Assembly: GCA_964458565.1 (NCBI GenBank)
Contig: CAYWJO010000036.1
Coordinates: forward strand, 1-35,349
Origin: an uncultured archaeon
GTDB taxonomy: Archaea > Asgardarchaeota > Thorarchaeia > Thorarchaeales > Thorarchaeaceae
Length of the DNA: 35,349 bases
Reading direction: 5' to 3'
A program made the position numbers and the translations under genes. The notes beneath the pieces are model-generated. The model saw only the letters and a program-made list of their open reading frames with translations, was not told the DNA's origin and searched no databases. Each line of letters begins with the position of its first letter. The stretch's first letter is position 1. Positions 1-35,349 of this stretch are shown here, piece after piece.

Positions 1-1
1 G

Positions 2-445
2 ATTATTGCTGATGAGCCAACTACATCTCTAGACGTTATTGTTGAAGCCCAGATTCTGGAGGAGATGGCTGAGCTAAAGGAAATGTTCAATCTCACAATG
101 ATTTTGATAACACATAATCTAGGAGTCTTAGCGGAGAATGCAGATGATATTGCAATCATGTATACAGGACGTCTCGCAGAAGTTGCATCAACTGAGGACC
201 TTTTCGAGAACCCACAACATCCGTATACCCAAGCGCTTCTCCAATCTGTGCCAGATGTAACAAAGCCCGAAAAGAAACTATCATGGATTCCAGGTGCACC
301 CCCGGATCTTGTGGATGCACCAAAAGGATGCATGTATCATCCTAGATGCCCGTTCGTAATGGCAATTTGCAAAGAGGCTGTTCCACCGTTAATAGAGAGT
401 GAAACAGGTGGGTTAGTGTCCTGCCATCTTTATGGAGGCGCATGA
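2..445 (+). CDS. oppD: Oligopeptide/dipeptide ABC transporter ATP-binding subunit (5'-truncated by window edge)
   Basis: Frame is open from base 2 (IIADEPTTSLDV, Walker B/D-loop); ITHNLG switch; C-terminal HPYT motif and Cys cluster GCMYHPRC..C...P...SCH. Confidence 0.92.
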   Translation: MIADEPTTSLDVIVEAQILEEMAELKEMFNLTMILITHNLGVLAENADDIAIMYTGRLAEVASTEDLFENPQHPYTQALLQSVPDVTKPEKKLSWIPGAPPDLVDAPKGCMYHPRCPFVMAICKEAVPPLIESETGGLVSCHLYGGA

Positions 446-446
446 T

Positions 447-1427
447 ATGAATCTAATAGAGGTCATCAATGTTGAGAAATACTTCCCTGTCGCGCAGAGT
501 TTTCTAGAACAGATCTTTTCAAGAAAAGGAGAGTATGTTCGAGCTGTAGATAGAGTTTCTTTCAATATTGAAAGAGGGGAAGTATTAGGATTAGCAGGTG
601 AAAGTGGGTCGGGTAAGACAACAATGGGGCGATTATGCGTCCGTCTTATTCGACCAACTGCAGGGAGTATTATCTATAATAAAATGGATATTGCGAAGAT
701 TGAAGGCAAAGACCTCAGACTACTTCGAAGGAAGATACAATTCACATTTCAAGATCCAACTTCATCTTTGAATCCACGTTTAAGTGTTGGTGATGCAATA
801 GCAGATGCACTACGTCTACAAGGAATTGGTACACCTCCCGAAAGGAAAGAGAGGGCGGTAGACGTTCTCGAAAGAGTAGGACTGTCACCTGCTGAGTCGT
901 TCTATGATCGACGCCCACATCAGCTATCTGGAGGCCAGAAGCAACGGGTTGTCTTTGGAAGAGCTATCATCATGGAGCCAGAGTTCGTAGTGACAGATGA
1001 GCCAGTTGCAATGGTTGATGTCTCAATCAAAGCTCAACTCCTAGAACTTATGATGGACTTGAAAAAAGAGCTCGATTTGACATACCTCTTCATTTCACAT
1101 GACTTAGCGACTTCAAGACATGTCTGTGATAGAATCGCAATCCTATATCTTGGTAAACTTATCGAGATAGGGTCAGATGATTTAGTGTATGAAGAACCAC
1201 TTCATCCATATACAGAGGGCCTTATCGGAGCTATACCAGTCCCAGATCCAAAAGCCCAGAAATCAGCGAAGGTTCCAAGAGGTGAAATACCAAGCCCAAT
1301 CAATCCCCCGTCAGGTTGTCGGTTTCATCCACGTTGTCCAAAAGCATTTGATCGCTGCCCTCTAGAAGAGCCTGAATTAGTGGACCAAGGAAATGGCCAT
1401 TTTGTTGCATGTCATCTTTACGGATAG
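447..1427 (+). CDS. oppF: Oligopeptide/dipeptide ABC transporter ATP-binding subunit
   Basis: GESGSGKTT Walker A, LSGGQKQR signature, VTDEP Walker B, HPYT and GCRFHPRC tail. ATG 447 follows GGAGG (434-438) and the upstream stop; the ORF track starts at 432. Confidence 0.93.
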   Translation: MNLIEVINVEKYFPVAQSFLEQIFSRKGEYVRAVDRVSFNIERGEVLGLAGESGSGKTTMGRLCVRLIRPTAGSIIYNKMDIAKIEGKDLRLLRRKIQFTFQDPTSSLNPRLSVGDAIADALRLQGIGTPPERKERAVDVLERVGLSPAESFYDRRPHQLSGGQKQRVVFGRAIIMEPEFVVTDEPVAMVDVSIKAQLLELMMDLKKELDLTYLFISHDLATSRHVCDRIAILYLGKLIEIGSDDLVYEEPLHPYTEGLIGAIPVPDPKAQKSAKVPRGEIPSPINPPSGCRFHPRCPKAFDRCPLEEPELVDQGNGHFVACHLYG

Positions 1428-1478
1428 GTTTGAAGTCATAGGATTAAACCTAAATCATAGCACTGCTGTTTCAAGATT

Positions 1479-2528
1479 ATGCCATACATAGACTTACGAA
1501 GCGATACAGTGACGAAACCAACAGATGAGATGATTGAAGCAATTGTACGAGCTCATAAGGAAGACCGATTTGGTGATGACGTAAGTGGAGAAGATGAGAT
1601 AGTTAATGAGCTTCAAGAGAAAGCAGCCAGAATTCTGGGAAAGGAAGCTGCACTCTTAGTAACATCTGGCACGCAAGGAAATGTCATTTCATTACTTGCG
1701 CAAACAAATCGTGGAGATGAAGTGGTTGTGGAAGAAATGTCCCATACCTTTCTCTTCGAAGGAGGGGCAATGTCGTCTCTAGGGGGGCTCTTTCCAAAGC
1801 CTGTCAAAGGCGTTAGAGGATACATTAAACCTGAAGCCCTATTATCAGCAATCAGTGCAGATGATGCACATTATGCGAAAACAGCAATGGTAGTTATTGA
1901 GAACACACACAATTATGCAGGAGGGATCATAATCACACCTGAGAAGGTGAATAATCTTGTCACTACAGCACATGAGAATGGTCTCAAGGTTCATGTTGAT
2001 GGTGCTAGATTGTTTAATGCAGCTGTTGGATTACAGATTCCTCCAAAGGATCTTGTGAAAAACGTCGATTCTGTGCAGATTTGCTTGAGCAAAGGATTGT
2101 CCGCACCAGTAGGTTCAATTATCGCAGGTACAGAGGAATTCATTTACAAATCCCATCGTTTCAGAAAGAAATTGGGAGGGGGAATGCGTCAAGCTGGAAT
2201 AATTGCAGCTCCAGGAATTATTGCCATCGAAAAGATGGTTGATAGATTGAAGGAAGATCATGAGAATACACAGTATCTCTATGAACGTCTCTCACAGGTC
2301 AAAGGTCTTGAGATAGAAAAGCCAGACACGAATATTTTGTTCATTGAATATGGTGATTTTAAAATCAATGCCGAGAAAATGGCGCAGGAACTAAAGAAGC
2401 GAGGTATACTAGTATATGGCGAATATGGAACGCGCACTAGGTTTGTTTGTCATCGTATGATTAGTCGTGATGACGTAACCACAGCAGCTGATGCAGTTAT
2501 TGAGATTTTGACATCCCACACTCAATGA
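1479..2528 (+). CDS. ltaE: Low-specificity L-threonine aldolase (PLP-dependent)
   Basis: IDLRSDTVTKP N-terminus, SGTQGN, ENTHN, HVDGARLFNA, CLSKGLSAPVG (PLP lysine), GGGMRQAG. Confidence 0.93.
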   Translation: MPYIDLRSDTVTKPTDEMIEAIVRAHKEDRFGDDVSGEDEIVNELQEKAARILGKEAALLVTSGTQGNVISLLAQTNRGDEVVVEEMSHTFLFEGGAMSSLGGLFPKPVKGVRGYIKPEALLSAISADDAHYAKTAMVVIENTHNYAGGIIITPEKVNNLVTTAHENGLKVHVDGARLFNAAVGLQIPPKDLVKNVDSVQICLSKGLSAPVGSIIAGTEEFIYKSHRFRKKLGGGMRQAGIIAAPGIIAIEKMVDRLKEDHENTQYLYERLSQVKGLEIEKPDTNILFIEYGDFKINAEKMAQELKKRGILVYGEYGTRTRFVCHRMISRDDVTTAADAVIEILTSHTQ

Positions 2529-2529
2529 T

Positions 2530-2802
2530 TCATGAGAGTTTCTCTCTTGCTTCTCGAACCATTCGAACAACATGGCTTTCCCATGAGGGCTCAAGTTCTA
2601 CTGCACGCTCAGCACACCTGATCGCTTCTTTGTACTGTCCTAACTTGTGATGTAGTTTACCTTTGTAAAACCAAGCATGCGCATAGTCGTCAGCAATATC
2701 AATTGCCTTTCCAAATGCTTCGAGAGCTTTCTCGTATTCGCCTTTCACTTCATAACCTTTGGCCATGCGATAGAAGTCGAACCGAGTCTTTCCGTCTTCC
2801 AT
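2530..2802 (-). CDS. Small TPR protein (90 aa)
   Basis: Two TPR units (GEYEKALEAFGKAI; AWFYKG...LGQYKEAIRCAERAVELEP). ATG 2802 is preceded by GGAGGT; the ORF track extends to 2844. Confidence 0.82.
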   Translation of the reverse strand: MEDGKTRFDFYRMAKGYEVKGEYEKALEAFGKAIDIADDYAHAWFYKGKLHHKLGQYKEAIRCAERAVELEPSWESHVVRMVREAREKLS

Positions 2803-2918
2803 ATTAATGAAACCTCCGGCATGATATAATGTACGCAAGAGCAAATAAGCTTAACACATTTGTTGAAAAATTAGATTTTCATCCAATGAATTGCGCATCC
2901 TAATTATATTTCCAATAA

Positions 2919-3323
2919 TTAGTTGTGCTCTTGACAGAGCTCCATAAGAACCCCACCTGTAGTCGTTGGGTGAATAAACGCAATCTGCATATTATGTGCA
3001 CCAATACGGGGTTCATTGTCAATAAGTCGTGCAGAAGCTTGTTGATGTAATGAGATCTCTTTCTCAATATCATCAACTTGAATTGCAATATGATGGATCC
3101 CTCCACCTCGTTTTTCAAGAAACTTGGAAATGGGGCTCTCATCTGATGTGGGTTCCAGCAATTCGATACTGCTCTCTCCTAATTTAAAGAAGGCAACTTT
3201 TACTTTCTGCTCAGGCACCACTTCCGAACCTGTGTATTCAAGTCCTAGAATATCTCGATAATATGGAATCCAATCCTCAAGACTTGTCACAGCAATTCCA
3301 ATATGCGCAATTTTCTTAGTCAT
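2919..3323 (-). CDS. mce: Methylmalonyl-CoA epimerase (VOC fold)
   Basis: HIGIAV, IELLEP, SPISKFLEKRGGGIHHIA, FIHP...GGVLMEL; directly downstream of the mutase. Confidence 0.95.
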   Translation of the reverse strand: MTKKIAHIGIAVTSLEDWIPYYRDILGLEYTGSEVVPEQKVKVAFFKLGESSIELLEPTSDESPISKFLEKRGGGIHHIAIQVDDIEKEISLHQQASARLIDNEPRIGAHNMQIAFIHPTTTGGVLMELCQEHN

Positions 3324-3334
3324 TTTTTCATCTC

Positions 3335-5005
3335 CTAAAAAATATCAGGCGCTCGATACTCACCAAATTCATCCCGAAGCACCCCACAAATTTCACCAAG
3401 CGATGCATATGATTTCACAGCATGCAGAATAAAGGGAATTAGATTTTCGCTTCCTTTGGCCGCATCACGGAGTTGATCTAGTGCATCATCAATTAAGGTA
3501 GAGTCACGAATCTTTAGAATATGCTCAAGGCCTTCGATTTGCTCAGATTCAGCCTTGGGATTCAGTCTGAGGTAGTCGAATTGCTGCTCTTCATCAACCG
3601 TGAACATATTCACCCCAACAACAGTGCGAGAGCCTTCATCCACCATTTTCTGGTAAGTATATGCGCTATTATGAATTTCACTTTGAATGAATCCCCTTTC
3701 GATTGCGAACGGAGACCCACCCATTTGATCAATTCTTTCTATGTACTCTTCAGCTCTCTTCTCAATCTCATCAGTTAAGCTTTCAATATAGTATGACCCA
3801 GCTAAGGGGTCAATTGTATCGCTGACACCAGTTTCGTATGCGATGATTTGTTGAGTGCGAAGTGCAATCTGAACAGATGCTTCGGTAGGTAAGGATAGTG
3901 CCTCATCACGAGAGTTGGTATGAAGAGATTGGGTTCCTCCTAATACTCCCTGAAGAGCTTGAAGCGTAACTCGGACCACATTATTATCAGGTTGCTGAGC
4001 AGTCAGTGTACATCCAGCTGTCTGAGTATGAAATCGCATCCTACAGGAATCATCATTTTTAGCTCTAAAGCGTTCCTTCATAATTCGAGCCCATAACCTT
4101 CTTGCAGCTCGGAATTTAGCGACCTCTTCGAAGAAATCACTGTGAGAACCAAAGAAGAATGATAGACGAGATGCAAATGCATCAATATCCAATCCAGCAT
4201 CAATTGCAGCTTGGACATAGGCAATCCCATTAGCAAGGGTGAATGCTACCTCTTGAACTGCAGTAGAACCTGCTTCTCGAATGTGATAACCGCTAATGGA
4301 GATTGTATTCCACAAAGGCATCTTTTCCGAACAGAACTTGAAAATGTCAGTGATTATTCGCATAGATGGAGCTGGTGGAAATATGTAAGTCCCACGTGCA
4401 ACATATTCCTTTAGAATATCATTCTGAATTGTACCTCTAAGCTTCTCCATTGGAACACCTTGTTTTTCACCTACAGCGATATACATGCACAACAGAATAG
4501 CTGCAGGGGCATTGATAGTCATTGAAGTACTGACCGTCTCCAGTGGAATTCCATCAAGTAATCGCTCCATATCAGCGAGGGTGCTAATGGCAACTCCAAC
4601 TTTGCCGACTTCGCCTATAGCCAATGGATGGTTTGAATCATACCCAATTTGAGTTGGTAAATCAAATGCTACAGAGAGTCCAGTCTGTCCTTGTTCGAGT
4701 AGGAATTTGAATCTCTCATTAGTTTCACTTGCTGTACCAAATCCGCTATACTGACGCATAGTCCAGTATCTTCCGCGGTACATTGTTGGTTGAACACCGC
4801 GTGTGAAAGGATAAACCCCTGGAAATCCAAGTTTTTCTTCATAATTTTCCTGATTCCAATCAAGAGGAGTATAGAGGCGATTTATAGGAACATCAGAGAG
4901 GGTCAGAAAATTTACAGCACGTTCAGGAAATTTGCTGATTGTCTTCTCCACAACATTCTCTTCCCAATGCTTGAATGATTCAATCAATTTCTTTTCAGGT
5001 GACAT
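3335..5005 (-). CDS. Methylmalonyl-CoA mutase, substrate-binding (large) subunit
   Basis: [61 protein letters not shown]. Tyr in RQY and Arg in ARGTY fit methylmalonyl-CoA rather than isobutyryl-CoA specificity. Confidence 0.95.
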
Positions 5006-5973
5006 TACTCACACTCCTCCTTATAACTGGAGAGAAACTTTACTATAAGCCGTTCAGCAACACTATAGGGATCTTCATCTTTCTGTGCAATCCGTTCAAT
5101 TGCCTTCTTGTACTCGGGTCGACCTTGGAGCTGAGCAAGGAGTTCGCGAGTCAACTTATACTCCATAATGGATTCAAGTTCATCTTTGCTTCTCGCGAGA
5201 CTGCGCTTCTCCATCAATCCACATTCTTTCAGATACCTGAGGTGTTCCTCGATTTTGTCTGCGAGTTCTGAGATTCCTTCACCATTTCTCGCGGATGTAA
5301 GCATCACTGGTGGTGTCCATCCTGTGTTTCTTGTGTCGAGTTCAAGCATGGCCTTGATTGCATTTACTTTGATGTCTGCGCCAGGTAGGTCTTTCTTATT
5401 GACAACAAAGATGTCAGCTATTTCCATTATTCCAGCTTTAATTGCCTGAATATCATCACCACTTCCAGGAACATCAGTGACTATTACAGTCTGTGCAACC
5501 TCAACAATTTCAACTTCTGACTGTCCAGCTCCGACGGTCTCTACAATTATCACATCTTTTCCAAAAGCATCAATTACACGAATTGTATCAGATGTTGCGC
5601 GTGCAATTCCACCAAGATGACCTCGAGTACCCATACTTCGAACATATACATCCTTGTCCAATGCATGCTCCTGCATGCGGATTCTATCACCAAGAAGAGC
5701 GCCACCAGTGAAAGGGCTTGATGGATCTACAGCAATGATTCCTACGGTTTTTCCTCTTGACCTATATTCTGATGTTAATTTCGTGACTATTGTGCTTTTT
5801 CCAGACCCTGGAGGACCAGTAATACCAACTATATGCGCTGTACCTGTGTGTTTATACAATTTACTCAATGCAGCAAAGGTGGAAGGATCTTCATTCTCGA
5901 TTAGTGATATTAAACGGGCAAGGGCCAGGCGTTTCCCAGAGAGAACACCCTCCACTAGGTCCTCGATGGACAA
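5005..5973 (-). CDS. meaB: Methylmalonyl-CoA mutase-associated GTPase
   Basis: [61 protein letters not shown]; overlaps the mutase start by 1 nt. Confidence 0.95.
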
Positions 5974-5989
5974 GATGAATACCTCACAT

Positions 5990-6391
5990 CTAGAGTTTTA
6001 CATTACTCTGAATATATTCGACTATATCAGAGAGGGGTGTACCTGGACCAAATATTTCGGAGATTCCAGATTTCTTTAATCCAGGAATATCATCTTCAGG
6101 AATTATTCCGCCACCAACAACAAGGATGTTATCAGCTCCCTCTTGTCTAAGTAATTCCATCACCTTCGGAAAGATGGCATTATGCGCTCCACTTAGAATA
6201 CTGAGACCAATACAATGAGCACCCTCTTGAATCGCAGTTTCCACAATCATTTCTGGTGTTTGTCGAAGACCGGTATAGATAACTTCCATGCCAGCGTCTC
6301 TGAGAGCGCGAGCGACTACCTTTGCGCCACGGTCGTGACCATCTAGTCCCGGTTTCGCAACGACTACACGTATTTTTTTAGATGAACTCAA
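5990..6391 (-). CDS. Methylmalonyl-CoA mutase cobalamin-binding (small) subunit
   Basis: [13 protein letters not shown] (DxHxxG base-off/His-on motif), [20 protein letters not shown]. Confidence 0.95.
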
Positions 6392-6533
6392 GAACCCACC
6401 TCAAGTTGGTTTGGCTGAGACGATGCTTGCTGGAACGATATAAAGCCTTTCTATTGTTTAAAAGACAGTAGGATTCAGCCGGAGAGCTATTATAGTCTTC
6501 ATGTAAACAATCAGACAGGGAGTCGGAGAATAG

Positions 6534-6806
6534 ATGACCGCAGAAATAGATGAAATGACTGAATTCGATTGGTTCGCTGAAGGGAAGAAACTCGAGGCTA
6601 GCGGAGATTATGAAGGAGCCATCAAAGCTTATGATGAATCTATCAAACTTCGACCCGATCTAGCTAAATCTTGGTTCTACAAAGCGGTTCTCCATTACAA
6701 ACTAGGACAGAATGAGAAGGCTACTGAATGTGCGAAGAAAGCAATAGAGCTAAAGCCATCCTGGGAGAAATTACTCAAAAAGGACTATCCGGAATTTCCA
6801 ATCTAG
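6534..6806 (+). CDS. Small TPR protein (90 aa), paralog of 2530..2802
   Basis: GDYEGAIKAYDESIKLRP; SWFYKA...LGQNEKATECAKKAIELKP; GGAG upstream of ATG. Confidence 0.85.
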   Translation: MTAEIDEMTEFDWFAEGKKLEASGDYEGAIKAYDESIKLRPDLAKSWFYKAVLHYKLGQNEKATECAKKAIELKPSWEKLLKKDYPEFPI

Positions 6807-6812
6807 TGGTCT

Positions 6813-7265
6813 TTACAAGAGTGCTGAAGATGAATCGGGATATAGTAGGACATATACTGCTTGATTGAGAGTCATGACCTTAGAGTCCACCCACCGCATG
6901 ACCATATCGACATTACCCTGGGACGAAACTCTTGAGAGTGCAGATAATGTGGCGTTCCTACTAGTCTCATTAGAAAGCAGTTTCTCAACGGTCTGAACAA
7001 GAATTAACTGTCGTACATCTGGATCCGTTTCGGTCAACCAATATAGAATATTCTCTTTGGTTGTGTGCTCAATCTTAGCTTTATCTGCAACAGAGTCTAC
7101 CGCATTAGTGATTCTATCTCGAGCCTCTTTATCACGCATACCCTTCAATTCATTCTCGATAATTGTCACAAGAGCTTCTGTATTTTCAGGATCGTGCAGA
7201 AGGATATCTACTAAATCAGTTCGTGCTTTTAATGGACCCGGTTCGTCTTTACTCAACAAAGGCAA
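6813..7265 (-). CDS. Hypothetical all-alpha protein
   Basis: 150-aa ORF with natural composition filling the gap between convergent and co-directional neighbours; no motif recognised. Confidence 0.7.
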   Translation of the reverse strand: MPLLSKDEPGPLKARTDLVDILLHDPENTEALVTIIENELKGMRDKEARDRITNAVDSVADKAKIEHTTKENILYWLTETDPDVRQLILVQTVEKLLSNETSRNATLSALSRVSSQGNVDMVMRWVDSKVMTLNQAVYVLLYPDSSSALL

Positions 7266-7344
7266 ACTCCAATTATTATACTGTGTGCAGTGAATGGAAT
7301 TCTATTCCTCTAATATGTCTTGTTTGTGGGTCCCATTATTATTC

Positions 7345-8088
7345 TCACAAGTATTCGACTAATGCTGATACTTTATTGAGTATTAAATCAGGTGTTATTG
7401 ATTCCTTATATTGGTCCATTACAGTTTCAAGATCTCTATTACGAGCGTTAATCCAAATTGTACGCATACCAACTTTAGCTGCACCAACGATGTCAGCATA
7501 GTATTCATCTCCTACAAACAAGGTTGAACCGATAGATGTACTAAGAGACTCTAATGCAATATCAAACACTCTTCTCATTGGTTTATAGCCCTGAATAGCC
7601 GCACCATCAAGAACAACATCAAAGAATGAATCCATTCCAGATTTTTGAAGAATAATCTCAGCATTTCCTTCAAAGCTGTTTGTGATTACTGCCATCTTGT
7701 AATTTCGGTCCTGAAGATTCTTCAGGAGCTCATTCACGCCAGGATAGGGAGTTGATAGTTCAACGTGTAGGCTTTTGAAATTGAGAGCAGCGGCATCAAG
7801 TGTATCAGAATCTGCCATAAGACCGTTGTCAAACAAGCTGAGACGCATAGCTTCCCGGACGACCTGTAATGGAGGAATATAGGATGCGCCTTCTGCTATG
7901 TCGCGAATCAATCTAAAATAATGATGAACCACGCTACGGAGATAGCGTTCCTGAACTTCGTTACTGGTTTCGTTCATCTTTGATAATAACCACTGAACAG
8001 CTCTTATCGGATAACTATGCGTGTCGATTAGAGTTGAATCTAAATCAAAAATGATGGCAGTCACACCATCAAAAGAAAAAGATGTCAA
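7345..8088 (-). CDS. HAD-superfamily hydrolase (subfamily IA)
   Basis: FDLDSTL motif I, VITN motif II, YKP motif III, VGDEYYADIVGA motif IV. Confidence 0.9.
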   Translation of the reverse strand: MTSFSFDGVTAIIFDLDSTLIDTHSYPIRAVQWLLSKMNETSNEVQERYLRSVVHHYFRLIRDIAEGASYIPPLQVVREAMRLSLFDNGLMADSDTLDAAALNFKSLHVELSTPYPGVNELLKNLQDRNYKMAVITNSFEGNAEIILQKSGMDSFFDVVLDGAAIQGYKPMRRVFDIALESLSTSIGSTLFVGDEYYADIVGAAKVGMRTIWINARNRDLETVMDQYKESITPDLILNKVSALVEYL

Positions 8089-8106
8089 ATCTCGCGTACA
8101 CTCCGC

Positions 8107-8880
8107 TTATTCTCCACCTTTACCGAGATAGATTCCTTTAGGGTCAAGTCGATGCATAATATCGATTTGTTCTTGTGATGGTTCTTTGGTAATAGGCACA
8201 TCATCTGGAACCATTAAGTCAAACATCACATTTTCCTTAATGTCATCCACCGAAAATCCAGGATGAACGGACATAAGACGAATCCTCTTGGAGGTTGGAT
8301 CAAAATCAAATTGGCACCAATCTGTGATTACAACCTCAGGACCTCCACCAACCATAGACCACTTCTCACGAGAACCAGGACCTTCTAGATGACCAGGAGA
8401 GGTCATATAATCTAAATCTTTAACAAATTTACGTTTATCATGAGACATCATTACTATCAAACGTTTAGCTGATGATGCGATATCATTTCCACCACCACTT
8501 CCTGGGAGCTTGACCTTTGGTTTCTCATATGGACCGATATAGCTTGTGTTGAGATTTCCATACTCATCTATCTGAGCAGCTCCTAGAAATCCGACGTCAA
8601 TTCGACCACCCTGTAAAAGAAAACCTAAAGTCTCGATTAAACCTATAGCCGCAGAACAACCGTAGTAGTATCGTGAGTCAGCAACGGAGAGTGGTACGGC
8701 TCTTGGACGAGCGTCGATAAAACCAGCTTCAGAGATGAGATTGGCTTTTGGTGCATGAGTTTCCTTTGCGAGGAGTGCAGCTAAGAGAGGCATTCCGGTT
8801 CCACCAAACACATTTTCACCATTTCTCACATGACTTGATGCACATGCAATTAGAAATTCAGTCTTAGTGTATTCGACCAC
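8107..8880 (-). CDS. CoA-transferase beta subunit (glutaconate/3-oxoadipate CoA-transferase type)
   Basis: GTGMP, ISEAG (catalytic Glu position of the GctB type), GFLGAAQIDEYGNLN, LPGSGGGNDIA, SVHPG. Probable GTG start at 8880; the ORF track starts at 8895. Confidence 0.9.
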   Translation of the reverse strand: MVEYTKTEFLIACASSHVRNGENVFGGTGMPLLAALLAKETHAPKANLISEAGFIDARPRAVPLSVADSRYYYGCSAAIGLIETLGFLLQGGRIDVGFLGAAQIDEYGNLNTSYIGPYEKPKVKLPGSGGGNDIASSAKRLIVMMSHDKRKFVKDLDYMTSPGHLEGPGSREKWSMVGGGPEVVITDWCQFDFDPTSKRIRLMSVHPGFSVDDIKENVMFDLMVPDDVPITKEPSQEQIDIMHRLDPKGIYLGKGGE

Positions 8881-8882
8881 TA

Positions 8883-9797
8883 TTAATACCCCCATGGCTT
8901 TCTAGCGCGTAGCTTATTCAAATTCGCCCAACCTATGAGATTGAGATATTCATAATGATTCTCAACCCCAAGGATATAATTCTCAAGATATTCCTGCCAG
9001 GTCTCCTCTTCACGACTCATCTTATGGAATAGCATTAGATGCTCCAAATCATAGTCATAGTAATCATGACACATCATTGGATGAGCAATGTAAGGAAGTA
9101 TCACTACATGATCGACATACATTGCAGGTATCTTTGTTTGGTCAGGTCTATGTCGTACTTCATCTTCATCAATCAGTTCCTCAGCTAGAACAATGAGTTT
9201 CTTTCCACAACGAGAGCCCTCGATATCTTCACCCACTATACCATCAATCTGAGCATTTCCACTCATATCTACGCGTTGTACATGGACTATACTGAAATCT
9301 GGTTGAAGTGATGGTACTAAACAGATTTTGTCGCCTGTAAATGGACAATCAATAACCTTGAGCTTGTCATCACCACGATAACGTGAGAGTCGAACCATGT
9401 CGGTTCCCATCATACTGCGTAATGGCATGAAGGGTACATTCAATGCACCGCCAAGGAACCTCATGGCCATCGCTAGGTTGGTGTAATCCTCAACTTGAAG
9501 TACGCCTTCTGAGACCCTGCGTCTTATGTTATAGGATAGACCGAGAGCTTCGATAGCTGAGAACGCAATCTCATATCGAGTTGCGACTCCAGCTCCTGCC
9601 ATAATTTCCAAATCAATCTCAGAACCACAAGTGTAAATTGTGAGGTCTCGTTTTTTCTGCCTAACCAATTCGTGAGAGAAGGCGACAGGAGCCCTCTGGA
9701 AACCAAAACCCCCCCACATTATACCTGCACCATCTGGAACCATTTTGGCAGCTTCTGCCAATGTGATACGCTTATCTTCTATTTCAGCTTCTGTCAA
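8883..9797 (-). CDS. CoA-transferase alpha subunit (GctA type)
   Basis: GGFGFQRAP, RFLGGALNVPFMP, GTD, CPFTG, HVQRVDMSGNAQI; adjacent to the beta subunit. Confidence 0.9.
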   Translation of the reverse strand: MTEAEIEDKRITLAEAAKMVPDGAGIMWGGFGFQRAPVAFSHELVRQKKRDLTIYTCGSEIDLEIMAGAGVATRYEIAFSAIEALGLSYNIRRRVSEGVLQVEDYTNLAMAMRFLGGALNVPFMPLRSMMGTDMVRLSRYRGDDKLKVIDCPFTGDKICLVPSLQPDFSIVHVQRVDMSGNAQIDGIVGEDIEGSRCGKKLIVLAEELIDEDEVRHRPDQTKIPAMYVDHVVILPYIAHPMMCHDYYDYDLEHLMLFHKMSREEETWQEYLENYILGVENHYEYLNLIGWANLNKLRARKPWGY

Positions 9798-9875
9798 ATT
9801 TTGTCACCCGAGGACCAGCATTGATTGCTAGCGTGAAATAGGCACACCTTTTATGTTTGCCTCTCGTTTTTGAAT

Positions 9876-10244
9876 TCACCACAAGATGCCAAATGGAATG
9901 AATATGAAGAAGAACAGATATGGAAGTAAGATGAAAAGTATGAAACAGCAACAACAGGTTCCACAGCAATTGCCACCCTCTCTTTTTTGCTCAGCTTGTG
10001 GAAACGCGTATCTATCGCCCTGCTGCTCGGGACCGGGACTTCTTATGAAAGAATCTCCCGATATATCGCCCATTGTGGATCTTTCTCGACCCATCTCGGG
10101 TAGTGAGAATGCTCCAAATCCAGGGATGTATTCAAAAATACCACCACAACGGTCACAACGGACTCTCATAGAGCTATCACCCTGAGGAGAAACTCCTGAC
10201 CAAGGTGCGTTTCCACAATAAGGACATACAATCTCATTAGACAT
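9876..10244 (-). CDS. Zinc-ribbon protein with Cys string and C-terminal transmembrane helix
   Basis: CPYC...CDRC at the N-terminus, a polar linker, then CCGTCCCC followed by a hydrophobic C-terminus. Confidence 0.75.
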   Translation of the reverse strand: MSNEIVCPYCGNAPWSGVSPQGDSSMRVRCDRCGGIFEYIPGFGAFSLPEMGRERSTMGDISGDSFIRSPGPEQQGDRYAFPQAEQKREGGNCCGTCCCCFILFILLPYLFFFIFIPFGILW

Positions 10245-10338
10245 ATTCAATTCACATTCTTGGAAAATTGAAAGAATCTAAGGTTTTTGGCTATGTTCAT
10301 CCAGAAGTATAATTCAAATAGCCCTTTTCACTGTTCGT

Positions 10339-10998
10339 GTGTTGATTGATATGAAAGAGGATAGACTAGACCGTTTGATGATGATTATCGGATTCTTCAG
10401 TCCGATTATTGCATTGGTATCAATAACACTCTCAATAGCTATTTCTCCAAACTTTGACTGGATTACAAATGCATTGAGTGACCTCGGGCATTACACGGCA
10501 GTTGAGATTGGTGATAATCCACTCATAAGAGCAATCATCTTCAATTCCGGATTAATTGTAACAAGTATTCTTATGCTAATATTTGCGGTTTGGTTTATTC
10601 TCAAAATTGATGATATCCCCACCAAAATTGGAATGTTACCTTTTGTATCAGCAGCAATATTCCTGACAGCCATAGGAATATTTTCTGAGAATTTTGGTGA
10701 CATCCATTTTTATGTTTCAGTTGGATTTTTTGCATCTTTTCCGTTTGCGATGTGGTTTATTGGAATCGGTTGGATTCGATTTCCCAAACTCAGATGGTTC
10801 TCAGTCATATCGATTATTCTTCCCCTCATTTCGGTCTGTATTTGGTATGTTACATTCAATGGATTGATTTGGTGGACTGGAATGGCAATTCCTGAAATCA
10901 TTACAGCTGGAACTGCAATTGGCTGGATTTGGATTGTGAATTTGTTATATCAAAGAGGACAACTAAGTATGTTGAAAATTGATTCAACAATAAACTGA
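10339..10998 (+). CDS. DUF998-family membrane protein
   Basis: SPNFDWITNALSDLG, IIFNSGLI, GIFSE..IH, IPE; about 6 TM segments. Confidence 0.82.
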   Translation: MLIDMKEDRLDRLMMIIGFFSPIIALVSITLSIAISPNFDWITNALSDLGHYTAVEIGDNPLIRAIIFNSGLIVTSILMLIFAVWFILKIDDIPTKIGMLPFVSAAIFLTAIGIFSENFGDIHFYVSVGFFASFPFAMWFIGIGWIRFPKLRWFSVISIILPLISVCIWYVTFNGLIWWTGMAIPEIITAGTAIGWIWIVNLLYQRGQLSMLKIDSTIN

Positions 10999-11138
10999 TG
11001 TCCACCACTGCTTCAGCGATACATGAACCTGCAGTAATTGAATCAATTGCTCTCAATCGCGAGGAAAAGCAATGTGTATGGAACTGTATGATGATGTTCT
11101 ATAGGATTTACTCTTAAGCAGGATGTAGCACTCGTTGG

Positions 11139-11759
11139 GTGGGTAATATCATGAAAGTTAATGCAAAGAACATACTAGCATTTATTGGACCTATTGTTGG
11201 TCAATTATGTATTGTCATTGCATTAGCCATATCACCAAATTTTGATTGGGCTAGTAATGCTCTAAGTGATCTGGGAAGTTATTTCAGAGCGGACTTGGGC
11301 AGTATGCAATTAGCAAGTGCAATTATCTTCAATTCGGGTCTTATGGTGGCAGGGTTTTCCACAGCATTCTATTCATACAAATTTCTAGGGATACAGAATA
11401 AAGATGTGTCACGAATTCCAATGGCGATATTCACATTGACAGGCATTTTACTCTTTTCAGTCGGCGTGTTTTCGGAAGATATCTTGATACCACATGCCAT
11501 CGTTGCAATTGGTTTCTTTCTAACTATTCCTACTGCAATGATCACGATGAGTTTGAGTCTAATGAAATTTCATGAGCTGCGAGGGTTTGCAATGGTTACA
11601 CTCATCATTGCGATTCTCAGCTTCGCAACAATCTTCAATCCTTGGGGATCAATCGCAGTTCGTGAAATATCAGAGGCACTTTTAGCTATTGCATGGTTAT
11701 GGATTGTTAATTTATTGGAAATGAAAGGTAAATTCGCCCCGATAATCAATGCAAATTAG
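11139..11759 (+). CDS. DUF998-family membrane protein (tandem paralog)
   Basis: SPNFDWASNALSDLG, IIFNSGLM, GVFSE...H; same layout as the upstream gene. Confidence 0.82.
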   Translation: MGNIMKVNAKNILAFIGPIVGQLCIVIALAISPNFDWASNALSDLGSYFRADLGSMQLASAIIFNSGLMVAGFSTAFYSYKFLGIQNKDVSRIPMAIFTLTGILLFSVGVFSEDILIPHAIVAIGFFLTIPTAMITMSLSLMKFHELRGFAMVTLIIAILSFATIFNPWGSIAVREISEALLAIAWLWIVNLLEMKGKFAPIINAN

Positions 11760-11786
11760 AATTAACCATTAGAGGGATTCATTCTG

Positions 11787-12554
11787 ATGTATCACGATAT
11801 ATTGAATGAGTTCTATCCACTAGGGGATGCCACAGACAGCTTTCTGTTTACTATTCTTGTTGGAGGTATCTTCAGTATCATCGGATTGGTAATTGGATTT
11901 CTAGTTCGACGTGCTGATGGGAGTGATGATACAAAATGGATTGAGAATCGTCCCATTCTCTTGCCATCTATCATTTTCCTATTTACTATCTTCATAGTTA
12001 TGATTATCGTACCACTACCAATTAGTTCGTATGGGGGACCCAATGTCTATGAAACGAGGATTTGGGAAGATCGTAGTGCTATATTCGAGGTGAGAGATGA
12101 AACATATTACCCCATAGTTGAGTGCACTGCAAGCACAACTCTAAGTGAAAATCAGGCAAGTATACTCTATTTGGATTTCGTTTTAGAAGGGGAAACAAAA
12201 TATTCACTATCAATGGAGTTTCAATATAGTAGCGAAGACGATAGGATATCACAGTATGTTATTCTCTCGGATATTACACCAGCAACCTACATACTTGAGA
12301 TTCATTCGGATTTTTATGAAGACGGAATTTTGCAACCTGACAGAGCAACTCAATATCGCCTAACTTTGTCGCAGAGGCTGTTAGATGGTCATATTGAAGA
12401 GTTAGCATTGTACGACACTTTCAAGTTTATCCTTATCGTCCTAAGCTTCGTTGTGCTGCTAGGTGGGATTTGTTTGGATCTTGAGGAGATGAAAAATTAC
12501 AGACCGGGAGTACGTCATCGAAGAGGTTCTATCTACAATCCAAGATATCAGTGA
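11787..12554 (+). CDS. Hypothetical membrane protein (2 N-terminal TM, beta-rich loop, C-terminal TM)
   Basis: Hydropathy pattern; basic C-terminal tail; GAGGG upstream of ATG. Confidence 0.72.
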   Translation: MYHDILNEFYPLGDATDSFLFTILVGGIFSIIGLVIGFLVRRADGSDDTKWIENRPILLPSIIFLFTIFIVMIIVPLPISSYGGPNVYETRIWEDRSAIFEVRDETYYPIVECTASTTLSENQASILYLDFVLEGETKYSLSMEFQYSSEDDRISQYVILSDITPATYILEIHSDFYEDGILQPDRATQYRLTLSQRLLDGHIEELALYDTFKFILIVLSFVVLLGGICLDLEEMKNYRPGVRHRRGSIYNPRYQ

Positions 12555-12734
12555 TAATCTAGGGCTGAAATTTAGCTCATAGGGAAATTTATTCTTAGAT
12601 ATCAGATAATGGAACAAGTTGTAGTAAATCATTATTGGGAAAAGTAATGACATTCGATGTGTAACTGTATGAAAGTTCTTTAGTCAGAAATACCAAACGG
12701 GAATCAATTCAAGTGAGAGGTAGAATCGCATATC

Positions 12735-14246
12735 ATGTCAGATACTGAGGAAGAGCTAACTGCAGAGGAGAGTGAGGTAGCACTCCAAAATATGGTGAAG
12801 CAGGGAGCTTTTGCTCAGCTAAAGAATTCTTTAACAGAGAGCGTGTTTCTTGTTGGATTTGCAATTGCGCTTCAAGCACCAAACGTTGTAATCGGTATTC
12901 TAGCTGCGATTCCGTTTATCACCCAGCTTCTTCAAATCCCTGCAGTTATTCTAATATCAAAATTCAAGAGCAGACGCAAACTCAACATCCTCACCCAACT
13001 AGGGAATAGACTTGGCGTGTTATTGATGGCGTTGATTCCCTTCCTAGCCTTACAGGAAATAGGAATCCTTGTCTTGATTGGAGCGATTGCGATTCAAGCT
13101 CTATTTACCTCATTAGGATCCCCTAGCTGGAATTCATGGCTGAGGGATATTGTTCCACAGGAACAGCTTGGTGATTTCTTCGCCACCAGAATGGCTGTTA
13201 GCGGCATAATGGCAATTATGGCATCGATACTTGGAGGTCTCTTTATTGGAGAGTGGATTAGGCTCAATCCTGGTGAAGAAGCATGGGGATATTCGATCAT
13301 ATTCCTTGCTGCATTCATCGCAGGCTTGCTTGCAATCTATTATACTAGAATCACACCAGAACCACCAATACTGTCGAGTCATATTCAATTGAAATTCAAA
13401 GAACTAGTAGCAGAACCATTCAAAAATCATAATTTTAGAAGCTTGATGTACTTTTCAGGGGTTTGGAGTTTAAGTACAGCAATTGTTGGGCCATTTCTTA
13501 CCGTGTATATACTCTCAAGACTGGGATTTGAGTTTCAGATCGCAGCAATACTCTCAGCGCTCACTCAGACTGTGAGTGTTCTCTTCTTCAGATTTTGGGG
13601 TAGATTATCAGATAGATATAGCAACAAATCAATTCTTCAGGTTTCTGCACCACTGTTCATCATAGCAATTTTCCTTTGGACTTTCACATCTATCGCAGAG
13701 TACGCTCAACTTACTCTTCCCCTCCTTATTATAATCCACATGCTAATGGGCTTCTCCTCTGCAGGAGTAAACCTTGGTACAAATAATGTAGGTCTGAAAT
13801 TGGCACCGAGAAGAGAGGCATCAATCTATCTAGCTGCGAGAGGAAGCATCATTGCCATAACAAGCGCTATAGCATCGATAATTGGAGGTTTACTCGCGGA
13901 TCTTTTCGCACTGCACGAAATCATTTTCTCTATCACTTGGAATTATCCAGGCGGAGTACAGATCATTGATACATATAGTATCACGGGACTTGATTTTATA
14001 TTCCTAATCTCAGTTATAATCGGAATCTTTGCATTGCACCGACTAGCCCTTGTGAAGGAGGAAGGGGAAGTAGACGAGCATGTTATCATAAACGCGATTG
14101 TTGCTGAAACTAGACGAAATGTCAAGACGCTATCAACCATCGATGGACTCAAACATACTTTTCAAGTTCCACTTACAAAAACTCGAGAGAAAATACCTAG
14201 GAAGAGAAAGAAGCCTAAATTGGAATTATCTGATGATACTGATTAA
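12735..14246 (+). CDS. Major facilitator superfamily transporter
   Basis: About 12 hydrophobic segments, WGRLSDRYSNK MFS loop motif, WNSWLRDIVP, EPFKNHNFR. Confidence 0.9.
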   Translation: MSDTEEELTAEESEVALQNMVKQGAFAQLKNSLTESVFLVGFAIALQAPNVVIGILAAIPFITQLLQIPAVILISKFKSRRKLNILTQLGNRLGVLLMALIPFLALQEIGILVLIGAIAIQALFTSLGSPSWNSWLRDIVPQEQLGDFFATRMAVSGIMAIMASILGGLFIGEWIRLNPGEEAWGYSIIFLAAFIAGLLAIYYTRITPEPPILSSHIQLKFKELVAEPFKNHNFRSLMYFSGVWSLSTAIVGPFLTVYILSRLGFEFQIAAILSALTQTVSVLFFRFWGRLSDRYSNKSILQVSAPLFIIAIFLWTFTSIAEYAQLTLPLLIIIHMLMGFSSAGVNLGTNNVGLKLAPRREASIYLAARGSIIAITSAIASIIGGLLADLFALHEIIFSITWNYPGGVQIIDTYSITGLDFIFLISVIIGIFALHRLALVKEEGEVDEHVIINAIVAETRRNVKTLSTIDGLKHTFQVPLTKTREKIPRKRKKPKLELSDDTD

Positions 14247-14340
14247 TGAGTTAGAAATCCGCAATCACTTTTAGGTTTCCTTTAGGTTCTTTTAGCGATG
14301 GATACAAAAGGCAGCAATTCTATTAGCGGATGGGAGAGAT

Positions 14341-14766
14341 ATGCGAAATCGAACACCATTCCTATTATGTCTAATCGGCGGAATCCTGCTAATCGCTGTG
14401 GATTACATTGACGGTATATCTACGATTGTTTTGATATACATGTTCGTTCATGCCCTTGGTTTTCTTGCTCCCCTCTATCTCATTATCGATATTGTATTAT
14501 TAATCCTATTTTTAATTGCATGGGCAGGTGGTATTGCAATTATCCTTGGGGGATATCTACTTACTACGACCCATGTAAGAACAGGTAAATTTCTCATTAC
14601 TATAGCATCAGGATTTGGGCTAATTAGCCTAATAATAATGATATACCATGCTTACATTGTTGGGGGACTGTTGGGACTTCTTGTATTAGGATGGGTGTTT
14701 CTTAGATTTGCTAAATTTCTGGGACTGTTGTTAACGATTATCGCCAGAAACAAAGCGAAATATTGA
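14341..14766 (+). CDS. Hypothetical 4-TM membrane protein
   Basis: Four hydrophobic Gly-rich helices; GGGAG upstream of ATG. Confidence 0.75.
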   Translation: MRNRTPFLLCLIGGILLIAVDYIDGISTIVLIYMFVHALGFLAPLYLIIDIVLLILFLIAWAGGIAIILGGYLLTTTHVRTGKFLITIASGFGLISLIIMIYHAYIVGGLLGLLVLGWVFLRFAKFLGLLLTIIARNKAKY

Positions 14767-14822
14767 ATCTAATGAATAGAGAGCGATGGATTGCGATTGT
14801 TATTCATCAAAATCAAAGAAGG

Positions 14823-14846
14823 AAAGCCCTGCATAGAGCAGGGTTT
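14823..14846 (-). terminator. Hairpin CCCTGC-N5-GCAGGG, copy 1 (terminator-like)
   Basis: Stem 14827-32/14838-43, followed on the minus strand by a T-rich tract; 13 nt after the stop of the remnant at 14857. Confidence 0.5.
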
Positions 14847-14856
14847 GAATTTTGAA

Positions 14857-14913
14857 TTACAAAAGCTCATCGAGTAGTTCAAGAAGCTCCACAACTTGAA
14901 GTTTTGAGCCCAC
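14857..14913 (-). pseudogene. Orphan 3'-end remnant of the CCG Fe-S oxidoreductase gene
   Basis: Translates VGSKLQVVELLELLDELL* versus VGSKLEIVELLELLDQLL* at 15084..15140; no upstream ATG before the in-frame stop near 14977. Confidence 0.85.
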
Positions 14914-15049
14914 GTCAAATTTAATTAGATTGATGATGACTCTAAATCTGGTTAGGTTGCCTTGTTTAATCGATCCTCAGCAAAACCGAATAGGCCAAAA
15001 ACCCGATAAATCAGCAAGAGAACAATGTCAGATGTATAAAGAAATATGG

Positions 15050-15073
15050 GAGCCCTGCAGAGCGCAGGGACTC
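15050..15073 (-). terminator. Hairpin CCCTGC-N5-GCAGGG, copy 2 (terminator-like)
   Basis: Stem 15053-58/15064-69 extended by GAG/CTC, 14 nt after the stop of 15084..16391, followed by a T-rich tract on the minus strand. Confidence 0.55.
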
Positions 15074-15083
15074 ACGAAATTAC

Positions 15084-16391
15084 TTAAAGGAGCTGATCAA
15101 GGAGTTCGAGAAGTTCGACAATCTCTAATTTGGAACCTACTGCTGACAGATCCTTACCAGTTTCCTCTTCTTCCTTCTTCAAGGCTTTTACCGCATCATT
15201 GAAGTTGGTAATGCAGAACGGACAGCTAGTCAACAGGACCTCAGCACCGGTTGCCGCAGCTTCTTTCACTCGTTCCAATGCTGTATCCATGGCTACGTCA
15301 GCGAACTGAGTCTTCACACCTCCACCCGCTCCGCAGCAGAAGCTATTCCCTTTTATCCTATACATCTCGATAAGCTCAAGACCAGGAATGGCTTTCAGGA
15401 CCTCGCGGGGTCGTTGATACCATTCTTCCTTCGCTTTTGCCGCATGCCTACTATCAAGAAGCCAGTTCTTAGATTTCTCAAGAATTTCCTTCTCTATCGC
15501 AAGGCCAATGTGCCTAATCGTGTGACATGGATCGTGCCATGTGACCTTTTTATTATAGGGTTTTTCAATCTTGAGCTTACCCGCCTGAATGAGATCGAAG
15601 ACGATGTCAAGGGTGTGTGCGACTTTAAATGGAAGAGGTTCTCCGCTCTGTTTAGGATAGTCCACGCGAAATGTGCGATAACAACCAGCACATGAGAATA
15701 AGAGTAGGTCGAAGTCCTTGAAGAGATCTAGATTCTCCTTCATGACGGTCTTGAATATGTCCTTCTGACCAGTTCTCAGAATTGGTGAACCACAGCACAC
15801 CTCATCAGTCAGAACTGTGAAGTCGATATCTAGCTTATCCAAGATACTGGCTGTGTGTTTGGCGATATGTTGTTGTCGATATGCTCCAGTGCAACCAACA
15901 TAGTAAGCGACTTTTGCGTCTTTGTTATCAGCTATACCCTCAAACCAAGCCGTACGCTCACTCCTTGGATCACTGTAAGGATTCCTCATATCCTCTTCAA
16001 GAACCCTGTCGCCAATGACCTTGTGCCTCTTCAGAGGTTCCACCCCCGAATCAATGATTGCAGCTCTCAGTTCCTCAATTATATCAACAGTGTCGATATA
16101 GTTCTTGCACTGCTCAGCACATAGCCCACATGTCGTGCACGCCTCAACTACTTCAAGCATCTCTTGGCTGGGCTCAAGATCACCCTCCAGAAACGCTCGG
16201 GCAATCCACATCCTTCCGCTGTTGAAATAGCCTTCCCAGCCATAGAAATTACCTCCAGGACAGGACAGCATCATGCCAGTGTACGTTTCGTCATTGCCCT
16301 CTCGGTCTGGTTCGTTGGAGTAGGCGTATTGACACGCGCGACAGTGGATACATCGCGCATTGATTTTGCGAAGCTCCTCTAGACTAGTCAT
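15084..16391 (-). CDS. Fe-S oxidoreductase of the GlpC/HdrD/GlcF type with two CCG domains
   Basis: CIHCRAC...CP and CTTCGLCAEQC ferredoxin motifs; YYVGC, EVCCGSP, SCAGC, WHDPC, FCCGAGGG, SCPFC. Confidence 0.92.
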   Translation of the reverse strand: MTSLEELRKINARCIHCRACQYAYSNEPDREGNDETYTGMMLSCPGGNFYGWEGYFNSGRMWIARAFLEGDLEPSQEMLEVVEACTTCGLCAEQCKNYIDTVDIIEELRAAIIDSGVEPLKRHKVIGDRVLEEDMRNPYSDPRSERTAWFEGIADNKDAKVAYYVGCTGAYRQQHIAKHTASILDKLDIDFTVLTDEVCCGSPILRTGQKDIFKTVMKENLDLFKDFDLLLFSCAGCYRTFRVDYPKQSGEPLPFKVAHTLDIVFDLIQAGKLKIEKPYNKKVTWHDPCHTIRHIGLAIEKEILEKSKNWLLDSRHAAKAKEEWYQRPREVLKAIPGLELIEMYRIKGNSFCCGAGGGVKTQFADVAMDTALERVKEAAATGAEVLLTSCPFCITNFNDAVKALKKEEEETGKDLSAVGSKLEIVELLELLDQLL

Positions 16392-16455
16392 TACAATCTC
16401 TCCTATGTTCTAAAATCAGGTTTTTAGGATTCTGTTGTATGCAGTTCCGTACCAT

Positions 16456-18000
16456 TTAATTCTCCTCCAATGGATTTGGTAAATCCGTCACAGATGCCCA
16501 CGGAATAGCTAATCGACCAGGATGCAATATCAGATTGGGATCCAGAACTTTCCTGAACTTGACTAGCATTTTGTAGTACTCTCTTGACTTTCTGAATGTC
16601 AATGGAGCATGCACAAACGGATCTGGTCTGTAATTTATCCACCCTTGCTTCAGGAAACTTTTGGTCGTTTCCATGTTGAATTCTCGGATTCTGTCAAAGA
16701 CACCCTTCTCTGTGCTATCAAAGCAGAGAATTGGCATCACGATAGCCTGACGTGCGTGGTCAATAGATGCAACCCACATTGTGGGAGGGAAGCCGTGATT
16801 CTCCATTGCAGCACAGTACTCCTCCATCATCCTACTACTCTCAAGCCATGGACAGTACCAAGTGATGAACAGGAAACCAGCCTGATATAGACCATATGGC
16901 ACTGCAATCAAGTTTGGCTTCTTCAGCCTTGATGCGATTTGTTTAGGGTGCAGATCTTGCTGTGGACATTTTGTGCTTTTCTTCACTTCGTAATCCTTGT
17001 ACACTTCGTCAATCTTTTTGAGTGTGAAGTCGAGTTCCTCTTGAGACCACGCCCATACCTCTGAATTCATCCAGTACTCATCTATTCCGATTTTCTTGTA
17101 GAACTCATAGTCCAATGGGACATTGGTCTTGGGCCAGCGGGTCATTACAAGTGGCCAGTTGCCGCCTTGAACCATAACTGTGTTATCGGAAATGCCCATC
17201 TCGTACTTTCCGACCTCCCATGCTGGTTCGATAATATGTTCCCAGCTATCACCACCATAAGCTACGATTGTTTTGAAGTGCGGATGTGGTACAATCTTCA
17301 CTGCAGCTTTGGTTATAATCCCCATTGAACCCTGAGAACCAAGGAAGAGACCATCAGGATTCGGTCCGACGCCCCATCTGTAAAACGCTTTAGCGTCATC
17401 AAGTGCCCAAGATCCAGTCCGGAACATCTCACCACTTGGTAGAACCACTTCAAGTCCCATAATCATGTCAGCTTGGGGTCCGTATCTTCCAGTAACTAGA
17501 GAGAACCCTCGCTCAATCGCATCACCTAAGATGGTAGCCCCTGGGGGTGCTCCATCAGGGATAGGTGGAGCCCAATCAGGCCATTTCTTATTGAAGATAC
17601 GCCAAGCGTCACCACACCTTACACCGGGCTCCACAACCATGACACGATTCTCTATGTCAACAGTCATCTTATCAAGTCTAGTCATGTCCATGAGAATGCC
17701 GCCAGGTTCAATTGCAGGTAGGGCAAAGCCTCCACTTAGTCCACCTGCTGCAGGGGTCACAGGAATCAGATTCTCATTTGCTACCACGAGAATCTTAGAA
17801 ACTTCTTCTGCATTTGCAGGTCTGATAATGAGCTCAGGCAGAACTGCCTCAAGCCCCATGATACCTTTAGCCATATAGCTATGACGAAGGGGTTCGCTCG
17901 TTGTGACGTTTTTTTCACCACAAATCGATTCGAGCTTCTTGACCACTTCATCAGTTACTTTGTTGTAAGAATTGCTCACTAAGTAATCCTCCATTTTCAA
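16456..18000 (-). CDS. FAD-binding oxidoreductase of the VAO/PCMH superfamily
   Basis: RPANAEEV, VEPGV, GLEVVLPSGE, GPNPDGLFLGSQGSMGIITK, LDPNLILHPG. Confidence 0.9.
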   Translation of the reverse strand: MKMEDYLVSNSYNKVTDEVVKKLESICGEKNVTTSEPLRHSYMAKGIMGLEAVLPELIIRPANAEEVSKILVVANENLIPVTPAAGGLSGGFALPAIEPGGILMDMTRLDKMTVDIENRVMVVEPGVRCGDAWRIFNKKWPDWAPPIPDGAPPGATILGDAIERGFSLVTGRYGPQADMIMGLEVVLPSGEMFRTGSWALDDAKAFYRWGVGPNPDGLFLGSQGSMGIITKAAVKIVPHPHFKTIVAYGGDSWEHIIEPAWEVGKYEMGISDNTVMVQGGNWPLVMTRWPKTNVPLDYEFYKKIGIDEYWMNSEVWAWSQEELDFTLKKIDEVYKDYEVKKSTKCPQQDLHPKQIASRLKKPNLIAVPYGLYQAGFLFITWYCPWLESSRMMEEYCAAMENHGFPPTMWVASIDHARQAIVMPILCFDSTEKGVFDRIREFNMETTKSFLKQGWINYRPDPFVHAPLTFRKSREYYKMLVKFRKVLDPNLILHPGRLAIPWASVTDLPNPLEEN

Positions 18001-18082
18001 CCATAGTCAGCCGGTGTAGCTGTATGGTAATTCATCTATAGCAACACAGCGGCAATAATACCGGACAAATATAGGTATCGAC

Positions 18083-18448
18083 TTGGGAGTTTTTTATAAG
18101 AAAGGATTACAATGCAAAATGTGGTGGTGCACAATGTTCACATTTCCACCTACAGTCTATCTTCCACCAATATCTATTCTGCTTGCAGTCGCCTACTACA
18201 TCATTAGGACAAAGAGCAACTCCTCAAATCGCCTAGGAAAATGCGCTGCAGTATATGGTATTACATTAGACATATGGTTCCTTTTTTCTTTGTACATGTC
18301 TTTACCCATATTCAGAGATGATCCATGGATGGGACGCTTCGCATGGATTAGTGATTTAGGATCTTGGATATCAAGGACATACCCTCTTGTTATCCTCATC
18401 GTCATCATGACATTTGACATAGTCAGAATTCAATTGAAAAAGAGATAA
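18083..18448 (+). CDS. Hypothetical 3-TM membrane protein (start uncertain, possibly ATG 18134)
   Basis: Three hydrophobic segments and a basic tail; co-directional with the LRR gene. Confidence 0.55.
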   Translation: MGVFYKKGLQCKMWWCTMFTFPPTVYLPPISILLAVAYYIIRTKSNSSNRLGKCAAVYGITLDIWFLFSLYMSLPIFRDDPWMGRFAWISDLGSWISRTYPLVILIVIMTFDIVRIQLKKR

Positions 18449-18475
18449 GAGTTCATGAAAGCATAGACATAGGAG

Positions 18476-19396
18476 TTGACCAGAATGGAAATCAACAAGG
18501 AATCATCATTACTCATGATTTTTCTAATCACTATAAGCAGCGCAATTCTGACATGGACTATTGGTAGTAGTATTGGAATATCAAATCCAGTTGAATCTGC
18601 AATTATGATGTATGGATTTTCATTTACAATCTCAGGTCTGGGTTGGTTTCTTTATGTCATGAGGGATACAACGAAAGGGCGATTTTACAATAACCCGAAT
18701 TATCAAGAAAACGAAATAGAATTTAATGTCAGGATTGGACGCGGACCATGGGAAAAACGTTATGCTGAGATTGAAGGAAAGAAACTCAAAATTATCAATC
18801 GAAATCTGACTAGTATCGATCTTAGTCCATTGCGACTTCATCCAGAGATTGTTCTCATAGATCTCAGTCTGAATAGACTTTCACAAATTAATCTTGAGCC
18901 TCTTGAAGCTTGCAGAAATCTTAGTATTCTAAACCTGACTTCAAACGAGTTTGTTCAGATTGACTTAGATCCTCTTTCAAATTGCTTAAGTCTCAAGTAT
19001 TTAGATCTTTCAAATAATAAACTCACAGAGATTAATCTGGAGCCTCTAGCTGCTTGCTCCAATTTAGATACACTCGACCTAGGGGGCAACTATTTTGGCT
19101 CTATAGACCTGAAACCTCTGCGGTCTTGTACCCAGATAGAATGCCTTACTATCGACGGCACGAATATACAATCAATTAACCTCAAACCATTGGAGTCATG
19201 TAAGAGTCTTGAACATCTAATTTTGAATGATAGTAGGATCAAAAGGTTGGATATCACGCCATTGTTCAAGTGCAGTAAGTTAGACCTACTAGATATTGAT
19301 TTTATAGAATTGACTGCATCCTCTTCTATCAAGAATCAAGATTGGCCAAAAGGGATTGCACAATACAGAGAACGAATTACACTATTGAAATCTTGA
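18476..19396 (+). CDS. Membrane-anchored leucine-rich repeat protein
   Basis: Two N-terminal TM helices, then about eight 22-aa repeats of consensus I(D/N)LxPLxxCxxLxxLxLxxN; AGGAG upstream. Confidence 0.9.
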   Translation: MTRMEINKESSLLMIFLITISSAILTWTIGSSIGISNPVESAIMMYGFSFTISGLGWFLYVMRDTTKGRFYNNPNYQENEIEFNVRIGRGPWEKRYAEIEGKKLKIINRNLTSIDLSPLRLHPEIVLIDLSLNRLSQINLEPLEACRNLSILNLTSNEFVQIDLDPLSNCLSLKYLDLSNNKLTEINLEPLAACSNLDTLDLGGNYFGSIDLKPLRSCTQIECLTIDGTNIQSINLKPLESCKSLEHLILNDSRIKRLDITPLFKCSKLDLLDIDFIELTASSSIKNQDWPKGIAQYRERITLLKS

Positions 19397-19829
19397 AGAA
19401 CCTCTCTTACACATTGAAGACACCTAATAGGAATCGCCTTCAAAGAAAGCAATTCTAGTATCAATCGAAGTGTGTAGATGTCAGATTTAATTACACCAAC
19501 ATAGACATACATCCGATAGGGATAGAGTTGATTGATTAAAATCAATAATAGAAATCAACGCACTTTTTGCACTTATGGTCTGTCTATTTTAACCAAAAAA
19601 CTCTTGCATTCTTAATGAGGAGATATTATGCGAGGTGTACGAGTCATCCTATTTTTCATTGAAAAGAAATAGTGTTTCATAATAGATAGAAGTGAAGAAA
19701 TTGGAAGGGCTAAGGTAAAGAAAGCTGTGATTTCAAAAGAGATATTACAAGATGCGTGCTTTTATTTTGCATAGTCGAAAAGAATCTCCTAGGGTCATGG
19801 ATTCAATATAGAAAACATCCAACACAACT

Positions 19830-22667
19830 TTGACTACTTTCGACTTCGCCGAGGGAGTGACTGTGCTTAGAGAGTACAATAAGCTCATACTAGTGGTAAT
19901 TGCAATGTCTATGTTACTTGCGGTTACATTTCTGTATGACTCAACATCTTCAAATCTTGAATATGAGAATGCGTTTGAGGAAAGTGCTACACTCCCCTCT
20001 GTAGAGTGGTATACAACTTTTGGGTACGAAAACCAAGATTCACTTAATGCTGTTGTAGAAACGAATGATCAGAATTATGTGGCAGCAGGGTGGACATCAA
20101 CAGACACCGGTAACAAAGACATTATGTTAGTCAAAGCAGACTTCGAGGGCAATGAGCTTTGGAGAAGAAGTTATGGTGGTTCCCAGAATGAGGCGGTTTG
20201 GTCGATAAAAGAAACCCGTGATAACGGTTTCATAATGTCTGGGTGGAATGGTAGTACCACCTATGATCTTCTAATAATTCGAACAGACTCCGAAGGCGAA
20301 ATATTGTGGAGTACAACTTGGGGCGGAGATTGGAATGAGGGGGGTAGTGAAGTCATTGAAACTATTGACGGTTCTTTTGTTGTAGCTGGATGGACATGGA
20401 GTTATTCAAGTGGAGATAGCGATTATCTTGTTGCAAAATTTGATTCTAATGGTAATTATGTGTGGCACAGGAACTTTGGTGGATATCTAGCCGAGGAAGC
20501 TTCAGGAATAGTAGAAACATACGATGGCAACTATGTGATAGTCGGTTATTCGATGACATATGGAATGGCAGACGAACGTGATATTTGGATGATTAAAATC
20601 AATCCACTAGGAGGCATGTATTGGTCCAAGACTTTTGGGGGGATAGACGGGGAATACAGCCATCAAATTATAGAAACCAGGGATAGAGGTCTTCTCATTG
20701 CAGGAACAACCGAATCATTTGGTGCGGGTTCATGGGATGCTTGGTTAATTAAAACCGATAGAAATGGAAATGAACAATGGAGCCAGACCTATGGCGGCAT
20801 ATATTCGGATACTGCGATGGGTGTTGTTGAAACATATGATGGAGGATATACAATTGTAGGAACAACTGAGTCTGATGGCTCAGGGGGCATAGATGCATGG
20901 TTTGTCAAGACCACATTAGATGGTTTAATGGAATGGCCTCTTACATATGGTGGATCTAATGATGATACTGGTTACAGTATATTTCAGACGTCTGATGATG
21001 GATTTATTGCCGCGGGATATACCAGTTCATTTGGTGCAGGAGATATTGATGGGTGGCTTATCAAACTTCCATTTAATCCCGTCAAAGTGCTAGATACTCC
21101 AGAAGGAATCAATATTGGGCTGAATGAGCCAGAACTAAGAGTTAGATTTCTTTTTGATAATGTCACAAATGAAGATAAGACGTTTCTTGCCAGAAAACCA
21201 GTGGGACCTCTAATACCCTCAGGTGAAATTAGAGTCAGCTCGTACTATGACATTACAACAGATGCTGAATTTGAAGATAGCGTGAGAATTTGGATTACGT
21301 ATCGATACGACGAGGTGACAAATCCGGATGCATTGAAGGTCATCAAGTATGATTTCAGAGACAAATTATGGAAAGATGTTACCAAACAAATCCAACAGGA
21401 AGAGAACTACGTCATAGCAGAAATCTCATCATTCTCAATCTTCACCATAGTACAACCCAGTGATGTAAATCCACCAACAACTCTGGCAAGTCTTGAAGGG
21501 ATTCTAGGAAATAGTGATTGGTATATCTCAGAAGTAAATGTGTCACTTAGTGCAACAGATGATGTATCAATCTCTAATACATTCTACAGCGACGATGGTA
21601 TGAATTGGCTTGATTATTCTGGGAAGTTCACAATAAGTGATGAAGGAACGCATTCAATCTACTATTATTCTATGGATTCATTGGGGAACACTGAAAGCAC
21701 TAAATCGATCACACTAAAGATTGATCTGAGTCCACCTGTAACAGAACTAAGAATTGATGGTTCTGTTGAAAACGAATCCATTACATATGTGATGGCATCC
21801 TCGGTATTCCACCTAAATGCATCAGATGAGATATCAGGATTAGCACAGACCTTCTATAGAATAAATGGAAGTGAGTGGATAGATCTTGGAGATATAGGAT
21901 ATTACAACTTCACCTTGGTGAGTAGTGGAATTCAGATAATAGATTACTATAGTATTGACCAAGCTGGGAACATGGAAGATATTCAGTCTTTGAGAGTAAC
22001 CGTAACAAATCCTAGCATTAATGCATTTATCTCTCGAGTAGTACCATCACCACCCTTCACACCAAACGCCATTGACGAATTTAATGTGTACTTTGTTAAA
22101 GTAGGAGATAGAGGGTATAAGCTTGTCACATGGTGGAAATGGTTCTGGTATAATATTGAGTTAAAGAATAACCTACCAATACAACTTAGTGAAACAATAT
22201 TCACTCCAGATATCCCAACAGATTTCGAGATTCGTGCTGTGGTTGTTTGGATCGAGGGTAAATGTTTCGAGCTACCCACATACATTTTCGTAAAGCAACC
22301 ATCTATAGAATGGTTCTATAATTGGACAAGCTCTATTCTAGTATCATACGATGGTCAAAATATCACAGTGAATAATCTTGATCCCGGAAAGAGCGTGTTC
22401 GTAACCATATTGATGGAGTATATTCCACATGGAAATTACTATGATTCAGTTGAAGACTTCTCCTTAGACCCGTATCATTTCAGTGTGAAAGTTAGTACCG
22501 TTGCAATCATCTCGGACTCTCAGGAAATATTAAGTGGAGAGTACGTTGTATCAACAGAACTTGCCCCAATTATCGCAGGAGTATATGAATGGAGATTTTG
22601 TAAGCATACATGGAAACTTGGTTCAAAGTCTGAAAACACGGATGATGTATCAGGACGTTACTTCTGA
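19830..22667 (+). CDS. Secreted/cell-surface protein: 7-repeat beta-propeller plus Ig-like domains
   Basis: N-terminal hydrophobic helix; seven ~50-aa repeats (WxxT(F/Y)GG...ETxDGxxxxxG); two PPxT...YYSxDxxGNxE Ig-like units. Probable start is GTG 19857 or 19863 after GAGGGA. Confidence 0.85.
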   Translation: MTTFDFAEGVTVLREYNKLILVVIAMSMLLAVTFLYDSTSSNLEYENAFEESATLPSVEWYTTFGYENQDSLNAVVETNDQNYVAAGWTSTDTGNKDIMLVKADFEGNELWRRSYGGSQNEAVWSIKETRDNGFIMSGWNGSTTYDLLIIRTDSEGEILWSTTWGGDWNEGGSEVIETIDGSFVVAGWTWSYSSGDSDYLVAKFDSNGNYVWHRNFGGYLAEEASGIVETYDGNYVIVGYSMTYGMADERDIWMIKINPLGGMYWSKTFGGIDGEYSHQIIETRDRGLLIAGTTESFGAGSWDAWLIKTDRNGNEQWSQTYGGIYSDTAMGVVETYDGGYTIVGTTESDGSGGIDAWFVKTTLDGLMEWPLTYGGSNDDTGYSIFQTSDDGFIAAGYTSSFGAGDIDGWLIKLPFNPVKVLDTPEGINIGLNEPELRVRFLFDNVTNEDKTFLARKPVGPLIPSGEIRVSSYYDITTDAEFEDSVRIWITYRYDEVTNPDALKVIKYDFRDKLWKDVTKQIQQEENYVIAEISSFSIFTIVQPSDVNPPTTLASLEGILGNSDWYISEVNVSLSATDDVSISNTFYSDDGMNWLDYSGKFTISDEGTHSIYYYSMDSLGNTESTKSITLKIDLSPPVTELRIDGSVENESITYVMASSVFHLNASDEISGLAQTFYRINGSEWIDLGDIGYYNFTLVSSGIQIIDYYSIDQAGNMEDIQSLRVTVTNPSINAFISRVVPSPPFTPNAIDEFNVYFVKVGDRGYKLVTWWKWFWYNIELKNNLPIQLSETIFTPDIPTDFEIRAVVVWIEGKCFELPTYIFVKQPSIEWFYNWTSSILVSYDGQNITVNNLDPGKSVFVTILMEYIPHGNYYDSVEDFSLDPYHFSVKVSTVAIISDSQEILSGEYVVSTELAPIIAGVYEWRFCKHTWKLGSKSENTDDVSGRYF

Positions 22668-22674
22668 ATCCATG

Positions 22675-25206
22675 TTATGAGTTCATATTCCGCATCATTC
22701 GAATATTGATGAGTCCCACTACAATTGCAAGCCCAGCAAGTATTCCAACGAGAATGAGACCCGTTGTTAGTGCGCCTTCAACTCCACGTATATAACCGAA
22801 CAGATTGGTTGTTGGTTGTGTTGTTTCACTTGTTGTGGGAGTTGTGGGACTTGTAGTTGTAGTTTCCAAAGATGTTATTGAACTGGAAGAGGGTTCAGTT
22901 GTTGTTGGTGTTGTTGGCATTGTAGTTGTTTCATCAGGCCAATCGATTACAACAACTTGAACATAGTCAACTATCGAATTACTATTGATATCCATCACCA
23001 ATATCGTACAATTATGTACTCCAGGGGATAATTCATCAACTGTGTATGAGATACTAGAACCATCCCATTCACCACTTTCAACTTCAATTCCGTCAACGAT
23101 AATATTGTAGCTAGTTGGAAAGAGATCATCAGGATTCCAGATAATAACATGTCCTTTGCTGCCATCGATAAACCACATGTCATCGGGATGATTTATTGTA
23201 GGTGCAATCAAATCAGCTATGTAGGCGATGACTTCATCCTCTGCTTCGTTTCCAGATGTATCATTGATGAAAAGATGGAAAGAGTAGACGCCTAGGTCAA
23301 GTCCATCAAGCCGGACTTGAAGATTAGTACCATTCCAGAAACCAAACTCAATTTCTGTTCCATTTCGGGAAATTATGAAATAATCTGGAAGTAGATCGGA
23401 ACAGCTCCATTGCAGCCAAGCATTAGTCGTTGTGTATTCTTTGATGAAATCATTTGGATGGTTAAGAGAAGGAATTGTTGTATCGACTACAGTGATAGTG
23501 AATTCAGTCGATAGTAAATTATCGAATCCATCGGTAACATTTATTCTTACTGGATAGACTTCTAAAGGTAAGACGCTACTTGATTCAAAATTTCCATCAC
23601 CTGTATGTTCAAAATTAACTGTGTCATTAATCCAATATGTAAGTCCGGATGCATCAATTGCTTCTAAGTCATATGAGAAGATCGTACCATACTCGTGTAT
23701 CTGATTTTCAGGACCTATTACCCACCTAGGTGCTATAGTATCATAGACCATGATATAAAACAGTTCAGTGATAACTCTACCAACTGTATCGTTTACGGAT
23801 AAATAGAAACCTGCTTCACCCATCGGTAAGATACCCGAATTTCTTACAACACCATTTCCATCCACTTCTAGAATTGAGCCATTGACCCACCAAGTTGAGA
23901 GGAACATGTCCATACTTGTGTTAGAATCAAAAAGGTATCCTATATCCCGCTCAAGATTGGTATCTTCGCACACTTGTGTGAAATAGAATGATGGCATAGA
24001 AAGAAGCCAACCATTTTGTACTGAATCATCTTGTTGGTCAATGGTTGATGCAACTAAAATAGATGCATCATTTGAGATGTATAATCCACCCAATGTACTG
24101 TTAACACCGGTCACTGTTGTGTTCCATCGGACTTTTCCAATGCTATTCACTCTAAGAACAAGAGCCTGCTGAGATTCTAGTGTAGTAAAAGAAGTAGAAC
24201 CAGCAATGACAAATCCACCCAGTGGATGTTCTGAAATGCGAGATCCGTGATCATCATACCCAAGATTGTAAGTAACAGTTCGAATCGCCCCACCTGAACT
24301 GGTTATCTGAACAAGCACGGTATCGACCAAATCCGATCCAGTTATGGCATAGTTGCCAGAGGTAGTTTCGATCACATCTTGCGCTAGTCCAGGTCCATAA
24401 TAGTGACTCCAATCTTCTTCACCCGAGTCGTCAAGTTTTACGGCCCATATCGTAGGACTGGCTATGACGTTATCACTCCCAACCATCAGATAACCACCAG
24501 AGGAACATGCTATTGTTTTTAATGCTGTTGCCATTGTACTAGTATAAGTAACATTACGTATTTGCTTTCCAGCACTGTCCGTCCAAATCAGTAAATCAAG
24601 ATAGGTGTCAACAAAAGGGGAATAACTACAAGTAAGCAGAAAACCACCATCTGATGTTTCCAAAATAGAAATACCAGAATCTTCGTGTATATATCCAAAT
24701 GTCTTATTCCATGTTTGCATACCAAAGCTGTTTGTTTTGATTAGAAGAATATCTGCATTCCCGGTAGTAGTTGTTCCTATAATCGCATATCCACCATCTG
24801 AGCATTCTATGACATCTCTACCGTATTGCACGCCCCCACCACCAAATGTCCTATGCCAGTTCCAATTACCATACTGATCAGTTTTAGTAAGCCAGACATC
24901 ACGATAACGTCCAAAACTGGATGTCATACCAACCATGATGTAGCCGCTGTCTGAGCAATTTGAGATGGCATAGATATAATCCTCTCCTGTACCACCAAAA
25001 GAGTGGTTCCATAACTGCTCACTAACATCAAGTGAGAGGCTTTTAGATGGATTCTCTATCTGTATTCCATTGTCATGATTTGATTCTTTCAAATCTGAAC
25101 CTTGTCCCATGAATGAATATGTTCTACTATGATTTAAGACTCCTAGTGATAGAATTACTATCAAAATTAACGTAAAATTGCGGCGCACCAATATTCTCCT
25201 CCACAA
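22675..25206 (-). CDS. Cell-surface protein: beta-propeller, tandem Ig-like domains, Thr-rich stalk, C-terminal TM
   Basis: Signal-like N-terminus; repeats WNHSFGG, WHRTFGG, WNKTFG; DTIAP/DTTIP/DLIAP domain linkers; poly-Thr/Ser/Pro; TM anchor. Probable start at 25191 or 25188 after GGAGG. Confidence 0.87.
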   Translation of the reverse strand: MWRRILVRRNFTLILIVILSLGVLNHSRTYSFMGQGSDLKESNHDNGIQIENPSKSLSLDVSEQLWNHSFGGTGEDYIYAISNCSDSGYIMVGMTSSFGRYRDVWLTKTDQYGNWNWHRTFGGGGVQYGRDVIECSDGGYAIIGTTTTGNADILLIKTNSFGMQTWNKTFGYIHEDSGISILETSDGGFLLTCSYSPFVDTYLDLLIWTDSAGKQIRNVTYTSTMATALKTIACSSGGYLMVGSDNVIASPTIWAVKLDDSGEEDWSHYYGPGLAQDVIETTSGNYAITGSDLVDTVLVQITSSGGAIRTVTYNLGYDDHGSRISEHPLGGFVIAGSTSFTTLESQQALVLRVNSIGKVRWNTTVTGVNSTLGGLYISNDASILVASTIDQQDDSVQNGWLLSMPSFYFTQVCEDTNLERDIGYLFDSNTSMDMFLSTWWVNGSILEVDGNGVVRNSGILPMGEAGFYLSVNDTVGRVITELFYIMVYDTIAPRWVIGPENQIHEYGTIFSYDLEAIDASGLTYWINDTVNFEHTGDGNFESSSVLPLEVYPVRINVTDGFDNLLSTEFTITVVDTTIPSLNHPNDFIKEYTTTNAWLQWSCSDLLPDYFIISRNGTEIEFGFWNGTNLQVRLDGLDLGVYSFHLFINDTSGNEAEDEVIAYIADLIAPTINHPDDMWFIDGSKGHVIIWNPDDLFPTSYNIIVDGIEVESGEWDGSSISYTVDELSPGVHNCTILVMDINSNSIVDYVQVVVIDWPDETTTMPTTPTTTEPSSSSITSLETTTTSPTTPTTSETTQPTTNLFGYIRGVEGALTTGLILVGILAGLAIVVGLINIRMMRNMNS

Positions 25207-25468
25207 CTGAACAGTGTCAGTTCGAACTGCATTATATTGAAATAATCTGCATAAATATTAATCGTTAAAATAAGAATAAGGATTATTAACAATTGGTAAC
25301 TTATTTTGGCTTGAACGAGGTTATGAGCCCTGATTGAATCGTTCTGGAGTGTTTTAAAACTTCAAAATCATTCCAGAACTCTATCATGGTTATTAATTAT
25401 AGTTAATTTTTAACTCTGCTTCATGTTCGTTATATATACTTAGGAGAATGTGCTAAGTGGTGATATAA

Positions 25469-25741
25469 TTGATGAAATCTGACGCACGCGCAATAATTTC
25501 TTCAGACACAAGTTCTGTGAAGAGTACCGTCCCACCAGTGATCGAAAACAAATTACTGATGGCCTTTGGTAACTCAGTAGTTGTCGAAGAGCGAGAACTC
25601 TTTGACATGTTCCATGTGATCTCTGGAGATATCCAACTCACTCCAATTGAGTTTGTTTGGTATCTCGAGAATATGGAAGAACGCGGTCTGGTTAATTCCA
25701 GTCTATTTGAAGGAATACGCTCTTGGAGAAGAGTTTGCTGA
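25469..25741 (+). CDS. Small hypothetical protein, possibly winged-helix
   Basis: C-terminal YLENMEERGLV plus a beta-hairpin resembles a wHTH end. Confidence 0.6.
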   Translation: MMKSDARAIISSDTSSVKSTVPPVIENKLLMAFGNSVVVEERELFDMFHVISGDIQLTPIEFVWYLENMEERGLVNSSLFEGIRSWRRVC

Positions 25742-25917
25742 TACTTACCGAAATATGTCTGTTCTTGGGAATTCCCTGCCACTCAAGAACAGAGACCTTT
25801 TCTTTCTTACTTGAATGAAATGAATGCAATCTTGTCATAGTATTAGTATTGATAAGTCTCGAAGCAAGCACATTTCACTCCAAAGCTTTAACTGCAACGA
25901 AACGTTATGCGAGAGCG

Positions 25918-26325
25918 ATGATACTTATGGGACTAAAGGGTGACTGGGACATATCATATTGCGGCTTGAATTGTGCTCAGTGCCCAATCTACAAAGCGTC
26001 TCATGGGGATGACGAGCTGCAAAAGAGTTTAGTTACATGGATGAGAGAAAACAATGACTCATCGATAGACTATGTAGGCTGTGAGGGTTGTCGATATTCA
26101 CCAGATGAATGTTGGTCTACCAGTTGCACTTTAAGAGAGTGCGCTATTGAGAGGGAGTACAAGTACTGTTTCGATTGCTCAGATTTTGTGTGTGAGAAAC
26201 TAAAGGCTTTTGCTAATGAGGGGATTGAGCATCATAAGACCACAGTTGAAAATATGAAAAGGATAAGAAAAATTGGGCTAGATGCATGGCTATCTTCACA
26301 CGATGAGGCCAAATTTTGCCCTTGA
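25918..26325 (+). CDS. DUF3795 Cys-rich protein
   Basis: YCGLNCAQCP, CEGC, ECWSTSCTLREC, YCFDCSDFVC, ENMKRIRKIGLDAWL. The ORF track starts at 25849; ATG 25918 or 25927 is more likely. Confidence 0.85.
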   Translation: MILMGLKGDWDISYCGLNCAQCPIYKASHGDDELQKSLVTWMRENNDSSIDYVGCEGCRYSPDECWSTSCTLRECAIEREYKYCFDCSDFVCEKLKAFANEGIEHHKTTVENMKRIRKIGLDAWLSSHDEAKFCP

Positions 26326-26382
26326 AAAAGAACGCAATGCCTTGCGCCCATCATTGGAGATTATACTCTTTGGTCACAATAT

Positions 26383-27513
26383 TTGGATGTATTTTCAATA
26401 TTGGTGATCAATTTGGGACGAAGAGGAGTTACATTTCTTTTTCTAGTTCTTCTCATTGGAACAGGGATATTGTCCCTGAATAATGTGAATGCTAATCCAA
26501 CTAGAGAAATTTCTATACCAGCGGAACATGAGGACCTCTCAGGAGTGCATATTGCAATCTATGAAGGGTATTATAGCTTTACTGATCCAAGATGTAATGA
26601 GAGCAAATGGGCGCTCCATCACATGTTCAACTGGATGAATGCCACCGTTATGATTATTGATGCAGAAGACATTCGAAATGGAGCATTATGGGGATTTGAG
26701 ATATTAGCTATTCCAGAGGGTCTTGGGCCTACTCTCGAGAGTAGACTAGGTGATGAGGCAATGCAAGACATAAGAGATTGGGTTGCTGCTGGAGGTTCGT
26801 ATATAGGAGTAAGAGGGAGTACAAGCATTGCTGTCACTCGAGGTTGGTTTGAGGGACGCTGGGAATATTTTGATCTGTGTTTAGTGAATGGAACAACCTA
26901 TGAGGTCGAAGACCTTCCGGATTACTGTATAACTAACGTGACTATAGACCAAGATTGCCTAGGTCCTGAATACATCTTGTCAAATGACAGATTGGAGGTG
27001 TTTTTCAGAACCGGTAGATATTTCGAAGCAAATCCAGGCCAAGAAATAATTTGCATTGCGAACTACTCACATAGTGGATTGCCTGCTATGATTGGTTCGC
27101 ACTATGGTAATGGTACAGTCTTTCTTTCAAGTCCTCATTTTGAGTATGAAGAGAATGGAAACCGAGATGGAACTGACTACATGGATTACTATGATGATGA
27201 TGATTCGGAGTGGCCATTCATATTGGAGATATGCAGCTGGTTGATTGATGCCTCTCCAACTGTGAGAAATATGACTTGGACACCGCCGGTTACAACAACA
27301 CTACCACCAAGTACATCCACAACAACGAGTTCTACAAGCGAGACTTCCACTACAACATCCACTAACATTGCGACTACCACATCTTCAGCAACGATGACAT
27401 CAACATCAGAACCGACAGCACCACAGGAGTTTCCAGTACTGATTCTTGGTGTTAGCACACTTGTTCTGGGGATTATAGTTTTAGCTGTTGTCCGCCTAAA
27501 GCGAAAGGGATAG
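26383..27513 (+). CDS. Membrane-anchored BPL_N (class I glutamine amidotransferase-like) domain surface protein
   Basis: IAIY, LAIPEG, IRDWVAAGGSYIG, YGNGTVFLSSPHFE; signal helix, Thr-rich stalk, C-terminal TM and RLKRKG. Confidence 0.8.
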   Translation: MDVFSILVINLGRRGVTFLFLVLLIGTGILSLNNVNANPTREISIPAEHEDLSGVHIAIYEGYYSFTDPRCNESKWALHHMFNWMNATVMIIDAEDIRNGALWGFEILAIPEGLGPTLESRLGDEAMQDIRDWVAAGGSYIGVRGSTSIAVTRGWFEGRWEYFDLCLVNGTTYEVEDLPDYCITNVTIDQDCLGPEYILSNDRLEVFFRTGRYFEANPGQEIICIANYSHSGLPAMIGSHYGNGTVFLSSPHFEYEENGNRDGTDYMDYYDDDDSEWPFILEICSWLIDASPTVRNMTWTPPVTTTLPPSTSTTTSSTSETSTTTSTNIATTTSSATMTSTSEPTAPQEFPVLILGVSTLVLGIIVLAVVRLKRKG

Positions 27514-27551
27514 TTCCAATTGAATAAAGGAGATGATGTTTGGCCGTCCAA

Positions 27552-28013
27552 CTACAATTCCATACTGAGTTTCAATGCAGTCAGGAATGCATCATGACCT
27601 TCAGATAAGATAGGCTGAGTGGATTTAAGGTCAATCCAAGATAGGTCAAAAATAATTCGTTCAGGAGTTTGAGGGAGTATGATACTCGGGTCTTTTTCCT
27701 CCTGAATCCATGTAGTAGGAGTTTCTTCAATACATTCGATATGAAAGAAATGACGTTTGTGAAATTCGTCCAACCCATATTTTCTTTGATCATTAAGTAT
27801 TGATCCCAAGAAATTCACAATCTTCAGTTTTCGTAATCCAGTTTCCTCTTCGGACTCCCGGAGTACTGCTTGGTCTAGTGTTTCAGATTCTTTCGGAGAG
27901 CCTGCAGGGACCTGTTTTCCAAATGACTCGAAACCACGTTCTACAAACACTAACAGATTTGTTCCTTTCGTGATATAAGCGAAAACCTTGTTTTTTACAG
28001 AAAATCTATTCAT
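27552..28013 (-). CDS. NUDIX hydrolase
   Basis: QVPAGSPKESETLDQAVLRESEEETGL Nudix box; KVFAYIT and RHFFH. Confidence 0.9.
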   Translation of the reverse strand: MNRFSVKNKVFAYITKGTNLLVFVERGFESFGKQVPAGSPKESETLDQAVLRESEEETGLRKLKIVNFLGSILNDQRKYGLDEFHKRHFFHIECIEETPTTWIQEEKDPSIILPQTPERIIFDLSWIDLKSTQPILSEGHDAFLTALKLSMEL

Positions 28014-28094
28014 TCAAGGAACACCACTAAACGAGTTGATAATATCATGAAGCCTGAGATAATTAGGGTGTATTGAAGTTTTTTTTCTTCTTCG

Positions 28095-28613
28095 TTAGAT
28101 TTTGTATTTATCAACGATCTGCTGGGCGATTTTAGTGAAAGTGTCAGCTACACCTTCATTAAGTTTGACTGAAGCTTCAATATACTCAGCTCTCATGTCT
28201 TTTGCACGCTTCATACCTTCTGCAGAGGATACTACTCTTTCGCTTTCCAGATCTGTTTTATTAGCAACAATTAGGCAGGTGTAGTCTTTCAAATGATCCG
28301 TTACTTCCTTCTTCCAAGCTTCAAGCTCCTCGAGCGTTTCTCGTCGAGTCACATCGAACATGTATACTACGCCTCTTGCGCCACGATAGAACTTGGACCT
28401 GACTTTACCAAGGAAATCTTGACCTCCAAGATCCCAAATTTGAAGCCGTACATTATCAGAGCCAATATCAACCTGCTTGGTTGCAAAATCAGCCCCTAAT
28501 GTTGGTGCATAATATTCTCTAAAGGTTCCACTAGTATATCGCAGAATCAGGGATGTCTTTCCTACTGCAGATGCGCCTACTGTAACTACTTTGAAGAGAT
28601 ATGACGGGGACAT
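28095..28613 (-). CDS. Rab-like small GTPase (Ras superfamily)
   Basis: G1 GASAVGKTS, G2 YAPTLGADF, G3 WDLGGQ, G4 NKTD, G5 EASVK; FYRGA and FDVT Rab-type motifs; no C-terminal Cys. Confidence 0.95.
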   Translation of the reverse strand: MSPSYLFKVVTVGASAVGKTSLILRYTSGTFREYYAPTLGADFATKQVDIGSDNVRLQIWDLGGQDFLGKVRSKFYRGARGVVYMFDVTRRETLEELEAWKKEVTDHLKDYTCLIVANKTDLESERVVSSAEGMKRAKDMRAEYIEASVKLNEGVADTFTKIAQQIVDKYKI

Positions 28614-28677
28614 TACACCTAACCTTATCCAATTGGATACATTCGACTAGTTCAATCTTTCGAACCAGTTGACTATA

Positions 28678-29028
28678 TTATCCCCCCAAAAGATCTCTTT
28701 GCAAATCTGAGAAGAATTCAGGTAAAGCACTGAGAAAGTCAGCAATATTGACTTTTTTCTTGGTAATGTCTTCCGGAAGTGAAACATCCAACAAACGTGA
28801 TAGCACCAGTACTGTGAATCGAGATGCGTTACTCAAACGTGAATATCTACTAATGAAATCCATTAACGCCTCTGGTGGGTCTTGGTACATCTCCTCTTCG
28901 GGAAGTGTATCCAGCAAGCTCACACCAGATTTAGTGCAGAGTTCTACAATTTCCTCACGCCCGTATATCGTCTGACCTCTTCTACAAATCATGGATGCTA
29001 ACTCTCGTATTTGTTTAGTTGCACTCAT
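28678..29028 (-). CDS. Small helical hypothetical protein in the GTPase operon
   Basis: 11 nt downstream of the longin-protein stop, GGAG SD, natural composition. Confidence 0.75.
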   Translation of the reverse strand: MSATKQIRELASMICRRGQTIYGREEIVELCTKSGVSLLDTLPEEEMYQDPPEALMDFISRYSRLSNASRFTVLVLSRLLDVSLPEDITKKKVNIADFLSALPEFFSDLQRDLLGG

Positions 29029-29039
29029 CTTTTATCTCC

Positions 29040-30314
29040 TCACTTGGCATTTGCAGATATTGTTTCCAACCAAAATGCAAACTCTTCAAATCCCCTTAGA
29101 TCCTGTTCAGAATATCGTTCGAGTAGGTATGAACTATATGCCCCAACCAGAGAGTCAACATATTTCCTCACCTTCTTAACATCAAGTAGACCTACGAACT
29201 GTGCTAGTAATTTCATCCATTCGGAATACAAATCCATAAGTCTCTTAGGATCAAGCCCTTCGTACAAACGTGATTCATAATCTACCCACCAGCGATCATC
29301 AGTATGTTTTATCTCTCCTACTACCTCAGGTACCGAAACCTTTCCTAGCGCAAACTCAAGAACTTTATAGGCATCTGGCGACGAATAAACCTTCTCAGCC
29401 ACTTTTAGTGCAATGTCAAATGCTTCCTTAACCAGCAATATTCTGCGCTTCTCGCTAGAGAGCGCCTCAATTACGTTTACCTCAAGTAGATAATCAATTG
29501 CTTGAATCAAGTCGCGTTCATCATATTGTTCTGACAGTGACTTCACAATGATATCAACTGTTCTTCGACCATCAAAGAGACCTGCGAGTCGAGGAAGGAC
29601 AGATACAATATCAGGATGAAGCCGCTCGAGTTCTATTCTTTCCTGCGATGATGTCTGAAGCAATCTACTGATTCGTGAAGTGGAAATTACAATATCACTT
29701 GTATCAATGAGACTCCTGAAGCTGATTACTCCGATAGCCCATAATCGAGAGATTTCACTGATTACTTCTTCTCGTCGCAAGCCACTCTGCATTATAATAC
29801 CCTCAATAGATCTCATACCATCGATGTATGGTGCAAGAAGAGTTCCACCTTCGATTGATGGAGTTCTGTCGGAGTCTATTGTGAATGGAACCCATTTTGG
29901 AGACACCTCTCTAAAAGACAGATTCTGTATTACTTGATCTCGAAATTCTGTGAAGCTATTGTGAATATCTAAACGATCCTTCTCATTAGTTGAAAGTTTT
30001 GACCATTCAGACTCATATCTGCGTAATAATGAACCTAAAACAGGGGTTATGCTTTCCAACCATGATCCAACACTTACAGACACTAAGTCCAATTGAGTAC
30101 TTGATATAACTGTGAACAATCGGGCACCATAATCTACCTGAAACTCAGAGGCTCCCTTTTCTATCACTTCCCGTGAAAAGGACTGAACTGCAGTGAAAAA
30201 TCCCGATACTAGCATGGGATCAAGATCAGTAGCTTTTGGGTCCAGCTTCATAAGAAACTGAGGAATTCCACCTTTGTCCATAATCAATATTGCTTGGATA
30301 CTGTGCCCCAGCAC
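29040..30314 (-). CDS. NPRL2/Npr2-like protein: longin domain, tandem winged helices, helical C-terminal domain
   Basis: N-terminal ILIMDKGGIP...DPMLVSGFFTAVQSFSREV longin-type pattern; two wHTH units (PYIDGMRSI...LWAIGVI; FDGRRTV...YLLEVNVI); GAGGT SD before GTG. Confidence 0.72.
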   Translation of the reverse strand: MLGHSIQAILIMDKGGIPQFLMKLDPKATDLDPMLVSGFFTAVQSFSREVIEKGASEFQVDYGARLFTVISSTQLDLVSVSVGSWLESITPVLGSLLRRYESEWSKLSTNEKDRLDIHNSFTEFRDQVIQNLSFREVSPKWVPFTIDSDRTPSIEGGTLLAPYIDGMRSIEGIIMQSGLRREEVISEISRLWAIGVISFRSLIDTSDIVISTSRISRLLQTSSQERIELERLHPDIVSVLPRLAGLFDGRRTVDIIVKSLSEQYDERDLIQAIDYLLEVNVIEALSSEKRRILLVKEAFDIALKVAEKVYSSPDAYKVLEFALGKVSVPEVVGEIKHTDDRWWVDYESRLYEGLDPKRLMDLYSEWMKLLAQFVGLLDVKKVRKYVDSLVGAYSSYLLERYSEQDLRGFEEFAFWLETISANAK

Positions 30315-30441
30315 ACGAAGAACCTCACTTGAGGAATAATCTGACTAGTAATAAGCTATACGCCACTTAGGCTGGTTGATAGAATTTAAATCAGTCAGAT
30401 TCGTAGGAGAGACATCATTATATTAACAAGGTTGGAATGAA

Positions 30442-30774
30442 ATGTCGAAAGGGAAGGCAATTGGTATAGTACTTGTTATTGCTATTGTTGCAATAGGTAT
30501 TGTAGCATGGCATGATGGCCTCTTTGGTGTTACTCAAATCAGGGACATCAATCAAGGAGATATTGACGTAGGCACAGCTGTTACAATAAAGGGTGAACTG
30601 ACAGCCAGATTAGGTAATCTTGTCACTGTAAACACAGGCTCGAATTTTGTTGCGTTTCTATGGGAAGGTGAAATACCACCACTGCACTCAATAGTTGTTG
30701 TTCGAGGAACTGTGGAATCATTCATCTCTTTAACTGATGTGACATCGGTTGATGCAGTCTGGATATTTCAGTAA
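30442..30774 (+). CDS. Membrane-anchored OB-fold-like protein
   Basis: N-terminal TM; TQIRDI...GTAVTIKGEL...VVVRGTV OB-fold pattern. Confidence 0.65.
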   Translation: MSKGKAIGIVLVIAIVAIGIVAWHDGLFGVTQIRDINQGDIDVGTAVTIKGELTARLGNLVTVNTGSNFVAFLWEGEIPPLHSIVVVRGTVESFISLTDVTSVDAVWIFQ

Positions 30775-30794
30775 TAGCAATTAAGCACTTCGAG

Positions 30795-30938
30795 ATGGTT
30801 CCAATGTCATGTGAGTCGTGTGGTACAATTGAACGCTATGGCAAGAGAATAGTTGATGGAAAACGACTCTGTATTGATTGTTGGAAGCTAAAAGAGAAAA
30901 AAGATAATGAAAAATCTGATGAGAGTTCGAAAGAATAA
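30795..30938 (+). CDS. 47-aa CxxC/CxxC zinc-finger microprotein (absent from the ORF track)
   Basis: MVPMSCESCGTIERYGKRIVDGKRLCIDCWKLKEKKDNEKSDESSKE*; alternative ATG at 30804. Confidence 0.62.
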   Translation: MVPMSCESCGTIERYGKRIVDGKRLCIDCWKLKEKKDNEKSDESSKE

Positions 30939-31003
30939 CAACAATTATGGATAAAGATTATGTGCTTTCAAACAGAGGGTAATATGAGGGTATTCTAAGG
31001 ACG

Positions 31004-31516
31004 ATGACAGCTGAATCTGAACCGATACCAGAAAATTATGTATTCCCAGCAATATTAGCAATATTCAATTTTGTTGTACTGCTACCAATGGCTTTGAATA
31101 GCATGAGTTATTCCACTGATATTTGGGATTTCATCTTTGTAGGAATTGGATTATATCTCTCATACAAATTCGTTAAGTACACATCACAAGCACATGAATA
31201 TCCACAAACTAGAATGAATCCACAGGATGTTGATGAGATAATAGATCAAGGAATCTATGCAGATGTAAGGCATCCTGTCGCCGCAGGATTACTATATATG
31301 AATATAGCCTATGTTTTCTTGTTTAGAAGCACTGCAATCATTCCGGTTATTCCCATGTTTTTCGCATTGTGGTTTGTGTTTGCTAAGTATGAAGAAAGGA
31401 TTTTGATTGAAAGATTTGGTGATAAATATAGGGAATACATGCAGAGAGTTGGTATGTTTCGTGGAAAGGGTAGTGCGAGTCAAACCAGGCTAGCAGGTAC
31501 TGGATACGAAGTCTAG
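31004..31516 (+). CDS. Isoprenylcysteine carboxyl methyltransferase / PEMT-family membrane protein
   Basis: GIYADVRHP and EERILIERFGDKYREYMQRV motifs with TM helices. Confidence 0.85.
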   Translation: MTAESEPIPENYVFPAILAIFNFVVLLPMALNSMSYSTDIWDFIFVGIGLYLSYKFVKYTSQAHEYPQTRMNPQDVDEIIDQGIYADVRHPVAAGLLYMNIAYVFLFRSTAIIPVIPMFFALWFVFAKYEERILIERFGDKYREYMQRVGMFRGKGSASQTRLAGTGYEV

Positions 31517-31522
31517 GTCAAA

Positions 31523-32185
31523 TCAGCTGGATACTACACTTTCTTCTTGATCAGGTAGTTTAGGTGGAGGTAACGGCATTCTGCCAAAATCACGCCCTAA
31601 GAATTCTACGTAACCCCCAATCTCAGAAAGATTGCCTCCTAGATATTTCAGATTTACAAGTGCAGATTTCTTCTCTCTGGGCATAATAGTTCCAAGTCTC
31701 TGCATTCTGAAAGAGCCGACCTCTATGGCAATACCAGAGGGAGGATTCACACTTACCATAACCATGTCTAATCTCTCAGGACTAATATTCTCAATAGTAA
31801 CTGTAAGTAGATATCCTTCACGTCGTAAAGAAACTAATGATACTACTCGAACACTGTTGGTGATAGATTCACCGGAGCCAACTGCAGATGGTCGAACTTG
31901 AGCATGTTGAGATGGCACCGTTTTTCGTGTCAATCGATGAGATTGACTTGCTATATGCGTACTTCTTTGAGATGTGGGTGATAACAAGCTATCACTAGTC
32001 ATCCATCGTAGTAGACCGGGGATTTCATACATGATATATACAGCACCACTCAGAATCACGCTAATTAGAATGATTGAATTGAGCACAAACAGTCTGAATG
32101 CAGCATTTTGGAGTTGTTCAAGGATAGGATCTAGAAATGGTCCTACTATTGGTCGGATAAGATCGTAAATCTCATTCCAAAACAA
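31523..32185 (-). CDS. Hypothetical single-TM protein with C-terminal Ig-like beta-sandwich
   Basis: TM helix, Ser/Gln linker, LTVTIENISP...LGTIMPREKKSA beta pattern. The frame stays open to 32239, so the start is uncertain. Confidence 0.72.
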   Translation of the reverse strand: MFWNEIYDLIRPIVGPFLDPILEQLQNAAFRLFVLNSIILISVILSGAVYIMYEIPGLLRWMTSDSLLSPTSQRSTHIASQSHRLTRKTVPSQHAQVRPSAVGSGESITNSVRVVSLVSLRREGYLLTVTIENISPERLDMVMVSVNPPSGIAIEVGSFRMQRLGTIMPREKKSALVNLKYLGGNLSEIGGYVEFLGRDFGRMPLPPPKLPDQEESVVSS

Positions 32186-32336
32186 TTCATTGTATTGTAT
32201 GCAGTCTATTACTTCTTTCAGTGTAGGATCCCCTCTGGCTCAATACACTCATGAATATGAATAACATGAGAGGTTATTAACTTTGCATACAATTGGAACC
32301 TACTTGTCTTCTATGGACTCACAGAGTTGACTCAGA

Positions 32337-33020
32337 GTGAAGGAAATTAGAATAGCAGCTGCTGCAGATGTGCACAGTCCAAGATATCTAGAGGAATTTA
32401 GGATTGCACTGTATAAAATAAAGAAACCTAACTTATTCCTTTTCGCAGGAGACATGGTAAATCTCGGAAAAATTTCGGAGTATCAAAGGATTATAGAGAT
32501 GATTGATGTTGAATTTGGCACCGAGATCCCTATCATATCGTGCTTTGGAAACGAGGAATATTCTGAAGGTAGAAATCAAATTCGATCTCTTGTAGGAAAC
32601 AGAATAGAATTCTTAGATGAACAAAGTATTACGATCGAGCTTTATGGAAAATCCCTGGGAATTGTGGGTGCTGCAAATCCGATCACTAGCAGAGATAATC
32701 ATGAAGCGACTGCTGATGACATAAGAGAGATATTTGAGGCACGTGCCAAACGATTATCAAAACTTCTAGAAGAAACTTCAAAAAAAGCTGGATATACTAT
32801 ACTCTTGGTTCATTATAGCCCTCTTCACGAAACCAAACATTCTGATGGATTAGAATCCTTTTCGTGGTGGATTTCGAAAGCAATTCGTGAGAAACAACCA
32901 AACTTGGTTGTCCATGGTCACATTCATACCCCAGATAAGCGAACATCTGTAATCGGAAATACAGAGGTCATCAATGTGGCATTTCCCAACTCATTTGAAT
33001 TGACTGAACTTCTTCTCTAA
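32337..33020 (+). CDS. Calcineurin-like metallophosphoesterase
   Basis: ADVH, AGDMV, FGNEE, VHY, HGHIH motifs. Confidence 0.9.
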   Translation: MKEIRIAAAADVHSPRYLEEFRIALYKIKKPNLFLFAGDMVNLGKISEYQRIIEMIDVEFGTEIPIISCFGNEEYSEGRNQIRSLVGNRIEFLDEQSITIELYGKSLGIVGAANPITSRDNHEATADDIREIFEARAKRLSKLLEETSKKAGYTILLVHYSPLHETKHSDGLESFSWWISKAIREKQPNLVVHGHIHTPDKRTSVIGNTEVINVAFPNSFELTELLL

Positions 33021-33073
33021 GATTATAATTTCATGAAATAGACAAGGGGGAAATCATAACTCGTCGGGTCAAC

Positions 33074-33925
33074 TTATTCATTTTCAAAATGTAATCGCAA
33101 CCAATCCAAAATACCAACCCAACTATTTTTTGGAAAGACTGCATGCCTTGCATCAGGAATTACTTCGAACACCTTCGTATTCGATGGAATCAAATCGAAA
33201 AGTGCTTTGCAAGATTCTACTGAAAACAGCTCATCCTTATCACCAATTGAAACGAGGAAGGGTATGTCTACTGTAGAAGGTAATTCTATCTTATCGAATT
33301 TGATGAGCCGCATAAATCGTAGTGTATAGTAAAATGTGAATAATGGGTCATCAAGCCCGACCATTTCTTCTCGACCATATTCAATGACAGGTCTACTCGG
33401 AAAGAATATCGAAGAAAAGAGTATTTTCAGTTTTGAAATAGCAGAGGGATTCGGACCCACACCATGTTTGAAGCTCGTTCCGGCGCTAAGAAGAATTGCA
33501 CCATCGATTTTGTCAAGACAATTATTGATTGCTGTGACAGATGAAAATACACCTAAACTATGCCCAAGCAGCACCACCTTGGAATGTTTTTCTTTGATGT
33601 ATGAAACTGTTTCTGTGAGATCATTCACAAAAGTATCCCATCCAGGAGAGTCACCTCTGGTTCCATCAGACAAACCATGACCACGCAGATCTAAACCATA
33701 GACGGTAAACCCATGTTGCGATAGTGGTTGCGCAATAAACCGGTATGGTTCACTATGAGCGGTGATTCCATGGAGTATCAGAATAGCGGTTTCACTCACT
33801 TCTTCAGAAGGTGGGAGCCAAATTCGAAGGAAGAGCTGTATACCATCTGATGTTGTTAAAAGATGATATGGATCCGTTAATTGTTCCCTCATCTCATTTA
33901 CGTTAATTGCCATAGTAGGTATCAA
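33074..33925 (-). CDS. Alpha/beta hydrolase (lysophospholipase/monoglyceride lipase family)
   Basis: LHGITAHS, DLRGHGLSDG, GHSLG nucleophile elbow, GDKD, ARH. Confidence 0.9.
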   Translation of the reverse strand: MIPTMAINVNEMREQLTDPYHLLTTSDGIQLFLRIWLPPSEEVSETAILILHGITAHSEPYRFIAQPLSQHGFTVYGLDLRGHGLSDGTRGDSPGWDTFVNDLTETVSYIKEKHSKVVLLGHSLGVFSSVTAINNCLDKIDGAILLSAGTSFKHGVGPNPSAISKLKILFSSIFFPSRPVIEYGREEMVGLDDPLFTFYYTLRFMRLIKFDKIELPSTVDIPFLVSIGDKDELFSVESCKALFDLIPSNTKVFEVIPDARHAVFPKNSWVGILDWLRLHFENE

Positions 33926-33976
33926 GAAGGCATTCCTCGATTAAATACATTCGGATTATATTATCTGTGAAAGGCA

Positions 33977-35347
33977 TTATCTATCAATCTGTGCCAAATC
34001 CATTGCCAGATTCATCTTTTGCTCAATATCTGACATACGGTGAATCATAATCCGTTGCGCTTGAGGGGAACCTGCACCATGCATAGATTCCGTCAAGTAA
34101 CCGACAGCAGCCCTTCCTAATGTTAGGTTCTCAATTAATCGCAACATCTTAATCCGGTTAACTGTATCAATTCCCTGAACTCCGACAAGATATTTTTCAA
34201 CGATACGTTTAGTTTCAGGATTTTCAAGTTCCTTTGCACTCGGACATGTAACGAATAATCCTCCAGCAATATCTTGAAGCAGTCGAGCAATTTCAAATGG
34301 AAATCGCGTCACGTTCTGCTTGCACACATTGGCAAGAAGCATATCAACCAAGTAATTACCTGCATCAGTCTGAACTCCAGAAGCAGAACAGGCAATACCA
34401 CACGAATACAGAGTTTCGTTCAGATGAGTCATTTCCGTGATTTTGTCCCTGATATGGGATGCAGATAATACGCCATTGTATTTTGCGATTGTTGCGGCTG
34501 CTCCTATCAGAACATCTCCAACCCCCACCTTGCAACCGCCATAGCTCTGTCGGTGATATGATGCAAATGTGTCTACAAGACGACTGCAAAAATCAGTTTC
34601 TCCATTCATGAATACACGTTCATGGGGTACAAATACATCTTCGAAAACGACAAGACACTCCTGTCCTCCAAAAAGAGGATTCCCACAATCAATGTCACCA
34701 GCAGTAGACTCATCCAACCTTCTTAGATCACAGGACTGTCTTCCATAGTAGTATGTTATTCCATCAGCATCTGCAGGAACTGCACAACATACTGAATAAG
34801 TACTATCCTCGTTTCGCATTGCCAATGTGGGCATTATTAGATGTTCATGCGAATTGACAGCACCTGTTTGATGAGCCTTAGCACCTCTTATCACAATTCC
34901 ATCTTTTCGCTGTTCAACAATCCTGACATATACATCTGGGTCGGATTGTTCTGATGGACGCTTACTACGGTCACCTTTGGGATCGGTCATACATCCATCA
35001 ATAACCCAATCATTTTCCTCGGCTTGAATAACATATTCTTTGAAATTTCCATGATACACAGAGCCATGCACCTGATCGATTTCATACGTTGTGAGGAAAA
35101 CCGCGTTCAGTGCATCCATCCCAACACAACGCTGAAAACAGGTTCCACACTTTTGTCCTAGAAGACGTTGCATCTTGACCTTAGTTTGAAGGTCATCTGT
35201 ATTTTGATGAAGATGACAGAATCTATTGATGACTTCCCCTGTCAAGGATGACTTGGCAGTCATTAGGGATTGGTAATTTGAATCATGTGCTAAATCGTAA
35301 GTGAGAGCGACTGTGTTGATTGATGCCTTAATTATTGGATGACTCAG
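33977..35347 (-). CDS. abfD: 4-hydroxybutyryl-CoA dehydratase (5'-truncated by window edge)
   Basis: Frame is open to the window end (HPIIKASINTVALTYDLA); CGTCFQRCVGMD and HRQSYGGC Fe-S ligands, MTDPKGDRS, GAKAHQTG, ESMHGAGSPQAQ. Confidence 0.92.
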   Translation of the reverse strand: MSHPIIKASINTVALTYDLAHDSNYQSLMTAKSSLTGEVINRFCHLHQNTDDLQTKVKMQRLLGQKCGTCFQRCVGMDALNAVFLTTYEIDQVHGSVYHGNFKEYVIQAEENDWVIDGCMTDPKGDRSKRPSEQSDPDVYVRIVEQRKDGIVIRGAKAHQTGAVNSHEHLIMPTLAMRNEDSTYSVCCAVPADADGITYYYGRQSCDLRRLDESTAGDIDCGNPLFGGQECLVVFEDVFVPHERVFMNGETDFCSRLVDTFASYHRQSYGGCKVGVGDVLIGAAATIAKYNGVLSASHIRDKITEMTHLNETLYSCGIACSASGVQTDAGNYLVDMLLANVCKQNVTRFPFEIARLLQDIAGGLFVTCPSAKELENPETKRIVEKYLVGVQGIDTVNRIKMLRLIENLTLGRAAVGYLTESMHGAGSPQAQRIMIHRMSDIEQKMNLAMDLAQIDR

Positions 35348-35349
35348 AC

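Follow-up and report, generated by a model that had tools for sequence, protein, structure and literature searches.

The window, a stretch of 35,349 nucleotides, carries three tightly packed genes on the minus strand encoding proteins of 424, 116 and 172 aa, separated by spacers of 11 and 64 nt according to the ORF list. This is the co-directional packing that a sequence-only reading of the same DNA had described. The genes and their features are:

29040..30314, minus strand: NPRL2-like protein of 424 aa with a GTG start, assigned to the Thorarchaeota NPRL2-like family
29907..30314, minus strand: longin domain, aa 1-136 of the NPRL2-like protein (AF2 model and VIA-align)
29460..29846, minus strand: two winged-helix-like repeats, about aa 157-285 of the NPRL2-like protein (AF2 model)
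29043..29459, minus strand: helical C-terminal domain of the NPRL2-like protein (aa 286-424), bearing the predicted GTPase-binding face
28678..29028, minus strand: all-helical small subunit, 116 aa, split-off tail domain of the NPRL2-like protein
28095..28613, minus strand: Rab-like small GTPase, 172 aa, intact, without C-terminal Cys
30322..30390, minus strand: putative upstream region read from the sequence, with TATA-like TTTAAAT (30384-30390) and Shine-Dalgarno-like GAGGT (30322-30326)

Shine-Dalgarno-like motifs (GGAG, AGGTG and GAGGT) were located 4-8 nt 5' of the three starts, and the GTG start of the 424-aa gene was found to align with the Met start position of its orthologues. A flanking NUDIX gene shares the direction of the trio. 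The NUDIX gene and an ICMT-like flanking gene were considered as parts of the module and set aside, being without counterpart at related loci. The same applies to an upstream ORF of 110 aa, with a counterpart at one related locus only. No RHH gene lies upstream of the trio in the window. Of the read sets listed for the stretch, those of DNA are salt-marsh metagenomes, among them perhaps its source, and none is of RNA.

Profile and fold both identify the 424-aa protein as NPRL2-like. The profile of its family, searched against the PDB, matched human NPRL2 (E 5.3e-6) and yeast Npr2 (E 0.028), with profile columns 80-231 aligned to NPRL2 residues 119-266. In the HMM alignment the stretch 'lpyIDG.r.i..I' is common to the family and NPRL2, and the PYIDGxR motif lies in the winged-helix repeats. 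In the AF2 model a longin domain comes first, then winged-helix-like repeats, then a helical tail. Using Foldseek, the 13 top PDB matches of this model were all NPRL2, NPRL3, Npr2 or Npr3 chains, the NPRL2/NPRL3-type matches having E-values of 1.4e-7 to 4.7e-4 and spanning 340-440 columns; global TM-scores to such chains reached just 0.25-0.30, yet the alignment covers the entire length. In case of Pfam, HTH_NPRL3 matched aa 160-184 with an E-value of 2.4e-4, under the Pfam cut-off, while hmmscan with NPR2 (PF06218) gave no match for this protein and none genome-wide at E <= 1. The longin/winged-helix NPRL2-like identity proposed from sequence therefore held. The suspicion that such proteins may already figure in Asgard surveys was also well founded: the protein belongs to a catalogued Thorarchaeota NPRL2-like family (bioRxiv 10.1101/2020.10.19.343400). 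At least 184 homologues were found, every one named hypothetical and mostly from Thorarchaeota. Of 85 other genomes scored within the Thorarchaeia family, 65 had a homologue, and a few full-length ones occur in four other Asgard families. The genome under study (93% complete) holds one full-length NPRL2-like copy, and related genomes carry two or three paralogues, each in a separate operon. Invariant residues of the C-terminal domain are E288, R291, G408, E410 and E411, in addition to a DLRGFEEFxFWLE motif; a protein-atlas search with this domain (aa 286-424) returned no usable match.

The longin domain (aa 1-136) has the topology beta-beta-alpha-beta-beta-beta-alpha in the AF2 model and was matched by VIA-align to the longin domains of synbindin, Bet5, Sec22b and VAMP7 and to one Asgard longin (Z 10-12.6, rmsd 3.0-3.5, 114-128 residues aligned). 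Conserved motifs are GGxP (aa 15-18), D25-P26, P33 and Y62-G63-x-R65. The arginine of the YGxR motif is invariant across a 49-sequence alignment, absent from divergent members and placed in the beta3-beta4 hairpin by the AF2 model. The arginine fingers of NPRL2 and FLCN we take to be located in the beta4-beta5 loop. In the present protein this loop (aa 72-74) reads S-S-T-Q and has no conserved Arg; compared by loop, no canonical longin arginine finger was seen at the position expected from NPRL2 and FLCN. The longin-only profile matched no NPRL2 in the PDB and gave chance rows only, which limits the comparison to the level of the loop. Longins of GAP proteins bear a GP motif in the beta1-beta2 loop (PMC12290439); here the corresponding loop holds a near-invariant G16-x-P18 (GGIP, GGSP, SGLP), one residue longer than GP.

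The 116-aa protein is best understood from its homologues. NPRL2-like paralogues of 526-560 aa carry the small-subunit domain as a fused tail, a Rosetta stone arrangement, and BLASTP of the 116-aa protein against this C-terminal tail gave 37-38% identity (E 2e-19 and 4e-19). Because of this homology, we regard it as a split-off domain. The sequence-only reading had cast it as a separate adaptor; instead, it is the C-terminal domain of the NPRL2-like protein in detachable form. It is found alongside all close members of the NPRL2-like family and contains an invariant R17 within an RRGQTIYG motif. Only 35 cluster representatives were found among 1.84 billion proteins, with zero matches in Pfam and NCBIfam, a best Foldseek E-value against the PDB of 2.3 and a best VIA wide Z of 5.7; a protein-atlas feature search yielded nothing but clusters without names, at 0.86. 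As a fold, the N-terminal helices of V4R proteins were considered and rejected as too weak a match (ESM Atlas TM at most 0.50). Profile matches of 1614 aa and 243 aa were discarded as repeat or LRR artefacts. A 328-aa protein with an N-terminal small-subunit domain, suspected of being a GTPase fusion, had no Pfam match, and its tail looks longin-like by eye.

The third gene encodes an intact small GTPase that is Rab-like rather than Rag-like, as had been proposed. Its Pfam Ras match (E 2.3e-46) far exceeds that to Gtr1_RagA (7e-7), and its best solved relative is the 'Thorarchaeota Rab' 7ezb (E 4e-36), followed by Rab3A, Rab21 and Rab1. All G motifs are present (P-loop GxxxxGKT, switch I Thr38, DxxGQ with Gln65, NKxD and SVK) and invariant in 21 syntenic orthologues. 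The protein ends in VDKYKI and, like its orthologues, has no Cys there, the prenylation motif of eukaryotic Rabs being absent; it also carries no extra domain such as a C-terminal roadblock. Of the 19 small GTPase genes in the genome, only this one adjoins an NPRL2-like gene.

Gene neighbourhoods were compared across relatives. The arrangement of the trio is far beyond chance, with the same order and strand recurring across many Thorarchaeia, and the neighbourhood check suggested by the sequence-only reading thus returned a conserved unit. About 25 Thorarchaeia genomes retain the trio. Counted over 27 other Thorarchaeia genomes with an orthologue, and scoring the small gene at loci with room for it, the small gene directly follows the large one in 26 of 26 orthologous loci; the orthologous GTPase gene is immediately next in 20 loci and one gene further in 4, past an inserted PF00144 gene. 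At five loci of one genus the GTPase at first seemed lost; this reading was rejected, given that in four of the five it was found past this inserted beta-lactamase-family gene. At loci of fused paralogues, an own GTPase gene comes next in 10 of 11 cases. These GTPases are the closest paralogues of the 172-aa GTPase (50-53% identity), all other GTPases of the fused-paralogue genomes and of the genome under study showing at most 46% identity to it. Judged by these sequences, the operon was duplicated as a unit. In the tree, GTPase-linked NPRL2-like members form one clade (support 96/100). Its sister clade has the gene for an ODP di-iron protein in place of the GTPase gene and no adjacent GTPase. 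Among 14 other GTPase-linked members sampled, 11 have retained R407; the remaining three have V, I or K there, which would be unusual in a catalytic finger. In the ODP-linked clade the residue at this position is acidic or Ala. That clade also retains the RRG and GFEEF motifs; with no adjacent GTPase there, these may be structural contacts between the two subunits.

Complex modelling, a further check put forward with the initial reading, predicted that the three proteins bind one another. The three-protein prediction scored 0.80 (runs 0.82, 0.80 and 0.75) compared with 0.00 for the best control, with partner pLDDT of at least 88 and at least 77% of contacts common to the runs. When the method was calibrated, 58 of 80 solved complexes and 2 of 110 mismatched pairs scored at or above the mark, figures that apply only roughly to this prediction, which used own alignments and included GTP. 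Predicted interface residues are 15-16, 34-44, 65, 67, 71 and 74-75 of the GTPase, 288, 291, 325, 360-372 and 407-418 of the large subunit and 16-17 and 19-20 of the small subunit. Switch I, switch II and the P-loop of the GTPase face the C-terminal helices of the NPRL2-like protein and the RRG motif of its partner, and the predicted interface coincides with the most conserved residues of both subunits. The invariant E410-E411 pair, placed at switch I, would suit a GEF. The longin domain, which had been proposed as the GTPase platform, is absent from the confident contacts, the only contacts contained in the prediction output; predicted contact is made via the C-terminal helical domain and the small subunit instead. 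To our knowledge, there is no solved complex of an NPRL2 C-terminal domain with a GTPase, which makes recall of GATOR1 structures an unlikely source of the passing score.

Our preferred reading, to which we assign a probability of roughly 0.6, is that the trio constitutes one conserved Thorarchaeia GTPase module in which a two-subunit unit would grip the switch face and set or read the GTP/GDP state of its one GTPase. We infer actual binding and the direction of regulation on top of the conservation, fusion, co-duplication and predicted interface described above. The NPRL2-like and 116-aa proteins would work as a single unit, the small one being the separately expressed C-terminal domain of the large one. 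This unit would hold its dedicated GTPase at switch I, switch II and the P-loop edge, using a contact surface made of the C-terminal helical domain (EKRR and DLRGFEEFxFWLE motifs) and the small-subunit RRG helix, while the longin domain would be left free for dimerisation or another partner. Within this reading we favour a GAP-type regulator that would lend an arginine to a GTPase with catalytic Gln65 but without an arginine of its own. This arginine could be R291 or R407 of the large subunit, or R16/R17 of the small subunit. Behind the GAP role, we place an effector slightly ahead of a GEF.

Rab effectors just as typically bind switch and interswitch regions through helices. It is thus conceivable, though we consider it rather unlikely, that the GTP-bound GTPase recruits the pair as effector or scaffold with its nucleotide state unchanged, the longin and winged-helix domains relaying to another GTPase, a membrane or DNA. 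The predicted contact, in which helices lie on switch I, interswitch and switch II in a model that includes GTP, resembles many Rab-effector complexes; the sister clade with its ODP di-iron sensor protein suggests a core with exchangeable inputs, and a conserved longin surface is left unused in the model. However, P-loop residues 15-16 and Gln65 are part of the confident interface, a footprint more usual for a GAP or GEF, and the homologue NPRL2 is a GAP subunit. Arg78 of NPRL2 is the longin arginine finger acting on RagA, and an equivalent mechanism, in which a probably dimeric longin would insert an arginine finger into the Rab-like GTPase, appears improbable here. The NPRL2/NPRL3-like architecture and fold, the longin fold itself, the near-invariant G-x-P where longin GAPs bear GP (PMC12290439) and the invariant R65 in the 49-sequence alignment all speak for it. 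Yet R65 sits in the beta3-beta4 hairpin, not in the beta4-beta5 loop of the NPRL2 and FLCN fingers, and is gone in divergent members; the confident predicted contacts do not include the longin, whose profile alone matches no NPRL2 in the PDB, and with one full-length copy found in the genome there would be no NPRL3-like partner. That the genes are chance neighbours or share transcription alone, without physical or functional link, is close to refuted by the comparative data: a co-directional NUDIX gene also flanks the trio, but many genera keep the order and strand, paralogues carry the partner as a fusion, the operon was duplicated as a unit, its flanks are not conserved, and the predicted binding has clean controls.

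Small GTPases and longin or roadblock proteins number in the dozens in Asgard genomes. Almost no Asgard small GTPase can be matched to a regulator by genome layout, a problem stated in PMC10933270. The operon provides a matched set, with one each of Rab-like GTPase, NPRL2-like protein and small subunit, and with a predicted interface. Such a set, together with a specific interface and a residue shortlist, allows a direct test of whether NPRL2-type proteins acted on GTPases before eukaryotes arose and, if they did, by which surface, and the outcome would bear on the origin of GATOR1, folliculin and C9orf72-type regulators. Going beyond the preferred module, we tentatively suggest, as a possibility below even odds, a new kind of Rab-family regulator whose NPRL2-type C-terminal helices and RRG helix, not its longin, would engage switch face and P-loop, and whose core would pair interchangeably with a GTPase or with an ODP di-iron (O2/NO-type) sensor. 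If true, engagement by the C-terminal domain could be an early or lineage-specific NPRL2-type mode, and the exchange of partners on one core would connect the sensing of redox state or gas with GTPase-type signalling in these archaea.

One of the closest known systems is the eukaryotic GATOR1/SEACIT core NPRL2-NPRL3 (yeast Npr2-Npr3), a GAP for RagA/Gtr1. Like this core, the module combines a longin domain, winged-helix repeats and a C-terminal domain and is coupled to a small GTPase. Unlike it, the GTPase is a 172-aa Rab-like protein without roadblock domain, Pfam NPR2 is not matched, predicted contact is made via C-terminal helices and a separate small subunit, and no conserved Arg is found in the loop that carries the NPRL2 finger. 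In the genome (93% complete), DEPDC5/Iml1 (PF12257) gave no match at E <= 1 and no NPRL3-like second subunit was found; no Rag-type GTPase belongs to the module. As no canonical longin finger, NPRL3-like partner, DEPDC5 or Rag-type GTPase was found, the label 'GATOR1-like' from the sequence-only reading is only partly supported: the NPRL2-like protein, the conserved three-gene unit and predicted binding stand, whereas the separate adaptor, the longin platform and further GATOR1 components are not supported. The module does not amount to a GATOR1 complex.

Liu et al. (bioRxiv 10.1101/2020.10.19.343400) reported, in the available part of their preprint, an Asgard NPRL2-like family with longin and NPRL2-type C-terminal region, mainly from Thorarchaeota, which has the same architecture and taxonomic range as the one found here. 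For this family, that part describes the proteins only and mentions neither an operon with a dedicated Rab-like GTPase nor a split or fused small subunit, an ODP-linked sister clade or a binding mode. New here are the conservation of the operon trio, its duplication as a unit, the GTPase-linked clade with its ODP sister group and the predicted interface. The same part of the preprint describes an Asgard operon of LAMTOR1-like protein, Rab-like GTPase and DENN; both operons place a longin- or roadblock-type regulator beside a Rab-like GTPase, the present one without DENN domain. In the longin GAP complexes FLCN-FNIP and C9orf72-SMCR8, longin proteins act on small GTPases (PMC12290439, PMC8213707). 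These belong to another regulator family, and their GP motif is altered to G-x-P here; SMCR8-C9orf72 binds ARF1 by a longin 'spoon bowl' (PMC12290439, PMC8213707), and the surface predicted here is a different one. Thor-Rab (7ezb; Tran et al. 2024, PMC10933270), another Rab-like GTPase from Asgard archaea, is probably a different paralogue. In MK-D1, GTPase genes generally lie outside longin/roadblock operons, which makes GTPase partners hard to assign (Tran et al. 2024, PMC10933270), and the trio operon is an exception to this pattern.

The three genes are tightly packed and co-directional, with intergenic gaps of 11 nt and then 64 nt, as the sequence-only reading had described and the open reading frames (ORFs) confirm.

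Genes of the module and its flanks
27552-28013, minus strand: NUDIX hydrolase gene, 81 nt 3' of the GTPase gene
28095-28613, minus strand: Rab-like GTPase gene (ORF, 172 aa)
28678-29028, minus strand: small helical subunit gene (ORF, 116 aa)
29040-30314, minus strand: NPRL2-like protein gene (ORF, 424 aa, GTG start)
30442-30774, plus strand: 110-aa ORF, divergent from the module, with a hydrophobic N-terminal helix
31004-31516, plus strand: gene for an ICMT-like membrane protein, 170 aa, with weak PEMT/ICMT matches

One SD-like sequence precedes each module start (GGAG, AGGTG or GAGGT), a TATA-like TTTAAAT lies ~70 nt 5' of the NPRL2-like gene, and the GTG start of this gene aligns with the Met start of orthologues in a 49-sequence alignment. 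At the related loci compared, the NUDIX gene has no counterpart and the ICMT-like gene is not a recurrent neighbour, while the 110-aa ORF, which has no Pfam match, has a counterpart beside the module at one locus only (L022, nearest genus, 54% identity). Since the flanking genes barely recur, the conserved unit is the three genes alone. Within the window, the NUDIX gene may be co-transcribed with the module; the interval between it and the GTPase gene on the same strand holds no T-run. The matches of the 170-aa protein to PEMT/ICMT (isoprenylcysteine carboxyl methyltransferase family) are weak (E 1.6e-6 and 7e-6), and its gene lies ~700 nt upstream of a module whose GTPase has no Cys at its C-terminus.

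Homologues of the 424-aa protein, every one named hypothetical, come nearly all from Candidatus Thorarchaeota. Among 85 other genomes that were scored within this taxonomic family of the class, 65 carry one (E <= 1e-10), and beyond it full-length homologues are limited to four other Asgard families. With the single sequence, Pfam gave HTH_NPRL3 alone, below threshold (E 2.4e-4), and no NPR2 match, and NPRL2 matches in the PDB were weak (E 0.18). A 49-sequence family profile brought the match to human NPRL2 to E 5.3e-6, with profile positions 80-231 aligned on NPRL2 119-266 and a PYIDGxR stretch common to both; yeast Npr2 matched at E 0.028. The AF2 model (mean pLDDT 81) begins with a longin domain (aa 1-136), continues with two winged-helix-like repeats and ends in a helical C-terminal domain; its best 13 Foldseek matches are exclusively NPRL2, NPRL3, Npr2 and Npr3 chains (E 1.4e-7 to 4.7e-4, 340-440 columns), and the isolated N-terminal domain matches longin domains at Z 10-12.6. 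Global TM-scores to NPRL2/NPRL3-type chains are low (0.25-0.30), which we read as probable hinge differences among the modeled domains. The GTPase matches Pfam Ras (E 2.3e-46), its nearest solved structure is Thor-Rab 7ezb (E 4e-36), followed by eukaryotic Rabs. All 21 syntenic orthologues share its P-loop, T38, DxxGQ65, NKxD and SVK motifs without change. The genome holds 19 small GTPase genes in total, this one included. Both the longin/winged-helix, NPRL2-like nature of the large protein and the intact Rab-like GTPase, as first proposed from sequence, are thus borne out by profile, fold and motif evidence.

A weak second NPRL2-like match in the same genome (G000:C4:100236-100814, locus L002; 24% identity, E 4.8e-4, aa 32-218) carries two in-frame TAA stops and may be a longin/winged-helix gene that is decayed or unrelated. 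In a genome of another Asgard family (G096), L064:2111-4796 holds a highly diverged NPRL2-like gene (23% identity) with small GTPase genes to either side on the opposite strand; the small helical subunit gene is absent at this locus.

Synteny was counted over 27 other genomes carrying an orthologue of the NPRL2-like gene. The proposed check of neighbourhood conservation across Asgard genomes found the trio order retained: the small gene lies directly 3' of the NPRL2-like gene at 26/26 loci with room, and an orthologous GTPase gene (58-67% identical) is directly next at 20. One genus has five loci where the small gene is followed by a gene of the PF00144 beta-lactamase family, and in 4/5 of these the GTPase lies one gene further on the same strand. 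The inserted gene (~350 aa; L010:3202-4248, L014, L021, L023, L025) matches PF00144 at E 4.5e-20 in L010, where its N-terminus looks signal-peptide-like by eye. Fused paralogues, ~526-560-aa NPRL2-like proteins with the small-subunit domain as a tail, have their own GTPase gene downstream in 10/11 loci. These GTPases are 50-53% identical to the module GTPase, compared with <=46% for all others in those genomes and the window's genome, which indicates that the operon was duplicated as one unit with the pairs kept side by side. All members linked to a GTPase group together in a maximum-likelihood tree (ultrafast bootstrap 96, SH-aLRT 100).

The rest of the close members (Thorarchaeia and two other Asgard families) show a constant alternative layout: NPRL2-like gene, ODP-family di-iron metallo-beta-lactamase-fold gene (PF19583, E 5e-53) and small helical gene, with no GTPase gene within 3 kb.

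Loci with this layout in related genomes
L060:2986-5299
L063:1815-4185
L065:2965-5369
L066:2986-5341

The small subunit of this clade ends in a polybasic tail. The two layouts thus point to the NPRL2-like protein and small subunit as an invariant core with an apparently exchangeable third partner, and the sister-clade layout suggests a gas- or redox-sensor input into the same core.

Judged by alignment, the 116-aa protein is a detachable domain of the NPRL2-like protein: the C-terminal extensions of the long paralogues align with it in BLASTP (37-38% identity over 82 residues, E 2e-19 and 4e-19). An exhaustive profile search among 1.84 billion proteins yielded only 35 cluster representatives, either separate ~100-118-aa proteins or C-terminal parts of long paralogues. 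The AF2 model is all-helical (pLDDT 81) and fold searches gave no convincing match; R17, G35, Y62 and P85 are invariant. In P0132, a metagenomic protein of 328 aa without a Pfam match, the domain is N-terminal and followed by ~220 residues that look longin-like by eye; either the domain is fused to a longin protein here too, or two genes were called as one.

Complex prediction used the three proteins as family alignments with GTP, the GTPase being the partner that was scored. The runs gave 0.82, 0.80 and 0.75 (median 0.80) versus 0.00 for the best of three controls, with partner pLDDT >=88 and contact agreement between runs >=77%. The tool's calibration mark was reached by 58/80 solved complexes and 2/110 mismatched pairs, counts only roughly valid here because of the custom alignments and ligand. 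This predicted interaction, a check the sequence-only reading had proposed, supports rather than demonstrates mutual binding of the three proteins. On the GTPase, the contacts predicted with confidence are at 15-16 (P-loop), 34-44 (switch I) and 65, 67, 71 and 74-75 (switch II). They face 16-17 and 19-20 of the small subunit (RRGQT motif) and 288, 291, 325, 360-372 and 407-418 of the large subunit, all in its C-terminal helical domain and including invariant E288, R291, G408, E410 and E411. No longin residue is among them, a statement on confident contacts only, so the longin domain may still touch the GTPase. Of the proposed GTPase-regulating longin platform, the fold is present but the confident contacts all fall elsewhere. 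Likewise, the proposed switch of regulator, adaptor and GTPase agrees with the conserved trio and its predicted binding, but the adaptor appears to be part of the regulator.

We take the arginine fingers of NPRL2 and FLCN to lie in the longin beta4-beta5 loop, beside the beta1-beta2 loop with its GP motif. In the 424-aa protein, aa 72-74 form the beta4-beta5 loop and include no conserved Arg; a near-invariant G-x-P occupies the position of the GP motif, which is described in PMC12290439. R65, invariant in the 49-sequence alignment and missing from divergent family members, sits in the beta3-beta4 hairpin of the AF2 model, which should point toward the opposite end of the longin sheet. In the C-terminal domain, nearly every member sampled retains R291. 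R407 is shared by 11/14 other members linked to a GTPase, and at this position the ODP-linked clade has an acidic residue or Ala. All three are candidate residues, carrying no catalytic assignment.

The module is not a GATOR1 complex. DEPDC5/Iml1 was not found in the window's genome, which has a single full-length NPRL2-like copy and a single small subunit, and unlike the GATOR1 substrate the GTPase is not Rag-type. What stands of the GATOR1-like reading is an ancestor-like subunit architecture, common to the module and NPRL2/NPRL3, and coupling to a GTPase. The Asgard NPRL2-like family is already known; the operon is not described in the text retrieved by full-text search on Asgard NPRL2, GATOR1 or longin operons. 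New are the conserved, duplicated operon with its dedicated Rab-like GTPase, the split or fused subunit, and the predicted mode of binding, which would be distinct from the longin mechanism of GATOR1.
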